Positions 1-64,000 of a stretch of 64,000 nt of DNA are shown piece after piece; the stretch's first letter is position 1; each line of letters starts with the position of its first letter. The position numbers and the translations under genes were made by a program. The notes below the pieces were generated by a model. The model searched no databases. It saw only the letters and a program-made list of their open reading frames with translations, and was not told the DNA's origin. The stretch is from positions 68,385-132,384 of the forward strand of contig CBFHGJ010000002.1 of assembly GCA_965655315.1 (NCBI GenBank), in the 5' to 3' direction. This stretch comes from Bacteroidia bacterium (GTDB taxonomy: Bacteria > Bacteroidota > Bacteroidia > NS11-12g > UBA9320).

Positions 1-589
1 CTAGGGTAATCGATTCTTCAAACATCGCTAAACCTTGTGCTCTATTGTCTGGAGTAAGTTTCACAATTTCATTTGCCCACTTTCCTTTTACATAACCTTC
101 TTTTCCGTGGAATTCAATACGCTTAGCGTAGCACTCAAAAACCAGATTTGAATACTCTTCAAGATTCAGTTTGTGAGCAGCAATGTTCTGCTTTACGGTA
201 TCCTTATAAGCCTTATAAGCATTTACACTACCTGGCTCAGTATTCGCTTTAAGCTCTTTTAACCTTGCTTTCTCGGCAGCAAAAATTGGTTTACGTGCAG
301 AATGTATTTCCCTAATCTTTTTCTTCACAATGTAAGGCCCTGCATAGGTAACTCTCTTCTGAATACAAGGTGCATTATCAAAAAGGTATTTCCAGTAAGG
401 GAAAGCTTCCAGATATTTTTTCTCCTGATAATACTGATTAAACAGTGATAACTGCTTTGCCGTTTCTACACTATCCTTTCCCCACTTATTTATACAAGCC
501 TCAGGGGTGTCTTTCGTATTATCATTACTTTGAGCCATTGTCAAAGTGCCGGCAAATACCATTAGTGTAAGTAATAAATACTGTTTCAT
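1..589 (-). CDS. Exported TPR-like protein (partial, runs off window start)
   Basis: Manual translation from CAT at 587-589: MKQYLLLTLMVFAGTLTMAQ...KQLSLFNQYYQEKKYLEAFPYWKYLFDNAP. Signal peptide; resembles the TPR protein usually found after coaX and the OMP in Bacteroidota. Confidence 0.7.
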   Translation of the reverse strand, partial: MKQYLLLTLMVFAGTLTMAQSNDNTKDTPEACINKWGKDSVETAKQLSLFNQYYQEKKYLEAFPYWKYLFDNAPCIQKRVTYAGPYIVKKKIREIHSARKPIFAAEKARLKELKANTEPGSVNAYKAYKDTVKQNIAAHKLNLEEYSNLVFECYAKRIEFHGKEGYVKGKWANEIVKLTPDNRAQGLAMFEESITL

Positions 590-600
590 ACTTTTAGTTA

Positions 601-1950
601 TTATCGATATTTTCTTTTTGTAAACCATTTGTCGTTTAAATTTAATCCTATTCCAAAATTTATGTAGTCTTCTTGTATAAGTCCTGAAGAGACAGTACCC
701 CTAGAGATATACTCTGCAGATAGATTGATTCTACTTACAATCGCTGTTTTCTCTCCGTCAATCCTTATAGACTTAACTACTGGTATACCCAGTCCAAAAC
801 TTATGCCAAGTTCAGTAAGTTGTGTACCGTTAAAGTTGTAATACATATCTTGGTAACTAGCTCCAATACTATATCTCACCTTTTTGAAGAACTCACCCTT
901 TTCGCCGTATATAGGTCTTGGTACAAAGCTAAAGCCAAACCCATATCTAGAATTGTTATAGAATTTCTGTCCTGACACCTTATCAGTAATCGTAGACCAA
1001 AGATTCTGCTCCATTTCTAGGGAAAGGGACCACTTTTCTCCGTTACTCACGGTATAACCAACAGTAAACCCTATTGGTTTGGTCAACGTATCCAGTTTAT
1101 CATCTTGAAATATGACCGTATCAATTACCGAATTATCAGGAATCGCTTCTAAACGCTCGTACACAGAACCTGGAAACGTAGCTGCATACCTAAACCCACT
1201 ACCTGACAGCCTATTCTCAGATTGAAAAGCACCCCCAAATGCGTGATTAATTATGGTTTGCTTAGCTGAGTTAAACCGTATAGTATCCTGTACAGCATAT
1301 TGCACACCTAGGTCAAAATCAAATCCCCTGTAAGCAAGTAATGTTCCATCAAAAAAGCTGTATCTAGATTCTGAAATAGGATAAACCTTTAATCTTTCAG
1401 TAGTAATGTTACCAAAATCATAATTTACATTTAATCCTATGTTAAAGTTCTTGAATAGCTCAAGACCATATCCAAGATATACTCTACTAATTCCTCCACT
1501 ACCATTAAATACATTGTAGTATGAAGGAGTGTCCGTGTTAAACCTATTTCTTATCTCATATCCAACATCACTTACCGCGTTGGTACCAAAGCTTACACCC
1601 ATTTTCTTTTTATCTCCAATAGGAAAAGCCATCGCGAAATAACTGAAATTACCAGAACTAATTTCAGCTTCTTGTTCGGAAGTCTTTAACCGACCTATAG
1701 AAGATTTCGCTCCAACATCAAAAATAGTGTACCTAATATTCGCTAAACTCGCAGGATTGGCCCTACTAAAAAGATTCAAACTTTGCTGAGAAACTGAGGT
1801 TCTCCCCATTGCTCGATGTTGAATAAAACCATCGTAAGTTAATTCACCTATTCCTGCTATACTATAGGGAGAAGATGTACCTACTTGTGCTGATGCGAAT
1901 GTGGAAATCAGTATCAGAAGCGTAGTCCAAACCTTGCTATTTATCTGCAT
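601..1950 (-). CDS. Outer-membrane beta-barrel protein (FadL/OmpP1-like)
   Basis: Signal peptide (ASA-Q), SPYS..GIG and NPASL motifs, alternating beta-strand pattern, C-terminal LNDKWF. Confidence 0.7.
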   Translation of the reverse strand: MQINSKVWTTLLILISTFASAQVGTSSPYSIAGIGELTYDGFIQHRAMGRTSVSQQSLNLFSRANPASLANIRYTIFDVGAKSSIGRLKTSEQEAEISSGNFSYFAMAFPIGDKKKMGVSFGTNAVSDVGYEIRNRFNTDTPSYYNVFNGSGGISRVYLGYGLELFKNFNIGLNVNYDFGNITTERLKVYPISESRYSFFDGTLLAYRGFDFDLGVQYAVQDTIRFNSAKQTIINHAFGGAFQSENRLSGSGFRYAATFPGSVYERLEAIPDNSVIDTVIFQDDKLDTLTKPIGFTVGYTVSNGEKWSLSLEMEQNLWSTITDKVSGQKFYNNSRYGFGFSFVPRPIYGEKGEFFKKVRYSIGASYQDMYYNFNGTQLTELGISFGLGIPVVKSIRIDGEKTAIVSRINLSAEYISRGTVSSGLIQEDYINFGIGLNLNDKWFTKRKYR

Positions 1951-2641
1951 TGTAATCTAAAATATGACTTAGTCCTTCTACTACTAATTTTGGGCGTGCG
2001 AATATCTCATTTTTCACCTCTTTATCAAAAAGAATATTCTGGCTACTACAGTCAACGATTTTTAGGTCTGAATACTGTTCATTCAATTGACGAATGTACC
2101 CATTTATCTCATAAATCACCGATTTGCAAACGCCAACTTGCAAGGACTCAATTGTACTTTTCCCTGGAAAACCTGTAGTGTAATTTTGATTAGCTAATGG
2201 CAACCCCGCTGTAAATTGGTTCATTGCCTTGAACCTCATTTGCACTCCAGGAGAAATGAGCCCTCCGAGAAAAACGCCATCTACCAATACATCAAGTGTA
2301 AGACATGTCCCCAAGTCTACAATGATCCAATTAGACTTTTTGTCTATGTAATGAGCTCCTACAGTCGCTGCTATTCGATCTCTCCCAAGTGTTTCAGGAG
2401 TTTTATAGTCTAGAGATATAGGTAAGGAAGTCTCGTGCGTTAACACCTCCGATAATTTCAACTCTTTTTCAAGTTTGGGGTTTGAACCCGATATAGAGGA
2501 TAAAATACTTAAATCTCTATACTTCTCTTTTAATCCTACTAAGTCCGAAACCTCAAAAGGTTTGAAATAACTTACTTCCTTTCCATTACGAAAGACTGCT
2601 GCTTTAGTAGAAGTATTCCCAATATCTATGCACAAATTCAT
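1937..2641 (-). CDS. coaX: Type III pantothenate kinase
   Basis: IDIGNT, LGRDR, VDLGTC and GGLISPG motifs; ATG at 2641 overlaps the birA stop (ATGA). Confidence 0.93.
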   Translation of the reverse strand: MNLCIDIGNTSTKAAVFRNGKEVSYFKPFEVSDLVGLKEKYRDLSILSSISGSNPKLEKELKLSEVLTHETSLPISLDYKTPETLGRDRIAATVGAHYIDKKSNWIIVDLGTCLTLDVLVDGVFLGGLISPGVQMRFKAMNQFTAGLPLANQNYTTGFPGKSTIESLQVGVCKSVIYEINGYIRQLNEQYSDLKIVDCSSQNILFDKEVKNEIFARPKLVVEGLSHILDYNADK

Positions 2642-3354
2642 ATTACCCATTTCACTCGGTGATGTTCTAACTCCACATTCCCATTACCCTTCTCTACTTC
2701 TAGATTTCCATTTTTAAGTACCTGTTTCACTGTGTATTCTTCCATACGGCCATCTATTTCAAAGGTTACACTTGAATCTTTTTTGTAAAGAATCTCATTC
2801 ATTTTCGCCAAAAAATCAGTGCCTTGTGCACCTATATTCCTATATAGCATCTTATATAATGCAACTAGAATATCCACTACTTGTTGAATGTTTCCTGTCT
2901 CTAGTAAGATAGAAGTTGCAGATAAATCCGGAAAAACCATTTGATTGATGTTCAGTCCTATACCTACTATGATTTGCTTCACCTGTTTGCCCGACCACAG
3001 TGGTTCCATAAGAATTCCTGCAATTTTATTATCTCCTACGTACAAGTCGTTTGGCCATTTTATTTTCACGTCTTTCACCCCGCATTCCGAGACAATATTC
3101 GCAATGGAACAAGCGACCACAGCACTCATGGAAGCCAAATCATCTAGCCGATACTCATCATCTACTAAATAACTCGCCATAACATTGACATATGGATCAC
3201 TTTTCCAAACCTTACCTCGTTGACCTTTACCATTAATCTGACTAGATGCAGATACACAAAATGGCCCTTTGATTGGTTTGCTTCTTACCATTCTTTTCAG
3301 GTGTTCATTAGTAGAATCTACCTCATTTATAAACTCAATATTGCAATGTTCCAA
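2638..3354 (-). CDS. birA: Biotin--[acetyl-CoA carboxylase] ligase (no HTH domain)
   Basis: DSTN, GKGQRGKVW, IKWPND, KIAGIL and GIGLNIN motifs. Confidence 0.93.
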   Translation of the reverse strand: MEHCNIEFINEVDSTNEHLKRMVRSKPIKGPFCVSASSQINGKGQRGKVWKSDPYVNVMASYLVDDEYRLDDLASMSAVVACSIANIVSECGVKDVKIKWPNDLYVGDNKIAGILMEPLWSGKQVKQIIVGIGLNINQMVFPDLSATSILLETGNIQQVVDILVALYKMLYRNIGAQGTDFLAKMNEILYKKDSSVTFEIDGRMEEYTVKQVLKNGNLEVEKGNGNVELEHHRVKWVI

Positions 3355-3410
3355 AAAGTGTCTAGTATTTTTAGGATTGGTTTACCTTCGCGACAAATTT
3401 ATCGTATTAA

Positions 3411-3782
3411 ATGGCAAAAAACACTCAGATGGCAGATGCTTTAGCAGAAGTGATAGTAAAAGGTATGCAGGAAAAAAAGGCTAGCGATGTAGTAAAAATT
3501 GATCTTTCTAAGGTTAATGAGGCTGCTGCAGACTTTTTTGTTGTTTGCCATGGTGATAGCGATAGACAAGTCAAAGCCATAGCTGATAGTGTGGAAGAAG
3601 AGACACTTAAAGCGTTAAAAGAGAAACCTTTGAGTCGAGAGGGACAAAACGAAAATAGATGGGTACTCCTAGACTATGTAAATGTTGTCGTCCATGTCTT
3701 TCAAAAAGAAGTTAGAGGTTTTTATGAAATCGAAGACCTTTGGCATGATGGCAAATTTACTAGGTACGAAGATTTGGCTTAA
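3411..3782 (+). CDS. rsfS: Ribosome silencing factor
   Basis: DFFVVCHGDSDRQVKAIA, WVLLDY..VVVHVF, FYEIEDLW motifs. Confidence 0.95.
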   Translation: MAKNTQMADALAEVIVKGMQEKKASDVVKIDLSKVNEAAADFFVVCHGDSDRQVKAIADSVEEETLKALKEKPLSREGQNENRWVLLDYVNVVVHVFQKEVRGFYEIEDLWHDGKFTRYEDLA

Positions 3783-3789
3783 GCTAAAA

Positions 3790-6700
3790 CTAGTTATACC
3801 TATAGCTTGGCCGAGCACTTCGAAGTGATTCAAATTCAGATTCATCTAAAACGTTGTATCGTTTTCTATCTTTCATTTCAAATTTTCGAATCGCTAATTC
3901 AATTTGAGTCCTTTGATCCTCATACTTACTAAAGTCTAAGTCGTCATCAAATTCATAGCTATATCGTTCTATTTCTTTTTTTGTGGTATCAATTAGCCCT
4001 AATTGACCATATTCCCAGTCTGTTTCATCTTTTGGCTTGAGTTTAAAAAAGTATAAATACCCTGTATCCTGACTGGTAGATATCCATTCTTTATGGACGA
4101 AAATCAAACTATCTCTATACTGATTTACTCGAGCTTTTTGTGCGTAAAGCGACATTGAAAGACTATCATACGTATACACATTTGGAAGTAAATCTAGCCT
4201 ATTTATTCGTTTTAACCGTTGATACAATATAATTCTATCGTTTTTGTTTTCAGCTAATGAATTCCAATAGTCTTGAGCTACAGATTCGCCTCCTTGCAGT
4301 TTTATAATCGCCAAGTCTATTATAAAAAGTGCTGAGTTTATTTTTCCTGCTTTTTGAAAAAACTCATTTGCTGTTGATTTATTCCTGTATGGCTGAAGTA
4401 ACTTAGCGTAGTACTTCAAAAGATCATTATAACTGTATAAACTCCGCCTGCTTTCTGTTTTGTAAAAATCTGCAGTTTGATCAGATTCTGTAGCCTTATG
4501 ACGCTTAACTTCATTCTGGGCTTCCCAAGCTATGTTTTTCCAATATCTCCTATACTTTCTAGGCTTAATGCTACCACTGTCAGACAGTTCAGTAAGTAAC
4601 TCATAAACTGGTTCCTTGTACTCTGGCAGCACTGCTAACTTCAATAAACTTGGATATAATCGTGCTGCTAGGTCTAATGAATCATATAAAGGTTCAAATA
4701 AATTTTTTATATCTCTGGAAATCGATGTTAATGGCGGATCGTGTAATAATAGTCTACAGTACTGGTCCAATGAACGCTTGGTATGCTGAGCTGCCAATGC
4801 TTTTAATATTGGAAGTTGAAACTGAACAGAGTCTCCAACCCTATTGTATTCTTTAAGAAGAAAAGGCGTGATTTCTGGATGTGATAATTTAGAAATAGCT
4901 TCTAGTAATGCAACTCTATCTTCCTGAGCATCGATAAACTTATTGCTTTGCTGATAGGTGAAAATTAGCTTTGGTGCATCTTCATCATCAAAAGATATGG
5001 TTTCGAAAGATCTGTGTGCAGCCTCTCTTGCTATGCTATCTTTACTTATAAGATCCGTTAGAAAGACATCTACTTTATTCCCTAGTATGGTTGTTCCGAT
5101 TGTAGTATCCCAAGGAGTAAAACTCGAATAAAACTGATTGATAAACTTACTTCTAGGCTGTTTCATATCAGTTTCAGTATATAAAGAATAAAGCAGACCG
5201 CCCTTTAAAAAGTGCTTAGCTAAAATGTTCCGATTCGTATTGGTATCGCCAACTTCTAGTTCATATGTGACGAGATTTCCTTTCACTTCTTTGTTCTCTT
5301 TTCGTACAAAAAATGTGTTTTGTAAAATCTCATCCTTGTAACCTTCTAGCAGTGAATCCAAATGCTCTTGGTAAAAATACTTGTGGTATTTATAGTATCT
5401 GACGTACACTGTTTCATCAGACTCTTTATTGTAATATACCGCAGCTTTTGTCTCCTCCTGATGTGATAAATCCTCATTGTCGTCATACTCATCATAGAAA
5501 TAATATGATTCTTTTTCTCCCGGTGGCCTCACATTTGAGTATACGGAAAACAACCGTGCTGTATCATACCGCCAAGAAAAAGGACGATAAAACTGAAATT
5601 CATTGAATTGGAGGCTGTTAAAAAAACTTGCTGCTTTGCTTGAATCATCCGTTTGTGCAGTCAATAAATAATATTGACTGCCTTTAATAATAGCCCAAAT
5701 CCAGAGCTTTTGTCTGCTTGGGTGAGTAGCTATAGCCTTCTTTCCGCTATATCCTAGTATTGTATCGTGCTCTATTTTTTGAAGCTTATAATCAAACTGC
5801 TCTGCGTAAAACTTTGTAATATGATTTAACTCAAAAGAGTCTTCTTCCATATATTCTATATCAATGTGACTCTTATTTCGGATAGAGTAATACGCATCAT
5901 TTTCAAAGCTCTGGACTGTCTTTTCCCAATACCCTCGAAAAAAGGAAGTATTCTCTCCTTCATAGATATCTATCCCTGGCAAACTAATCTTGTAGGCATT
6001 ATTTCTTGGAGAGTATTTTATCTCCTTCTCTTTGGTGTAAAATGATATCTCTTCGAAAAACTGATTTACTTCTTCTCGCTTTATAAAATCCTTTTTTCCT
6101 GAAGCTTTGAATATGATGATCTCGACAGGAGTTACAATGATCTTATACCGTTGCAGATCCCCTTTCTTTGTTCTATTCGTAATGTCAAATCCAGGAAAAC
6201 CATCAATTTGTATCTCATTTTTTAAAAGTATTTTCCCAGGAATGTTCTCAAAAAACAGACTATCCAGCTTCCGCATGTAATTTGATTTTAATTTTCCATA
6301 GAGAGATGCATAAGTATTTATTCTTGTAATGACATATCTAGCCCCGTTAGCCATATCTGGATGTGCTGCCATGCGAACTCCCCCAGATTCTGGAAATTCA
6401 TACAATCTTCCAGGAAGCATTGTACTAAAACTGCCATCAAAAGAAGTTTGTTTAGAAAAATCATGTTTTACAAAAAGCTTATCGATTCTATCTTTAGTCT
6501 CTAATGAGTAATCTGATTTTTTCGTAGAAACTGGCCTTACAGTATATCCCATTTCTCTAAGCAAATGAATTACCCCGTAGCTATTTGGTAAGTGAGCGGC
6601 TCCAATGCCTGCAAAAAGTGATTTTTCCTGCATAATAGAATCCATAGCTTCAGCCATCTTTTGATTCCTATACACTATTATTAAGTCGTGGTTTTTATCT

Positions 6701-7425
6701 GTGCCACCTAACCTACTCATTGAATCCAGGAGGTCTAGGTCCCCATTTCGATAAGCATCCTCCATCACCTCTCCATAGTTCTTCCCAGCTAGCAACTTCC
6801 GTAACTCGTACTGTTTTCTCTCCGCAATTTCTCGTAGAATTTTTTTTTGTTCTTTGTCTTTTTCAGGTTTTGCTGCTTGTTCGTTCAACAACATAGTGGT
6901 ACCCAAATTTTCTAAGCCTGTAATCTCTTTACCTTGCTTCCTTCCAGCTTGATAAATAAATAGATCAAGATACGTGTCTTCCTGAAAATCTGCAGAATAA
7001 TTACTAGTTCTATACAATAGCGAGTTTAAGATTCCCAACTCAGCACTGAGAGCGTTTCCAAGTTCTTTATTAGAAGGCTCTTCTACAGCGAAATGTGATT
7101 TATAAAAACCGCTTGACTGATCTTGACTTCGCACTGAAAATGCATTCCCCATTTTATCAGCCACATAATCTTGACTGGTCATAGTTGACATCCATGTTTC
7201 TGGATTTATTTCTAAGGATACGACATCTACAGCCTCTATTGCTTTATAGAATGAATCACTTAAATGAAATGCAACCTTATTACTGACATGCATGGTTCCA
7301 TATAAAAAGGAAGGTTTTTCAAGTCCGTTCCCCGTAATTTTCCAAAGCAGTCCTTGATAAGTTTGTGCTGACGCACTAAAAAGGCTAAAGACTAGAACTG
7401 CTAATAGAGAAAAATGGCTTCGCAT
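3790..7425 (-). CDS. Large exported TraB/PrgY/GumN-family protein with about 900-aa C-terminal extension
   Basis: LLWKITGNGL..PSFLYGTMH, GLE, RNQKM and GAAHL motifs; signal peptide. Confidence 0.8.
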   Translation of the reverse strand: MRSHFSLLAVLVFSLFSASAQTYQGLLWKITGNGLEKPSFLYGTMHVSNKVAFHLSDSFYKAIEAVDVVSLEINPETWMSTMTSQDYVADKMGNAFSVRSQDQSSGFYKSHFAVEEPSNKELGNALSAELGILNSLLYRTSNYSADFQEDTYLDLFIYQAGRKQGKEITGLENLGTTMLLNEQAAKPEKDKEQKKILREIAERKQYELRKLLAGKNYGEVMEDAYRNGDLDLLDSMSRLGGTDKNHDLIIVYRNQKMAEAMDSIMQEKSLFAGIGAAHLPNSYGVIHLLREMGYTVRPVSTKKSDYSLETKDRIDKLFVKHDFSKQTSFDGSFSTMLPGRLYEFPESGGVRMAAHPDMANGARYVITRINTYASLYGKLKSNYMRKLDSLFFENIPGKILLKNEIQIDGFPGFDITNRTKKGDLQRYKIIVTPVEIIIFKASGKKDFIKREEVNQFFEEISFYTKEKEIKYSPRNNAYKISLPGIDIYEGENTSFFRGYWEKTVQSFENDAYYSIRNKSHIDIEYMEEDSFELNHITKFYAEQFDYKLQKIEHDTILGYSGKKAIATHPSRQKLWIWAIIKGSQYYLLTAQTDDSSKAASFFNSLQFNEFQFYRPFSWRYDTARLFSVYSNVRPPGEKESYYFYDEYDDNEDLSHQEETKAAVYYNKESDETVYVRYYKYHKYFYQEHLDSLLEGYKDEILQNTFFVRKENKEVKGNLVTYELEVGDTNTNRNILAKHFLKGGLLYSLYTETDMKQPRSKFINQFYSSFTPWDTTIGTTILGNKVDVFLTDLISKDSIAREAAHRSFETISFDDEDAPKLIFTYQQSNKFIDAQEDRVALLEAISKLSHPEITPFLLKEYNRVGDSVQFQLPILKALAAQHTKRSLDQYCRLLLHDPPLTSISRDIKNLFEPLYDSLDLAARLYPSLLKLAVLPEYKEPVYELLTELSDSGSIKPRKYRRYWKNIAWEAQNEVKRHKATESDQTADFYKTESRRSLYSYNDLLKYYAKLLQPYRNKSTANEFFQKAGKINSALFIIDLAIIKLQGGESVAQDYWNSLAENKNDRIILYQRLKRINRLDLLPNVYTYDSLSMSLYAQKARVNQYRDSLIFVHKEWISTSQDTGYLYFFKLKPKDETDWEYGQLGLIDTTKKEIERYSYEFDDDLDFSKYEDQRTQIELAIRKFEMKDRKRYNVLDESEFESLRSARPSYRYN

Positions 7426-7521
7426 ATTCCCGTCAAAAATAAGCTAGTTTAAGGGATGGAATCATCTAGATAACAATTGTTTTACATCAGCGATCAACAG
7501 TCTGTATCTTGATAAGAATAA

Positions 7522-7904
7522 CTAAAGCTTAATCTTTATCGCATTACCTAAGTATGGCGGATCGGCCACCTCACTACTTCTTATGCCTTCTTCTTTCAAA
7601 ATCTTGTTTACCGCTTGACGAAGAACTCCTTCACCTTTGCCCACGATAATATAAGCAGACACAATACCGGTACGTTTTGCGTCCACTAGAAAATCATACA
7701 AAGCCTCCTTTTGGAGCTTAAGTTTTTGATTGGGTTGAATACTGGATTTTGTAGGATATAACTTTTCAAAATGTAAATCCAACTCTGCCTTACGTTTTTT
7801 GTATTCGATTTCACTGTCTCCTTTTTATCAGAAAAAGCAGATGAAAAATCGCCCATCATCATCCGTTTAAGTACAATTGGATCTATCGGCTTATCTTCGT
7901 TCAC
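7522..7904 (-). pseudogene. Small Smr/MutS2-domain protein split by a frameshift
   Basis: 3' frame has LDLH and IIVGKGEGVLR (Smr motifs); frames join at the A6 run at 7795-7800. Confidence 0.7.
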
Positions 7905-7922
7905 AAGTCAAAAGTGGTATTG

Positions 7923-9428
7923 CTAAAACTTATTAGTAAGTGTGAGCATAAGTCGCGTTCCATTAAAATCGCTTCTTACCAATGGTGATTCTAAGTTTTG
8001 TGCTTCATAAGGTACGTAAATATCTCGCTGCATATCTCTTGAAATACCTAAATCAAAAGCCCAATTGCGTTCTTGGATTCCAAATCCACCACTTATAATA
8101 TTTCTTCTATAATTATCAGAGTCAATAAATGGATTTCCTATGGAGCTATAGCCACCTCTGAACCTAAATGAATTCAATACGTACTCACCACCTATTTTAA
8201 AATTCGTAGCCGTTCCATAATTATTTACAATCTCACCATTTACATCTTCAAACAAAAAATCATCAGATGTTATGCTCATTGTGCTATAATCTGCCGTCTC
8301 TATTTCCGCTGAGACCATACCTTTCTTGCCGAAAATATAAGCACCTTGTAGACCAAATCTTGCTGGAGTAGTAATTCTATAGCTGTACTCCTTATCAATA
8401 GTTCTCAAGTCGTCTATGAAGCCGTCGTCTTGAATGACATATAACTCATCAAAGTAATTGTCCGTCAGGTTTAAGACAACTGGAGTGTGTATTGTCCCGC
8501 CGATCCTTAGATTGTCATTTGCTCGTACAATCACGCCAAGTCTTCCTCCTACTCCAACACCAGATGTTACTATATTTCTGGTAAAGCTATAACTCTCCCA
8601 GTTATTCGTTGTTAATGGGTTGTCTACTTCAGTAAACTGATTTCTCTCAGAATAATTGACTTGTTGCAAGTTTATGCTAGCTCCAAAGTACACTTTATGC
8701 TCATAATTACCTGCAAATGCCATATGGTATTCTCCTAATCCACCTTCGGATATAATTTGTCCTGCTTGCGTTAATCCTCCTGGGACAAAAGCATCATAAT
8801 TAGCGTAGTAACTCTCGCTGCTAATGGAGTCAATTAAGAAGGACTGCCAAAACATGTTCTCGAAATACAAAAAACCTTGATCTAGCTCTTCCTGAGTAGC
8901 TTCCAATTCTGAAGCATTAATACCCGCTACATAATCTGCAACGTAGTCTGTGTATGATGAAGGAGCTCCACTTCGTCTATAGGAAGTATTTCGATTAAAG
9001 TTATTTACTCTATTATATCCTAACTGAAAATTGGTATTTACCCATCCAGTTTTAACAGGATTACCTTTTATCGTTTTCCTATTTGTCCATACTGCATTTA
9101 TACTTGGCAACTCAAACCTGAAATTATTATTTATTGAAGACGCCCCGTCTGTAAATCTCGCCGTGTTCTTCAAGGAATTGGTAGCTAAAGAGATATTAAA
9201 TGAATTTGTCTTGAACTGTGCCAGTCCAGCAGGGTTACTAAGTACCACTGCCTGATCGGCTCCAACAGCTCCAATAGCTCCCCCCAAACCTAAGCTTCGA
9301 GCTGTAGTTCCGTTACCTGGAATCAATGAATATCTGAGTGCATCAACATCACTTTGAGCAGTTGCCGTAGCAACGCCAAGGCTTAAAAAAGCCCATACCA
9401 ATCCTATATTTCTAATAATTTTTTTCAT
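7923..9428 (-). CDS. Outer-membrane FadL/OmpP1-family barrel
   Basis: DALRYS..GTTARSLGLGGA.GA.G.D...NPAGLA motif, signal peptide, terminal Phe. Confidence 0.8.
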   Translation of the reverse strand: MKKIIRNIGLVWAFLSLGVATATAQSDVDALRYSLIPGNGTTARSLGLGGAIGAVGADQAVVLSNPAGLAQFKTNSFNISLATNSLKNTARFTDGASSINNNFRFELPSINAVWTNRKTIKGNPVKTGWVNTNFQLGYNRVNNFNRNTSYRRSGAPSSYTDYVADYVAGINASELEATQEELDQGFLYFENMFWQSFLIDSISSESYYANYDAFVPGGLTQAGQIISEGGLGEYHMAFAGNYEHKVYFGASINLQQVNYSERNQFTEVDNPLTTNNWESYSFTRNIVTSGVGVGGRLGVIVRANDNLRIGGTIHTPVVLNLTDNYFDELYVIQDDGFIDDLRTIDKEYSYRITTPARFGLQGAYIFGKKGMVSAEIETADYSTMSITSDDFLFEDVNGEIVNNYGTATNFKIGGEYVLNSFRFRGGYSSIGNPFIDSDNYRRNIISGGFGIQERNWAFDLGISRDMQRDIYVPYEAQNLESPLVRSDFNGTRLMLTLTNKF

Positions 9429-9465
9429 TTTGATTACTTAATTTAACTGTTAACTATAAGGACAA

Positions 9466-11235
9466 TTATCGCCTTCTACTTGAGCTACTACTTCTACTAG
9501 AAGTCCCACTTCTACTGCTGCTAGAAGAGCTAGATCTGGTAGAAGAACTTCTACTCGAACTGCTGCTTCTGGTAGGTGTATAGCTTCTGGAGGAGCTGCT
9601 TGAACTCCTTTGTGGAGTATAGCTTCTGCTAGGAGAACTGCTCCGAGACTTTGTAGGAGTATAGCTTCTACTACGAGAACTACTCCGAGATTTAGTCGGG
9701 GTATAGCTTCTACTTGGAGTTGAACTCCTAGAACTACTTGAAGGAGTATAACTTCTGCTTGGAGTTGAACTCCTAGAACTACTCCCTGAGTTATACGATT
9801 TACTTTGTGTTCTGCTACTAGGCGAGCTACTTCTAGTCGGCGAATATGTTCTACTCGGTGTAGTTGTTCTATTTGTTTTCGAAGGAGTGTACGTTCTACT
9901 TGGAGTACTTGTCCTATTCGTTCTTGTTGGCGAATAGCTTCTACTAGGCGTAGTACTCTTTCTTGTCGGTGTGGACGATCTTGTATTCGTTCCACTAGAC
10001 GTATTTCCTCTACTCGACGCATTAGTACGAGATGGAGAGTAACTTCTACTTGGTGTAGACGTCTTGCTGTTCACATTGCCAGAAGTTGAAGAACCGCTAG
10101 TAGTTCCTGATACAGATCTTCTACTCGACCCTAATCCTTCGTTTGATTTAACACTACCCGAATTAGAATTAGAAATGACACCTGAATTTCCCCTACTTGT
10201 ATTAGTTGACCCAGTAGTAACTTGAGGTCTCCTTGTACTTGTGTTAGGAGTTGCCGTACCAATGTTACTAGAACTTTGGGTCACACCAGTCTGACCATTA
10301 GTTGTGTTTATTGCTCTTCCACTTCCAGGTCTTCTGTTGCTTGTAGTTGTTGAACCCACAGTGGTTGACTTATTATTCCCGACACGTTGCCTAGGACTAT
10401 TTGTCGCTCTCTGTGCTTCTCTACTTGGCGTATATCTTACTCCACCACTATTATTATTGGTAGTGTTATTATTTGCCGTTCTAAACCCGTTATTCCAACC
10501 ATATCCTTGGTTCCAACCGTTGTTCCATCTATTTCCTCCATACCAAGCACTACCTCCCCATCCTGGTCCATAGAACGAATTGTATCCATACCAAGGATCA
10601 TAAAAAGGCGTAGCACAGAATCCTCCGCCCCATCCATTGTTCCAACCGTTATTCCATCCGTAAGGATTTCCCCATCTATTCCAACCTGGATTACCCCAGC
10701 CGTATCCTACGTTCCATCCATTCCAAGAATTCCAACCTACGTGCCATCCACCTCGTGGATTGTTCCATCTATTCCATCGGTTCCAACCATAGTTATAACC
10801 AAACCCAGGACTGTGTCCCCAAGAATTCCATCCGTTGTTCCAGCCATTGTTCCAACCGTTATTGAAGCCCCGTGAATCACGCATCGCATCCCTATAACCA
10901 TCTACGTATCCATTTTCAAATGAATACTCAAAATCTTCATCTCTAAAACGACGTATCCTGTTTTCATAGTCTATATACTCTTGCTCATCTACATCAGCAT
11001 AATCCTCAGTAGCAATAGCCTCATCGTCATATACTCTTTCGATACGTTCCGTACTTTGAGTTGTCGCATCTGTCGGCGTATACTTTTGAGGAGCTACTTG
11101 TGGCTTTTTTTGTACAATCACTATGTCATCTGAAGGTGTGTAATAAACGTCGTCTACAGTGGTCGTGGTGATTCTACTAGTCGTGCAACTAGCGAGTAAA
11201 ACAAGGGCGAGAATGGGATTTTTATATAATTTCAT
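9466..11235 (-). CDS. Low-complexity lipoprotein (G/W/N-rich middle, S/T/R-rich tail)
   Basis: Lipobox LLAS-C, DDVYY motif, YENRIRRF; sits between proS and the OMP, a familiar Bacteroidota arrangement. Confidence 0.8.
   Translation of the reverse strand: MKLYKNPILALVLLASCTTSRITTTTVDDVYYTPSDDIVIVQKKPQVAPQKYTPTDATTQSTERIERVYDDEAIATEDYADVDEQEYIDYENRIRRFRDEDFEYSFENGYVDGYRDAMRDSRGFNNGWNNGWNNGWNSWGHSPGFGYNYGWNRWNRWNNPRGGWHVGWNSWNGWNVGYGWGNPGWNRWGNPYGWNNGWNNGWGGGFCATPFYDPWYGYNSFYGPGWGGSAWYGGNRWNNGWNQGYGWNNGFRTANNNTTNNNSGGVRYTPSREAQRATNSPRQRVGNNKSTTVGSTTTSNRRPGSGRAINTTNGQTGVTQSSSNIGTATPNTSTRRPQVTTGSTNTSRGNSGVISNSNSGSVKSNEGLGSSRRSVSGTTSGSSTSGNVNSKTSTPSRSYSPSRTNASSRGNTSSGTNTRSSTPTRKSTTPSRSYSPTRTNRTSTPSRTYTPSKTNRTTTPSRTYSPTRSSSPSSRTQSKSYNSGSSSRSSTPSRSYTPSSSSRSSTPSRSYTPTKSRSSSRSRSYTPTKSRSSSPSRSYTPQRSSSSSSRSYTPTRSSSSSRSSSTRSSSSSSSRSGTSSRSSSSSRRR
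9560..10060. repeat. Degenerate 39-45 bp coding tandem repeats
   Basis: GTATA(G/A)CTTCT at 9578, 9617, 9659, 9701 and 9746; encodes R[ST]Y[ST]P units on the minus strand. Confidence 0.85.
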
Positions 11236-11315
11236 ATGGCTAAAATTTTAATTTAACTTAACGGTTTAATTTTGCCGTCATACTATAATATTCAATTAGC
11301 ATACCAATATAACAC

Positions 11316-12794
11316 ATGGGATTCGAAAAAGTAACAAGAGAGCAGGATTATAGCAAATGGTACAATAATCTAGTAGAGGATGCAGATCTTGCACAACATA
11401 GTAGTGTACGAGGTTGTATGGTTATAAAGCCATATGGATATGCTATTTGGGAAAAGATGCAGGCTGAATTGGATCGTAGATTTAAGGAAACAGGTCATCA
11501 AAATGCGTATTTCCCACTATTTGTGCCAAAAAGTCTCTTTGAAGCCGAAGAAAAGAATGCTGAAGGTTTTGCTAAAGAATGTGCTGTTGTAACGCACTAT
11601 CGCTTAGAAACTGATCCTGAGAATCAAGGAAAGTTGCGTGTAGATCCGAAAGCAAAATTGGAAGAAGAGCTGATTGTAAGACCTACCAGCGAGGCTATCA
11701 TCTGGAATACCTACAAGGGTTGGATACAGAGTTATAGAGACCTCCCAATATTGGTGAATCAATGGGCCAATGTTGTTCGCTGGGAAATGAGAACTCGATT
11801 ATTCCTTAGAACTGCTGAATTCTTGTGGCAAGAAGGTCATACCGCACACGCTACTAAGCAGGAAGCTATCGAGGAAACTGACCAAATGGTAAGGGTGTAT
11901 GAAGAGTTTGCTAGGTCTGTACTTGCTGTTCCGACTATCATGGGTCACAAAACAGAAAGTGAACGATTTGCCGGGGCAGATGACACCCTATGTATCGAAG
12001 GACTTATGCAAGATGGAAAAGCATTGCAAATGGGAACTTCGCACTTTCTAGGACAAAACTTTGCCAAGGCATTTGATGTGAAATTCGCCAATAAAGAGGG
12101 GAAACTGGATCACGTATGGGCGACCAGTTGGGGTGTAAGTACTCGATTGATGGGTGCCCTTATTATGACTCATTCAGACGATGAAGGACTAGTACTACCT
12201 CCAAACTTAGCACCTATTCAAGTGGTCATTGTACCAATATATAGAGGGCTAGAACAGCTAGAAGCTGTTTACGAAAAGGTAAAACCAATCATCGATAACT
12301 TGAAAGCCAAAAGCATAAGTGTCAAGTTTGATGATAGGGACACCCACAAACCAGGATTTAAGTTTGCTGAATGGGAGCGAAAAGGAGTTCCAGTGCGAAT
12401 AGCTATAGGACAACGAGATTTAGAAAATGGAACTGTGGAAGTGGCTCGAAGAGATACTAAGGAGAAAAAGTCATACGAATTCACTGATATTGAGAATAAG
12501 ATAGAGAATCTATTGAATGAGATTCAGGAAACTATCTATATGAAAGCTCTTAATTACCGAGACAATCATATCACCAATGTAAATACTTGGGAAGAATTCC
12601 AAGATGTGCTAGAAAACAAAGGCGGATTTATATCTGCACATTGGGATGGCACTATGGAAACAGAAGACAAGATAAAAGAACTCACTAAAGCTACCATCCG
12701 CTGCATTCCTTTTGACAATCCTCAAGAAGATGGGAAATGTGTATACTCAGGCAATCCAAGTAAGGAAAGGGTATTGTTTGCTAAGGCTTATTAG
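11316..12794 (+). CDS. proS: Proline--tRNA ligase (eukaryote/archaea-like type)
   Basis: [38 protein letters not shown]-terminal FAKAY. Confidence 0.98.
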
Positions 12795-12964
12795 GTGAGA
12801 TCTCTGAAGAGCATCAAAAAACAAAAGTTGAGACGCCAATTGAAGAGAAACGCTCTTCTAAATGGGGATTGGCAATTTTAATCCCCGCAATCATTACCGT
12901 TCTTGGGGTCTTTTGGGTAGCTATTTATATTACTGAATGTATAGGTTAAGGAGAAACGACTACA

Positions 12965-13462
12965 ATGATTTTCCCTTTTAGGTATGTTTTTATTCTATGG
13001 CTACTCCTATTTTCACTTTTTATTTATGCTCATATCAGAGATGCCTCACTTTTTGAACTGCAGTGGCCAAAAAATTCTAAGATTGCAAAAATCATTGAGT
13101 CCATTCTTGCTATTCCTACATTTTCAATATTCTTTTCATTTGTGATTGTATACTCTATTTTCAGTTTAATTAATTATAGCGGTGCATATGAGGAAGTGGT
13201 GATAGAAGGCAAGCTCTATAAAAAAGAAATTACAGAAAAAAGGAGACGTCGAAGCATTAAAAAAACCAAAAAATACTACGCTTATTTCAATGAGGATAAA
13301 AAATACCGCTTGGAGGTCTCTCAATCAATGTTTAATAATCTAAAAGAAGAAGATATCATTGAGCTTAATGTGTTGAAAGGCAAACTAAACGGATATTATG
13401 TGAATAGCGACAGTATACATTACAAAAGATTAATAGAGGCTTCCCAAATAGATACTCTATGA
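12965..13462 (+). CDS. Hypothetical membrane protein, probably 5'-truncated by a nonsense codon
   Basis: Two TM segments; the same frame is open upstream from 12785 with a further TM segment, separated by TAA at 12947-12949. Confidence 0.55.
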   Translation: MIFPFRYVFILWLLLFSLFIYAHIRDASLFELQWPKNSKIAKIIESILAIPTFSIFFSFVIVYSIFSLINYSGAYEEVVIEGKLYKKEITEKRRRRSIKKTKKYYAYFNEDKKYRLEVSQSMFNNLKEEDIIELNVLKGKLNGYYVNSDSIHYKRLIEASQIDTL

Positions 13463-13512
13463 TACCTTTACTGCTTCTTAATAAAATTTCAACCGCCTAC
13501 CTCCAAAAGAAA

Positions 13513-14178
13513 CTACTCCTCCCACACATACTTAAACAACACTACTGAGAGCGTCAGCTGCATCACCAGAAGCAAGCCTAGAACTGCCCAGTCTTGCCAA
13601 TAAACTAAACCATCAATTGGTGCTAAACTTTTACTTGCCGATTTTAGACTAACTAGTAAGCTGGGTATGAGTAATGGCAGGCTCAATATCAATGCAACCA
13701 GGCTACTATTTTTAGCTCCTAATGCAAGTGCAGAGTTAAACGTAAAAACAGCGGAATTACACAGTGTGAAAAGTGCCACCGTAATTAGGTACTCTGTAAA
13801 ATGCGGTATTGACTGCGGAAGCCAAAAGTTCATGAGTAAGGTAAGTACCAATAAGAAAAACAAGTTTACCACAAATTGATACAGGATTTTAGAGATAATA
13901 ATCGCTCTGCTGTCCACTAGAAACTTGTAGTACAAAAGCGTGCCTTTATTCTCAGTAAGAAAACTTCTTCCAATATTCTGGACTATTCCAAAAACAAGTA
14001 CCACATAATAAAGTGTATGCCAAACCTTATTGCTTGCCTCCTTCTGAATGGTATATACGATGAAGACCGAGACAACAAGCAGCAGTACCAATGACCAAAG
14101 TGCATATCGGTTTTTCCATTCCGATTGGACTTCCTTTACAAAAAGTTGTTTTATCTGCTTTGTTAGGTCAGTTTGCAT
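13513..14178 (-). CDS. ccmB: Heme exporter protein CcmB
   Basis: KE...EW, RSF..E..G, LILSLPLLIP; six TM segments. Confidence 0.8.
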   Translation of the reverse strand: MQTDLTKQIKQLFVKEVQSEWKNRYALWSLVLLLVVSVFIVYTIQKEASNKVWHTLYYVVLVFGIVQNIGRSFLTENKGTLLYYKFLVDSRAIIISKILYQFVVNLFFLLVLTLLMNFWLPQSIPHFTEYLITVALFTLCNSAVFTFNSALALGAKNSSLVALILSLPLLIPSLLVSLKSASKSLAPIDGLVYWQDWAVLGLLLVMQLTLSVVLFKYVWEE

Positions 14179-14199
14179 AAATTTGCCGCTGCAAAATTA
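14178..14199. promoter_or_regulatory. Face-to-face Bacteroidota -7 boxes
   Basis: TAAATTTG (+, 14178-14185) and TAATTTTG (-, 14192-14199) both match TAnnTTTG. Confidence 0.65.
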
Positions 14200-14205
14200 C
14201 ATTTA

Positions 14206-14664
14206 ATGTTATACCAATTACAGAAGTTGTCAGAAGAAGAGCAAACTCTAGTGAGACGCTCTCCAATTTGGGTTACTTTACTCATAGCTTGTGCGGATTT
14301 TGATATCGATGAAGCAGAAATAGACCGAGCGAAAGAGATCATTCATATCAAGTCATTTGCTTTGGAAAATGATGTAAAGCACCTTTACAATGATATAAAT
14401 GAGAGTGTTGATGAAGAGATTGATTTCGCTCTAAAGTCACTGTCAGCAGACGGTAAGAAGAGACTAGCTTTCTTAGAAGAACACATTGCCCAATTGAATG
14501 AAATATTTCCAAAACTGAATGAAAGATATGCTACCCAACTGTACGATAGTCTACGTGGCCTAGCGGTAGCAGTAGCCCGAGCTGAAGGAGGAGTATTTGG
14601 TATCAATGCAATAAGTGAAGAAGAAGCGGAGTATATAGAACTACCAATGCTTCGAAAGCCGTGA
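14206..14664 (+). CDS. Hypothetical TerB-like protein
   Basis: IACADFDIDEAE and AVARAEGG...ISEEE resemble the TerB pattern; start moved to the ATG downstream of the promoter box. Confidence 0.5.
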   Translation: MLYQLQKLSEEEQTLVRRSPIWVTLLIACADFDIDEAEIDRAKEIIHIKSFALENDVKHLYNDINESVDEEIDFALKSLSADGKKRLAFLEEHIAQLNEIFPKLNERYATQLYDSLRGLAVAVARAEGGVFGINAISEEEAEYIELPMLRKP

Positions 14665-16124
14665 GAAAAATACTCATAGCCAATAGAGGGGAAATAGCTG
14701 TTAGAGTTATCAAAACCTGTCGGACGATGGGCATTCGGACAGTTGCGATTTACTCAGAAGCTGACCGTGATTCAAAACACGTACAATTAGCTGATGAAGC
14801 TTTTTGCGTAGGTCCACCTCCAAGTGCTGAGAGTTATCTTCAAGCTGAAAAAATCATCCAAATTTGTTTAGACAATGATGTAGATGGAATACATCCTGGT
14901 TATGGTTTCTTATCAGAAAATGCTGCTTTTGTAAAATCAGTTACTGAAGCCGGAATTACGTTCATAGGTCCAAGCCCTGAGGCTATAGACCTAATGGGAA
15001 GTAAAATAGCAAGTAAGCAAGCGGTAGAAAAATACGGAGTACCATTAGTTCCAGGTATTAACCACGCAGTAGAAGACATTGCTGAAGCAGCCAAAGTAGC
15101 TGACCAGATAGGCTACCCTGTTCTTGTAAAGGCAAGTGCTGGTGGTGGAGGAAAAGGAATGCGTATCGTCCACGAACCGGAGAATCTCGAAGGGCAAATG
15201 AGAACTGCACAGAGTGAAGCTCAAAGTGCTTTTGGCGATCGATCGGTCTTCATAGAAAAGTTTGTTACCAAACCTCGCCACATTGAGATACAGCTCATAG
15301 CTGATAATTTTGGAAATGTAGTCTATCTAATGGAGCGTGAATGCTCTATACAGAGAAGACACCAAAAACTAGTAGAGGAAGCTCCGAGTGCTGTGCTTAC
15401 AGATGAACTCAGAAAAGAAATGGGTGAGGCAGCGATAAATGTTGCTAAAGCCTGTAATTACAGCGGAGCCGGCACAGTAGAATTTCTATTGGACGCGGAC
15501 CACAAGTTCTATTTCTTAGAAATGAACACAAGACTACAAGTAGAGCATCCTGTAACAGAGCTGATTGTGGGAATGGATCTTGTAGAACAACAAATACGCA
15601 CAGCAAGAGGTGAAAAACTGAGTTATAGGCAAGAGGACATAAAAGCCAATGGACACGCCATAGAGCTTAGACTTACTGCAGAGGAACCAGAAAACGACTT
15701 CGTCCCTGCTATTGGTAAGATAGAGACGTATGATGTACCTCCATTTGACTTTGTTAGGCTAGATGATTTCGTCTATGATGGATACGAAATACCGATTTAC
15801 TACGACAATATGTTTGCTAAGCTAATCGTGTGGGGTCAGAATAGGAATCAAGCTATTCAGCGAATGATTCAGGCTATAGATCACTTCAAAATAGAGGGTA
15901 TACCTACCACTTTGGATTTTGGAAGGTTTGCAATGCAACATCCAAAATTCATAGAAGGTGATTTTGATACTAACTTTATAGCAAACTACTATACGGAAGA
16001 AGCTAGAAAAGATCAAGACCACGACATAAACAAAGCAGCTGCTTTATTTACTTACCTTGAATTCAACGATCATAAGGAAGTGAAAGTAGCAAAACACTTA
16101 GGTGAAAATTGGAGAGAAAGATAA
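14661..16124 (+). CDS. accC: Acetyl/propionyl-CoA carboxylase biotin carboxylase subunit
   Basis: KILIANRGEIA, HPGYGFLSEN, GGGGKGMR, FLEMNTRLQVEHPVTE. Confidence 0.92.
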   Translation: MRKILIANRGEIAVRVIKTCRTMGIRTVAIYSEADRDSKHVQLADEAFCVGPPPSAESYLQAEKIIQICLDNDVDGIHPGYGFLSENAAFVKSVTEAGITFIGPSPEAIDLMGSKIASKQAVEKYGVPLVPGINHAVEDIAEAAKVADQIGYPVLVKASAGGGGKGMRIVHEPENLEGQMRTAQSEAQSAFGDRSVFIEKFVTKPRHIEIQLIADNFGNVVYLMERECSIQRRHQKLVEEAPSAVLTDELRKEMGEAAINVAKACNYSGAGTVEFLLDADHKFYFLEMNTRLQVEHPVTELIVGMDLVEQQIRTARGEKLSYRQEDIKANGHAIELRLTAEEPENDFVPAIGKIETYDVPPFDFVRLDDFVYDGYEIPIYYDNMFAKLIVWGQNRNQAIQRMIQAIDHFKIEGIPTTLDFGRFAMQHPKFIEGDFDTNFIANYYTEEARKDQDHDINKAAALFTYLEFNDHKEVKVAKHLGENWRER

Positions 16125-16242
16125 AACTCTCTCAAATCTTCTGGAATAAATTACCTTTAAGTTTCTAGCGTATATCTGGTACGAAACAAATAACAAAACA
16201 CCCAATGAAAAACACACTTATCAAGTACCTTTGTTTCATCTT

Positions 16243-17589
16243 ATGGAGTCTTTTCAGGAACTGAACATCAATAAATTTCTAGCAAATGCAATAGACGATC
16301 TAGGATTCGAAAAACCTACTCCAGTTCAATCTGAGACTTACCCAGTCATCCTCTCGGGTAAAAACGTTGTTGGAATATCACAAACAGGTACTGGTAAGAC
16401 GTTGGCTTATATGCTTCCTTTACTGCAAGAACTAAAATATTCTAAAGGGTATAAACCAAGGATTATTATTCTGGTACCGACAAGAGAATTAGTCGTACAG
16501 GTAGTGGATCAAATTGGTCTGTTCACTAAATACAAAAACATTCGGACTCTCGGTGTTTTTGGAGGTGTAAACATTCGCACTCAGATGTCTGCACTAAGTG
16601 AGGGACAAGACATAGTAGTTGGCACACCAGGGAGACTTTATGATTTGGCGGTGAATAGAGCATTGCTTTTACAAGATGTCAAAAAACTAGTAATTGATGA
16701 GGTAGATGTCATGTTGGATCTAGGATTTAGATTTCAGCTCAATAATATATTTCAATTACTTCCTGAAAGGCGTCAGAATATTATGTTTTCAGCTACAATG
16801 ACTGAGGACGTGGAGATTCTGATCAATGAGTATTTTCACGCACCTGCTTACGTAGCTATTGCATTAAGTGGCACTCCGTTAGATAACATCAATCAATTGA
16901 GCTTTGGAGTTCCAAATTTCTACACTAAAATAAACCTACTAAAAAGTCTATTAGAAGATAAAGAGCGATTCACCAAGGTACTGGTTTTTATAGATAGCAA
17001 AAAGCACGCAGACTTACTGTTTGATGAATTGGTCCATCAATACTGGAACGACCTTGGCGTAATACATAGCAATAAAAGTCAAAACAATCGACTTGCTACA
17101 GTAGAAGGGTTTAGTGAAGGTCACCTTCGGGTCCTTATAGCCACAGATGTGATTGCCAGAGGATTGGATCTTTCCTCTATTTCTCACGTCATCAATTTTG
17201 ACACCCCCAAATATCCTGAGAACTACATGCACCGCATAGGAAGAACAGGACGTGCAGAACGCAAGGGTGAATCAATCCTATTTTTCACAGAATCTGAAAA
17301 AGAAGGTAAAAAAGCTATTGAGGATTTAATGGAGATGTCCATCAGTGAAAATTCGTTGCCATCTCGTGTAGAAACTAGTCAGCAGCTAATAGAAGAAGAA
17401 CGACCTAGAATCATAGAAAAGAACCCTCATAAAAAAATAAAAAGACAAGCTGGGGCAAGTCACCATGAGAAGAAAGACAAGAACAAGAAAGATTACAATA
17501 TAGGTGGAGGACAAAAGAAAAAATTGAACAAGGCCAAAAAACATAAAAAGCCAATCTCTAGGGGGCTAAAAGCCAAAGGAAAGAAGTGA
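16243..17589 (+). CDS. DEAD/DEAH-box RNA helicase (DEVD variant)
   Basis: Q motif, TGTGKT, PTREL, DEVD, SAT, HRIGRTGR, basic tail; start placed after TACCTTTG at 16226. Confidence 0.95.
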   Translation: MESFQELNINKFLANAIDDLGFEKPTPVQSETYPVILSGKNVVGISQTGTGKTLAYMLPLLQELKYSKGYKPRIIILVPTRELVVQVVDQIGLFTKYKNIRTLGVFGGVNIRTQMSALSEGQDIVVGTPGRLYDLAVNRALLLQDVKKLVIDEVDVMLDLGFRFQLNNIFQLLPERRQNIMFSATMTEDVEILINEYFHAPAYVAIALSGTPLDNINQLSFGVPNFYTKINLLKSLLEDKERFTKVLVFIDSKKHADLLFDELVHQYWNDLGVIHSNKSQNNRLATVEGFSEGHLRVLIATDVIARGLDLSSISHVINFDTPKYPENYMHRIGRTGRAERKGESILFFTESEKEGKKAIEDLMEMSISENSLPSRVETSQQLIEEERPRIIEKNPHKKIKRQAGASHHEKKDKNKKDYNIGGGQKKKLNKAKKHKKPISRGLKAKGKK

Positions 17590-17841
17590 TTCTCTTTAAA
17601 AGGTTAGAAAATGAATTTTTCTACTATCTGAAAAATAGCATTTTGGCCATTATCAACTTGATACGTCGAACTCAGACTAGTCATTATTAAACCTAATACG
17701 TGCTGAAAAAGTGATTTTCTCCCTACACAACTACTAAAAATGAGAAAATGTAGTAATTCAAACTATAGAAGTGTTAAATACACCGAACAAAAGCACTAAT
17801 CTGAACAATACGAAGTATTCTTGCACTTTATATATAATAAC

Positions 17842-18033
17842 ATGAATAAAGGAACAGTAAAATTCTTCAACGATGAGAAAGGCTTCGGTTTTATCACACC
17901 AGAAGATGGAAGTAAAGACGTTTTTGTTCACAAAACAGGGACTAGAACCAGAATCAATGAAGGAGATCAAGTAACGTATGAAGTAGAAGATGGTCCAAAA
18001 GGCCCAAGTGCCGTAAACGTAGAATTAGTATAA
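17842..18033 (+). CDS. Cold-shock protein
   Basis: [15 protein letters not shown] (RNP1), DVFVH (RNP2). Confidence 0.97.
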
Positions 18034-18061
18034 GAATCTATTAATATAGTTTTTTACAACT

Positions 18062-18092
18062 AAAAGCCCTTCGCAATGCGAAGGGCTTTTTT
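18062..18092 (+). terminator. Rho-independent terminator
   Basis: AAAAGCCCTTCGCA-A-TGCGAAGGGCTTTT followed by TT. Confidence 0.9.
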
Positions 18093-18264
18093 ATGCCGTT
18101 AAGGAATATCCTTTATATCTCAGGATAAAAATACTAAAATATTCAACAATAGAGAAAATCCAAAAAAATCGTGAAAAATCAAATAAGTAAAGAACTATTA
18201 TTTCCAGAAGTTCTTTGATACTCTAATTTACCTAGCAATAAAATAATCCTAAATTTGGACCATC

Positions 18265-18513
18265 GTGAAGCGAAATCAAGGAATCGAACAAGATCAACCA
18301 AATAATCCATTGCACGGCGTTAAGTTGAAGGAAATCCTTGAATTTTTAGTCCAGTTTTATGGTTGGGAAGAGCTTGGAAATCGAATCAGAATAAACTGTT
18401 TCACCAGCAACCCTAGTCTTGGCAGTAGCTTAAAATTTCTACGTAGGAATCCTTGGGCTAGAACAAAGGTTGAGCAGCTCTACATAGAAACCATTCCAAG
18501 TTTTGACAAATGA
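18265..18513 (+). CDS. VF530 (DUF2132) family protein
   Basis: NNPLHGVKL, YGWEEL, SSLKFLRRNPWAR. Confidence 0.9.
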   Translation: MKRNQGIEQDQPNNPLHGVKLKEILEFLVQFYGWEELGNRIRINCFTSNPSLGSSLKFLRRNPWARTKVEQLYIETIPSFDK

Positions 18514-18980
18514 AGCCCGCTAGTATAAGTCAAATTAAAAAGGAGATAGCTCACCTAGAAGCCTCTGAGCTTCGTGAGCTACTGTTAAGGGTTGGCAAGT
18601 ACAAAGTTGAAAACAAAGAATTACTTACCTATTTGTTGTTCGAATCACATAATGAAGATGGGTATATCGATCTTGTCAAGGAATACGTTGATGAGCAATT
18701 TGAGTACATCAATCATCAAAACTATTACTTCATCAAAAAATCGGTAAGGAAGATACTGCGAACAGTCAAAAAATACATTAAGTATTCCAAGCAACCAGAA
18801 ACTGAAGCGGCTTTACTGATTCATTTTTGTACACAACTGAAGGCAATGGAGCCGTCCTATGCTCGAAATACGGTATTGCTAAATATGTACAACAGGCAGC
18901 TCGATCTCGTTGAGAAAACTATAGCTAAACTTCATGAGGATCTTCAATACGATTATAAACTCATGCTCACCGAGCTCTAG
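18510..18980 (+). CDS. Conserved hypothetical protein
   Basis: ENKELLTYLLF and LHEDLQYDY; ATGA overlap with the upstream gene. Confidence 0.75.
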   Translation: MKPASISQIKKEIAHLEASELRELLLRVGKYKVENKELLTYLLFESHNEDGYIDLVKEYVDEQFEYINHQNYYFIKKSVRKILRTVKKYIKYSKQPETEAALLIHFCTQLKAMEPSYARNTVLLNMYNRQLDLVEKTIAKLHEDLQYDYKLMLTEL

Positions 18981-20419
18981 TCTATTGCTTTATCCTTTTT
19001 GAGTTCAGCTATTTTGATTTGAAACGCAGCAAATATCAAAGTCATAAATGGACTGAGATAGTTAAAAATAGCATACGCAAAATATTCTCCTACCCCTACT
19101 CCCAAGACACTGCTCTGGTAAGCTCCACACGTATTCCAAGGAATTAATACTGAAGTAACCGTGCCGCTGTCTTCAAGCGTACGACTTAGATTTTCTGGAG
19201 CTAAATTCTTCTCTTTATATGCTTTTTGAAACATTTTTCCAGGTACAACTATTGCTAGATATTGATCACTAGCTGTTACGTTCAATGCAAGGCAACTGGC
19301 AACGGTACTGGCAAATAGTCCAAAAACTGTATTTGCTAAACTAAGTAGTGCTTGACTGATTCTACTCAAAGCCCCTATCGCTTCCATAATTCCACCGAAA
19401 ACCATGGCACATATTATTAACCATACAGTGCCTAACATTCCTTTCATACCTCCCGCACTAAATAAATCATTGAGTGCGACATTTGAAGTTTTCACCGTCA
19501 ATCCTGTAGTAATGGCAGACATCAATTGTTTATAAACTGCACTAACTCCACCATCCACTAATCCAGGTTGGAATATCACTGCAGCTATACATCCTATCAA
19601 TGTTCCAACTAATAAAGCAACTGAAGGATTTACTTTTTTTACTATCAAACCAATCACAATTATGGGGACTATGAACAGCCATAGTGATATATGAAATTTC
19701 TCTTTAATCGCATCAACTAGATATCCTGCTCCTTGTACTTCACCTACGTCATATCCTGCACTTAAGAAGCCGAATACCAATAGAGTAATTAAAATAGTAG
19801 GAACCGTAGTAAATGCCATATAACGTATATGAGTAAATAATGAAGTACCAGCCATAGCGGCGGCTAGATTTGTAGTGTCACTTAGAGGACTCAGTTTATC
19901 ACCAAAATAAGCTCCACTGATTACTGCTCCTGCGACTACTCCAGCAGGTAATCCAATAGCTTTACCGATAGCTACTAGAGCGATCCCGATGGTAGCACTT
20001 GTGGTCCAAGAGCTACCAGTAGCAATACTTATTATAGCAGATATAACTACTGCAGTTGGAAGAAAAATGGTCGGATTAATCAACTGTAAACCATAGTATA
20101 TCATAGCGGGAATTATTCCGCTAATGAGCCAGGCCGCAGATAAAGATCCTACTAGAAGTAAAATGACAATAGCACCAGAGACAGATTCAAGGTTTGCTCC
20201 GATTTGTTTAAACATGCTATCAAGACTAACCTTATTGGAATAGCCAACTAACCCTGCAACAGTCCCACCCATAAGTAGAACAAACTGGTTACTACCACTT
20301 ACAGCATCGTCACCAAAAACAAAGACGTTGAAAGCCAACATTGCTACAAGAGCAAATACAGGTATGAGTGCCTCCCAAATGGATAGTTCTTTATTCTGAA
20401 TTATTGAGTTCTTGGCCAT
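18977..20419 (-). CDS. nhaC: Na+/H+ antiporter NhaC family
   Basis: TGSSWTT, SGAYFGDKLSPLSDTTN, SRTLEDSGT, LIPWN. Confidence 0.92.
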   Translation of the reverse strand: MAKNSIIQNKELSIWEALIPVFALVAMLAFNVFVFGDDAVSGSNQFVLLMGGTVAGLVGYSNKVSLDSMFKQIGANLESVSGAIVILLLVGSLSAAWLISGIIPAMIYYGLQLINPTIFLPTAVVISAIISIATGSSWTTSATIGIALVAIGKAIGLPAGVVAGAVISGAYFGDKLSPLSDTTNLAAAMAGTSLFTHIRYMAFTTVPTILITLLVFGFLSAGYDVGEVQGAGYLVDAIKEKFHISLWLFIVPIIVIGLIVKKVNPSVALLVGTLIGCIAAVIFQPGLVDGGVSAVYKQLMSAITTGLTVKTSNVALNDLFSAGGMKGMLGTVWLIICAMVFGGIMEAIGALSRISQALLSLANTVFGLFASTVASCLALNVTASDQYLAIVVPGKMFQKAYKEKNLAPENLSRTLEDSGTVTSVLIPWNTCGAYQSSVLGVGVGEYFAYAIFNYLSPFMTLIFAAFQIKIAELKKDKAID

Positions 20420-20548
20420 AGTTCAAATCAACACTTTTTTTTTCACAAAGTGTCAGATAAGCTAATATTCAGGACCTATCAATGTTAGACTTCAAGAAAA
20501 AATGTCAGTATATTATTTACGGCAAAGGAATTGTTATAGAATTGGTAA

Positions 20549-20911
20549 ATGAACAGAATTATTAAATTTTTACTTCTTGGAGGAGTAGTTTGGTTATGTG
20601 CTCAACACTTAGAAGGAGTAATGGTTGTAGACTATGTACACGCGATTATCGCTGCATTAGTGCTAGCGATATTAAATACCCTAATACGACCTGTACTAAC
20701 TATTATATCACTACCTATTACCATTATAACTTTTGGACTATTTAGCTTGGCATTAACCGCATTTATAGTTGAAATAATGGACTACTTCGTAAGTGGAATT
20801 ACGGTAACCTCCTTTTGGTGGGCGTTACTATTTGGACTAATCGTTTCACTGGCAAACAGTAGCATAGACAAACTTCTTTACCCGAGTAAAAAATCTGCTA
20901 TAAACGGTTAA
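20549..20911 (+). CDS. 4-TM membrane protein (YvlD / 'phage holin 4_2' family)
   Basis: LNTLIRPVL..ISLP...TFGLF, FWWAL. Confidence 0.85.
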   Translation: MNRIIKFLLLGGVVWLCAQHLEGVMVVDYVHAIIAALVLAILNTLIRPVLTIISLPITIITFGLFSLALTAFIVEIMDYFVSGITVTSFWWALLFGLIVSLANSSIDKLLYPSKKSAING

Positions 20912-20961
20912 ATGTGGTTCAAGAAAAAGTAGAATACACAAACTACGAAGAGGTAGATTAA

Positions 20962-22017
20962 TTACATCAGTACATCTTTAACCACTTCTATTTTCGGTGG
21001 CAAATTAGTCTCACCTAACATTTCTTTTAGGTCAATCTCTATTGTCCTGCATAATGATAGCATAGGAATATCATTACCGAGACCCTCAAAAGGGTTTTCA
21101 GAATAATCACCTATTAGCTCCATCATAAGAAAAACCCATCCTACAATGACGGTAAATGGGATGGATAACCATGCTCCCCAGTCTCCAAAATCCTTGTAAT
21201 CGTGAAATTCAGTTACCATTCCAAATGGCAACAAAAATATGTATAGCCCAACAAATACATAGCTCATACTACCATACTGTCTTGGGAAAGGAAATTTCTT
21301 GAAACGCTCTGCTTTACCTTGATGCGTATAGAAATCATTGAGGATATTCTCAGGCTCCATGTGCCTGAAATCATTAATTATTTTTCTTTCTCTCAAGATT
21401 TTTAAATCTTGACTTTGCTGGTCGATGATTTGAGTAGCGGTATTCTGGGCATTTAACAGTCTATCAACTTCGTCTTTAGGAAGGCAGGTAGGTAAAATCT
21501 CTTTGGTAGTTTGATCAGTAAACTGGCCTACTCCATAAAAATCTATCCGCGTTTGTGTTACTTTCCTAACCATTTTACTCTGGTTAATATGCTCCCAACT
21601 AGTAGGTATGAGCAGCTGACTTCTTAGTGAATATAACCACCCGATATGTCTATAAATCAATCGAGTAATTTCTCCATCTAGCTCTGTTTGCGGTATATCT
21701 TTTTCAGTAAATTGATTCGAAACAAATCCCTTAACAGAAACACCCCACATTCTACTAATATTAACTATGGCTCCCAAAATCTTTCGAGCTTCCCACATAC
21801 AATCGTATGAGGAATTATTTTTAAAACCGAGATAAAAAGCAACCGCAGTACCTATCACTGACAAAGGCAGCCATGGGACTTTAAAACACTCATAACCAAG
21901 TACATGTAATCCTTCTATAAAACAAGTTGCTAAAAGAGCCCACAGGGTAAGCCACACTAAGTGTCCACCTGAGAGCTCCATCATTCGCTTGAATCCAAAA
22001 TTTTTCTTAACATACAT
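20962..22017 (-). CDS. Bestrophin-family ion channel (motif-degenerate)
   Basis: FKNN.SYD..WEAR, ER.K.FPFP, ENPFEG..ND.P. Confidence 0.85.
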   Translation of the reverse strand: MYVKKNFGFKRMMELSGGHLVWLTLWALLATCFIEGLHVLGYECFKVPWLPLSVIGTAVAFYLGFKNNSSYDCMWEARKILGAIVNISRMWGVSVKGFVSNQFTEKDIPQTELDGEITRLIYRHIGWLYSLRSQLLIPTSWEHINQSKMVRKVTQTRIDFYGVGQFTDQTTKEILPTCLPKDEVDRLLNAQNTATQIIDQQSQDLKILRERKIINDFRHMEPENILNDFYTHQGKAERFKKFPFPRQYGSMSYVFVGLYIFLLPFGMVTEFHDYKDFGDWGAWLSIPFTVIVGWVFLMMELIGDYSENPFEGLGNDIPMLSLCRTIEIDLKEMLGETNLPPKIEVVKDVLM

Positions 22018-22174
22018 TATACATAAATGTACTTTTTTAGGCTAATGCTGAACAGTTAAAATTTAGAGCTGCAATTTGAAACCATTTTCAAAAAGAAATA
22101 GCAAAATAAAAAAAGTACTACTCATATTCAGCTCTGATTAGACTAACTCAATAATCTGATTAAATTCTCTTGTA

Positions 22175-23185
22175 TCAGTTTACTTGTAAACCAATTTCTT
22201 CAATTAGAAATGAGGATGTTTTCTCCGTTAAATGTTCGATGTCCTCACCAAAAAATCTACTAGGCATACAGTGCTTTCCTGCTTTTGGGAAGACTACCTC
22301 AGCTTTTGTTTCAGCACCCAATTCTTTATACATGTCTTGTATAGCTGCTATTGATATCACTGAGTCTTGATACACTTCGTCTTTGTAGTAGTAACCTACA
22401 AATGTGGGTACTGACACTTTTCTAAACACCTCATCAGTCATCGTCCCTTCTATCAGCCTTTGCAACTCTACGAGTGCTTCCAGTCTATATGTAGTATGCC
22501 AAAATGAATCTGCACCCACAGGAGCATCCCAACTGTGATAATTCCCCCCTTTTACTACTCTAGCTATTTCAAGTCCCCAAGGTCCGGCAAGCAAATCAGC
22601 CTTTGGATCAAATACCTTGATATTTGGTGAATAGCAAATCAATCCATCAATCTTATTTTCTGCAGATGAAGCTAAGTACAGACCAACAGTACTCCCGGTG
22701 CTCGTAGTCATTAAGATTACCTTTTCTCCTAATTGAGCTGCTAAGGCTAATGCTTTTTGAGCAGAAAGAATATATTTCTCAGCAGTGAAATGCAGCATGT
22801 TTTCTTCCTCTACCAACCCGTGATCTGCAAGTCGAGGAGCATATAAATTCATTCCAAATTTCTTAGCAATATCTGAATGGACCGGATCCCCCTCCACAGG
22901 GCTGGCTGAAAATCCATGTAAATAAAGCAACACATATTCAGTTTTTTGCCCAATACTATCTGCCCAGTATAGAATGGATTCATTCCCTGGTTTAATATTT
23001 AAATCTGCCTCTTCTGCTCTTATTGTAGATTCAACATACTGAATAGGTGGAGCAGAAATTGAACTTTCATGTATCAAATCTGGACTTAAATCTACTTTAT
23101 CAGGTTTAGGACCTAGCACGTAAATCAAAACACTAAATAAGATAAGTATAGATAATGAGGTAAATATTCTTTTTACTAATTTCAT
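22175..23185 (-). CDS. Membrane-anchored alpha/beta hydrolase (esterase/lipase)
   Basis: LHGFSAS, T-S-T-G nucleophile elbow, QDSVI Asp, GKH His; start placed after TAACTTTG (-, 23195-23202). Confidence 0.85.
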   Translation of the reverse strand: MKLVKRIFTSLSILILFSVLIYVLGPKPDKVDLSPDLIHESSISAPPIQYVESTIRAEEADLNIKPGNESILYWADSIGQKTEYVLLYLHGFSASPVEGDPVHSDIAKKFGMNLYAPRLADHGLVEEENMLHFTAEKYILSAQKALALAAQLGEKVILMTTSTGSTVGLYLASSAENKIDGLICYSPNIKVFDPKADLLAGPWGLEIARVVKGGNYHSWDAPVGADSFWHTTYRLEALVELQRLIEGTMTDEVFRKVSVPTFVGYYYKDEVYQDSVISIAAIQDMYKELGAETKAEVVFPKAGKHCMPSRFFGEDIEHLTEKTSSFLIEEIGLQVN

Positions 23186-23283
23186 TGGTAAAGTCAAAGT
23201 TATTCAATTCTAAAACTCACGAATAACAAAAACTTCATTGTAGATAAACAGAAAACACTACTTTCGAAACTCTATTTTCATTC

Positions 23284-26157
23284 ATGCAAATATTCTCAAG
23301 ACCAATCAGAAAGATAACTTGTTCCTCAAATAGATTTCCTCTGTTACTCCTAGTCTTCTTGGTTCCATTTATATTAAAAGCCCAAAACATAACGGGTAAA
23401 GTGAAGAACAAAAAAGGTGAAGCACTTATTGGTGCCTATGTTGTTGCTCCACAAATACCTGGAATCGGAGCAATAACAAACGAAAGTGGTGCTTTCTCAA
23501 TCAAAGTCGATAAACTGCCAGTAGAACTGAAAATATCCTACCTAGGATATGAAGACTATACTTGGAATGTGACAAATACTACGCCTAAAACCATAGTTAT
23601 GAGTCCTGCTCAAGAGAATGTTCTGACAGGTGCTTTGGTGAAAGCAAGTAGAGTGACTGAGAAACAAAAAGAAGCTCCTTTGACCGTAGAATCTATAGGA
23701 ATTAAGGCCATTAAAGATGCTCCTGCCGCATCCTTTTATGAAAGTCTCGGAAACCTCAAGGGAGTAGACGTCACTGCAGCAAGTTTAGGATTCAGGGTAG
23801 TAAATACCAGAGGATTCAATAGTACAAGTCCAGTACGATCACTACAACTTATAGATGGTGTTGACAATCAATCACCAGGATTAAATTTTTCACTAGGAAA
23901 CTTTTTAGGAGCTAGTGATTTGGACATTCGTCGTGTGAATGTAATAGCTGGTGCTAGCAGTGCATTCTACGGCCCAAATGCCTTTAATGGTGTGATTAGC
24001 ATGGAGACTAAGTCCTCCTATGATTTCCCTGGTGTGACCTCTGAAGTTAAACTGGGAGAAAGAAACCTAGCTCAAGCCGCAATAAGATATGCCGACTATA
24101 TCACCAATGAAGAAGGTAGGGAAACCTTTGGTTACAAGGTCAACGTATTCTATATGCAGGCCAATGACTGGGAAGCAGAGAATTACAATCCTACCGAAGA
24201 TAGTGACCACAACCAACTAAATCCAGGTGGTTATGATGCCGTGAATAGATATGGAGACGAAGTTCTTACTGCCGGTAATGACGACTTTGATAACCCTCAA
24301 GGTCACCGTCAAGTTCCCGGAGCCGGCACTTTTTACAGAACAGGTTATGATGAAAAAGATCTAGTAGATTACACTACTGATAACCTAAAACTAAATACAA
24401 CCTTAAGCTATCGTTTCGCAGACAGCGTTCAATTAGACTACTCGTTTAATTTCAGTACTGGAAGTACCGTCTATCAGGGAGATAATAGATACAGATTAGA
24501 TGATATCCGATTTTGGCAAAATCACTTAGAACTAAGTAAACCGGGTAAATTTTTTGTGCGTGCATATAGCACACAAGAAGATGCCGGAAACACATACGAC
24601 ATAGTTACAACTGCTTTCAGATTAAATGAAGAAGCTAGTTTAGAAGGTGACTGGTACAATGCTTATAAGCGTGTTTGGAGTGGTGCTCCATTTCGAATCT
24701 ACAAACAAGTAAGTAGTTGGCCAGGGTTTCCAACCTATAATCCAGATATACACGGATCTCAAGAAGAATGGTCAGAAAATTACTATTTGCCTTTCGTAGC
24801 CGCGAATAGAGATACCATAACCAGTATACATGGCTATGCTCGTAGCTTGGTTGATCAGAATAGACTAAATCCTGGTACAGATCAATTTGACAGCACTTTC
24901 AATGATATAACAAGCAGACTGTTTACGGACGGAGGAACTCGCTTTTTTGATAAATCTGCTCTTTATCACCTGCAAGGTCAGTACATTTTCACACCTGAAT
25001 TTGGAAAAATCACTCTTGGTGGAAATGGGAGAATGTTTGCCCCAAATTCTCAAGGTACTATCTTAGAAGATACCGGAAGTGTAGTCATAAGAAACTTGGA
25101 AGCGGGAGTTTATGCAGGTATAGAAAAAAGGTGGTTATTAAATCGAGTAATTGCTAATGTAACTACCAGATTAGACAAAAATCAAAATTTCGACTACCTC
25201 TTTTCTCCAGCAGCATCTTTCATCTACAAACACAGACCAAATCACGTATTCAGAGTATCCTTTAGTTCTGCCATAAGAAATCCAACATTAGCTGACCAGT
25301 ACTTATTTTATGATGTAGGGCGAGCTACTTTGCTTGGTAATTTAAATGGTTTTGACTCTTTAGTGAGTATTGAATCATTCAGAGATGCATATGCTGATGA
25401 AGCAGATAGATCACTATTAGACTACTATAATGTAGCACCTATAAAACCTGAACAAGCCAGAACACTAGAATTTGGTTACAAAGGGAATTTATTTGACAAA
25501 TCCTTGTTCATTGATGCAGGTTATTATTACACTTCTTATATCAATTTTATTGGTTTTAATTTTGGGCTAGATCCATTTTTCTTAAACAAAACGGTTAAAA
25601 CACCCAACTTTGTAAATGCATATCGAGTAGCAGCAAATGCTACATCTATAGTCACCACTCAAGGAGTAGCTATAGGGTTGAATTACTATTTTGATAAGTT
25701 TAATCTTGGAGGTAATTACTCTTGGAACGTGCTGAACAAACAAGGAACAGATGATCCAATTATTCCTGCCTTTAATACGCCAGAGCACAAATTCAATGTT
25801 AGTTTTTCAGGTACTAAACTGAAATTACCTGGTATAGAAGGTGAGAACTTTGGATTTGGAATTAACTATAAGTGGATAGAAGGATTTGTATTCGAAGGCT
25901 CTCCACAATTCACAGGTTTTGTCCCAACTTATGATATGCTAGATGCTCAAATAAACTTTGAGGTACCCAAATGGAACACCAGTTTCAAACTAGGTGGATC
26001 AAACATATTGGGTATTATGCCGTTGCTAGATTCACAGGGAGAGAATAGTCAACGATCTGTTTTTAATAACTTGAATTATCAAGTATACGGCGGACCTTTT
26101 GTTGGAAGAATGGTATATTTTTCAGTTCAACACAACCTTAAGTTTACAAAAGATTAA
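23284..26157 (+). CDS. TonB-dependent receptor with N-terminal carboxypeptidase-regulatory-like domain
   Basis: ITGKV...GEALIGA, plug NTRGF / GASSAFYGPNAFNGVI, LFSP, C-terminal GGPFVGR. Confidence 0.93.
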   Translation: MQIFSRPIRKITCSSNRFPLLLLVFLVPFILKAQNITGKVKNKKGEALIGAYVVAPQIPGIGAITNESGAFSIKVDKLPVELKISYLGYEDYTWNVTNTTPKTIVMSPAQENVLTGALVKASRVTEKQKEAPLTVESIGIKAIKDAPAASFYESLGNLKGVDVTAASLGFRVVNTRGFNSTSPVRSLQLIDGVDNQSPGLNFSLGNFLGASDLDIRRVNVIAGASSAFYGPNAFNGVISMETKSSYDFPGVTSEVKLGERNLAQAAIRYADYITNEEGRETFGYKVNVFYMQANDWEAENYNPTEDSDHNQLNPGGYDAVNRYGDEVLTAGNDDFDNPQGHRQVPGAGTFYRTGYDEKDLVDYTTDNLKLNTTLSYRFADSVQLDYSFNFSTGSTVYQGDNRYRLDDIRFWQNHLELSKPGKFFVRAYSTQEDAGNTYDIVTTAFRLNEEASLEGDWYNAYKRVWSGAPFRIYKQVSSWPGFPTYNPDIHGSQEEWSENYYLPFVAANRDTITSIHGYARSLVDQNRLNPGTDQFDSTFNDITSRLFTDGGTRFFDKSALYHLQGQYIFTPEFGKITLGGNGRMFAPNSQGTILEDTGSVVIRNLEAGVYAGIEKRWLLNRVIANVTTRLDKNQNFDYLFSPAASFIYKHRPNHVFRVSFSSAIRNPTLADQYLFYDVGRATLLGNLNGFDSLVSIESFRDAYADEADRSLLDYYNVAPIKPEQARTLEFGYKGNLFDKSLFIDAGYYYTSYINFIGFNFGLDPFFLNKTVKTPNFVNAYRVAANATSIVTTQGVAIGLNYYFDKFNLGGNYSWNVLNKQGTDDPIIPAFNTPEHKFNVSFSGTKLKLPGIEGENFGFGINYKWIEGFVFEGSPQFTGFVPTYDMLDAQINFEVPKWNTSFKLGGSNILGIMPLLDSQGENSQRSVFNNLNYQVYGGPFVGRMVYFSVQHNLKFTKD

Positions 26158-26208
26158 GAAATAGTTATATTGCGTGCTTAAAATTTAACAAACACAGTAC
26201 AACATTAT

Positions 26209-27900
26209 ATGAAAAAACAATACATACTTTTTACACTTTTAGCAGCTTGCTGGACATTTTCAGCGAATGCACAACAACGATATATCGATCCGATATATAC
26301 TGAATCAGACATTGAGGTTTCCTCTGACATCGTAGTAGGTACTAACATAGACTTTCTTACGTCTACTACTAGTAATGCAGCAAATGTTGGTCGAGACATT
26401 ACTGAGATTAGAACGGCTCTAGGTACTGGACAGCCTATTCCGGGTAAGTACTACAATCCTGGAGATGCTTCTTCTGACCTTAAGGTTACAGAAATAAAAA
26501 TGGATGTCTATAGAGCCAACTCAACGGTTGACGCTACTACAGATAGACCAGTTATTATATTCCTGCATACTGGTAACTTCTTACCTCCAGGGTTAAACGG
26601 ATCTCCCTTAGGCTTCAAAGGCGACAGTACAGCAATTGTACTTTGTACAGAGTGGGCTAAAAGAGGTTATGTAGCTGCAGCTGTAAACTACAGACTTGGT
26701 TGGAATCCACTAGCTGCAAGTGCTGAAGTGAGAAGAGGCCAATTACTGAATGCTGTGTATAGAGCTATTCACGATGTGAAGCAAACTGTAAGGTTTATGA
26801 GAAACGATGCAGCTGGAGGAAACACGTATTCAATTGACCCAGATAGAATATCTCTTTATGGTGAAGGTACTGGTGGATATGTTGCTCTAGCTTATGCTAC
26901 GTTGGACAAAAATGAAGAAATGGAACTTGAGAAGTTCAGAGCTGGAGGAGTTGGTCCATCGTACATTGACCGAGCTACTGTAGGTGAAATCGATGGAAGT
27001 GGCGGAGCATTAAACTTATATGCTCAAAGCACTACTTCTTCAGAAATAAATGCAGTAATCACTGCGGGTGGTGCGTTAGCAGACACTTCTTGGTTAGAAA
27101 CAGGAGATGCTCCTATGATTGCTTTTCAAGCGGTTAGAGACCCTTTCGCTCCTTTTGGTGAAGGTACGGTTATCGTTCCTACTACAAACGAAGATGTTGT
27201 AGATGTTCAGGGTGCTAACTTATACATTCAAAAAGCAGTTGCTGTAGGTAATAACGCTGCCTTTGAAGGAATATTAAGTAATGATGCTTATACTATTGCT
27301 GCAAGAGCAAACTATGGTGCTGAAGTAGACTACATTTATGCTGCACCATTTGATAAGATTACGATAAATTCTGAAGTAGATGGATTATTCCCAGTTATAA
27401 GACCTGTTGCTGATCAAGTATTGAACAACGAAGGTTCTCCTTGGCAATTTTGGGATCCAGAATCTGCACTAGCTAAAACTGTAGTTGGTGAATTTATGGG
27501 TCAACCAGTAACTGCTCATATGAACTCTATTGGTTCAAATCCAGGTATGGGTTCTGAAAAAGGTCGTACATATATAGATACTATCTTAGGATATTCTATG
27601 CCAAGACTTGCAGTTATTAATGGTGAGGTAACTGTAGAAGCCTTATCTACTAAGCAAGTTTTGCCATCAAATGCAACTTCATTATATCCTAACCCTGCGA
27701 CGAATTCTTTGACTGTAAGTGTAGCACCTCAATACACTGTTACTGCTATTGAAATAGTGGATTTAACAGGTAGAAATGTGTTGACACTGGCTCCAAGTAA
27801 TTTGGTTACCGCAAATTTATCTGAGCTACAATCAGGATACTATTTTGTAAATATTACCACTGATGCTGGTACTATTTCTAATAAATTATTAAAGAACTAA
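26209..27900 (+). CDS. T9SS-secreted carboxylesterase-fold protein lacking the canonical catalytic Ser
   Basis: MDVY, RPVIIFLHTGNF, AKRGYV...NYRLG, GEGTGG; type A CTD YPNPA...SGYYFV...KLLKN. Confidence 0.85.
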   Translation: MKKQYILFTLLAACWTFSANAQQRYIDPIYTESDIEVSSDIVVGTNIDFLTSTTSNAANVGRDITEIRTALGTGQPIPGKYYNPGDASSDLKVTEIKMDVYRANSTVDATTDRPVIIFLHTGNFLPPGLNGSPLGFKGDSTAIVLCTEWAKRGYVAAAVNYRLGWNPLAASAEVRRGQLLNAVYRAIHDVKQTVRFMRNDAAGGNTYSIDPDRISLYGEGTGGYVALAYATLDKNEEMELEKFRAGGVGPSYIDRATVGEIDGSGGALNLYAQSTTSSEINAVITAGGALADTSWLETGDAPMIAFQAVRDPFAPFGEGTVIVPTTNEDVVDVQGANLYIQKAVAVGNNAAFEGILSNDAYTIAARANYGAEVDYIYAAPFDKITINSEVDGLFPVIRPVADQVLNNEGSPWQFWDPESALAKTVVGEFMGQPVTAHMNSIGSNPGMGSEKGRTYIDTILGYSMPRLAVINGEVTVEALSTKQVLPSNATSLYPNPATNSLTVSVAPQYTVTAIEIVDLTGRNVLTLAPSNLVTANLSELQSGYYFVNITTDAGTISNKLLKN

Positions 27901-27916
27901 CCGTTCATTAGAACTT

Positions 27917-27956
27917 AAAAAAGCCCGGTTGAGAAACTCTCAACCGGGCTTTTTTT
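27917..27956. terminator. Bidirectional rho-independent terminator
   Basis: A6-GCCCGGTTGAGA-AAC-TCTCAACCGGGC-T7 between convergent genes. Confidence 0.92.
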
Positions 27957-27972
27957 ATATGTCAGATTCAAT

Positions 27973-28761
27973 TTATTCTAGATACAATCCAAATACAATT
28001 CCGGTTCTTAACATATTCCTAGTTCTACTAAAAGGAACATTTATCCATTGTTGACCATCGAATACAGTATTTGTGCCTGTTTCTCTTAATTCAGTAATCA
28101 TAGTACTTAGACTTAAGTGCCATCCAGCGTGTTCCCTTTTCTTATTGGCTATACCAATCGAAGGGCCCAAAAATGGTCCTTGCTCGACTGTAATTTCATT
28201 ACCCCACCATCTTGGTCGATTTTCTACTAAAGCTATCCCAGCTCTCAGTTTTACAAAAGGAGTAAATCCCTCTTTTTGGAAACGATATGTTCCTTCAACT
28301 CCGAGAGGATATAAATTCGCAAGGTTTGACCAATAAAAATCTACTCCAGCAGTACCTCCCACTGCTAAATTTTCGGTTAGATTATGACCAACACCCAAAG
28401 AAAACCCAGGATTTAAAACAAGCCAAGGAGAATATCCAAACCTATTGGCCATATCTAGTGTGAAATAGGTCTTACCCATCGTGTAAGGTTGCGGTGCTCT
28501 TTTGTGCCTTCTCCCGCCAATATACTGCACTGATTCTGGAGCTACCTTCCGTAAATCTACTTCTGCTATCTCCTCCCAGTCTATAAATGCAGTATCCTTT
28601 AACAATACAATACGAACAAAATCATTATAAGCTAGGTCTACAATCTCCCCTTTGAGTACAATCCCAGATTTGAGTTTAACAGCTCCTTCTTGAACTTGAG
28701 CAGAACTGTAAGTTCTAAGTAATATAAATGCAGAAAGAAGAATTAAAGCCTTTAAATCCAT
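27973..28761 (-). CDS. Hypothetical exported/outer-membrane beta-barrel protein
   Basis: Signal peptide from MDLKAL, LKSG..LKGEI N-domain, amphipathic strands. Confidence 0.6.
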   Translation of the reverse strand: MDLKALILLSAFILLRTYSSAQVQEGAVKLKSGIVLKGEIVDLAYNDFVRIVLLKDTAFIDWEEIAEVDLRKVAPESVQYIGGRRHKRAPQPYTMGKTYFTLDMANRFGYSPWLVLNPGFSLGVGHNLTENLAVGGTAGVDFYWSNLANLYPLGVEGTYRFQKEGFTPFVKLRAGIALVENRPRWWGNEITVEQGPFLGPSIGIANKKREHAGWHLSLSTMITELRETGTNTVFDGQQWINVPFSRTRNMLRTGIVFGLYLE

Positions 28762-28848
28762 CACCAATTCAAAAAATGACATTGAGACTGTAACTTTCCT
28801 CTTGGCGGTTTCGTTATATTTGAACATCGTATACAAAACTAATTGGTT

Positions 28849-30135
28849 ATGTCAAATATTATAAAATCCTCTTTACCTATTGCATTTGTTCTTTTACTTA
28901 TCAGTTTAGGCAGTTGCCAAGACAAATGCACAGAAACCAGAACTTACCTAAAATATACACCTGTTAAAAAAGCTCTCACAGAAGTGAGGGAGAGTTTTAA
29001 AGCTATGCCAACACAAGAGCTTCAAAACCCGGGAAAGATTTACACGTTTGGTTCAAGACTGTATATTGTAGACAGAGGAATTGGATTTCACGTAGTAGAC
29101 AATTCTAATCCTAGTGCTCCAATATTCACCGAGTTTATACAACTAGATGGTTGCTTGGATGTAGCTATGAAAGGAAATACACTTTATGCGAATCAAGGAC
29201 CAGATATTGTAGCAATAGCTATGGACGGTGAACCAAGAATAATTGGCAGAGGAGAAGATATCTTAAGTGATCAGAACAATTCAGATAGCGTTATTTTGAG
29301 ATGGGAGAGTCGTGAAGTAACTGAGGTAGTTGAAACTGATTGTGACAATCAAGGAAATTGGAGAGGCAATCCGAGAAGTTTCGCAAATGATGATTTTAGC
29401 GGTGGAGTTAGTTTCGAATCATCAAGTACAAGTTCTTCTGTATCAGACAATAATAGAGTGAATAGCTCAGGATCTTCAGGAAGTGGAGTCTCTGGTTCTA
29501 TGGCTAGATTCAGCATAGTAGCTGGTCAACTATATGTAGTATCTGATTGGAGCATGACCACGTTCGATTTGGATAATGATTTTAGACAAATCAGTCAGTT
29601 TAATATAGGTAATGGAGTAGAGACGATTTTTGGAACTCAAGATTATCTGTACCTAGGAACTAACGTCGGTATGCTAATCTACGATAGGAATAATGGCAAT
29701 ACGCCGACTTATGTATCTCAACTAAGCCACGCAAGAGGTTGTGACCCTGTAGTTGTGCAAGGAGATATCGCATTTGTTACCTTAAGAGGAAATAGCAGAT
29801 GTGGCCAGGCTGAGAGCGGACTCTATGTAGTGAATCTTGCGGAGATTAGAAACCCTTCATTGTTATCTATGCATCCAATGGCTGATCCTTACGGACTTGG
29901 AGTGAGAGATGATATTCTTATGATTTGTGATGGAAATGCTGGATTAAGAGTTTTCGATAAGTCAAATTTAGACTTTATAGGAGATTCAGAAATAAGCTCT
30001 GATGCAAGCGTTAAGGCATATGATGTTATTCTTCAAGATGATATCGCCATTTTATCTGCTGAAGAAGGCGTGTATCAATATGAATATGATAATGCTGGTA
30101 AGCTTAATAAGCTGAGCACGCTTATCGCGAAGTAA
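28849..30135 (+). CDS. LVIVD-repeat lipoprotein
   Basis: Lipobox LGS-C, GSMARFSI, ETIF, CDPVVV...AFVTLR, PYGLG. Confidence 0.85.
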   Translation: MSNIIKSSLPIAFVLLLISLGSCQDKCTETRTYLKYTPVKKALTEVRESFKAMPTQELQNPGKIYTFGSRLYIVDRGIGFHVVDNSNPSAPIFTEFIQLDGCLDVAMKGNTLYANQGPDIVAIAMDGEPRIIGRGEDILSDQNNSDSVILRWESREVTEVVETDCDNQGNWRGNPRSFANDDFSGGVSFESSSTSSSVSDNNRVNSSGSSGSGVSGSMARFSIVAGQLYVVSDWSMTTFDLDNDFRQISQFNIGNGVETIFGTQDYLYLGTNVGMLIYDRNNGNTPTYVSQLSHARGCDPVVVQGDIAFVTLRGNSRCGQAESGLYVVNLAEIRNPSLLSMHPMADPYGLGVRDDILMICDGNAGLRVFDKSNLDFIGDSEISSDASVKAYDVILQDDIAILSAEEGVYQYEYDNAGKLNKLSTLIAK

Positions 30136-30210
30136 TCCGACATACTCTTCTATAAAGCCTCAGATTTTTTTTACCTATATTCGGTAAGAACTAAACCAAT
30201 TATACAAATC

Positions 30211-30828
30211 ATGAAAAAAATCTTAATTGCTTTAGGTGCTATCATAGTAATAGCTCTAATAGCAGCCGCCGCAATGCCAAAAACCTTTGGCTATGAAGAC
30301 TCAATTACAATAGAAGCTTCTCCATCAAACGTTTGGAAACACGCAGGCTCATTAAAAGGAATGGATGCCTGGAGTCCCTGGATGGCAAAAGATGAAAACA
30401 TCAAACATACTTGGGAGGGAGAAGACGGTGCTGTCGGCTCATCCAACTGCTGGGATAGTCAAGTAGAAGAAGTTGGTGCAGGATGTCAAAAAGTTGTAGA
30501 GGTCGAAGAAAACAAAGCATTTTTAACAGAACTCAATTTCACCAGACCAAACGAAGGACTTGGAAAAGGATATACTTATTTGGAGGAAGATGGAGAGGGA
30601 ACTAAAGTTCGCTGGGGATTTGAAAGTGAGATGCCTTGGCCATTTAATCTAATGATTCCTATGATGGATATGGAAAAGCAAATGGGCGAAGATTGGAGTA
30701 ACGGACTTTCCAAGCTAAAAGAGCTTTCAGAAGCTAGCTCTGCTGAAGAAAAAAGAATAGCTGAAGAAGCTGCAGCCGCAGCAGAACAAGAGGCCGCTAT
30801 GGAAGAGCAAAGTTCCACGGAAGAGTAA
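30211..30828 (+). CDS. SRPBCC (START-like) family protein
   Basis: SITIEA, WSPW, TKVRW, GLSKLK; N-terminal anchor. Confidence 0.85.
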   Translation: MKKILIALGAIIVIALIAAAAMPKTFGYEDSITIEASPSNVWKHAGSLKGMDAWSPWMAKDENIKHTWEGEDGAVGSSNCWDSQVEEVGAGCQKVVEVEENKAFLTELNFTRPNEGLGKGYTYLEEDGEGTKVRWGFESEMPWPFNLMIPMMDMEKQMGEDWSNGLSKLKELSEASSAEEKRIAEEAAAAAEQEAAMEEQSSTEE

Positions 30829-30849
30829 TCTAAAAATAAAATCAACCAG

Positions 30850-30885
30850 AAGGACTTGAAATAACTGATTTCAAGTCTTTTTTTT
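30850..30885 (+). terminator. Rho-independent terminator
   Basis: AAGGACTTGAAAT-AACTG-ATTTCAAGTCTTT followed by a T-run. Confidence 0.8.
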
Positions 30886-30912
30886 ATATACTTGACACCA
30901 AACTAATTAATA

Positions 30913-31542
30913 ATGAATATTCAGCAAGCATTTGCAAATAACCAATCTTGGATAAAATCTAAGTTAGACACCGATAAAGAATACTTTGAAACCCTTGCAA
31001 AAGGTCAAAGTCCTGAAATCTTATACATAGGATGTTCAGACAGTAGAGTAACTGCAGAAGACATGATAGGTGCAGAACCAGGAGAAATCTTTGTCCATAG
31101 AAACGTAGCTAACATGGTGGTCGGAACAGACACCAATGCAATGGCAGTACTTAATTATGCAGTGAATCACCTTAAGGTCAAGCACGTAGTAGTATGTGGT
31201 CATTACTTCTGTGGAGGAGTAAAAGCCGCTATGGGAGCCCAAGATTTAGGAGTACTCAATCCCTGGCTAAGAAACATCAGAGACGTTTATAGGACACACC
31301 AAAAAGACCTAGATGCTATTTCGGATGAAAATGATCGATACAATAAACTAGTAGAACTCAACGTGCAGGAGCAATGCATCAATCTTACCAAAACAGTTGA
31401 TGTTCAAAGAGCCTATAACGAAAGAGGACTACAAGTACACGGTTGGGTTTTTGATATACAAAGTGGAAAGCTTATTGACCTAGAGTTAGACCTTGATCAT
31501 CTGCTGAAGGATATTCAAGGTATCTATGATCTAGGGGCTTAG
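30913..31542 (+). CDS. can: Beta-class carbonic anhydrase
   Basis: GCSDSRV, FVHRNVAN, CGHYFCGGV. Confidence 0.95.
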   Translation: MNIQQAFANNQSWIKSKLDTDKEYFETLAKGQSPEILYIGCSDSRVTAEDMIGAEPGEIFVHRNVANMVVGTDTNAMAVLNYAVNHLKVKHVVVCGHYFCGGVKAAMGAQDLGVLNPWLRNIRDVYRTHQKDLDAISDENDRYNKLVELNVQEQCINLTKTVDVQRAYNERGLQVHGWVFDIQSGKLIDLELDLDHLLKDIQGIYDLGA

Positions 31543-32584
31543 TCGAATTCGTCCCACCATTTATCCTTGCTCTTTGAATCTAAGGTAAACACCTCACCTA
31601 TCAAGGGAGTAGTATAAGAAACCCCCTCTTTTTTTGTTGCTGAAACAAATCTATCCGCCGGTTCCTTCCAGTGATGCATAGCAAGAGCAAAACCTGCCCA
31701 ATGCACTGGCATCATATTCGTCACTTTGGCATCGATACCAGCTTGTACACTTTCTTCTGGATGCATATGTATGTCTCTCCACAGGTCATTGTATTGTCCA
31801 CACTCCATAAAACCAAAGTCGAATGGGCCGAGCTTTTCTCCTACTTTCTTAAAATGGCCTCCGTAACCGCCGTCACCACTGAAGTAGATATTTTCCTTTT
31901 CTGATTGTATTACCCAACCGCCCCAAAATGACTTAGCTCTATTGTTTCCACCTCTACCAGCAAAGTGTCGAGACGGTGTGCAATGAATAGTTAATCCTTC
32001 AATCTCTAGAGTGTCCCACCAATCCATCTCTGTAATATTTTGCTTCGCTACTCCCCAATCTTCATAGTGTCTTCCAGTTCCTAGGGTAGTTACATATTTT
32101 TTAACTTTCGGCTGTAGCTTTTCAAAACTTGCTAAATCTACATGGTCATAATGGTCGTGCGTCATTAGTAAAATATCAATCTCAGGGAAGTCATCTACTA
32201 AATCCAGTGAATTCTTAGAAAAACGCTTGACTGACATTGGGGCTATCGGGGATGCATCAGGACCTAGCATAGGGTCAATAAGTACAGTTTTTCCTCTTAC
32301 ACGCATTAGAACAACCGAATGCCCATACCATATCATTTTTGCTTTTTCAGTTGGAGATAAGAATGCTTCTTTGTCTAAGGATAAAATCGGCAGCGGTTTT
32401 AAAGGTTCTCGACCTTTTCTTTTGAAAAACTGGTTATAAATCATCCCTGGAGCTTCCTTCCTCCTATATCTATACCGGTCTGGACTAAGTTTCTAAAAGC
32501 ACCATCTTTCCAATTGGGTGATTTCTCATATTGAGCAATTCGCTCTTTGGTAAGCTTACCTCCAAATTGTTTTAAGTACTTCAT
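31539..32584 (-). pseudogene. MBL-fold hydrolase (RomA/NAPE-PLD-like), frameshifted near the 5' end
   Basis: THDHYDH, FSGDGGY, PVHW. Upstream frame MKYLKQFGGK...SPNWKDGAFRNL starts at 32584 and stops at 32441, so the frame changes at about 32450-32465. Confidence 0.8.
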
Positions 32585-33246
32585 CCTTTTGCTGCCATTG
32601 CATTGATATCCTTCCCTTCAAGATGCTTAAGATCCTGATTAGCCGTTACCGAATTAATCATCATCTTACCAAATCTGCTGCTAGTAGTGACAGATTTAAA
32701 CATCTTAAACAATGGATTAAATGGCTTCATTAGTATGTAGATATACTTATACCAGCTCGTTCCAGAACTTACCTCTCCTTCAGGGATCAATGCTCCGAGT
32801 CTAATCATATAGGCATCCTTAAAGCCTTTATTTAACACATAGTTTTCAGTTTTCCCTTTGACTCTAGCCCACATTGTTCTGCCCTTTTCTGTGCTGTCCG
32901 TTCCAGTTCCACTCACATAGTTGAAAACCATATTTGGGTTAGCAGTGTGGCATGCATCCACTAAGGACTTGGTAATGTCATAGGTGAATTTTGTAAACTC
33001 TAATTCGTTTTTCCCCACCGAAGTAACACCCATACAATGGAAGCATGCATCATATCCTTTGAACTCATTAGACACATTACTAAAGTCCATAAAATCTTTA
33101 TGAATCAGCTCTTTTAGTTTAGGATGCGAAACATCGAGCTCTCTCCTATTTACAACTAAAACTTCAGAAACCTTATCACTTACAAGGCATTCATTAAGTG
33201 TAGAACGTCCTACCATTCCGGTAGAACCGGTTATTATAACTTTCAT
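32581..33246 (-). CDS. NAD(P)-binding epimerase/dehydratase-like protein
   Basis: ITGSTGMVG, YDACFHCMG, MWARVKGKTE. Confidence 0.88.
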   Translation of the reverse strand: MKVIITGSTGMVGRSTLNECLVSDKVSEVLVVNRRELDVSHPKLKELIHKDFMDFSNVSNEFKGYDACFHCMGVTSVGKNELEFTKFTYDITKSLVDACHTANPNMVFNYVSGTGTDSTEKGRTMWARVKGKTENYVLNKGFKDAYMIRLGALIPEGEVSSGTSWYKYIYILMKPFNPLFKMFKSVTTSSRFGKMMINSVTANQDLKHLEGKDINAMAAKG

Positions 33247-33248
33247 AC

Positions 33249-34301
33249 TTACTTTTTGAATGCTCCTGTCTCCTCTATTTGTGCAAAAAACTCATTGACG
33301 GTAGATTGAATAGGTCGAAACTCCATCTTCAATTCTTTCTTAATTTTTGAGTTATCTGCCTTCCATGGATATCCTACGTTGTCTTTAATGAATTGACGAG
33401 GGATGCCAGCTAAAGGCCCCATTATCATCATCAACCACTTTGGCATATTTTTCTTTGGTAATGGGTATTTATCACCGTAGGTTGGTCTTAGCATATTTGC
33501 TAATTCCAGAAAGCTTAAATTTTCTGCTGAGCAGATGTGTCTTCCTTTCGCCTCTGGAGTAAATGCTGCTCGGTAGTGTGCCTCAGCAACATCACGTACA
33601 TCCACACAACCCATATTTAGATCTGCACTCCCAAACTTCAACGTCCCATCACCCATCTGCTTCATTACATTAAAACTTTCAGAAGTCCCATATGGATTAA
33701 CCCCAGGACCAAGTACAAAGGATGGATTAACAACTACCGTATCAAATCTAGTTTGACCCTCGGTCATCTCCCATGCTTTTTTCTCTGCTACCGTTTTTGA
33801 ATAATTATACGGAGCTTGATTTACAGAAGATGTGGTATTCCAAATATCCTCGGTCATGGTCTGATTTGGATAGTTTAAGGTATCCTTGGCATCACCGTAT
33901 ATTGCTACACAACTACTAGTCACCACCACTCGTTTTACAGATTCAGTATTCTGAACAGTAGTCATTACATTTTCAGTTCCCTTGAGAGCAGGATCTACTA
34001 AATCTCGCTGAGCATTTTTTGTACTTGTAATAAACGGTGAGGCTGTATGTATCACAAGCCCGCACCCTTTCATAGCTTCATCGTATGAACCCGACTGTAA
34101 TAGATCTGCCTTAAAATACTTGATTGCACCCTTACTATTTGCTGCTATTTCATCGAGGTACTTTATCTTTTCTTTATTATCTGGACTTCTTACTGGAGCA
34201 TGAACAATATGTCCATCTTCCAGCAACTTCTTAGCAATGTGACCACCTACGTAACCTGTTGCCCCTGTGAGCATTATAGGAGCATTATTATCTATTTTCA
34301 T
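33249..34301 (-). CDS. Extended SDR (aldehyde/dihydroflavonol reductase-like)
   Basis: TGATGYVG, HTASP, TSS, YNYSK. Confidence 0.9.
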   Translation of the reverse strand: MKIDNNAPIMLTGATGYVGGHIAKKLLEDGHIVHAPVRSPDNKEKIKYLDEIAANSKGAIKYFKADLLQSGSYDEAMKGCGLVIHTASPFITSTKNAQRDLVDPALKGTENVMTTVQNTESVKRVVVTSSCVAIYGDAKDTLNYPNQTMTEDIWNTTSSVNQAPYNYSKTVAEKKAWEMTEGQTRFDTVVVNPSFVLGPGVNPYGTSESFNVMKQMGDGTLKFGSADLNMGCVDVRDVAEAHYRAAFTPEAKGRHICSAENLSFLELANMLRPTYGDKYPLPKKNMPKWLMMIMGPLAGIPRQFIKDNVGYPWKADNSKIKKELKMEFRPIQSTVNEFFAQIEETGAFKK

Positions 34302-34822
34302 TATTTATATTTTTTTCTTAATGTATTTAATAGTCTTTCCTTATCTACTACGTCCTTCTTTAGAATTACAGTGGTTACAAAGCCATCCATATACGCCATA
34401 ATCAAATCTGCTTCGCCCTCTGGATCTAAATATTTCATTTCAGTCAATGCATCGATTAGAGCCCCTTTAATGGGCTTACTCATTTCATCATCATAAACCT
34501 CATTATTCCACTTCATAGAATACATAAGTTTCCAAAAAGGATAATCTTCTTCTTCCATATGAAATGGGACCTCCATTATCGCTGTTATCCGATCTTCTGG
34601 TTTTTCCAAGGCTAAAATCTCTTCCATACCTTCATTCACTTTTTCTCTCCCGACCTCCATAATAGCCGTAAGCAGTCCTTGCTTATTCTTGTAATGTCTG
34701 AAAATTAACCCCTCTGAGACCGCAGCATTCTTTGCTATCAAACTAGTCGGTACTGCGTCAAACCCCTTGCTAGCAAAAAGCTGAAGTGCAGAATTCAAAA
34801 TCATTTTTCTCTTAGCAGTCAT
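34301..34822 (-). CDS. TetR/AcrR transcriptional regulator
   Basis: N-terminal HTH ALQLFASKGF...IAKNAAVSEGLIFRHYKNK. Confidence 0.93.
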   Translation of the reverse strand: MTAKRKMILNSALQLFASKGFDAVPTSLIAKNAAVSEGLIFRHYKNKQGLLTAIMEVGREKVNEGMEEILALEKPEDRITAIMEVPFHMEEEDYPFWKLMYSMKWNNEVYDDEMSKPIKGALIDALTEMKYLDPEGEADLIMAYMDGFVTTVILKKDVVDKERLLNTLRKKYK

Positions 34823-34823
34823 G

Positions 34824-34915
34824 ATAAAAGTGAGTAATTGCTTACAAAGGTATAATCAAAAAATAATACAAAGCAAAAAAAGGAATAAAAATAGTAAGTA
34901 ATTGCTCACTTTTAT
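34824..34915. promoter_or_regulatory. Two putative TetR operators plus -7 promoter box
   Basis: 22-bp inverted pair (20/22): ATAAAAGTGAGTAATTGCTTAC 34824-34845 and GTAAGTAATTGCTCACTTTTAT 34894-34915; TACCTTTG (-) at 34845-34852. Confidence 0.75.
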
Positions 34916-35014
34916 ACAAATAAGCTCAGATTATTATCTGAAGAAGTCAGATATTACCTGGGACAGGTATAGTCTAGACTTATTTATAGAATTCTCACTT
35001 ACTTTTGGGACTCT

Positions 35015-35685
35015 ATGTTAGCAGATCTACCTATCTTTATCTCATTTTTGGGTTTTCAGTAATCTATGTTTGGTACTGGCTATATAAAGCCTCCAACAAA
35101 AACAAAACCTACGTATTAATTACAGCAGGGTGGATATTACTTCAATCCATTTTAGGTTCTATTGGATTTTATCAAAATCCAATAGAAAATCCAGTTGCAT
35201 TTGCACTCCTTATTCCACCAACGCTCATACTCATAGTTACCTTGTTTTTAACACAAAAGGGAAAGAACTTCATTCAAAACTTAGATTTAGAAAGTCTTAC
35301 ATTGCTTCATACTGTCAGGATTCCAGTAGAGATAGGTTTTTTATGGTTATTCACAGCTGGTTTAATCCCAGAGCTTATGACTTTTGAAGGAAGAAATTTT
35401 GATATTATAGCAGGATTGACTGCTCAAATTGTCTACTTCCTTTATTTTAAGAAGGCTTTGATTAGTAAAAAAGTACTCTTACTATGGAATATAGTTATGT
35501 TGGGTTTCTTGCTAAACATAGTAGTCAACGCTCTGTTGTCTGCTCCTTTACCTTTCCAACAATTTGCATTTGACCAACCAAATATTGGGATACTATATTT
35601 TCCGTTTAACCTGCTACCTAGTTTTATAGTACCAGCAGTGCTATTCTCTCACCTAGTTGCGATAAAAAAACTACTGCAAGACTAA
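35015..35685 (+). pseudogene. Multi-TM membrane protein, likely frameshifted near the start
   Basis: TACTTTTG box (35000-35007) overlaps the tracked TTG start; ATG at 35015 (MLADLPIFISF) is in another frame that stops after a T-run near 35045; body has HTVRIPVE and NFDIIAG. Confidence 0.55.
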
Positions 35686-36101
35686 CCGTAGTACTCTACG
35701 TACTGATTTTCAGTTTCATAGAGTTTAATGCAGTGTAAGCTAGCCCGCTTTGGTAGCTCATTCTCTATTTGCTCCCAAATTTTAACCACTATGTTTTCTA
35801 TGCTAGGCATTACATTTTCAAGAAAGTCAACATCCAAATTAAAATTCTTGTGGTCCAACTTACTCACTACCTTATCTTGTAAAATAAGCTTCAATTTTTT
35901 TAAGTCCATGACAAATCCAGTATCAGGATCTGGAAGACCTTTCACCGTTACATACAAATCAAAGTTATGACCATGCCAATTTTCATTCGCACATTTACCA
36001 AAGACTTCGTCATTCTGTTCAACGGTCCAGTTAGGATTGTACAATTTGTGAGCTCCATTAAAATGGACTTTTCTAGTTACGTATACCAACTTATTTGACA
36101 T
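35682..36101 (-). CDS. queD: 6-carboxytetrahydropterin synthase / PTPS
   Basis: FNGAH.L, C.N...HGHN, LDHKN.N, PSIEN, LYET. Confidence 0.92.
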   Translation of the reverse strand: MSNKLVYVTRKVHFNGAHKLYNPNWTVEQNDEVFGKCANENWHGHNFDLYVTVKGLPDPDTGFVMDLKKLKLILQDKVVSKLDHKNFNLDVDFLENVMPSIENIVVKIWEQIENELPKRASLHCIKLYETENQYVEYYG

Positions 36102-36259
36102 CGAATTATTTGAGCACTGCAAGTTTAGGTAAAATGAGTAATTGAAGAGCTACTGGAAACAAAAACCCTTAAAAATGCGGCAGCACATAATTTTGGTTCT
36201 AGTATTTATTCATCCTAATGAATAAAATATACTCCACCCATATTAGTAACTTTGTCGCA

Positions 36260-37219
36260 ATGGCTATCGTAGTAACTGGTGCAGCAGGTTTTATTGGAAG
36301 TTGTCTTGTCTCATTTCTCAATGATCAAGGTCTAGTTGACCTCATTTTGGTAGATGACTTTAGTAAAAGTGAGAAACATAAAAATCTAGAAAAAGCAAAA
36401 TTTACTGCCAAAATAGATCGCGAAGTTTTTCTTTTTGACATGCATCGACACTCTATAGAGTTCATCTTTCACCTTGGAGCTAGAACGGATACGACAGAAT
36501 TTGACTTAAGCATTTTTCAAAAGCTAAACTTAGACTACTCCAAATCCATTTGGGAATTCTGTACAGATAAGAATATTCCTTTACTCTATGCATCTTCTGC
36601 AGCAACTTATGGTGGCGGAGAACATGGCTTCAATGATGGAAAGAGTATTCAAGATTTGGAACCTTTAAATCCTTATGGAAGAAGTAAGCAAGAATTTGAC
36701 ACTTGGGCACTTGCTCAAGAAACTACTCCCCCATTTTGGGCTGGGCTTAAGTTTTTTAATGTCTTCGGCCCAAACGAAAATCATAAAGGTAGAATGGCTA
36801 GTGTGGTCTATCACGCCTTTCATCAAATCAAGGATAAAGGTAGTCTGAAATTGTTTCAAAGTCACCGCACTGACTATGCAGATGGAGAACAAATCAGAGA
36901 CTTTATTTATGTGAAAGATTTACTAAATCTAATGTGGTTTTGGTACGAGGAACAGTCTTCATCAGGAATATATAATGCTGGAACTGGAACTGCACGCACA
37001 TTCAACGATTTAGGTAATGCCATTTTTAAGGCACTGAACTTAGCACCTAAGATTTCGTACATACCCACACCTGAAGACATAAGAGATAAGTACCAATACT
37101 ATACAGAAGCGACAATGTCCAAAACTTTAGCGGTAGGCTTTGATAAACCATTTTGGGATTTGGAAAACGCTGTCTCTGACTACGTTCAAAATTATCTAAG
37201 TAAAGAACTTCATTATTGA
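36260..37219 (+). CDS. hldD: ADP-L-glycero-D-manno-heptose 6-epimerase
   Basis: VTGAAGFIGS, YASSAATYG, PLNPYGRSK, FFNVFGPNE.HKGRMAS; start placed after TAACTTTG at 36247. Confidence 0.92.
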   Translation: MAIVVTGAAGFIGSCLVSFLNDQGLVDLILVDDFSKSEKHKNLEKAKFTAKIDREVFLFDMHRHSIEFIFHLGARTDTTEFDLSIFQKLNLDYSKSIWEFCTDKNIPLLYASSAATYGGGEHGFNDGKSIQDLEPLNPYGRSKQEFDTWALAQETTPPFWAGLKFFNVFGPNENHKGRMASVVYHAFHQIKDKGSLKLFQSHRTDYADGEQIRDFIYVKDLLNLMWFWYEEQSSSGIYNAGTGTARTFNDLGNAIFKALNLAPKISYIPTPEDIRDKYQYYTEATMSKTLAVGFDKPFWDLENAVSDYVQNYLSKELHY

Positions 37220-40200
37220 AAAAAGGCGTCATCATATTATGGACCTTTTTGGTGATTTCAGCTCTAGGTATGATAGCTTGGGCGGTTACACACATCAATG
37301 CAAATAATAAGGATTCTACTGTATCATTAGAACCTTTAGTAGCTAACCTTCAAGAAGAAGCAGACCAACTTTTTTCAGAGTACCTGCCTTTAGACTTTAA
37401 GACTGAAAATGCAGAACGTGCAATGAGTCTGACAAAGAAAAGGTGGTATTTATATGCTCGTTCAGATGACAAAACTGTTTATTGGAACAGCAATAAAGTA
37501 AACCTAGACTCAGCTATTGAAAATAACACTGAATACCCCGTGTATTTTTCATATGGTGATGACAGCTATGTTGTTTTTGACAATGGAAATGATGCCTATC
37601 TAGCCTTCAGAATCGCAAACGAAGGCAAACTCCATAGCAGAGTGATTCAAGCATTCCCGGAACTTAGTAATAAGAAGCTGGTAGATCAAAATCAGTTACA
37701 ACTCAAACCTCCTAATACCCCACTAACATTCATCACAGTCAATCGAGAAAGTGGGCTCTATTGGTGGTTTCAACTTGCACTTTGCATTGCAGGAATCTTC
37801 TTAATCCTCTACTACTTTTCTAAAGACAGCTTTGTATTTATATGGATATCGCTAGGGTTGGCCATCGCTAATATAATTAGCTACTATTATCTGGGCACTT
37901 CGTTCAAAGACTTCTATTTTTTAACCATAGAGAGCTTTCAAAACATCTCAGACAAGGAATTAACCCTTAGGCTATTCATACATATATTAGGAGCAAGCTC
38001 TATTACTCTAACACTTATCTTTCTGCTTGGAAAATTACCTAGTCTACTAGGAAGTATCGGGCAGTTTACTCTTCTATTTTTCAGTCTTGATTTCATCTAT
38101 AGTCTCATAATAGCTCTAGCTGAGCATTCATCTATATCCTATGACTTTGAAAAGCTTTTTAAGCTTTCATTTTACTCCATATTCAGCATAGCATTACTTG
38201 GGCTTTCTCTCTTTATTTTATGGTTTTTAGTGCATTACATCTTTTCTAAGAAAAGAACTATTAAGGAGATAGGAATTGGTATTGTCGTAGCTATTTTGAT
38301 TTTTTGTTCAGTACAGATTTGGGAAGGCAATCGAACTATTAGTGATCTATGGCAACCTATATTACTGCTGGGCCTTAGCATTTTGATAAGCTTGGGAATT
38401 AAAGAAAACCGAGCGAAAATTTATGCTCACTTCATCTATTCAGCTCTCTTTATTTCAATTTTAATATTTACGGGACACAAAAATCGAGAAAAGACCTTCC
38501 TCCAAAGTTTTGCTGAGAATATTATTAGCAATAGTGACCCAAGAGCCGAAAGCATTCTGAAAGGAATAGAGAACCAACTTTCTCAAGAATTTTTAACACC
38601 CGAAGATTATCGAAATTTTATCTTTAAGAAAGATGTAATCGAGAGTAGAATTAAAAACCTATACTTCAGTAATTATCTAGAAAAATATGAGTTAAAACTA
38701 CTGAGTTTTGGTCCTTCTGGCGAAAACATAAATGAGAATACACTCTACTCATTTGAGGATTTAAATAAGGTGTTTAACACTCAAACAAAAAGAACAGCGA
38801 GTGACTATTTCTATCAAATTGCATCTCCTAGTAGTTTCAATGGATATATAGCCAAATATGAAAACTGCGATATTGATGGCCATTTTGGTTCAACCTTCAT
38901 TATTCTTCAACCACGCTTAGTACAGTCAGAATTTTTATATCCAGAAGTATTTGCTAATCAAAAAAGTAAAGAACTAATTACCGTCGATGACTACTCCTAC
39001 GGAATCTACTACAACAATAAGTTAGTAAGTCAACGTGGTAGCTACGATTACAGATTAGATAAACAGCCAGAAAATCTATCTTCATCTTGGCTATCCTTTG
39101 GAGCTTTTCATCATGTCTCTTTTACTAGTGATGCTTATGATGTAATACTTAGTAAGCCAGAAAATAGATTGAAATCTTGGTTATCGGCCTTTACGTTTAG
39201 CGTTATTATTCTTATTGTTCTGAGTCTCTTCCTTTCGTTATTATCATATAACCTACTGTCTCCTCAGCATTCCTTGAGTCTTGCTTTTTTACCTGGTTCT
39301 TCTCGATTTTTAAGTGCCAGAATTCAAACATCTCTGACCATTATTTTATTACTGGGACTATTATTCTCAGTTTATATTATCATAAACTATATCAGGTCTG
39401 GGTACAATGAAAATCTAGAAAGTCAGCTACTCACAAAAGTGAAGAGTATAAGTACTCGACTTCAAAACAAAATTGATCTTGATAAAAAATTGCAAGATCC
39501 TGAACAGCGTATGCTTATGCTAAACGAGGAAAGCAGCACCTACAAAGTTGATATCAACTTGTTCAACAATGATGGAAAACTGCTTGCTAGCACCAAGCCA
39601 TACCTCACTTCTGAACAAGTACTAGGTGATCACATGAACCCCAAAGCTTACTTAGAACTTACAAGACAGCAGTCATCTCAACTGTTGGTTCAGGAGGAAC
39701 TCGAAGGCTCTGATTACTTGAGTGCTTACGTACCCTTATTTGATGGGAAGAATAGAGTCATCGGTTATCTAAACACACCTTTTTTCGCCAAGAACGAGCT
39801 GCTAAACAAGCAAATATCTAATCTAGTAGTAAATATTCTAAACATCTATTTCTTGCTCCTTCTTGGAGGTATACTTATAGCATATTTTATCAGTCGACAG
39901 ATATCTAAACCTTTACTTCTAATTAGAGAAAAAATAGCAAAAACTGAGCTACGAGCTAAAAACGAGCTCATCAAATACAACCGAGATGACGAGATAGGTC
40001 AGCTCGTAAAACAGTACAATAAAATGGTACTTGAGCTTGAAGAAAGTGCATCTCAAATGGCTCAATCTGAGCGTGAAGGAGCTTGGCGTGAAATGGCAAA
40101 ACAAGTAGCTCACGAGATTAAGAATCCTCTTACCCCAATGAAATTGAGTATTCAGCATTTACAACGAGCATATCAAGGTGGACCGAGCGAAAAACTCGAC

Positions 40201-40737
40201 GCTCTATTTACTAAGACAAGTGAACTACTCATCGATCAGATAAATAGTCTCAGTAATATGGCAGGTCAGTTTAGCAATTTTGCACAAATGCCTGTAGGAG
40301 AAAAAACAAATTTTGACCTATCTCAAGTGCTTATCAATTCAATTGATTTATTCAAAAGATCAGAAAACACTGATATTATTTCAGAAATAGAAGATAATAT
40401 CACTATAACAGGAGACCCAGAACAAATACAGCGGGTGTTTAATAATCTTATTAAAAATGCGATCCAGGCAATTCCATACCAGCGAAAAGGCCGAATTACA
40501 ATAGATTTGAAATCCAAGGATCAAACCGCGTTAATAGAGATCAAGGATAACGGTAAAGGAATCCCCCCAGAACTATCAAAGAAAGTTTTCGTTCCAAATT
40601 TTAGTACAAAAAACTCTGGAATGGGTTTGGGCCTTGCGATAAGCAAAAAAATAGTGGAGAATGCTGGAGGGGTTATATATTTTGAAAGCAACCCTGATAT
40701 TGGGACTACCTTCTTCGTAGACTTACCACAGATATGA
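37216..40737 (+). CDS. Large multi-TM NtrY-like sensor histidine kinase (HAMP-HisKA-HATPase)
   Basis: DEIGQL...YN.M, MAKQVAHEIKNPLTP, NLIKNAIQA, DNGKGI, GMGLGL. Confidence 0.92.
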   Translation: MKKGVIILWTFLVISALGMIAWAVTHINANNKDSTVSLEPLVANLQEEADQLFSEYLPLDFKTENAERAMSLTKKRWYLYARSDDKTVYWNSNKVNLDSAIENNTEYPVYFSYGDDSYVVFDNGNDAYLAFRIANEGKLHSRVIQAFPELSNKKLVDQNQLQLKPPNTPLTFITVNRESGLYWWFQLALCIAGIFLILYYFSKDSFVFIWISLGLAIANIISYYYLGTSFKDFYFLTIESFQNISDKELTLRLFIHILGASSITLTLIFLLGKLPSLLGSIGQFTLLFFSLDFIYSLIIALAEHSSISYDFEKLFKLSFYSIFSIALLGLSLFILWFLVHYIFSKKRTIKEIGIGIVVAILIFCSVQIWEGNRTISDLWQPILLLGLSILISLGIKENRAKIYAHFIYSALFISILIFTGHKNREKTFLQSFAENIISNSDPRAESILKGIENQLSQEFLTPEDYRNFIFKKDVIESRIKNLYFSNYLEKYELKLLSFGPSGENINENTLYSFEDLNKVFNTQTKRTASDYFYQIASPSSFNGYIAKYENCDIDGHFGSTFIILQPRLVQSEFLYPEVFANQKSKELITVDDYSYGIYYNNKLVSQRGSYDYRLDKQPENLSSSWLSFGAFHHVSFTSDAYDVILSKPENRLKSWLSAFTFSVIILIVLSLFLSLLSYNLLSPQHSLSLAFLPGSSRFLSARIQTSLTIILLLGLLFSVYIIINYIRSGYNENLESQLLTKVKSISTRLQNKIDLDKKLQDPEQRMLMLNEESSTYKVDINLFNNDGKLLASTKPYLTSEQVLGDHMNPKAYLELTRQQSSQLLVQEELEGSDYLSAYVPLFDGKNRVIGYLNTPFFAKNELLNKQISNLVVNILNIYFLLLLGGILIAYFISRQISKPLLLIREKIAKTELRAKNELIKYNRDDEIGQLVKQYNKMVLELEESASQMAQSEREGAWREMAKQVAHEIKNPLTPMKLSIQHLQRAYQGGPSEKLDALFTKTSELLIDQINSLSNMAGQFSNFAQMPVGEKTNFDLSQVLINSIDLFKRSENTDIISEIEDNITITGDPEQIQRVFNNLIKNAIQAIPYQRKGRITIDLKSKDQTALIEIKDNGKGIPPELSKKVFVPNFSTKNSGMGLGLAISKKIVENAGGVIYFESNPDIGTTFFVDLPQI

Positions 40738-41258
40738 AAAATTGGATATCTATATGGATAGCATTGGTTTTTGTTGGTTGTTCTAACAGCGAAAGCAACA
40801 TAAATTTTGAAGCTATTTTAAAAAAGGCAGATCACACAGTGGTTATGTTTTTAGCTCCAGATTGTCCGCTGTGCGTGACATTGAGTACTCCATTCTCCGA
40901 ACTTGCAAATCAATATCCTGATGTGCAATTCTTAGGAGTAATAAGCGGTAACCACTACGAAGCCATGGAGATCAATATGTTTGCTACCGAAAAGAGTTTC
41001 AAGCCCCGTATTTTTAGAGACTATGATTATGCTATTGCAAGTAGTCTAAAAGCAAGTATTACTCCGGAGTTTCTGCTTCTAGATAGTGCAGGGAATACGA
41101 TATACCAAGGTATGCTAGATGATAGGATACTTTCATTGGGAAGCTACAAGCAGACTTGGAATGAACATTACCTAAAAGATGCTTTAGATGCTGTAATATC
41201 AGGTAAAAAACCTATCGTAGCAAAAACTGAGGCTATAGGCTGTGTACTAGAATATTGA
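40734..41258 (+). CDS. Redoxin (AhpC/TSA-like) lipoprotein
   Basis: Lipobox FVG-C, CPLC, TPE, YQG..DD, C-terminal GC. Confidence 0.85.
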   Translation: MKNWISIWIALVFVGCSNSESNINFEAILKKADHTVVMFLAPDCPLCVTLSTPFSELANQYPDVQFLGVISGNHYEAMEINMFATEKSFKPRIFRDYDYAIASSLKASITPEFLLLDSAGNTIYQGMLDDRILSLGSYKQTWNEHYLKDALDAVISGKKPIVAKTEAIGCVLEY

Positions 41259-41260
41259 CC

Positions 41261-41289
41261 AAAAAAAAACGCAACCCTAAGGTTGCGTT
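41261..41289 (-). terminator. Rho-independent terminator of the Cys-repeat gene
   Basis: AACGCAACC-CTAA-GGTTGCGTT with an A9 run on its left (U-tract on the minus strand). Confidence 0.8.
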
Positions 41290-41315
41290 CTAAAATTATC
41301 GGCATAAAAAAACTC

Positions 41316-42119
41316 TTAGTTCAATTTTTCACATTCACAGTCTGCATTCACCTTTCCTCGTTTTCTATCTTTGGTAACGCAGTAGTCCTCTTTATTTTTT
41401 TCTAATTCAGGACAGTCAAACTTCTCTTCCTCTTTAGCTATGCAATCACAATCTTCATTTACCTTACCCCTCTTTCCATCTTTAGTCTTGCAGATATCAC
41501 CTTCATTCTTTTCTAATTCTGGACAATCAAACTTCTCTTCCTCTTTAGCTATACAATCACAATCTTCATTTACTTTTCCCCATTTACCATCTCTAGTCTT
41601 GCACAGATCACCTTTATTTTTTTCTAGTTCAGGACAATCAAACTTCTCTTCTTCCTTTACTTCACAATCACAGTCCTTGTTTACAAAACCCCACTTTCCA
41701 TCTTCGGTTTTACATCTGTCCTCATAGTTCTTTTCTAGTCTTGGGCAGTCATAACCTCCTTCCTCCTTTGCTTCGCATTCACAGTCTTTATTGATATACC
41801 CTTTTTTACCATCTTTAGTTTCGCAATCATCTCTATAGTTCTTTTCTAACTCAGGACAATCATAATCATCTTCCTTCTCTCTTACTTCACAGTCACAGTC
41901 TTCATTTACAAAGCCAACTTCCCCATCATCCATCTCGCACTTATCTTTAAAATTGAGTTCTAATCTAGGACAGTCATAGTCCTCATCTTTATCCTCATCC
42001 TTGTCTTTTTCTTTTTTTACTCTTTTGATTAAGTCTATAATTTCTGAACGGTCCTTACAACCAGTCCCAACAAAACTGAATCCGAAAACGAATAGTAAAA
42101 TGGCTATTTTATATTTCAT
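41316..42119 (-). CDS. Cys-rich tandem-repeat lipoprotein
   Basis: Lipobox GTG-C; six 37-38-aa repeats DCPxLExNxxDxCxxxDGxxGxVNxDCxC. Confidence 0.85.
   Translation of the reverse strand: MKYKIAILLFVFGFSFVGTGCKDRSEIIDLIKRVKKEKDKDEDKDEDYDCPRLELNFKDKCEMDDGEVGFVNEDCDCEVREKEDDYDCPELEKNYRDDCETKDGKKGYINKDCECEAKEEGGYDCPRLEKNYEDRCKTEDGKWGFVNKDCDCEVKEEEKFDCPELEKNKGDLCKTRDGKWGKVNEDCDCIAKEEEKFDCPELEKNEGDICKTKDGKRGKVNEDCDCIAKEEEKFDCPELEKNKEDYCVTKDRKRGKVNADCECEKLN
41319..41985. repeat. 111-bp coding tandem repeat (6 units)
   Basis: GGACA(A/G)TCAAACTTCTCTTC at 41410, 41521 and 41632 (period 111). Confidence 0.9.
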
Positions 42120-42191
42120 AATTAATTTAACTTATTTACTTCTAAGAGTACTATCTTTTCAATAGTGTTGCCTCAGGTTTAAAAAAATCGA

Positions 42192-42751
42192 TTATTTAAG
42201 GTATTCGTCGGTGAAATGTGAAGTACCTCGATCCTTTGAAATTTTTTCATCGTTGTATTTTTTCGAATCACCTTTTGGTATAGACAGGCTTTTCCAAGAC
42301 TCTCCTTTTATCATGCGACCTACATAGACCATCTGTCCGACATGATATGCATAGTGCATCATCTGTCTATTGATAGCCTCTGATATCGAATGACCCTGAT
42401 TCCTGATATAAACTTTTGTGCTGAAATTATCATTATTGACACTTTTCAGTGCAGTAAATAAACAATCCCACCCTTCTTCCCATTTGGCTAATAACTCTTG
42501 TCTAATTCTTATATCTCCTTCAAACTCGGCATCTCTATTTCTAAATTCCTTTTCACCATCAGTGGTTAAAAAATCTGTCCATCTACTCATCATATTTCCC
42601 CAAAGATGTTTGACATAACGGCTATACTATTACTTGCCTCATTGTAGTGCCAAAACAAGTCCTTGTCGGAAAGTTGAGCTATCGTTTTATCTCCTAGCAT
42701 TTTATAGTAGTTGAATTGCTTTTCGGCACTTTGCAAGTAGTTTTCTTCCAT
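42192..42751 (-). pseudogene. DUF1572 (DinB-like) protein, frameshifted
   Basis: MEENYL...SNSIAV in one frame; VKHLWGNMMSRWTDFLT.DGEK and HYAYHVGQ in another; 1-nt loss at about 42615. Confidence 0.85.
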
Positions 42752-42764
42752 TTCGCCAAGGTAA

Positions 42765-43291
42765 TTAAAACAACGGTAATTGCCCCTTCCATGCCGGATT
42801 TTCCAAGGTAAGTAATTCATTCTTGGCACGAATACCACCAGCATAACCCGTAAGTTGTTTATTTGAACCAATTACTCTGTGACACGGCACTAGAATAGAT
42901 AATGCATTTGCAGACGCTACTGCTCTTATAGCTTTCTCCTTATTCAACTTCTTACTAAGTTCCAGATACGTGCAAGTCGTTCCCTACGGTATTTCAACTA
43001 ATGCTTTCCAGACAAATTTTTGAAAATCTGATCCTATCAACTTAATAGGTATATCAAACTCCCTAAGATTTTTTCAAAGTAGTAGTCCAATTGTTTTGCC
43101 GCTTCGATAAGAAGAGGTGACACTCCAGCTTCGAAAGGCACTTTTAGTTCCTTAGTGAGTCGTGAATCTATTTTTGTTCTTTGTTTACGGTGTAACCAAT
43201 CCACGAGACATAACTCACCGTTGTATTCACCTAATTTGAGCATACCAAAAGGGGATTTGTACTGCGTTATATTGATGGCTTGATTTGACAA
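42765..43291 (-). pseudogene. ogt: Methylated-DNA--protein-cysteine methyltransferase, inactivated
   Basis: PCHRVI active site and GYAGG; frameshift at the A6 run near 43069-43074; TAG at 42984-42986 in IP[Y]G; apparent 9-nt loss in the ANGAN motif. Confidence 0.9.
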
Positions 43292-43412
43292 AAAGTATAT
43301 TTATGCCTCTCAATATAAGTTAGCACAGTAATTCAAGGAATTGAAATAAATGTTGCATAATTGTTGTCTAAATTTAAACACAGCGTTAACAAACCATTAA
43401 TCAATCACCTAT

Positions 43413-44147
43413 TTGCAACAGCTAAACTTAGATATCTTCAATCCTATTTCACTTAATGAAATGGACAGCGTATCTCTGATGAAGAGGACGGATACTAAAT
43501 TTATTGCTACCATAGCACAACTTAATAAAGTGCTAAATCAGGTCAAAAATGACTATTCCATTTTAGAAATAGATGGTCAGCGAAAAATAGAATATGCCTC
43601 TAATTATTTTGACACAAAAGACTTAGACTTCTATCACGATCATCACAACGGTAAGTCAGATAGGTTGAAGATTCGTACACGAAAATACGTAGCATCTAAC
43701 CTGAGTTTTCTGGAGATAAAACAGAAGGATCCCCAAGGAAGAACGGTTAAAAGCAGAAAGAGAATTGGTGAATACGATCAGCTCAGCACAGACGAACTAA
43801 AATCCTATGTAAATGAAGTAACTGGGCTACAACTCGATTTAAATCAGACTATCACCAACGAATTTTATCGATTCACTTTGGTCAACACCGAGCTAAAAGA
43901 AAGAATCACTGTAGATGTGTCTTTAGGATTTAATAGTTTGAGTTTTGATGATAAACTAGTAATAATAGAATTAAAACAAGAAAAACTGCGACGAAGCTCA
44001 CCCTTCTTCAAAGCATTGAAAGCTGAAAAAATATATCCAATGGGTATCAGCAAGTATTGCATAGGAATGGCAGTTCATAACCCCAAACTGAAACAAAATA
44101 TTTTCAAACCAAAACTAGGAAAAATAGCAAAGCTAACGACCAAATGA
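43413..44147 (+). CDS. VTC-domain (CYTH-fold) polyphosphate-polymerase-like protein
   Basis: LMKRTDTKF, Y.S.YFDT, KIRTRKY, FLEIK, RITVD, IIELK, SKYC. Confidence 0.88.
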   Translation: MQQLNLDIFNPISLNEMDSVSLMKRTDTKFIATIAQLNKVLNQVKNDYSILEIDGQRKIEYASNYFDTKDLDFYHDHHNGKSDRLKIRTRKYVASNLSFLEIKQKDPQGRTVKSRKRIGEYDQLSTDELKSYVNEVTGLQLDLNQTITNEFYRFTLVNTELKERITVDVSLGFNSLSFDDKLVIIELKQEKLRRSSPFFKALKAEKIYPMGISKYCIGMAVHNPKLKQNIFKPKLGKIAKLTTK

Positions 44148-44749
44148 CCGAATTTTTAAACATACCACTTTTCGACGATGACTTTTACAAAATGGCTTTC
44201 CGTTTTGTGCTAAATCTAGTATTTCTTACAGTGATAATTAAGTGGCTGTATTACTCAGCAGCAAAGAGAAAAGATTATCTGTTCACTTATTTTATGATTG
44301 GAATAATTGTATTCTTCCTATGCTTTACCCTTAAAAAGTATGAGCTAGATATAGGAATGGCATTAGGGTTATTTGCCATTTTTGGAATTATACGATACCG
44401 TACAGATCCTATTCCTATCAAAGAAATGACTTACCTTTTTGTCATCATCGGAGTATCAGTGATCAACTCTTTAGCAAATCAAAAGATGAGTTATGCGGAG
44501 ATCATAGGAGCGAATATTGCTGTAGTTGTTGCCCTATGGGTTATGGAAAAACTATGGATTGTAAAAAGTATCTCTACTAAAAAAATACAATACGAGAAGA
44601 TAGAAAATATAAAACCAGAAAACTACGAAATACTTAAAGCTGACTTGGAAGAGAGGACCGGCTTGGCAATTCAAGAAATAGAAATAGGGAATATTGATTT
44701 TCTAAGAGATAGTACTACACTTACTATCAAATACTTTACAGAACAATAA
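44144..44749 (+). CDS. DUF4956 inner-membrane protein
   Basis: GMALGLFAIFGIIRYRT..I.IKEMTYLF; about five TM segments plus a soluble C-domain. Confidence 0.88.
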   Translation: MTEFLNIPLFDDDFYKMAFRFVLNLVFLTVIIKWLYYSAAKRKDYLFTYFMIGIIVFFLCFTLKKYELDIGMALGLFAIFGIIRYRTDPIPIKEMTYLFVIIGVSVINSLANQKMSYAEIIGANIAVVVALWVMEKLWIVKSISTKKIQYEKIENIKPENYEILKADLEERTGLAIQEIEIGNIDFLRDSTTLTIKYFTEQ

Positions 44750-45438
44750 TGAAAAATATATATATCACTTTCATCGCTTTGTGCCTAAGTTTAGGAAGTA
44801 TAGCACAAGAAGGAACTTACGAAACCATTCGAGATTTTGAAGCTTGGACCGCTGCTGAGCTGCATTACAAACCGACTAAAAAAATCAAACTATCACTTCA
44901 GCAACAACTTAGGCTGAAAGATGATGCTAGTACGGTGGACCAATATTTTACTCAATTTGATTTTAGGTACAAGCTTGCCAAAGGCCTTTACCTTACACCT
45001 GCTGTGCGTTACATCAGAGAAAATGACGATCAAGGTAAAATCCAAGGATATGAGAACCACCTCAGATGGAATGCAGATTTGACCTACAAACACGATATCA
45101 AGCGATTTACGCTGAGATATAGAACCCGTTACCAAAGCAAACAGGAACTGCAGGTAGAAGATGAAAACACAAATGTCTTTAGAGCTAAAGCCGCAGTTCA
45201 TTATAATATCAAGAATTGGAAACTAGATCCAGATTTTGCTGCTGAGTTTTTCAATGAACTAGGAGAGGCTAGCGAATGGTATCGAGTAAGATGGACGCTA
45301 GGTACCGATTACAAATTAAAAAATGCTGGAGAACTTGGTCTTTGCTATAGAATAGAACAAGAATTGACTGGGGCGAATCCTAAAACAACCCACATCCTTT
45401 TCCTTAAATATGGATACACCTTGAAAAAAGCGAAATAG
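44749..45438 (+). CDS. DUF2490 outer-membrane beta-barrel
   Basis: Signal peptide (SIA-Q), QLRL, RYRTRYQ, amphipathic strands, terminal YGYTL. Confidence 0.75.
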   Translation: MKNIYITFIALCLSLGSIAQEGTYETIRDFEAWTAAELHYKPTKKIKLSLQQQLRLKDDASTVDQYFTQFDFRYKLAKGLYLTPAVRYIRENDDQGKIQGYENHLRWNADLTYKHDIKRFTLRYRTRYQSKQELQVEDENTNVFRAKAAVHYNIKNWKLDPDFAAEFFNELGEASEWYRVRWTLGTDYKLKNAGELGLCYRIEQELTGANPKTTHILFLKYGYTLKKAK

Positions 45439-45762
45439 ATGACCAAATCAACAATAAAAACAGCAGCAGTTCTGACACTTTTGCTTACTGTCTTTTCTTG
45501 TAAGAAAGTAATATTTATACCGGATGGAGAAGTAAATGAAGGTTTAGCATCTCACAACAATGGCTTCCCTACAGATTATGACGTCGTATTTGACAACTCT
45601 AAGGTACATCGTATAGATATAGTTTTTTCATCTGACGAATGGTCAGATATGCAAGCAGACCTATCCGAAAAAACAGCAGGAGGTGGAGGGCCTGGAGGCA
45701 CATTCAATAGTGAAAATCCAAACTACTACCCTGCAGACATATATTACAACGGTCTAGTTTGA
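45439..45762 (+). pseudogene. cotH: N-terminal fragment of a CotH-family kinase lipoprotein
   Basis: Lipobox VFS-C, DYDVVFD..KVHRIDI.....W..M..DL, NPNYYPADIYYNG; TGA stands where W is expected and the RxKGNSS kinase motif and all downstream sequence are absent. Confidence 0.75.
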
Positions 45763-45769
45763 ACACAGC

Positions 45770-45888
45770 AGAGAACAATGTGTATGATGTTCAGGACTCC
45801 CATTCTGTCGGCACGCCACATACACTGACCACTGAAAATAGAAAAGGTTAGACCGTCTACCTATTTGCAATTTAGATTTTCAGCGGTC
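45770..45888. repeat. Two adjacent imperfect palindromes (attC-like or REP-like remnant)
   Basis: GTGTATG 45780-45786 / CATACAC 45819-45825; GACCACTGAAAAT 45827-45839 / ATTTTCAGCGGTC 45876-45888. Confidence 0.55.
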
Positions 45889-45976
45889 TTTGGCCCTATC
45901 AATCCCTTCTTAAAATAGCCGATCTAGTACCTCACATTTCCTTCGCCTCTTTATTCTCAAATAGACACCTTTAACC

Positions 45977-45984
45977 TACCTTTG
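45977..45984 (+). promoter_or_regulatory. Bacteroidota -7 box of aspS
   Basis: TACCTTTG ending 5 nt before the ATG. Confidence 0.7.
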
Positions 45985-45989
45985 CCGCG

Positions 45990-47729
45990 ATGCACAGAAC
46001 ACACACTTGCGGAGAACTACGATTAACAGATAAAGGCACTCAAGTAACCCTTAGCGGATGGGTACAAAAACGCAGAGATTTTGGAGGAATGACCTTCATC
46101 GATCTTCGTGACAGATACGGTATCACACAACTTGGATTCAATGAAGAAATAGACAAAGAGTTAAATGATAAGGCTCGTTCTTTGGGTCGTGAGTTTGTGA
46201 TCAAAGTGCACGGTGAGGTAATAGAACGTAGCAACAAAAATGCGAATATCCCTACGGGCGAAGTAGAGATACAGGTCAACAATTTTGAAGTACTAAACGC
46301 AGCACTTACCCCTCCTTTTACTATAGAGGATGAAACGGATGGTGGTGAGGAAATAAGACTTAAATACAGATACTTAGACCTAAGAAGAAATCCTATTCAG
46401 GAAAAACTGGTTCTACGTAGTAAACTAAACAAAGCAGTAAGAGACTATTTAGACTCAGCTGATTTCATAGACGTAGAGACCCCATACCTCATCAAATCTA
46501 CTCCTGAAGGAGCAAGAGATTTTGTGGTACCAAGCAGGCTGAACGAAGGGCAATACTACGCTCTTCCTCAGAGTCCTCAGACTTTTAAGCAGTTGCTTAT
46601 GGTAAGTGGGTTAGACAAGTACTATCAAATTGTAAAGTGTTTCAGAGACGAAGATTTTAGAGCAGATCGTCAGCCCGAGTTTACTCAGATAGACTGTGAA
46701 ATGTCTTTTGTAGAAAGAGACGATGTACTCAACACCTTTGAAGGTATGATTAGAACGGTCTTCAAACAGGTGAAAAATATCCAACTAGGAGATATTCCTG
46801 TGTTGACCTACGCGGATGCTATGAAACGATTTGGCAGTGATAAACCAGACATGCGTTTTGGGATGGAGCTAGTAGATTTAGATTCAGTAGCTAAAGGGAA
46901 TGGTCTTGGTGTTTTTGATAATGCAGATAGTGTTGTAGCTATCAATGTAACCGGTGGGAATAAATACACCCGTAAGGAGTTAGATGCCTTCACCAACTGG
47001 GTAAAGCGACCTCAAATTGGTGCTTTAGGATTGATCTATTGTAGAGTAAATGAGGACGGTACTTACAAGTCTTCTGTAGATAAATTCTTTGACCAAGATA
47101 AATTAGCTCAATGGGCTTCTACTTGTGAAAGTAAAGCTGGAGATCTTATCTTAGTGCTCAGTGGCGGAGCTGAAAAAGTGCGTAAGCAAATGAATGAGCT
47201 CCGACTGCACATAGGCGAGCTTAAGGGACTAAGATTAAAAGACAAGTTCAATGCTTGTTGGGTGGTAGATTTCCCATTGGTCGAGTATGACGAAGAAAGT
47301 GATAGATGGCATGCAATGCACCATCCGTTTACCTCTCCTCTCCCAGCAGATAGAGATAAAATGGAGACACAACCAGGCGAGGTTAGAGCTAATGCCTACG
47401 ATATGGCCATTAACGGTATGGAAGTAGGTGGCGGCAGTATTCGTATACACGACAAAGATCTGCAGAAACGCATGTTTAACCTTCTCGGATTCTCAGAAGA
47501 AGAAGCACAGGCTCAATTTGGATTCTTACTAAATGCATTCGAATATGGAGCTCCACCGCACGGTGGTATTGCCTTTGGACTCGATAGACTTGCAGCCATT
47601 CTAGCAGGCACAGATTCTATTCGCGACGTTATAGCTTTCCCTAAGAATAATATGGGAAGAGATATCATGATAGATGCACCTGCTCCTCTAAATAGGGATC
47701 AGAAACGCGAGCTTGGTATAGAAGGTTAA
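45990..47729 (+). CDS. aspS: Aspartate--tRNA ligase
   Basis: [47 protein letters not shown]. Confidence 0.98.
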
Positions 47730-47787
47730 TCCCTATTTCTCAGAAAAAGCAAAGAGTAATTATATTTACCCTCTGCTACGCATTGAT

Positions 47788-49079
47788 ATGTCTGCACAAG
47801 GGATAACCAATAAATACAACCATTACGAACATCTTAAGAGGTTATACCTCTTTGAATGCACCTACTCTATCGTAACCACTATGGTTGCAGGTATAGTGAT
47901 TTACTCCACAAATGCTGACAATACATACCTACTCCTAGCGTTCACCTTTACCTTCTTCACCGGTATAGAGGCCAAAATGCTACTTAGAGCAAAAGAGGTT
48001 AATAGCCGTCACAATCTGATAGCACCTCGTGTTTTTCACTTCATTTACTCTTATATCATGGTAGTACTATTGTGTTACTCTTTACCACAACTTATATGTA
48101 AATTTTTAATCCTTATTCCAATGGGTTTATCCCTTATGTCGTTACACCCATTCTTTTAAAAAAATATAAGGAAATAGGAGTTGCAGTTGGAGTTTTAAAG
48201 GGAATAGGGCTTATAGCCTCTGAGATTATATCAAAAAGATACTTAGAGCCGGTATCATTAGAAAACTATATTTTTCTCATTTATGCTAGCCTGCTTGTGT
48301 GGTTATATACTTTCTTGTCTAACGGGCTGAATAGTAAACTGAAAGACAAGATGAAGGATTTTAAAGGACAGCTGCAGAACGAAAAGGAAAAAACTGCCGC
48401 TGCGAATCAAAAAATTGATCAAATATCATATAAGTTGTCTACGGATTTTCGAAACTCACTAACAGAAATAGATAACAAATTACAAAATGTTGTCGATTTA
48501 AGCTCCAAGGAAGAACTACAAGAATCATTAGTGTCAAGCAGACAAGAAACTTCTCGTTTAGCAAGCTACATTGACGATTTTACTGACAGCAGGCAGTCCT
48601 TATTTAGACCTAAGCTAAGTGAAGCAATAGATGTCACTGAACTATTTGCTAATGAAATCTCCAAATTTTCAGAAGAACTAGAACAAAAAAGTGTTCAAGT
48701 GGATTTCAGTCCATATACTGGAGAGGTTTTCCTAATTGACAAGTCGTTGTTGGCATTAGTTTTTAGAAATATTTTAGCAAATGCGATTGACTTTTTGGAC
48801 TCAGAACAGAAGACTAAACGTATAACTATCAAGTCATTCTCTAGTAATCAAGTATTTCATCTATCGATCTCAGACAATGGAATAGGAATATCTAGAAATG
48901 AGATACATGAGGTTTTCAATCTCTACTATTCAACCAAACGAGGTGAAGGTAATCACGGTTTGGGTCTTTATGAGGTAAAAGAAGCCGTAAACCTATTGAA
49001 TGGAGAATTGACTATTGAATCTGACAATGAAAAAGGGACGACAGTAAGTGTAGCAGTTCCCTTTACCAGTCTACATTAA
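47788..49079 (+). pseudogene. Membrane sensor histidine kinase, frameshifted and lacking the phospho-His
   Basis: Frames join at TTTTAAAAAAA (about 48154-48164); HATPase motifs NILANA, DNGIGI, GLGLY; H-box reads STDFRNSL. Confidence 0.8.
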
Positions 49080-49435
49080 TCCAATTTAGAAGCGTTGAAC
49101 ATGGCTTGCTGATAAGCGTTGTAGCATTCAGAGATCACTTTTAACACTTTTTTCTCATCCTCTGGGGTGTTTTCTTTTTCGATTAATTTATACTCTGCTC
49201 TACTGAAACTAGCGAGTATAGTATCTGTTGTACACGCACAGTATTCTTCACTTTGTATCGGGAACCTTACAGCATATCCACCAAGATCATCTAAACAATC
49301 TGAAACCATTTGCACCCTATCTTCTGGAGTCCATTTAGATCCTGAAGAATAATTAATAACCACCTTAACAGCAATCAATATCACCACCAAAGCAATGATA
49401 CCAAGTGCTAAATACTTCTGCCAGTTTTTTGCCAT
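49076..49435 (-). CDS. Hypothetical membrane-anchored protein with four Cys
   Basis: N-terminal TM, W..EDR......C, YCAC, distal C. Confidence 0.65.
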   Translation of the reverse strand: MAKNWQKYLALGIIALVVILIAVKVVINYSSGSKWTPEDRVQMVSDCLDDLGGYAVRFPIQSEEYCACTTDTILASFSRAEYKLIEKENTPEDEKKVLKVISECYNAYQQAMFNASKLD

Positions 49436-49498
49436 AATGAATAATACTGCAATGTTCTGAAAAAAAAACCTTTGAGCAAGATTACTTTAATTTGTAAA

Positions 49499-49954
49499 AT
49501 GAAAATCGAAGCAAGCAGCCCAGAGGAGTATATATCTAAGATTCCTGCGGAACGACAAGAGGCATTTAGAAAGTTGAGAAAAAAGATTTTAGATAATCTT
49601 CCAGAAGGATTCGAAGAAGGGAAGCAGTATGGAATGATTTCATATGAAGTTCCTAAATCTATTTACCCTGCCGGCTATCATTGTAAGCCTTTCCCACCTC
49701 TTCCATTCGTCAATTTGGCGTCACAAAAGAACTTCATCGCCTTTTATCACATGGGAATGTACGCTAAACCAGAATTATTAGATTGGTTTACAGCAGAGTA
49801 CCCGAAGAGGTGCAAATACAAACTGGATATGGGTAAAAGCTGTGTTCGGTTCAAAAAAATGGATGATATTCCCTTTGGACTGATTGGTGAACTTATGCAA
49901 AAAATGTCTGTGCAAGAATGGATCGATATTTATGAAAACAACTTGAAGCGTTAA
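49499..49954 (+). CDS. DUF1801 (YdhG-like) protein
   Basis: YGMISY.VP...YP.GYHC, LASQKN, DMGKSCVRFKK. Confidence 0.88.
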   Translation: MKIEASSPEEYISKIPAERQEAFRKLRKKILDNLPEGFEEGKQYGMISYEVPKSIYPAGYHCKPFPPLPFVNLASQKNFIAFYHMGMYAKPELLDWFTAEYPKRCKYKLDMGKSCVRFKKMDDIPFGLIGELMQKMSVQEWIDIYENNLKR

Positions 49955-49963
49955 ATAATTCTG

Positions 49964-50539
49964 TTATTCTGAAGTAGATAAGAATGCTATTAACTTATCT
50001 GCGGCTCTTCCTCGATGACTGATTTTCGATTTTTCTTTCATAGTCATCTCTGCAAATGATCTGTCAAAGCCCTCAGGTATAAAAATTGGGTCATATCCAA
50101 ACCCCTTCGATCCCGTTTTTATTTTAGCAATTTGACCTTCACTCACTCCTTCAAATAGATATTCCTCACCATCAAAAACTAAAGCAATCACTGTTCGAAA
50201 TCTTGCTGCTCTATTTTCACTATTCTGTAAGTTTTTGAGTAACAGATTCATGTTGTCCTCTGCATTTTTCGTGTTGCCGGCGTATCGAGCAGAATAAACA
50301 CCTGGATCTCCATTTAGAGCATCAACCTCTAACCCTGTATCATCTGCAAAACAATTTTCCTTAGTTTTTGAATAGACCTGTCTCACTTTCTGTAAGGCAT
50401 TTGCCTCTAAAGTACTTCCTGTCTCTAACAGTTCGTCAGGAAAAACTGCAGGATCTAAACCTTGTACTTCATAATCTGGAAGTTTTGCAGTAATCTCTGC
50501 GATTTTATTTTGGTTTTGTGAGGCTATGATGATTTTCAT
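49964..50539 (-). CDS. rdgB: dITP/XTP pyrophosphatase (HAM1 family)
   Basis: N..K..E, ADDTGL.V.AL.G.PGVYSARY, GFGYDP, SHRG. Confidence 0.95.
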   Translation of the reverse strand: MKIIIASQNQNKIAEITAKLPDYEVQGLDPAVFPDELLETGSTLEANALQKVRQVYSKTKENCFADDTGLEVDALNGDPGVYSARYAGNTKNAEDNMNLLLKNLQNSENRAARFRTVIALVFDGEEYLFEGVSEGQIAKIKTGSKGFGYDPIFIPEGFDRSFAEMTMKEKSKISHRGRAADKLIAFLSTSE

Positions 50540-50544
50540 CTGAG

Positions 50545-50560
50545 CAAATATATATCTTTG
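50545..50560. promoter_or_regulatory. Back-to-back -7 boxes for rdgB and rarA
   Basis: CAAATATA|TATCTTTG = TATATTTG (-) abutting TATCTTTG (+). Confidence 0.7.
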
Positions 50561-50569
50561 ACCAAGTCA

Positions 50570-51868
50570 ATGGACCAAGGATTTACCATACCTAACCAAC
50601 CGCTAGCAGAACGTGTTAGACCTGAGTCTTTAGACGAAATAGTTGGTCAGCAGCATATTATTGGGCCCAACAAACCACTTCGTCGTGCCATTGAAAATGG
50701 TGTGATGTATTCTTGTATTTTTTGGGGACCACCAGGAGTGGGTAAAACCACTATTGCTCAAGTCATTTCTCACGAACTGAAAACTCCATTCTTTAAACTA
50801 AGTGCAATCAATGCTGGGGTAAAAGACGTAAGAGAAGTCATTGAAAAGGCTAAAAAGACAAAGTTCCTTGGAAGCGGAGGAAGTGCTATTCTTTTTATTG
50901 ACGAAATACATCGGTTCAACAAAAGCCAGCAAGATGCACTACTTGGAGCTGTGGAACAAGGCATCATCACGCTTGTAGGTGCCACAACAGAAAACCCATC
51001 CTTTGAAGTGAATGCAGCCCTGCTTTCGAGATGTGAAGTTTTTGTTCTTCAATCACTTGATTTAGAAGATCTGAAACAACTCATTAACCAAGCTTGTAAA
51101 AAAGACAACCTATTATCACAGAAAAAAATCACGGTTAAGGAATGGGACTCACTCGTTAGAATAAGTGGTGGAGATGGCAGGAAATTACTCAATGCCTTAG
51201 AGATTATTGTCAATCATAAAGGAGGGAAGCAAATCACCATTACTAATAAAATCGTAGACGAAGCTATTCAGCAGAAGCTAGCTATGTTTGATAAAGGCCG
51301 AGAGCAGCATTACGATATTATTTCGGCTTTTATAAAGTCTATTCGTGGAAGTGATCCAAATGCGGCGGTGTATTATTTGGCTCGAATGATAGAAGGCGGA
51401 GAAGACCCTAAGTTCATTGCACGGAGACTGATCATTTCGGCAAGTGAAGACATCGGTCTTGCTAATCCTAATGCACTACTACTGGCAAACGCTTGTTTTG
51501 ATGGAGTAGCAAACGTAGGATATCCAGAGTGCAGAATCATACTCTCACAAGCTACTATCTATTTGGCAAACAGCCCAAAGAGTAATGCTAGCTATGCTGC
51601 CATAGGCAAGGCTCAAGCACTAGTGAAAGAAACTGGAGATCTTCCTATCCCGCTGAGTTTACGCAATGCTCCAACCAAGCTTATGAAAGATTTGGACTAC
51701 GGTAAAGGCTATAAATACTCACACGACTTCCCAAACAATTTTGCTGAGCAAGAATTTCTTCCTAAAGAAATCAGTGGAAATAAACTATATGACCCTGGAG
51801 TCAATGCTCAAGAAAACAAAATGCGAGAAAGACTAAAAGCTTTTTGGAAAGATAGATACGGGTACTAA
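50570..51868 (+). CDS. rarA: Replication-associated recombination protein A
   Basis: PLAERVRP, WGPPGVGKTT, DEIHRFNKSQQD, ISAFIKSIRGSD, SEDIG.A. Confidence 0.96.
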   Translation: MDQGFTIPNQPLAERVRPESLDEIVGQQHIIGPNKPLRRAIENGVMYSCIFWGPPGVGKTTIAQVISHELKTPFFKLSAINAGVKDVREVIEKAKKTKFLGSGGSAILFIDEIHRFNKSQQDALLGAVEQGIITLVGATTENPSFEVNAALLSRCEVFVLQSLDLEDLKQLINQACKKDNLLSQKKITVKEWDSLVRISGGDGRKLLNALEIIVNHKGGKQITITNKIVDEAIQQKLAMFDKGREQHYDIISAFIKSIRGSDPNAAVYYLARMIEGGEDPKFIARRLIISASEDIGLANPNALLLANACFDGVANVGYPECRIILSQATIYLANSPKSNASYAAIGKAQALVKETGDLPIPLSLRNAPTKLMKDLDYGKGYKYSHDFPNNFAEQEFLPKEISGNKLYDPGVNAQENKMRERLKAFWKDRYGY

Positions 51869-51874
51869 GCGGAA

Positions 51875-53439
51875 CTATCTGACCAAAAGTCGCTTTGCAC
51901 TTCTACCTTCATCGCTTGAGATTACCACTAAGTAAGCACCCGACAAGATACTCTCTAAATCTATACTAATTCTAGTTTGATTACCAATTTCCTCTGTTAG
52001 TAGAGTCTATCCAGTCAAGTTCACAATCTCTATCTTGCCGTTTTTCAACGGTTGATCAAGAGTTAAGTTCAGCCCTTCACTAGCAGGGTTTGGATACATC
52101 TTCACGCCGCTAAGCTTAGGAATAGGACCAACTCCAGCGGTAGACTGAAATACCCTATCTGGAAAATCGATAGTAATACCTTTTGATACTATGGCATTCA
52201 TTGGACATGCATTATCTTGGGCACTGAGATATATTGTGTTATCTCCATTTACGGACCACAACGAATCGTAACAGACCTTTCCATACACAGTGGTACCTGA
52301 TGCCAAATATTTTGGGCTATCAATTGTTAACTGAAGATGAGAACTTGAACCTAACAGTTTTAATTTTAACGTACCTGGATTAGGATAGGTGTTGGAGGTG
52401 GTGGAATTACCACGTTGTCGACAACTTGAAATTCGACACAATCATTGCCTTTTGTCCTACTTCCAACGGATTCAAAATTAATCCGTGGTACTTCATTACT
52501 CTGAGTATTTGATACGAAGAACTGAGCTTCTCTTCTGACTTCAGATATATTCTGATACACTCCAAATCTATCCTTTCTCCACTCCTTGACTAGTATTGTC
52601 ATCACAGTGAATTGATTACTAGAAGTAGATGTTGCCACTAAATTTCCTGACTTAGCATCAAAAAATATCCCAACTGCTGGAATTGTATCGGGATCACTAA
52701 ATGGAGCTGATGTTCCAGCAGGATAAAAAGCATCAAAGGGATGATTACTGGAAATATTGGTAGCGTTATATGGGGTGCTTATTCCTCTATTGGACTGCGG
52801 ATTGTCAAATGAAAAAGAAATTGAATCGTGATCTAGTGTATCAACCGCACCTAAAGCAAATGTTGAAGTTTGATTTAATGAACTTCTAAATATGGGTGTA
52901 GCATCAAAAGCTGGAGAGTTATTGACTATAGAACCTGGGTTGAATTTCATTACCACTTCAGAATAAAAACTCCCAGCAACACCTGTGGTAATAGCAGAAT
53001 TTCGACAACATCTTCCTATAGAAAAGACAATGTCATTGCCACAAGAAACAAGGCTGTTATAAGGGGCTACTCCAAAATCTACAATAGCAGTATAAACGTG
53101 CTCCTCTACTCCATTTCCCGTCTGTGCGGTATTTTGCGGATTACACGGTAGAGGTGCTCCAATGCAAACAGGAGTAACATTTGTAATACTTTGTAACGTC
53201 AAATTAAGAGGTGCACTACTACCTCCTACGCACTCAACCTTAGCGTTTGAACCAAGATTAAGAAGAGCAATCCCATTACAATCTCTATAAATCTTAAAGG
53301 TCATCTCATATTGCATTCCTGAAATATGCTTCTAAAAAATATCACTTCCCATCATATGGGTTGCCTCAGATTATAGACTTAAAAATAGAAAAAGACTCAA
53401 TGCAAAAACAATTCTCTTTAGGTTAATTAGTTGTCTCAT
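51875..53439 (-). pseudogene. T9SS type A cargo (H..G...YRDC N-domain family) with three nonsense codons and a frameshift
   Basis: MRQLIN...SL*SEATHMMGSDIF*KH...YRDC, CCRN, NNSP.F; stops at 53371, 53332 and 52007; frameshift at about 52390; CTD YPNPA...GAYLV...KRLLVR. Confidence 0.85.
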
Positions 53440-53508
53440 GTACTAATAGGATCATTGCTAATTAAACCGTGTTACCTGAAAAAATTATGATGGCAGAATG
53501 ATGACATT

Positions 53509-54756
53509 CTATTCCAAAACCGTAAGCTCTACCTTATCGATACGTTGTTCGGATGCTTCTAAGACTTTCACTTCATAATTATCAATGATGAACACCTCGT
53601 TGGTACTAGGAATTTCCTCAAGATTTGCTAGAACAAACCCTCCTAGTGTCTCATAATCTCCTTCTGGAAGATTCATATCATATTTCTCGTTAAGATAATC
53701 TACCTCAAGTTTAGCTGAAAGCGTGTATACTCCATTTTCGCTTACCTGCTCATCTTCTTCTACTAACTCATCGTGTTCGTCCTCTATCTCCCCAAAAATC
53801 TCCTCCATAATATCCTCAACTGTAATAATACCAGCAGTTCCTCCATACTCATCTACCACTAATGCAATACTTTTTTGAGTTTTTGAAAACTCATTGAGCA
53901 TGTCATTTGCCGCCTTTGATTCATTGGTAATCAGAATTGGAATCAAAATGGACTTTATACTTTTTGGTTTCTTGTGTAACTCCAAATGGTGCACATAGCC
54001 AACGATGTGATCGATATTTTCTTTGTACACAAGTATTTTAGAGTGTTGAGATTCTATAAACAGTTCCTCGAGTTCAGTTACAGTTGCATCACTCGCGATA
54101 GCCGTAATCTCCGTACGAGGCACCAAACAGTCACGTACCTTCACATTTCCAAAATCTAACGCATTCTTCAGTATATCAGTATCTACTTCAGGCTCTTCAC
54201 CTTCAGTATTGCTTTGTGCAGATTGAGAAATGAAATGATCTAGATCTACCTTCCCAAATGCAGGTGTTTTCTCAGTGAAATCAGCATTTAAAACTTTACT
54301 CAATACGCTATTGCTCAGCCAAATAACAAATACTACCAACGGGTATAACAGATAGTAAAACACTTGGAATGGATAAATGAGAAAACTCAAAATTCCACTT
54401 GGATTTAATCTAAAAAGTGCCTTCGGTAAAAATTCTGCTGTGAGAAGTACAATTCCTGTAGAAATTAAGGTTGCTATCAACAAAGCTGGAAACGACCCCC
54501 AAACCTCAAAACGAGGTCTTAAAATCTCTTCCATAGTGATACCGTAGATGACTAAAGCTATGTTGTTCCCAACTAGAATGGTAGAGATAAATTTAGAAGG
54601 AGATTTTAAATATTTAGAACAAAGAATAGCCCAATGCTTCCCCTGGTTACTGCTCAATTCTATCCGTAGTTTATTGGCCGATATAAACGCTATTTCTAAG
54701 CCCGAAAAAAATGCGGAAAGCAATAACGTAAGAATAACGAGAGCTATTGGTGTCAT
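53509..54756 (-). CDS. HlyC/CorC (CNNM-CBS) family transporter
   Basis: SAFFSGLEIAF, TILVGNN, AEFLPK, VVDEYGGTAG..TVED..EEIFGEIEDE. Confidence 0.92.
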   Translation of the reverse strand: MTPIALVILTLLLSAFFSGLEIAFISANKLRIELSSNQGKHWAILCSKYLKSPSKFISTILVGNNIALVIYGITMEEILRPRFEVWGSFPALLIATLISTGIVLLTAEFLPKALFRLNPSGILSFLIYPFQVFYYLLYPLVVFVIWLSNSVLSKVLNADFTEKTPAFGKVDLDHFISQSAQSNTEGEEPEVDTDILKNALDFGNVKVRDCLVPRTEITAIASDATVTELEELFIESQHSKILVYKENIDHIVGYVHHLELHKKPKSIKSILIPILITNESKAANDMLNEFSKTQKSIALVVDEYGGTAGIITVEDIMEEIFGEIEDEHDELVEEDEQVSENGVYTLSAKLEVDYLNEKYDMNLPEGDYETLGGFVLANLEEIPSTNEVFIIDNYEVKVLEASEQRIDKVELTVLE

Positions 54757-54811
54757 TTAGTTTGATGCAAAAATAGCATCAATCTATCTATTTGGTTTAT
54801 TTTGTATGTAA

Positions 54812-56365
54812 ATGAGCCAAAAGGATAAATTCCAAGAAGAAATAGCAGCAGGTTACACATTTAAAAATGACTCAGTAATACTAGGTGGAGCAATGATAGA
54901 CGGGGAAGCTATTCCAAATCTTCATATCAAAGCACCGCTAAAAACTTTTAATCGTCACGGGTTGATAGCTGGTGCCACTGGTACTGGAAAGACAAAAACC
55001 CTTCAGAACATCGCTGAACGACTTTCTGAAAAGGGGGTGCCTGTGCTTCTAATGGATGTAAAAGGTGATTTGTCTGGACTATCTCAAGCCAGTGAAGGTC
55101 ACCCAAAGATTGATGAGAGACATGAGCAGATTGGAAGCCCTTGGAATGGACAGGCCTACCCTACTGAAATGCTGACCATTTCAGAACAGGAAGGAACACG
55201 TATGAGGGCAACTATTTCTGAATTTGGTCCTGTACTTCTTTCTAAAATCTTGGAGCTAAATGATGCCCAAAGTGGAATTGTATCTATCATCTTTAAATAT
55301 TGTGATGATAAGCAATTACCATTACTTGATACAAAAGACTTTAGAAAAGTACTTCAATATATAAGTGGGGACGGAAAAAAAGACATTGAAGAACACTACG
55401 GTAGAGTTAGCCCAAGTTCTGTAGGTGCTATTATGAGAGCACTGATTACTATAGAAGAGCAGGGAGCAGATCTATTCTTTGGAGAAACTAGTTTTGATGT
55501 AGATGACATGCTTCGCATAGACAAAAATGGGTTAGGCTATATCAATATTCTAAGATTAGACGACATTCAGAGTAAGCCCAAATTATTCTCTATGTTTATG
55601 CTCTGTCTTCTTGCAGAGATCTACGAGACTTTCCCAGAGCAGGGAGATAGTGGAAGACCGGAGTTGGTTATTTTCATAGATGAAGCTCACCTCATATTTG
55701 AAGAGGCTAGTAAGGCTCTATTAAATCAGATTGAAACAATTGTTAAGCTAATTAGAAGTAAAGGAGTTGGACTCTTTTTTGTGACTCAAAATCCGACGGA
55801 TGTACCGGAAGATGTGTTGGCTCAACTTGGTATCAAAGTACAACACGCACTACGTGCATTTACAGCGAAAGACAGAAAAGCAATTAAACTCACTTCTGAG
55901 AATTATCCGATAACCGAATATTATGAAGTAGACGACTTGCTTACCAAGCTAGGTATTGGAGAAGCAATAATTACAGTACTAAATGAAAAAGGTATACCTA
56001 CACCACTTGCACACACATTACTTACGGCTCCAAGCTCAAGAATGGATGTAATATCAGATAAGGAGAAAAAAGAGATTCTGAATAACTCAACCATTATGAA
56101 GAAGTACAACGAAGAAGTGGACCGTGAGAGTGCCTACGAAATGCTAAACGAAAAACTGAAGGTAGCAGAAGAGTTAAGCAAGAAAGAAGCACCTACAAAG
56201 AAAAAAACAACACGAAAAACTACTACTCGGAAAGAGAAATCAACCATAGAAAAAATGGTAAATAGTAGTGCGGGTCGTACCATAATACGTGAAGTAACAA
56301 GAGGTTTGTTCGGTGTATTAGGAATCTCAAGTACCAGAAGAAGAACTAAAGGACTATTCGGATAA
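54812..56365 (+). CDS. DUF853 / YjgR HerA-like ATPase
   Basis: NRHGLIAGATGTGKTKTLQ, DVKGDLSG, FIDEAHL, IRSKGVG.FFVTQNP, VQHALRAFT. Confidence 0.92.
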   Translation: MSQKDKFQEEIAAGYTFKNDSVILGGAMIDGEAIPNLHIKAPLKTFNRHGLIAGATGTGKTKTLQNIAERLSEKGVPVLLMDVKGDLSGLSQASEGHPKIDERHEQIGSPWNGQAYPTEMLTISEQEGTRMRATISEFGPVLLSKILELNDAQSGIVSIIFKYCDDKQLPLLDTKDFRKVLQYISGDGKKDIEEHYGRVSPSSVGAIMRALITIEEQGADLFFGETSFDVDDMLRIDKNGLGYINILRLDDIQSKPKLFSMFMLCLLAEIYETFPEQGDSGRPELVIFIDEAHLIFEEASKALLNQIETIVKLIRSKGVGLFFVTQNPTDVPEDVLAQLGIKVQHALRAFTAKDRKAIKLTSENYPITEYYEVDDLLTKLGIGEAIITVLNEKGIPTPLAHTLLTAPSSRMDVISDKEKKEILNNSTIMKKYNEEVDRESAYEMLNEKLKVAEELSKKEAPTKKKTTRKTTTRKEKSTIEKMVNSSAGRTIIREVTRGLFGVLGISSTRRRTKGLFG

Positions 56366-57013
56366 ATGATGAAGAAAAAAATATTATACGGCCTATTTTT
56401 AATACTGGGTTTAGTTGCGGGATGTCGTGATGACGTAGAAGATGGTGATTGGCCAGATCCTGAAACTACCTATGACGTTATAGAATTGTCTACCGATTTT
56501 GGAGACATCTACCTCTACCTTTTTGATGGCACTCCACTTCATAAGGCAAATTTTGATAGTCTGGTAAGAGCGGGATTTTATGACAATACTGAGTTCCATC
56601 GTTGCGTAGACGACTTTGTAATACAAGGTGGGAGCCCGACAAGTAAAGATGACAATAGAAATAATGATGGCAGCGGTGGACCAGGATATACCGTTCCTGC
56701 AGAGATAGATAGCTCACTCTACAAACACAAATATGGCTCTCTCGCTGCTGCAAGATTAGGAGATATGGGAAACCCAGAGAGAAGATCTAGCGGTTCACAA
56801 TTCTATATTGTTACAGATCCGGATGACGCTTCTTTCTTAGATGGTAATTACACGGTTTTTGGAGAAGTATTAGCAGGAATGGATGTAGCCAAAACTATTG
56901 AATCACAGCCAAAAAATGGAAGTGGTCTTCCAAATGAACGAATAAAAATGTTCATCAAATATGTATCATTTACTCAAGCACAACTTGATGAAAAAGGAAT
57001 AAAACTCCCCTAG
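56366..57013 (+). CDS. Cyclophilin-type peptidyl-prolyl isomerase lipoprotein
   Basis: Lipobox VAG-C, FHR...FVIQGG, SSGSQFYIV, LDGNYTVFGEV. Confidence 0.93.
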   Translation: MMKKKILYGLFLILGLVAGCRDDVEDGDWPDPETTYDVIELSTDFGDIYLYLFDGTPLHKANFDSLVRAGFYDNTEFHRCVDDFVIQGGSPTSKDDNRNNDGSGGPGYTVPAEIDSSLYKHKYGSLAAARLGDMGNPERRSSGSQFYIVTDPDDASFLDGNYTVFGEVLAGMDVAKTIESQPKNGSGLPNERIKMFIKYVSFTQAQLDEKGIKLP

Positions 57014-57844
57014 TTGAAATTTTCAATTCTCATACCTACTTGGAATAATCTTTCTTACCTGCAGAACTGTATTCACAGTATCAGAAGTCACTCTGCCGCA
57101 GACCATCAAATCATAGTCATAGTAAATGAAGGTAACGATGGCACCGTAGACTGGTTAGACAAGGAAAAAATAACCTACGTACACCATAAAGAAAATATGG
57201 GTATTTGTACGGGATTGAATTCCTCAACGGATAGCATCACAGAAGAATACTTAGTTTATCTAAATGATGATATGTACGTCCTTCCTAACTGGGATTCAGC
57301 TTTTAGCGAATGTATAGATACGATAAATCATAAGTCATTTATGCTGAGTGGCACTATGATAGAACCCACTAGTACTGGAAATGACTGCGTTCTAATTCAA
57401 GACTTTGGTACAACATTAGAATCGTTTCAAGAAAAAGAACTTCTAGGATATCATTCAACCGCTCAAAAACAGGATTGGACAGGTGCTAGTTGGCCGCCCC
57501 TGTTGATGCCTGTCGAACTTTGGAAAAAAGTAGGAGGAATGAGTGAGGAATTTAGTCCTGGGATGTATTCTGACCCAGACTTGAGCATGAAGCTTTGGAA
57601 AGAAGGAGTTCGTTATTTCCGAGGAATTGGGAATGCTAGGGTTTACCATTTTGGCAGCAAAAGCACCCATAAATTAGGTAAGAATATAGGAAGAGGTATC
57701 TTTTTAAATAAGTGGGGTGTGACTTCTAGATATTTCTATTCCAATATCTTAAAAATGGGCAGTCTTTGGAATGGACCACTTGCTGAGCATAAAGAACCTT
57801 TAGGACAAAAGATTATACATCATTTCAAAAAAATAAGAACATGA
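57014..57844 (+). CDS. Glycosyltransferase family 2
   Basis: FSILIPTWN, NEGNDGT, YLNDD, VGGM.E.F, VYHFGS. Confidence 0.9.
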   Translation: MKFSILIPTWNNLSYLQNCIHSIRSHSAADHQIIVIVNEGNDGTVDWLDKEKITYVHHKENMGICTGLNSSTDSITEEYLVYLNDDMYVLPNWDSAFSECIDTINHKSFMLSGTMIEPTSTGNDCVLIQDFGTTLESFQEKELLGYHSTAQKQDWTGASWPPLLMPVELWKKVGGMSEEFSPGMYSDPDLSMKLWKEGVRYFRGIGNARVYHFGSKSTHKLGKNIGRGIFLNKWGVTSRYFYSNILKMGSLWNGPLAEHKEPLGQKIIHHFKKIRT

Positions 57845-58188
57845 AAATTAGGATCAAAGGGAATAGTGTAAGATTCAGATTAGCTCAAGATGAAGTTACA
57901 GCTCTAGTACAAAACGCTGAAGTTTGGAGTCAATGCCAGTTTGGTACTAGTGTACTCAGCTACGGTTTAGTAGCTACTAATAATTCTGACATATCTAGTG
58001 AGATGCGTGAGAATACCATTACTTGTTATATCCCAAAGCTATTGTTAGAAAATTGGGATACAGACGAACGAGTAGGCTTTGAAAACAGAACGGATAGTAT
58101 GTTCCTTCTAATTGAAAAAGATTGGCAATGCTTAAAGCCAAGAGTACATGAGGATGAAAGTAATCTCTATCAAAATCCGCAGGCTTAA
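57841..58188 (+). CDS. Conserved hypothetical protein typical of Bacteroidota fdhD loci
   Basis: MKIRIKGNSVRFRL, IEKDWQCL. Confidence 0.75.
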   Translation: MKIRIKGNSVRFRLAQDEVTALVQNAEVWSQCQFGTSVLSYGLVATNNSDISSEMRENTITCYIPKLLLENWDTDERVGFENRTDSMFLLIEKDWQCLKPRVHEDESNLYQNPQA

Positions 58189-58210
58189 TTCTTTCACAGA
58201 GTAATAACCC

Positions 58211-59002
58211 ATGGACGACTGCATTCATCGTATAAAACTTCACCGATTCAGGAATGATAAACTCTCAGAACAAGAAGATATTGTAGCTGTAGAGGAACCT
58301 TTGGAAATACAGGTAAAGGTAGCAAACGAAAACCAGCCAAAGTCCATATCAGTAACCATGCGAACTCCCGGTGATGACGAGGAGCTAGCACTAGGATTCT
58401 TATTCACCGAAGGGCTTATTTCTAGTTACTCTGCTATAAAAGCAGTAAAGTATATTGGTGAAAATATCATTCGGGTTATTATGAATGAAGGAGTAACTTT
58501 AGATGTTCAAACCACTGCACGGAATTTCTATACTACCAGTAGCTGTGGTGTATGTGCCAAAGCAAGTATTGAAGCCATCCACACAAAATCAAATTTCAAC
58601 TGTGAAAGCAAACACAAGATAGAAAATGAAGTGCTATTTTCTTTAAAAGAAAAACTAGCAAAACAACAGTCACTATTCACACAAACTGGGGGTATTCATG
58701 CAGCAGCACTTTTCAGCTGTGAGGGTGAGCTTCTAAGTCTAAGAGAAGATGTAGGCCGGCATAACGCACTAGATAAGCTCATAGGTAATACTTTTAAAAA
58801 ACAAAATCTCCCTCTTAGCAATGCCATACTTATGCTTAGTGGAAGGGCCAGCTTTGAACTTGTACAAAAAGCCACTATGTCTGGAATTAGGCATATTGTA
58901 TCTGTGGGTGCACCAAGTAGCCTTGCCGTGCAATTGGCCAGGGAAAATGGGCAGAACCTAATTGGATTTCTAAAGAACCAAAGTTACAATGTCTATAGCT
59001 AA
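58211..59002 (+). CDS. fdhD: Formate dehydrogenase accessory sulfurtransferase
   Basis: EEPLEI, TMRTPG, SSCGVC, TGGIHAA, REDVGRHNALDKLIG. Confidence 0.96.
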   Translation: MDDCIHRIKLHRFRNDKLSEQEDIVAVEEPLEIQVKVANENQPKSISVTMRTPGDDEELALGFLFTEGLISSYSAIKAVKYIGENIIRVIMNEGVTLDVQTTARNFYTTSSCGVCAKASIEAIHTKSNFNCESKHKIENEVLFSLKEKLAKQQSLFTQTGGIHAAALFSCEGELLSLREDVGRHNALDKLIGNTFKKQNLPLSNAILMLSGRASFELVQKATMSGIRHIVSVGAPSSLAVQLARENGQNLIGFLKNQSYNVYS

Positions 59003-59025
59003 ATATGTAACTTTGACACGTTACG

Positions 59026-61332
59026 ATGCCTACTCAAAAAATTGAAATTGAAAATTTCGACTTTACTGGTCTTATCTTAAAAGAACCAAAAGAAAAAGCT
59101 GTAGGTGTTCCTGCTATTATTTCCTCAGTGAAACAAATGGCAAAGTATATGGACCCTATCGATGCTTTTAAGCTTAGTCTAAAAATCAATCAGAAAGGTG
59201 GCTTCGATTGTCCTGGATGTGCTTGGCCTGACCCAGACGATGATCGTTCGGCATTGGGTGAGTATTGTGAAAATGGGATAAAGGCAATAGCGGAAGAAGC
59301 CACTAGAAAAGCAATTACGGCTGATTTTTTTAGAAATAATTCTGTTGCTGAAATTTCTCAAATGTCTGATTTTCAGATAGGCAAACTAGGTAGACTGGCT
59401 GCACCAATGGTTTTGAGAGCTGGATCTACCCATTACGAACTAATATCTTGGGAAGAATCCTTCAGACTTATAGGAGAAGAGCTGAACAGTTTAAAATCGC
59501 CTAATGAAGCATTGTTTTATACCAGTGGCAGAACTAGCAATGAAGCAGCATATCTCTATCAATTATTTGTAAGAGCATATGGCACTAACAATCTGCCAGA
59601 CTGCTCTAATATGTGCCACGAAAGTAGCGGTGTTGCCCTTAGCCATACCGTAGGTATAGGTAAAGGTTCTGTGACTTTGAGCGATTTACACGAGGCGGAA
59701 GTCATTATGATCATGGGGCAAAACCCTGGGACCAACCATCCAAGGATGCTTGGAGCATTGGAAAAGTGTAAAGAAAATGGAGGCAAGATTATAACAGTCA
59801 ATCCGCTACCTGAGGCAGGATTATTAAACTTCATTGACCCTCAATCTCCTAAACGTATTGTCCAAGGTGGAGTATCCCTTACGGACATTTTTGTACCTGT
59901 AAAAGTGAACGGAGATGTAGCATTTTTGAAAGCAGTGATGCTCAAACTAGCAGCCAAAGAAGAAGAGAATCCTGGTTCTGTATTCGATTGGAATTTTATT
60001 GAAAACTACACCGATGGATTTGATGAGTTTTTAGCTGATCTCAAGTCTTCAAATTTGAAAGAGTGTATAGATAACTCTGGAGTGGAAGAATCTACAATAG
60101 ACCAAGTAGCAGCCATGATGGCTAAAAATGAAAAAATTATCATTTGCTGGGCAATGGGACTGACACAGCAAAAAAATGGAGTAGGTAATATTCAAGAAGT
60201 TGTAAATCTACTCCTAATGCGAGGAGCCATAGGAAAACCGGGGGCCGGAACTTGCCCCGTTCGTGGTCATTCCAATGTGCAAGGTGATAGAACCATGGGA
60301 ATATGGGAGGCTCCAAAAGAACCATTTCTAAATAGTCTAGATAAAGAACACCATATCGAATCTCCGCGTGAACATGGACATCACGTCGTCAGTGCTATTG
60401 AGGCCATGCACAAGGAAGAATGCAAAGTCTTCTTTGCAATGGGAGGCAATTTCTTGAGTGCAACACCAGACACCTTGTATACAGCAGAAGCGTTACAGAA
60501 ATGTACGTTGACCGCACACGTTAGCACAAAATTGAATAGATCTCATCTCGTCACAGGAAAGCAAGCACTTATTTTACCATGTCTAGGGCGTACGGATAAA
60601 GATATGCAAGCTAGCGGTGATCAGTTTGTGAGTTGTGAAAATAGTATGGGAGTGGTACAGAGTTCTCAAGGCATTCTCAATCCTCCAAGTAAACACCTAC
60701 TGAGCGAACCTGCTATAGTTGCAGGTTTGGCTAAGGCAACATTAAAAAACACAAAGATCGACTGGGATAGTATGGTTGCCAATTATGACAATATTAGAAA
60801 TGCCATTCAAGCTGTAATTCCTGGATTTGAACAATACAATGAGCGGGTACGAAAATCAGGCGGATTCTACCTTCCAAATGGAGCTAGAGAACGTCAGTTT
60901 AATACGGCGAATGGTAAAGCTCTATTCACCGTGAATGATGTTCCAAAACATGAGCTTAAACCAGATGAATATATTATGATGACTATGCGTAGTCACGATC
61001 AGTACAACACAACCCTTTATGGCCTGGATGACAGATATAGAGGCATATATAATGAACGAAGAGTGGTCATGATGAATCAATCAGATATGGACGACCGAGG
61101 TTGGAAGACAAAACAAGAAGTGCATTTGTACTCCGAATTTAATGGTGTAAAACGTGAAGCTAGAAAGTTTCTCGTAGTACCCTACCCTATTCCAAAAGGA
61201 AATATAGCTACTTATTTTCCTGAAGCAAATCCACTAGTGCCCATAGATTCTTTTGCCGACAAGAGTCATACTCCAACAAGCAAACTCGTAAAGGTCACTA
61301 TAGAGACAAACCAACTAATCTTAACTAAATGA
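59026..61332 (+). CDS. FdhF/YdeP-family molybdopterin oxidoreductase
   Basis: GFDCPGCAWPD, YTSGRTSNEA, NNLPDCSNMCHE, RGHSNVQG, RSHDQYNTT. Confidence 0.95.
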   Translation: MPTQKIEIENFDFTGLILKEPKEKAVGVPAIISSVKQMAKYMDPIDAFKLSLKINQKGGFDCPGCAWPDPDDDRSALGEYCENGIKAIAEEATRKAITADFFRNNSVAEISQMSDFQIGKLGRLAAPMVLRAGSTHYELISWEESFRLIGEELNSLKSPNEALFYTSGRTSNEAAYLYQLFVRAYGTNNLPDCSNMCHESSGVALSHTVGIGKGSVTLSDLHEAEVIMIMGQNPGTNHPRMLGALEKCKENGGKIITVNPLPEAGLLNFIDPQSPKRIVQGGVSLTDIFVPVKVNGDVAFLKAVMLKLAAKEEENPGSVFDWNFIENYTDGFDEFLADLKSSNLKECIDNSGVEESTIDQVAAMMAKNEKIIICWAMGLTQQKNGVGNIQEVVNLLLMRGAIGKPGAGTCPVRGHSNVQGDRTMGIWEAPKEPFLNSLDKEHHIESPREHGHHVVSAIEAMHKEECKVFFAMGGNFLSATPDTLYTAEALQKCTLTAHVSTKLNRSHLVTGKQALILPCLGRTDKDMQASGDQFVSCENSMGVVQSSQGILNPPSKHLLSEPAIVAGLAKATLKNTKIDWDSMVANYDNIRNAIQAVIPGFEQYNERVRKSGGFYLPNGARERQFNTANGKALFTVNDVPKHELKPDEYIMMTMRSHDQYNTTLYGLDDRYRGIYNERRVVMMNQSDMDDRGWKTKQEVHLYSEFNGVKREARKFLVVPYPIPKGNIATYFPEANPLVPIDSFADKSHTPTSKLVKVTIETNQLILTK

Positions 61333-62697
61333 AAATTAATAAAATACTTGTTACACCCACCCTAGTAGGGACGATGCTAATTGCATCTGCTTAATACGAT
61401 ATCCCTATCACTCTTTCGGGACACATCACCAATCCAAACTCAGACACCTTAATCATCCTTAATGGCTGGGAAGAACAATTTCACGTGACCAGTCTAGATA
61501 AAAATAGAGATTTTGAATATGAATTTGAAATAGAGCAAGGGTACTACAGCCTTTGTGACAAAAAAGAACAAACTACCATCTACCTGGGCGAAGACTACCA
61601 CTTGAACTTAACCTTAGATACAGACTCATTTGATGAATCTATACACTACACAGGCTATGGGGCTGAAGCGAATAATTATCTAGCTGCAAAAGCTCTGATC
61701 AGAGAAAAGTGGGAACTGAAAAACTACTACGGTTATTTCTGCAAACTATCAGAAACTGACTTTCTACATCTCACAGATTCATTATATAGTGCGAGTATGA
61801 ATCTCTTATTAGAATCAAATGTCAAAGATGAAAGATTTTTAAAACTAGAGAAAACAGTATCGAGAATGAACGAATCAGAAAGATTGATATGTATCCAGAG
61901 ACTTACAACTACTTTACAGGAAAATCCCGATACTTTCTGAGACATTTCCAAACCCTTATAAAAACTTCCCTGTAAATGACGCCTCACTTATAGATGCTCC
62001 CGGCTTTTTATCAGCTGTCGTAGGTTTAACTTCTTTTGAAAGGGATTCATCTGAATACAAAAAAGCAGGAGACTATACACTTTATGTACTACAAAGTTTA
62101 AATCAGAAAGTAACCAACAACAAGGTAAGAGTAGAAGCCATGCACTATTTCTGTAATTCATATCTTACTGGATCCAGAAAGATAGATGAATGTTTCAGCC
62201 TCTACCAAGCAATAGAAACAGACCCAAGTCGCCTCAAGCTTATAAATGACAAGTACCTCGCACGCAAAAAAACAAAGGAGGGGGCAACCTCTCCTCCCTT
62301 CGCCTATGAAACAATGGAAGGCGATATTGTGACGAACGAAGACCTAAAAGGTAAGCTACTCTACATCGATCTTTGGGCAACTTGGTGTGGACCATGTCTT
62401 CGTGAAATACCTTATTTTGACACATTGCAAGAGGCTGTCAAAAATCAAGAAATCACTTTTTTGAGTGTTTACCAAAACGACACCAAAGAGAGATGGCAAA
62501 AAATGGTAAAAACAAAGGAACTTAAAGGTTTACATCTCTATGCTGAAGGAGATGGAGGACAGTTTTACAAAGACTACCAGGTTGATGGAATCCCACGTTA
62601 CATCCTATTAGATGCAGAAGGAAAAATCATAGACTCCGATGCCAAAAGACCTTCTAATCCATTGCTAAAAGCTGAACTAGCCGAACTTTTAAAATAG
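61329..62697 (+). pseudogene. TlpA-family thiol-disulfide oxidoreductase with several lesions
   Basis: Signal peptide from ATG 61329 followed by TAA at 61392; frame changes at about 61888 and 61925; intact C-domain WATWCGPC, IPRYIL. Confidence 0.82.
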
Positions 62698-62719
62698 AAT
62701 CTTTAACTTAGTGCCGATT

Positions 62720-62905
62720 ATGGGTAAACAAAAGAAAAGCCTCAGAGCAAATAGGAAGAGAAACAGTTACCTTATTGGTATATTTATGGGGGTGCTAATG
62801 GGTTTAGTCTTCGGCTATGCCACAGATAGTCTTATCGTTAGTGTTATTGTTTGTGGTTTACTAGGATATGGTCTAGGTCATTTGATATATAAAACGATCA
62901 ACTAG
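62720..62905 (+). CDS. Small two-TM hypothetical protein
   Basis: Basic N-terminus followed by two Gly-rich hydrophobic helices. Confidence 0.55.
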   Translation: MGKQKKSLRANRKRNSYLIGIFMGVLMGLVFGYATDSLIVSVIVCGLLGYGLGHLIYKTIN

Positions 62906-62907
62906 AA

Positions 62908-63504
62908 GTGTCAAACGCGTTAGTCGGCGTAGTACTCATGGGCGGCCAAAGCACGCGTATGGGTTCAGATAAATCTCAACTCGAAGTCAGTTCTAGTGTC
63001 CCGAGTGATCGAGATGTATCGAGAACAACCTTTGCCCAACTAGCACGCACTAAACTCAAATGTTATGTAGACGAAGTCTACTTCTCTATCAACAAAGACC
63101 AACAAAACCTCGACTTAGAAAATACAATCCTTGATGAGTATGAAAACGAGGGACCACTTTCTGGAATTATCTCCGCACTACGAGCTACACAAGCATCTAT
63201 TTTAGTCTTAGGAGTGGATATGCCTTTGGTCAAAAAACAGACGATTAAAAATCTAATCAAACACAGGAACTGGGATCTACTTACTACAACCTACTATGAC
63301 GACAAGAATGCTAAATGGGAACCTATGCTCAGTATTTGGGAAATAGAAACCCTTCCTGCTTTGGAGAAATACTTTGATGCAGGTGGCCGATCTATTCAAA
63401 ACTTCCTAAATCAATTTGGAAATCAGCGAGTACAAATAGATAATCCAGAAGAATTCAAGAATGTGAATACCATGGAGGAGTATCAAGCCTTGATTACAAA
63501 TTAG
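62908..63504 (+). CDS. mobA: Molybdenum cofactor guanylyltransferase
   Basis: LMGGQSTRMGSDK, GPLSGI..AL, DMP, EP, NVNT.EE; lies next to fdhD and FdhF/YdeP. Confidence 0.88.
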   Translation: MSNALVGVVLMGGQSTRMGSDKSQLEVSSSVPSDRDVSRTTFAQLARTKLKCYVDEVYFSINKDQQNLDLENTILDEYENEGPLSGIISALRATQASILVLGVDMPLVKKQTIKNLIKHRNWDLLTTTYYDDKNAKWEPMLSIWEIETLPALEKYFDAGGRSIQNFLNQFGNQRVQIDNPEEFKNVNTMEEYQALITN

Positions 63505-63623
63505 TATATTTGGCTAGGCTCAACACTTTGCCTATAGTTATTACTTTCAAGTGCTTAATGTGCGACAAACTATGAGAGATTTAAGTGCCAAAAAAATGTT
63601 AACCCTTATTTAATAATAAAAAA

Positions 63624-64000
63624 ATGGTTCCAATTCTTAAAAAGATTCGAAAGAAATTAGCGAGAGATTACGAGCCTATAAAGTATATCCGATATGCAGT
63701 TGGCGAAATTCTTTTAGTCGTAGTCGGTATTCTTATTGCATTACAAATTAATAATTGGAATGAAAGCAGAAAACAGAAACAAAAATTAAATACAATTTTG
63801 CAAGTAGTAAAGGAAAACTTGGCCAGCAACCTTGTCGAAATCGACACTTTCATGAAAGTATTTAATGGAGATATTAATAAGCCATTTGAAATCTATTTAA
63901 CCAAAGAATTTACAATTGAAAACTATAAAACCGCCCCATTTAACTGTATGATTGAAGGATATGATGACTTTATAATTAATCAACAAGGTTTTAATCTACT
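63624..64000 (+). CDS. DUF6090-like protein (partial, runs off window end)
   Basis: Manual translation: MVPILKKIRKKL...KYIRYAVGEILLVVVGILIALQINNWNE. Confidence 0.8.
   Translation, partial: MVPILKKIRKKLARDYEPIKYIRYAVGEILLVVVGILIALQINNWNESRKQKQKLNTILQVVKENLASNLVEIDTFMKVFNGDINKPFEIYLTKEFTIENYKTAPFNCMIEGYDDFIINQQGFNL

What the first reader, a model, noticed from the sequence alone, without database searches (positions are those of the whole stretch)
43413..45762. VTC + DUF4956 + DUF2490 + CotH operon: candidate trans-envelope polyphosphate synthesis, export and phosphotransfer system
Seen: four tightly coupled ORFs (ATGA and TAATG overlaps, TAG|ATG abutment). They encode a cytoplasmic VTC/CYTH enzyme, a multi-TM inner-membrane protein, a signal-peptide beta-barrel and a lipoprotein with the CotH N-terminus, i.e. 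one component per envelope compartment. Established: yeast Vtc4 polymerises polyP from ATP and threads it through a TM channel; CotH proteins are atypical kinases acting outside the cytoplasm, where ATP is scarce. Inference: VTC plus DUF4956 form a split bacterial VTC-like polymerase/translocase, DUF2490 is the outer-membrane conduit, and CotH uses the exported phosphoryl donor on surface proteins or glycans. I know of no functional description of this module. The first three genes are intact here even though cotH is truncated, so they may serve another CotH elsewhere or work alone.
Basis: partly seen in the sequence, partly recalled or inferred. Interest (0 to 1): 0.82.

Follow-up and report, generated by a model that had tools for sequence, protein, structure and literature searches.

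The report
Bacterial VTC–DUF4956 polyphosphate module, cotH lost
A marine Bacteroidia genome carries a conserved operon with a yeast-like polyphosphate-making enzyme, a membrane protein and an outer-membrane pore, normally linked to secreted CotH kinases; here the operon's own kinase gene has been deleted and the module's function remains untested.

Summary
The four overlapping or abutting ORFs are real. The first three are a VTC-type tunnel enzyme (244 aa), a DUF4956 membrane protein (201 aa) and a DUF2490 barrel (229 aa). The fourth (107 aa) is only the pre-domain N-terminus of a ~445-aa lipoprotein CotH. About 1 kb holding the whole kinase domain is missing, and this allele is seen in 4 of 4 independent metagenome runs.

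The VTC protein keeps 8 of the 9 Vtc4 triphosphate/Mn residues, including the Lys that separates active Vtc4 from inactive Vtc2/3. In 301 Bacteroidota genomes, all 48 with VTC also have DUF4956 and CotH. DUF4956 lies directly downstream of 49 of 52 VTC matches. DUF2490 is an optional add-on (36 of 76 loci) and models as a 12-stranded KdgM/NanC-like barrel.

The cotH–VTC–DUF4956 trio is already in print, beside Gram-positive pel operons, with no mechanism. The four-gene diderm form outside pel loci was not found in print.

A split polyP synthase/exporter feeding extracytoplasmic CotH kinases is the best but unproven reading (about 0.35). Points against it: DUF4956 also pairs with metallophosphatases without VTC, a published VTC knockout had no phenotype, and no pore or interface was shown. 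Verdict: real, ordinary in annotation, mechanistically open, moderately interesting.

The parts
43413..44147 (+). Stand-alone VTC-domain protein (244 aa, TTG start): a Vtc4-like triphosphate-tunnel enzyme and candidate polyP polymerase, with no SPX or TM domain.
   Evidence: PF09359, 75.7 bits. A profile of 33 homologues hits the Vtc4 catalytic domain 3g3q at E = 1.1e-13. There are 24 invariant columns, including K29, R88, R90, K103, R153, E186, S213 and K214, which map to Vtc4 K200, R264, R266, K281, R361, E426, S457 and K458. It is single-copy in the genome.
44144..44749 (+). DUF4956 inner-membrane protein (201 aa): five TM helices plus a ~60-aa C-terminal beta-alpha-beta-beta domain, with an invariant R84-x-R86 between TM3 and TM4.
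   Evidence: PF16316, 192.8 bits. AlphaFold2 model at pLDDT 91.7. Invariant R84 and R86 in 83 sequences. ATGA overlap with the VTC gene. Single-copy in the genome.
44749..45438 (+). Operon-linked DUF2490 subfamily: signal peptide plus a small outer-membrane beta-barrel of the 12-stranded KdgM/NanC size class.
   Evidence: PF10677, 77.5 bits. Model at pLDDT 90.3, with 11 strands called by DSSP. VIA-align Z = 15.9 to KdgM (rmsd 2.3 Å over 157 residues), 15.7 to NalP and 15.5 to NanC. Predicted lumen-facing positions: 21 K/R, 17 D/E, 3 H.
45439..45762 (+). Remnant of the operon-type lipoprotein cotH: a 107-aa ORF holding the lipoprotein signal and pre-domain only. The kinase domain is absent.
   Evidence: No Pfam hit. 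48-71% identical to the N-termini of 445-479-aa frames in relatives, which carry PF08757 from residue ~113-120 on. 96% identical to residues 1-107 of the 444-aa P0450, with nothing beyond residue 107 detectable.
45763..45989 (.). 227-bp spacer between the remnant's stop codon and aspS (the deletion scar). No recognisable cotH remnant in any frame.
   Evidence: tblastn of P0450 finds only residues 1-107. blastn against relatives matches only the last bases before aspS. Contigs from 4 of 4 runs in 4 studies run across it unbroken.

Best explanation
The locus is the diderm (Bacteroidota) form of a widespread, conserved envelope module that handles phosphate.

Its fixed core is a Vtc4-like tunnel enzyme gene translationally coupled to a five-TM DUF4956 membrane protein. 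The core is confined to genomes that encode secreted or lipoprotein CotH-family kinases.

Proposed working (inferred, not shown):
1. The VTC enzyme makes polyphosphate from ATP at the inner face of the cytoplasmic membrane.
2. It hands the chain to an oligomer of DUF4956, whose invariant Arg-x-Arg loop faces the cytoplasm, and DUF4956 passes it to the periplasm.
3. In lineages that have it, the 12-stranded DUF2490 barrel lets the polyanion, or phosphate derived from it, cross the outer membrane.
4. Extracytoplasmic CotH kinases use it or act on it.

In this genome the operon's own cotH lost its whole kinase domain by a ~1-kb deletion that is fixed in a marine lineage. The intact three-gene rump would then work alone or with the five other CotH paralogues.

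Shown here: family membership, active-site conservation, gene linkage, predicted folds, and the reality of the deletion. Inferred: enzyme activity, docking, translocation, and use by CotH.
For: (1) Active site. The window residues K29, R88, R90, K103, R153, E186, S213 and K214 align with Vtc4 K200, R264, R266, K281, R361, E426, S457 and K458. All are invariant across both subfamilies. The Vtc4 residues bind triphosphate/Mn and are needed for polyP in yeast. K458 is the one residue that differs in the inactive Vtc2/3 (10.1101/2023.01.27.525886, passages).

(2) Membrane coupling. DUF4956 lies directly downstream on the same strand for 49 of 52 VTC matches in 301 genomes and VTC lies directly upstream in 64 of 76 further loci. 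The two genes overlap by ATGA here. In yeast the same enzyme sits on a membrane channel and synthesis is coupled to transit.

(3) CotH link. 48 of 48 VTC genomes have CotH, against 71 of 253 without VTC. At genus level P = 1.5e-13. CotH lies within two genes in 17 of 76 loci and in 6 of 6 family relatives. Among the 14 control genomes, VTC and DUF4956 ring in the same three, and all three have CotH.

(4) Not a housekeeping polyP synthase. PPK1 is present in 42 of 48 VTC genomes against 214 of 253 others, p = 0.83.

(5) The barrel. It is of the 12-stranded class that passes linear acidic oligomers, with KdgM Z = 15.9 and NanC Z = 15.5. Among the named control genomes DUF2490 rings only in Caulobacter and B. 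thetaiotaomicron, not in the monoderm or archaeal genomes that have VTC, DUF4956 and CotH.

(6) The CotH proteins of this genome, and the operon type in relatives, begin with signal-peptide or lipobox sequences.
Against: (1) DUF4956 has no detectable similarity to the Vtc1/Vtc4 membrane domain. No significant solved neighbour of any kind was found (Foldseek, no hit at E <= 0.001; VIA best Z = 9.2, below the tool's noise level for helical bundles). A single five-helix subunit shows no pore.

(2) DUF4956 occurs without VTC. This is the case in 11 of 76 loci and in three strong matches in the 301-genome sample (G193, G169, G257). In those places it sits beside metallophosphoesterases or purple acid phosphatases or beside CotH alone. 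Its role is therefore not tied to a polymerase.

(3) In Streptococcus intermedius, deleting the VTC homologue gave no aggregation or Pel phenotype, whereas deleting the DUF4956 and CotH homologues did (PMC12345266, passages).

(4) The only CotH biochemistry I could cite is a Ser/Thr kinase acting on spore-coat proteins (PMC7821199, abstract start in the search listing). ATP as its donor is recalled, not seen. No evidence exists for a polyP donor.

(5) DUF2490 is absent from about half the loci. Many DUF2490 members are reported to have a buried lumenal charge network (10.64898/2026.07.29.741452, passages). The lumen here is nearly charge-balanced (+4), so it may be plugged.

(6) The position of Vtc4 Y359 is Phe (F151) in this subfamily. 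Y359F lowers polyP in yeast.

(7) Genome counts come from related genomes and overstate independence.
Confidence: 0.35

Rival explanations
1. Cytoplasmic polyP synthesis with a membrane anchor or regulator. The VTC enzyme makes polyP that stays in the cytoplasm. DUF4956, with five TM helices and a small ACT-like cytoplasmic domain (an MgtC-like layout), tethers or regulates it, or senses phosphate status. The tie to CotH is shared regulation within phosphate economy, not substrate supply. The barrel is a phosphate or organophosphate uptake porin.
For: The S. intermedius authors read their homologue as 'MgtC TM + ACT' and suggest that the polyP may remain in the cytoplasm. The layout of five TM helices plus a C-terminal alpha/beta domain is colinear with MgtC-family ORFs. 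The weak Foldseek hits of the C-terminal part are ACT-type domains such as AcuB, TyrA and homoserine dehydrogenase. DUF4956 pairs with different phosphate enzymes, as a sensor or regulator might. This genome has no PPK1 match at 95.5% completeness but has two PPK2 genes and a PPX, so VTC could be its main polyP source.
Against: Profile-profile similarity to MgtC is not significant (hhalign probability 2.9%), and Pfam gives no MgtC hit. Bacteria need no membrane partner to hold cytoplasmic polyP. The near-obligate gene pairing, the restriction to genomes with secreted CotH and the inserted outer-membrane barrel all point outward. PPK1 status is unrelated to VTC across the phylum (p = 0.83).
Confidence: 0.28
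2. The VTC-domain protein is not a polymerase. Like other triphosphate-tunnel enzymes it hydrolyses triphosphate or nucleotide triphosphates, or binds polyP, and it acts with DUF4956 in signalling or in phosphate release or export.
For: The tunnel-enzyme superfamily includes hydrolases (recalled knowledge, no call). The Vtc4 Y359 position is Phe here. In three loci a metallophosphoesterase takes the VTC position upstream of DUF4956-DUF2490, which suggests that a phosphohydrolase can serve the same membrane partner. The VTC knockout had no phenotype in S. intermedius.
Against: 8 of 9 Vtc4 triphosphate/Mn residues are invariant, including the Lys (K458) that marks the active polymerase against the inactive Vtc2/3. 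The profile match is to Vtc4 (E = 1.1e-13) and is weaker to Vtc2 (1.3e-7, partial).
Confidence: 0.15
3. In this genome the module is a decaying relic. With its cotH deleted, the remaining three genes are on the way to loss and do nothing now.
For: The kinase domain is gone. Neighbouring genes on the other strand are also broken: DUF1572 is split in two and MGMT is in fragments. The genome is small (2.45 Mb).
Against: The three genes are intact, with all invariant residues in place. The deletion allele persists with intact upstream genes in contigs from 4 of 4 runs in 4 studies. The listed strain differences in the DUF2490 gene are 13 of 15 at third codon positions. Many relatives naturally have VTC-DUF4956(-DUF2490) without an adjacent cotH. 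Five other CotH genes remain.
Confidence: 0.08

Closest known systems
Yeast VTC complex (Vtc4/Vtc3/Vtc1), PDB 3g3q, 7ytj, 8i6v
   Same: The catalytic tunnel domain is homologous (profile E = 1.1e-13), with 8 of 9 triphosphate/Mn residues kept, including K458. The enzyme is coupled to a membrane protein, covalently in yeast and by gene pairing here.
   Different: There is no SPX domain. There is no DUF202-type three-helix membrane domain. The partner is an unrelated five-helix protein on a separate polypeptide. The target compartment would be the periplasm, not a vacuole. No activity has been shown.
cotH / 'polyP polymerase' / DUF4956 (/DUF4832) accessory genes next to Gram-positive pel operons (10.1101/768473; PMC12345266)
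   Same: The same three families occur as contiguous genes. CotH is predicted to be secreted, the VTC protein cytoplasmic with its catalytic residues, and DUF4956 a membrane protein with a C-terminal soluble domain.
   Different: Here the module is not beside pel genes; the surroundings are a histidine kinase, a thioredoxin-like gene, broken DinB-like and MGMT genes, and aspS. The mBio authors wrote that they did not find the three-gene synteny outside pel loci. Here an outer-membrane barrel is inserted and DUF4832 is absent. Here cotH is truncated.
KdgM/NanC family of 12-stranded acidic-oligosaccharide porins (PDB 4fqe, 4pr7, 2wjq)
   Same: The predicted DUF2490 barrel superposes best on these (Z = 15.9 and 15.5). 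Its size is similar (~205 mature residues) and its lumen is charged.
   Different: There is no sequence-family match; Pfam gives DUF2490, with weak OprD and Porin_2 hits only. Autotransporter translocator barrels score equally well (Z = 15.7-15.0). The substrate is unknown.
Bacillus CotH spore-coat kinase (PDB 5jd9)
   Same: The relatives' operon gene is a CotH: PF08757 at 201-208 bits, and E = 9.3e-12 to 5jd9.
   Different: The operon type is a lipoprotein of a non-spore-former. The window's copy lacks the entire domain.
MgtC/SapB family membrane proteins
   Same: The same overall layout: about five TM helices followed by a small cytoplasmic alpha/beta domain. The likeness was asserted in PMC12345266.
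   Different: No significant sequence-profile similarity (hhalign probability 2.9%) and no Pfam MgtC hit. The DUF4956 signature (G-x3-G-L-F-A-x-F … R-Y-R-T) has no MgtC counterpart in that alignment.

Membership tests
VTC domain (PF09359) / Vtc4-type polyP polymerase | Sequence match to the family model above the curated cut-off | tested here: met
   75.7 bits against a cut-off of 23, covering profile positions 1-233 of 235. The profile of 33 homologues hits Vtc4 3g3q at E = 1.1e-13.
VTC domain (PF09359) / Vtc4-type polyP polymerase | Triphosphate- and Mn-binding residues of Vtc4 (K200, R264, R266, K281, Y359, R361, E426, S457, K458) | tested here: met
   8 of 9 are kept and invariant: K29, R88, R90, K103, R153, E186, S213 and K214. 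The Y359 position is F151 in this subfamily and Tyr in the other subfamily.
VTC domain (PF09359) / Vtc4-type polyP polymerase | Lys at the K458 position (Leu or Ile in the inactive Vtc2/Vtc3) | tested here: met
   K214 lies in an invariant S-K-Y motif across 33 sequences.
VTC domain (PF09359) / Vtc4-type polyP polymerase | ATP-dependent polyP synthesis | not testable with these tools
   This needs an enzyme assay.
Yeast-type VTC complex (system) | SPX regulatory domain and a DUF202-type three-helix membrane domain forming a pentameric channel | tested here: not met
   The 244-aa protein has only the VTC domain. The partner, DUF4956, has five helices and matched no VTC membrane chain among the listed structural neighbours (an absence from such lists is weak evidence).
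DUF4956 (PF16316) | Sequence match above the cut-off over the whole model | tested here: met
   192.8 bits against a cut-off of 30.6, covering profile positions 1-169 of 169.
MgtC/SapB family (PF02308) | Sequence or profile similarity to MgtC | tested here: not met
   No Pfam hit at E <= 0.01. hhalign of 83 DUF4956 sequences against 9 MgtC sequences gives probability 2.9%. Only the layout is alike.
DUF2490 (PF10677) | Sequence match above the cut-off, a signal peptide and an outer-membrane barrel | tested here: met
   77.5 bits against a cut-off of 29.8. An N-terminal hydrophobic helix with an A-Q site is read from the sequence. The barrel model has pLDDT 90.3.
KdgM/NanC porin family | 12-stranded barrel fold | tested here: inconclusive
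   Best Z = 15.9 (KdgM) and 15.5 (NanC), but autotransporter barrels tie at 15.7-15.0. DSSP strands. There is no sequence-family hit.
CotH kinase (PF08757), for ORF4 of the window | Presence of the CotH kinase domain | tested here: not met
   No Pfam hit. In the three relatives tested the domain starts at residue 113-120, while ORF4 ends at residue 107. No later part is detectable in any frame.
CotH kinase (PF08757), for ORF4 of the window | Orthology of the remnant to the N-terminus of full-length CotH proteins in the same operon position | tested here: met
   96% identity to residues 1-107 of the 444-aa P0450. 48-71% identity to 16 relatives. The position before aspS is the same in 3 same-genus genomes.

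The most novel reading that the evidence does not exclude
VTC, DUF4956 and (in diderms) the DUF2490 barrel form a trans-envelope polyphosphate secretion line. Secreted and lipoprotein CotH-family kinases use this exported polyP, not ATP, as their phosphoryl donor for surface proteins or glycans. This would answer how bacterial kinases can work outside the cytoplasm. The metallophosphatase-DUF4956 variants would be the reverse or recycling branch of the same phosphate traffic.
Probability: 0.2. Interest if true: 0.9.

Novelty: new variant of a known kind. Interest (0 to 1): 0.58.

Why it matters
CotH-family kinases are common in bacteria that form no spores. Most of them carry secretion signals, yet ATP is scarce outside the cytoplasm, so their donor and their substrates are unknown.

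A Vtc4-like enzyme locked to a membrane protein, and found only in CotH-bearing genomes, is the most concrete lead to that question. It would also be the first bacterial counterpart of coupled polyP synthesis and membrane transit, so far known only from eukaryotic VTC.

The comparative data give a clear experimental plan, with tractable hosts such as Bacteroides thetaiotaomicron and cultivable Flavobacteriaceae that carry the same genes. They also correct a published statement that the gene trio occurs only beside pel operons.

For this particular window the value is smaller, because its own cotH is deleted. It is a natural 'cotH-minus' allele that shows the other three genes are kept without it.

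Tried and rejected
**Complex prediction.** Complex prediction with DUF4956 (alignment A2) and VTC (alignment A1, the partner) returned 'no answer', score 0.00 in both runs, and the controls were not folded. This is neither for nor against binding.

**Structural neighbours of DUF4956.** Foldseek against PDB gave no hit at E <= 0.001. VIA-align wide gave a best Z of 9.2, to an archaeal-virus helical protein, below the tool's stated noise level for helical bundles. The protein atlas gave no usable hit, and its structure search was not run because the Atlas holds no model of the protein.

**MgtC homology.** The first hhalign run used an alignment polluted with wrong ORFs (probability 0.3%). The cleaned run gave 2.9%. 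I rejected MgtC as a demonstrated relationship and kept it as a likeness in layout.

**Domain fusions as Rosetta-stone evidence.**
- VTC-DUF4956 (P0253) and DUF4956-CotH (P0196) are singletons.
- DUF4956-DUF2490 (P0153) recurs in 36 cluster members.
- All of them keep a start-like or signal-peptide-like segment at the junction.
- I therefore count them as adjacency only.

**The weak DUF4956 matches in family f28 (37 of 49 genomes).** Their context is BrkB, MPG, YceI, DUF6580 and HlyD-like genes, so they are not part of the module. The genome-level figure '88 of 91 DUF4956 genomes have CotH' is therefore inflated by that family. The cleaner figure is 50 of 51 for strong or VTC-linked DUF4956.

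**Cross-phylum survey.** The search for related loci returned only the 80 most similar of at least 593 confirmed loci. By record title, 79 are labelled as Bacteroidota-type taxa or only as 'bacterium', and one as Planctomycetaceae. It is therefore a within-phylum survey. Evidence for other phyla rests on the control genomes and on the literature.

**Own-HMM annotation.** The profiles built, used at E <= 1e-5, can miss divergent CotH or VTC genes, so the counts are lower bounds. In 4 of the 80 loci no DUF4956 ORF was called, and these were left out of the 76.

**Expression.** No RNA holder was listed for the stretch.

**Promoter and terminator scans.** Seven promoter-like sites were found against 10.0 ± 2.5 expected, and one terminator-like site against 1.6 expected. 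Nothing usable; Bacteroidota promoters are not covered by the tool.

**Third-codon-position bias in the remnant.** 10 of 14 listed differences are at third positions. I did not take this as proof of selection: 35 further differences were not shown by the tool, and the polymorphisms may predate the deletion.

**Literature searches for prior descriptions.**

| Terms | Result |
|---|---|
| 'DUF4956' | 5 papers |
| 'CotH' + 'VTC' | 12 papers |
| 'DUF2490' | 3 papers |
| 'CotH' + 'polyphosphate' | 58 papers, 25 listed |
| 'VTC domain' + 'bacteria' + 'polyphosphate polymerase' | 4 papers |
| 'polyphosphate polymerase domain-containing protein' | 1 paper |

None describes the Bacteroidota four-gene form or any biochemistry of a bacterial VTC-domain protein. 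Subscription-only papers are outside the library. Supplementary files were not opened. Figures S4-S5 of 10.1101/768473 and Figures S6-S7 of PMC12345266 may show more architectures than the text I read.

**What I saw of each paper.**
- Passages only: 10.1101/768473, 10.1101/2024.04.20.589940, PMC12345266, PMC2879425, PMC10434189, PMC10657179, 10.1101/2023.01.27.525886 and 10.64898/2026.07.29.741452.
- Abstract start in the search listing only: PMC7821199.
- Recalled, not seen: the original CotH kinase paper (Nguyen et al. 2016) and Hothorn et al. 2009.

Full report
**What is there**

Window 43413-45762 holds four + strand ORFs of 244, 201, 229 and 107 aa. They are joined by an ATGA overlap, a TAATG overlap and a TAG|ATG abutment, read directly.

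Pfam places the first three in VTC (PF09359, 75.7 bits), DUF4956 (PF16316, 192.8 bits) and DUF2490 (PF10677, 77.5 bits). The fourth has no Pfam hit.

The window is contig C2:68385-132384 of a 2.45-Mb assembly that is 95.5% complete. The closest named records are marine 'Bacteroidia bacterium' MAGs, and the runs that hold the stretch are seawater and marine plankton metagenomes.

**The fourth ORF is a beheaded cotH**

- ORF4 aligns at 48-71% identity with the first ~107 residues of 445-479-aa open frames in 16 of 59 other genomes of the same family.
- In six relatives fetched, the order is VTC-DUF4956-DUF2490-(that gene). In the three same-genus genomes aspS follows, as in the window.
- The three relatives' proteins I tested carry PF08757 (CotH) from residue ~113-120 to ~432-442, at 201-208 bits. 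One of them matches B. cereus CotH 5jd9 at E = 9.3e-12.
- The window ORF stops exactly where the relatives go on with 'W-K/E-x-V-G-V-R-Y-K-G-N-S-S'.
- The cluster of sequences at least 90% identical to ORF4 holds three 107-aa variants, a 125-aa form with a different end, a 54-aa piece and a 444-aa full-length CotH, P0450.
- Only residues 1-107 of P0450 find a match in window 45400-46000 (96% identity). No later part is detectable in any frame.

About 337 codons, the whole kinase domain, are therefore missing, and a 227-bp spacer now precedes aspS.

Contigs from 4 of 4 runs, belonging to 4 different studies, run unbroken across the junction (records 3, 11, 20 and 23). The allele is real and widespread, not an assembly error.

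The genome has five other intact CotH genes. They are only 24-28% identical to the operon type and all have secretion-type N-termini.

**The enzyme**

A profile of 33 homologues from both subfamilies hits the catalytic domain of yeast Vtc4 (3g3q, E = 1.1e-13) and hits the inactive Vtc2 more weakly (1.3e-7). Counting along chain 8i6v_E gives this mapping:

| Vtc4 residue | Window residue |
|---|---|
| K200 | K29 |
| R264 / R266 | R88 / R90 |
| K281 | K103 |
| R361 | R153 |
| E426 | E186 |
| S457 / K458 | S213 / K214 |

All of these are invariant in the alignment.

According to the cryo-EM preprint (passages read), these residues hold the triphosphate and Mn2+, and mutating them lowers polyP. 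K458 is the only one of them that differs in the inactive Vtc2 and Vtc3. The one departure here is the Y359 position, which is F151 in this subfamily and Tyr in the other.

The protein has no SPX and no membrane domain.

**The membrane partner**

AlphaFold2 with 83 sequences gives a confident model (pLDDT 91.7). It has five TM helices (residues 12-40, 44-65, 69-84, 92-109 and 117-137) and a small beta-alpha-beta-beta domain (residues 143-198).

The only invariant residues are R84 and R86, in the loop after TM3. Nearly invariant residues cluster in TM3 (G71, G75, L76, F77, A78, F80) and next to it (T87, F99, N108).

By the positive-inside rule, which is my inference from the sequence, the N-terminus lies outside, and the K-R-K loop, the R-Y-R-T loop and the C-terminal domain lie inside. 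That places the Arg pair where a cytoplasmic enzyme could deliver a polyanion.

No solved structure resembles the bundle convincingly. The MgtC likeness stated in the mBio paper is not borne out by profile comparison (2.9%), though the layout is alike.

**The barrel**

The DUF2490 model (pLDDT 90.3) is a signal peptide plus a small barrel. Its best structural matches are:

| Structure | Z |
|---|---|
| KdgM | 15.9 (rmsd 2.3 Å over 157 residues) |
| NalP translocator | 15.7 |
| NanC | 15.5 |
| Other 12-stranded barrels | about 15 |

These pores pass linear acidic sugars or unfolded chains, so a polyP chain is physically conceivable.

The predicted lumen is highly charged but nearly balanced (21 K/R, 17 D/E). 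A preprint reports buried charge networks in many DUF2490 members. Whether the barrel is open or plugged cannot be told.

**Co-occurrence**

The sample was 301 Bacteroidota genomes, all at least 90% complete (tallied).

| Family | Genomes with a match |
|---|---|
| VTC | 48 |
| DUF4956 | 91 |
| CotH | 119 |
| DUF2490 | 103 |

- Every VTC genome has DUF4956 (48 of 48) and CotH (48 of 48, against 71 of 253 genomes without VTC).
- By genus, all 36 VTC genera are among the 74 CotH genera of 144 (P = 1.5e-13).
- DUF4956 lies directly downstream of 49 of 52 VTC matches. Two more lie within 3 kb, and one match is a fragment.
- DUF2490 is a broad porin-like family, only weakly tied at genome level (25 of 48 VTC genomes, odds ratio 2.4).
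- The many weak DUF4956 matches in one family (f28) sit in an unrelated context and should not be counted as the module.
- Kin are not independent, so all these P values overstate.

**Architectures**

In 76 loci with a called DUF4956 ORF (4 of the 80 fetched had none called):

| Feature | Loci |
|---|---|
| VTC directly upstream | 64 |
| DUF2490 directly downstream | 36 |
| CotH within two genes | 17 |
| CotH anywhere in ±8 kb | 25 |

In the 20 loci taken from the 301-genome sample, same-class genomes often show VTC-DUF4956(-DUF2490) followed directly by housekeeping genes such as EF-G, GrpE/DnaJ, PnuC and DUF480.

The other class shows [~360-aa protein with no Pfam family]-VTC-DUF4956-CotH-CotH and variants.

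DUF4956 without VTC occurs in three forms:
- Metallophos-DUF4956-DUF2490 (3 of 3 tested).
- DUF4956-[341/356 aa, no Pfam]-purple acid phosphatase.
- DUF4956-DUF2490 set divergently from a CotH gene.

In Crocinitomicaceae/Cryomorphaceae-like loci, LpxK follows DUF4956 with gaps of about 0-25 bp. Three of three tested are LpxK, and 14 loci have an ORF of that size in that position.

DUF4956 is thus the hub. VTC is its commonest partner, and the theme is phosphate.

**Is VTC just the cell's polyP kinase?**

This genome has no PPK1 match, two tandem PPK2 genes and one PPX. Across the phylum, however, PPK1 is present in 42 of 48 VTC genomes and in 214 of 253 others (p = 0.83). VTC is therefore an extra, specialised enzyme, not a replacement.

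**What is known**

- The cotH, 'polyP polymerase' and DUF4956 genes, with DUF4832 or a diguanylate cyclase/phosphodiesterase, were described as accessory genes contiguous with Gram-positive pel operons (10.1101/768473).
- In S. intermedius, deleting the DUF4956 and CotH homologues changed Pel levels and aggregation, while deleting the VTC homologue did not. The authors suggested a link to phosphate metabolism and stated that they did not find the synteny outside pel loci (PMC12345266).
- A VTC-'tubulin/FtsZ'-annotated membrane protein pair next to a CotH gene was listed in C. perfringens NELoc-2 (PMC2879425).
- BT3498 and BT3499 of B. thetaiotaomicron are annotated DUF4956 and DUF2490 (PMC10434189).
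- I found no description of the Bacteroidota four-gene form, no biochemistry of any bacterial VTC-domain protein, and no proposal of export feeding CotH. The searches are listed under Tried and rejected.

**Verdict**

The three-family linkage and the active-site conservation are strong. The barrel is an optional diderm add-on. The channel role of DUF4956 and the use of polyP by CotH are untested and face real counter-evidence.
- I put the export-to-CotH model at about 0.35, a cytoplasmic or regulatory reading at about 0.28, a non-polymerase enzyme at about 0.15, and a relic at about 0.08.
- It is a new variant (diderm, independent of pel, with a barrel) of a gene set already noted in print.
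- It is worth experiments in a tractable Bacteroidota, but this window's copy is the cotH-less allele.

Noticed in passing
window 42195-43291 (- strand): Several broken genes lie just upstream of the operon. A DUF1572 (DinB-like) gene is split into two ORFs (42195-42593 and 42593-42871). Fragments of a 6-O-methylguanine DNA methyltransferase are also present (42768-42947 has the DNA_binding_1 C-terminus; 43040-43291 has no Pfam hit). Together with the cotH deletion this suggests local gene decay in a small genome.
   Followed up: partly
window 41316-42119 (- strand): A 267-aa lipoprotein-like ORF made of about seven repeats of a Cys-rich unit ('DCPELEKN…C.TKDGK.G.VN.DCDC'), with no Pfam family.
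   Followed up: no
window 45439-45762; table 3: Among strains that carry the deletion allele, 10 of 14 listed differences inside the 107-codon remnant fall on third codon positions (p = 0.004 against one third). Either the short lipoprotein remnant is still under selection, or the polymorphisms are older than the deletion. A further 35 differences were not shown by the tool.
   Followed up: partly
L079:2034-2795, L106:3138-3902, L108:7192-7962: A ~255-aa calcineurin-like metallophosphoesterase takes the place of VTC directly upstream of DUF4956-DUF2490 (3 of 3 tested). L075 has an ORF of the same size there that was not tested.
   Followed up: partly
L044:10419-12868, L045:10387-13155: DUF4956 without VTC is followed by a 341/356-aa protein with no Pfam family and then by a purple-acid-phosphatase-type metallophosphatase.
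   Followed up: partly
L070:8643-9671, L084:8658-9683, L087:8615-9634: LpxK (the lipid A 4'-kinase) follows DUF4956 on the same strand with gaps of about 0-25 bp (3 of 3 tested). In all, 14 of 76 loci have an ORF of 324-352 aa in that position. This may be chance synteny or another phosphate link.
   Followed up: partly
L036:10159-11277, L038:10540-11610, L040:10747-11826, L042:8029-9096; L041:7800-10133: In the other class of the phylum a conserved ~360-aa protein with no Pfam family (only weak SHOCT hints) sits directly upstream of VTC. In one genome the VTC domain is the C-terminal part of a 778-aa protein.
   Followed up: no
G000:C15:24263-25787; whole genome G000: There are two tandem PPK2 genes and one PPX (C9:42900-43658), but no PPK1 match in the 95.5%-complete assembly.
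   Followed up: yes
P0153 and its cluster: A single 460-aa ORF joining DUF4956 and DUF2490 recurs in 36 cluster members on many contigs. The junction keeps an internal Met and a signal peptide. It is either a real read-through gene or two genes with a lost stop codon.
   Followed up: partly
G000:C2:139287-140348 (about 7 kb beyond the window's end): A 538-aa CotH paralogue lies on the same contig just outside the window. Its context was not examined.
   Followed up: no
L046:7073-13651, L047: In family f28 a ~225-aa DUF4956-like paralogue (partial match, E ~1e-12) sits in a conserved run of BrkB, MPG, YceI, DUF6580, DUF4956-like, an HlyD-like gene, a 410-aa protein with no Pfam family, and an SDR. 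This is unrelated to VTC.
   Followed up: partly
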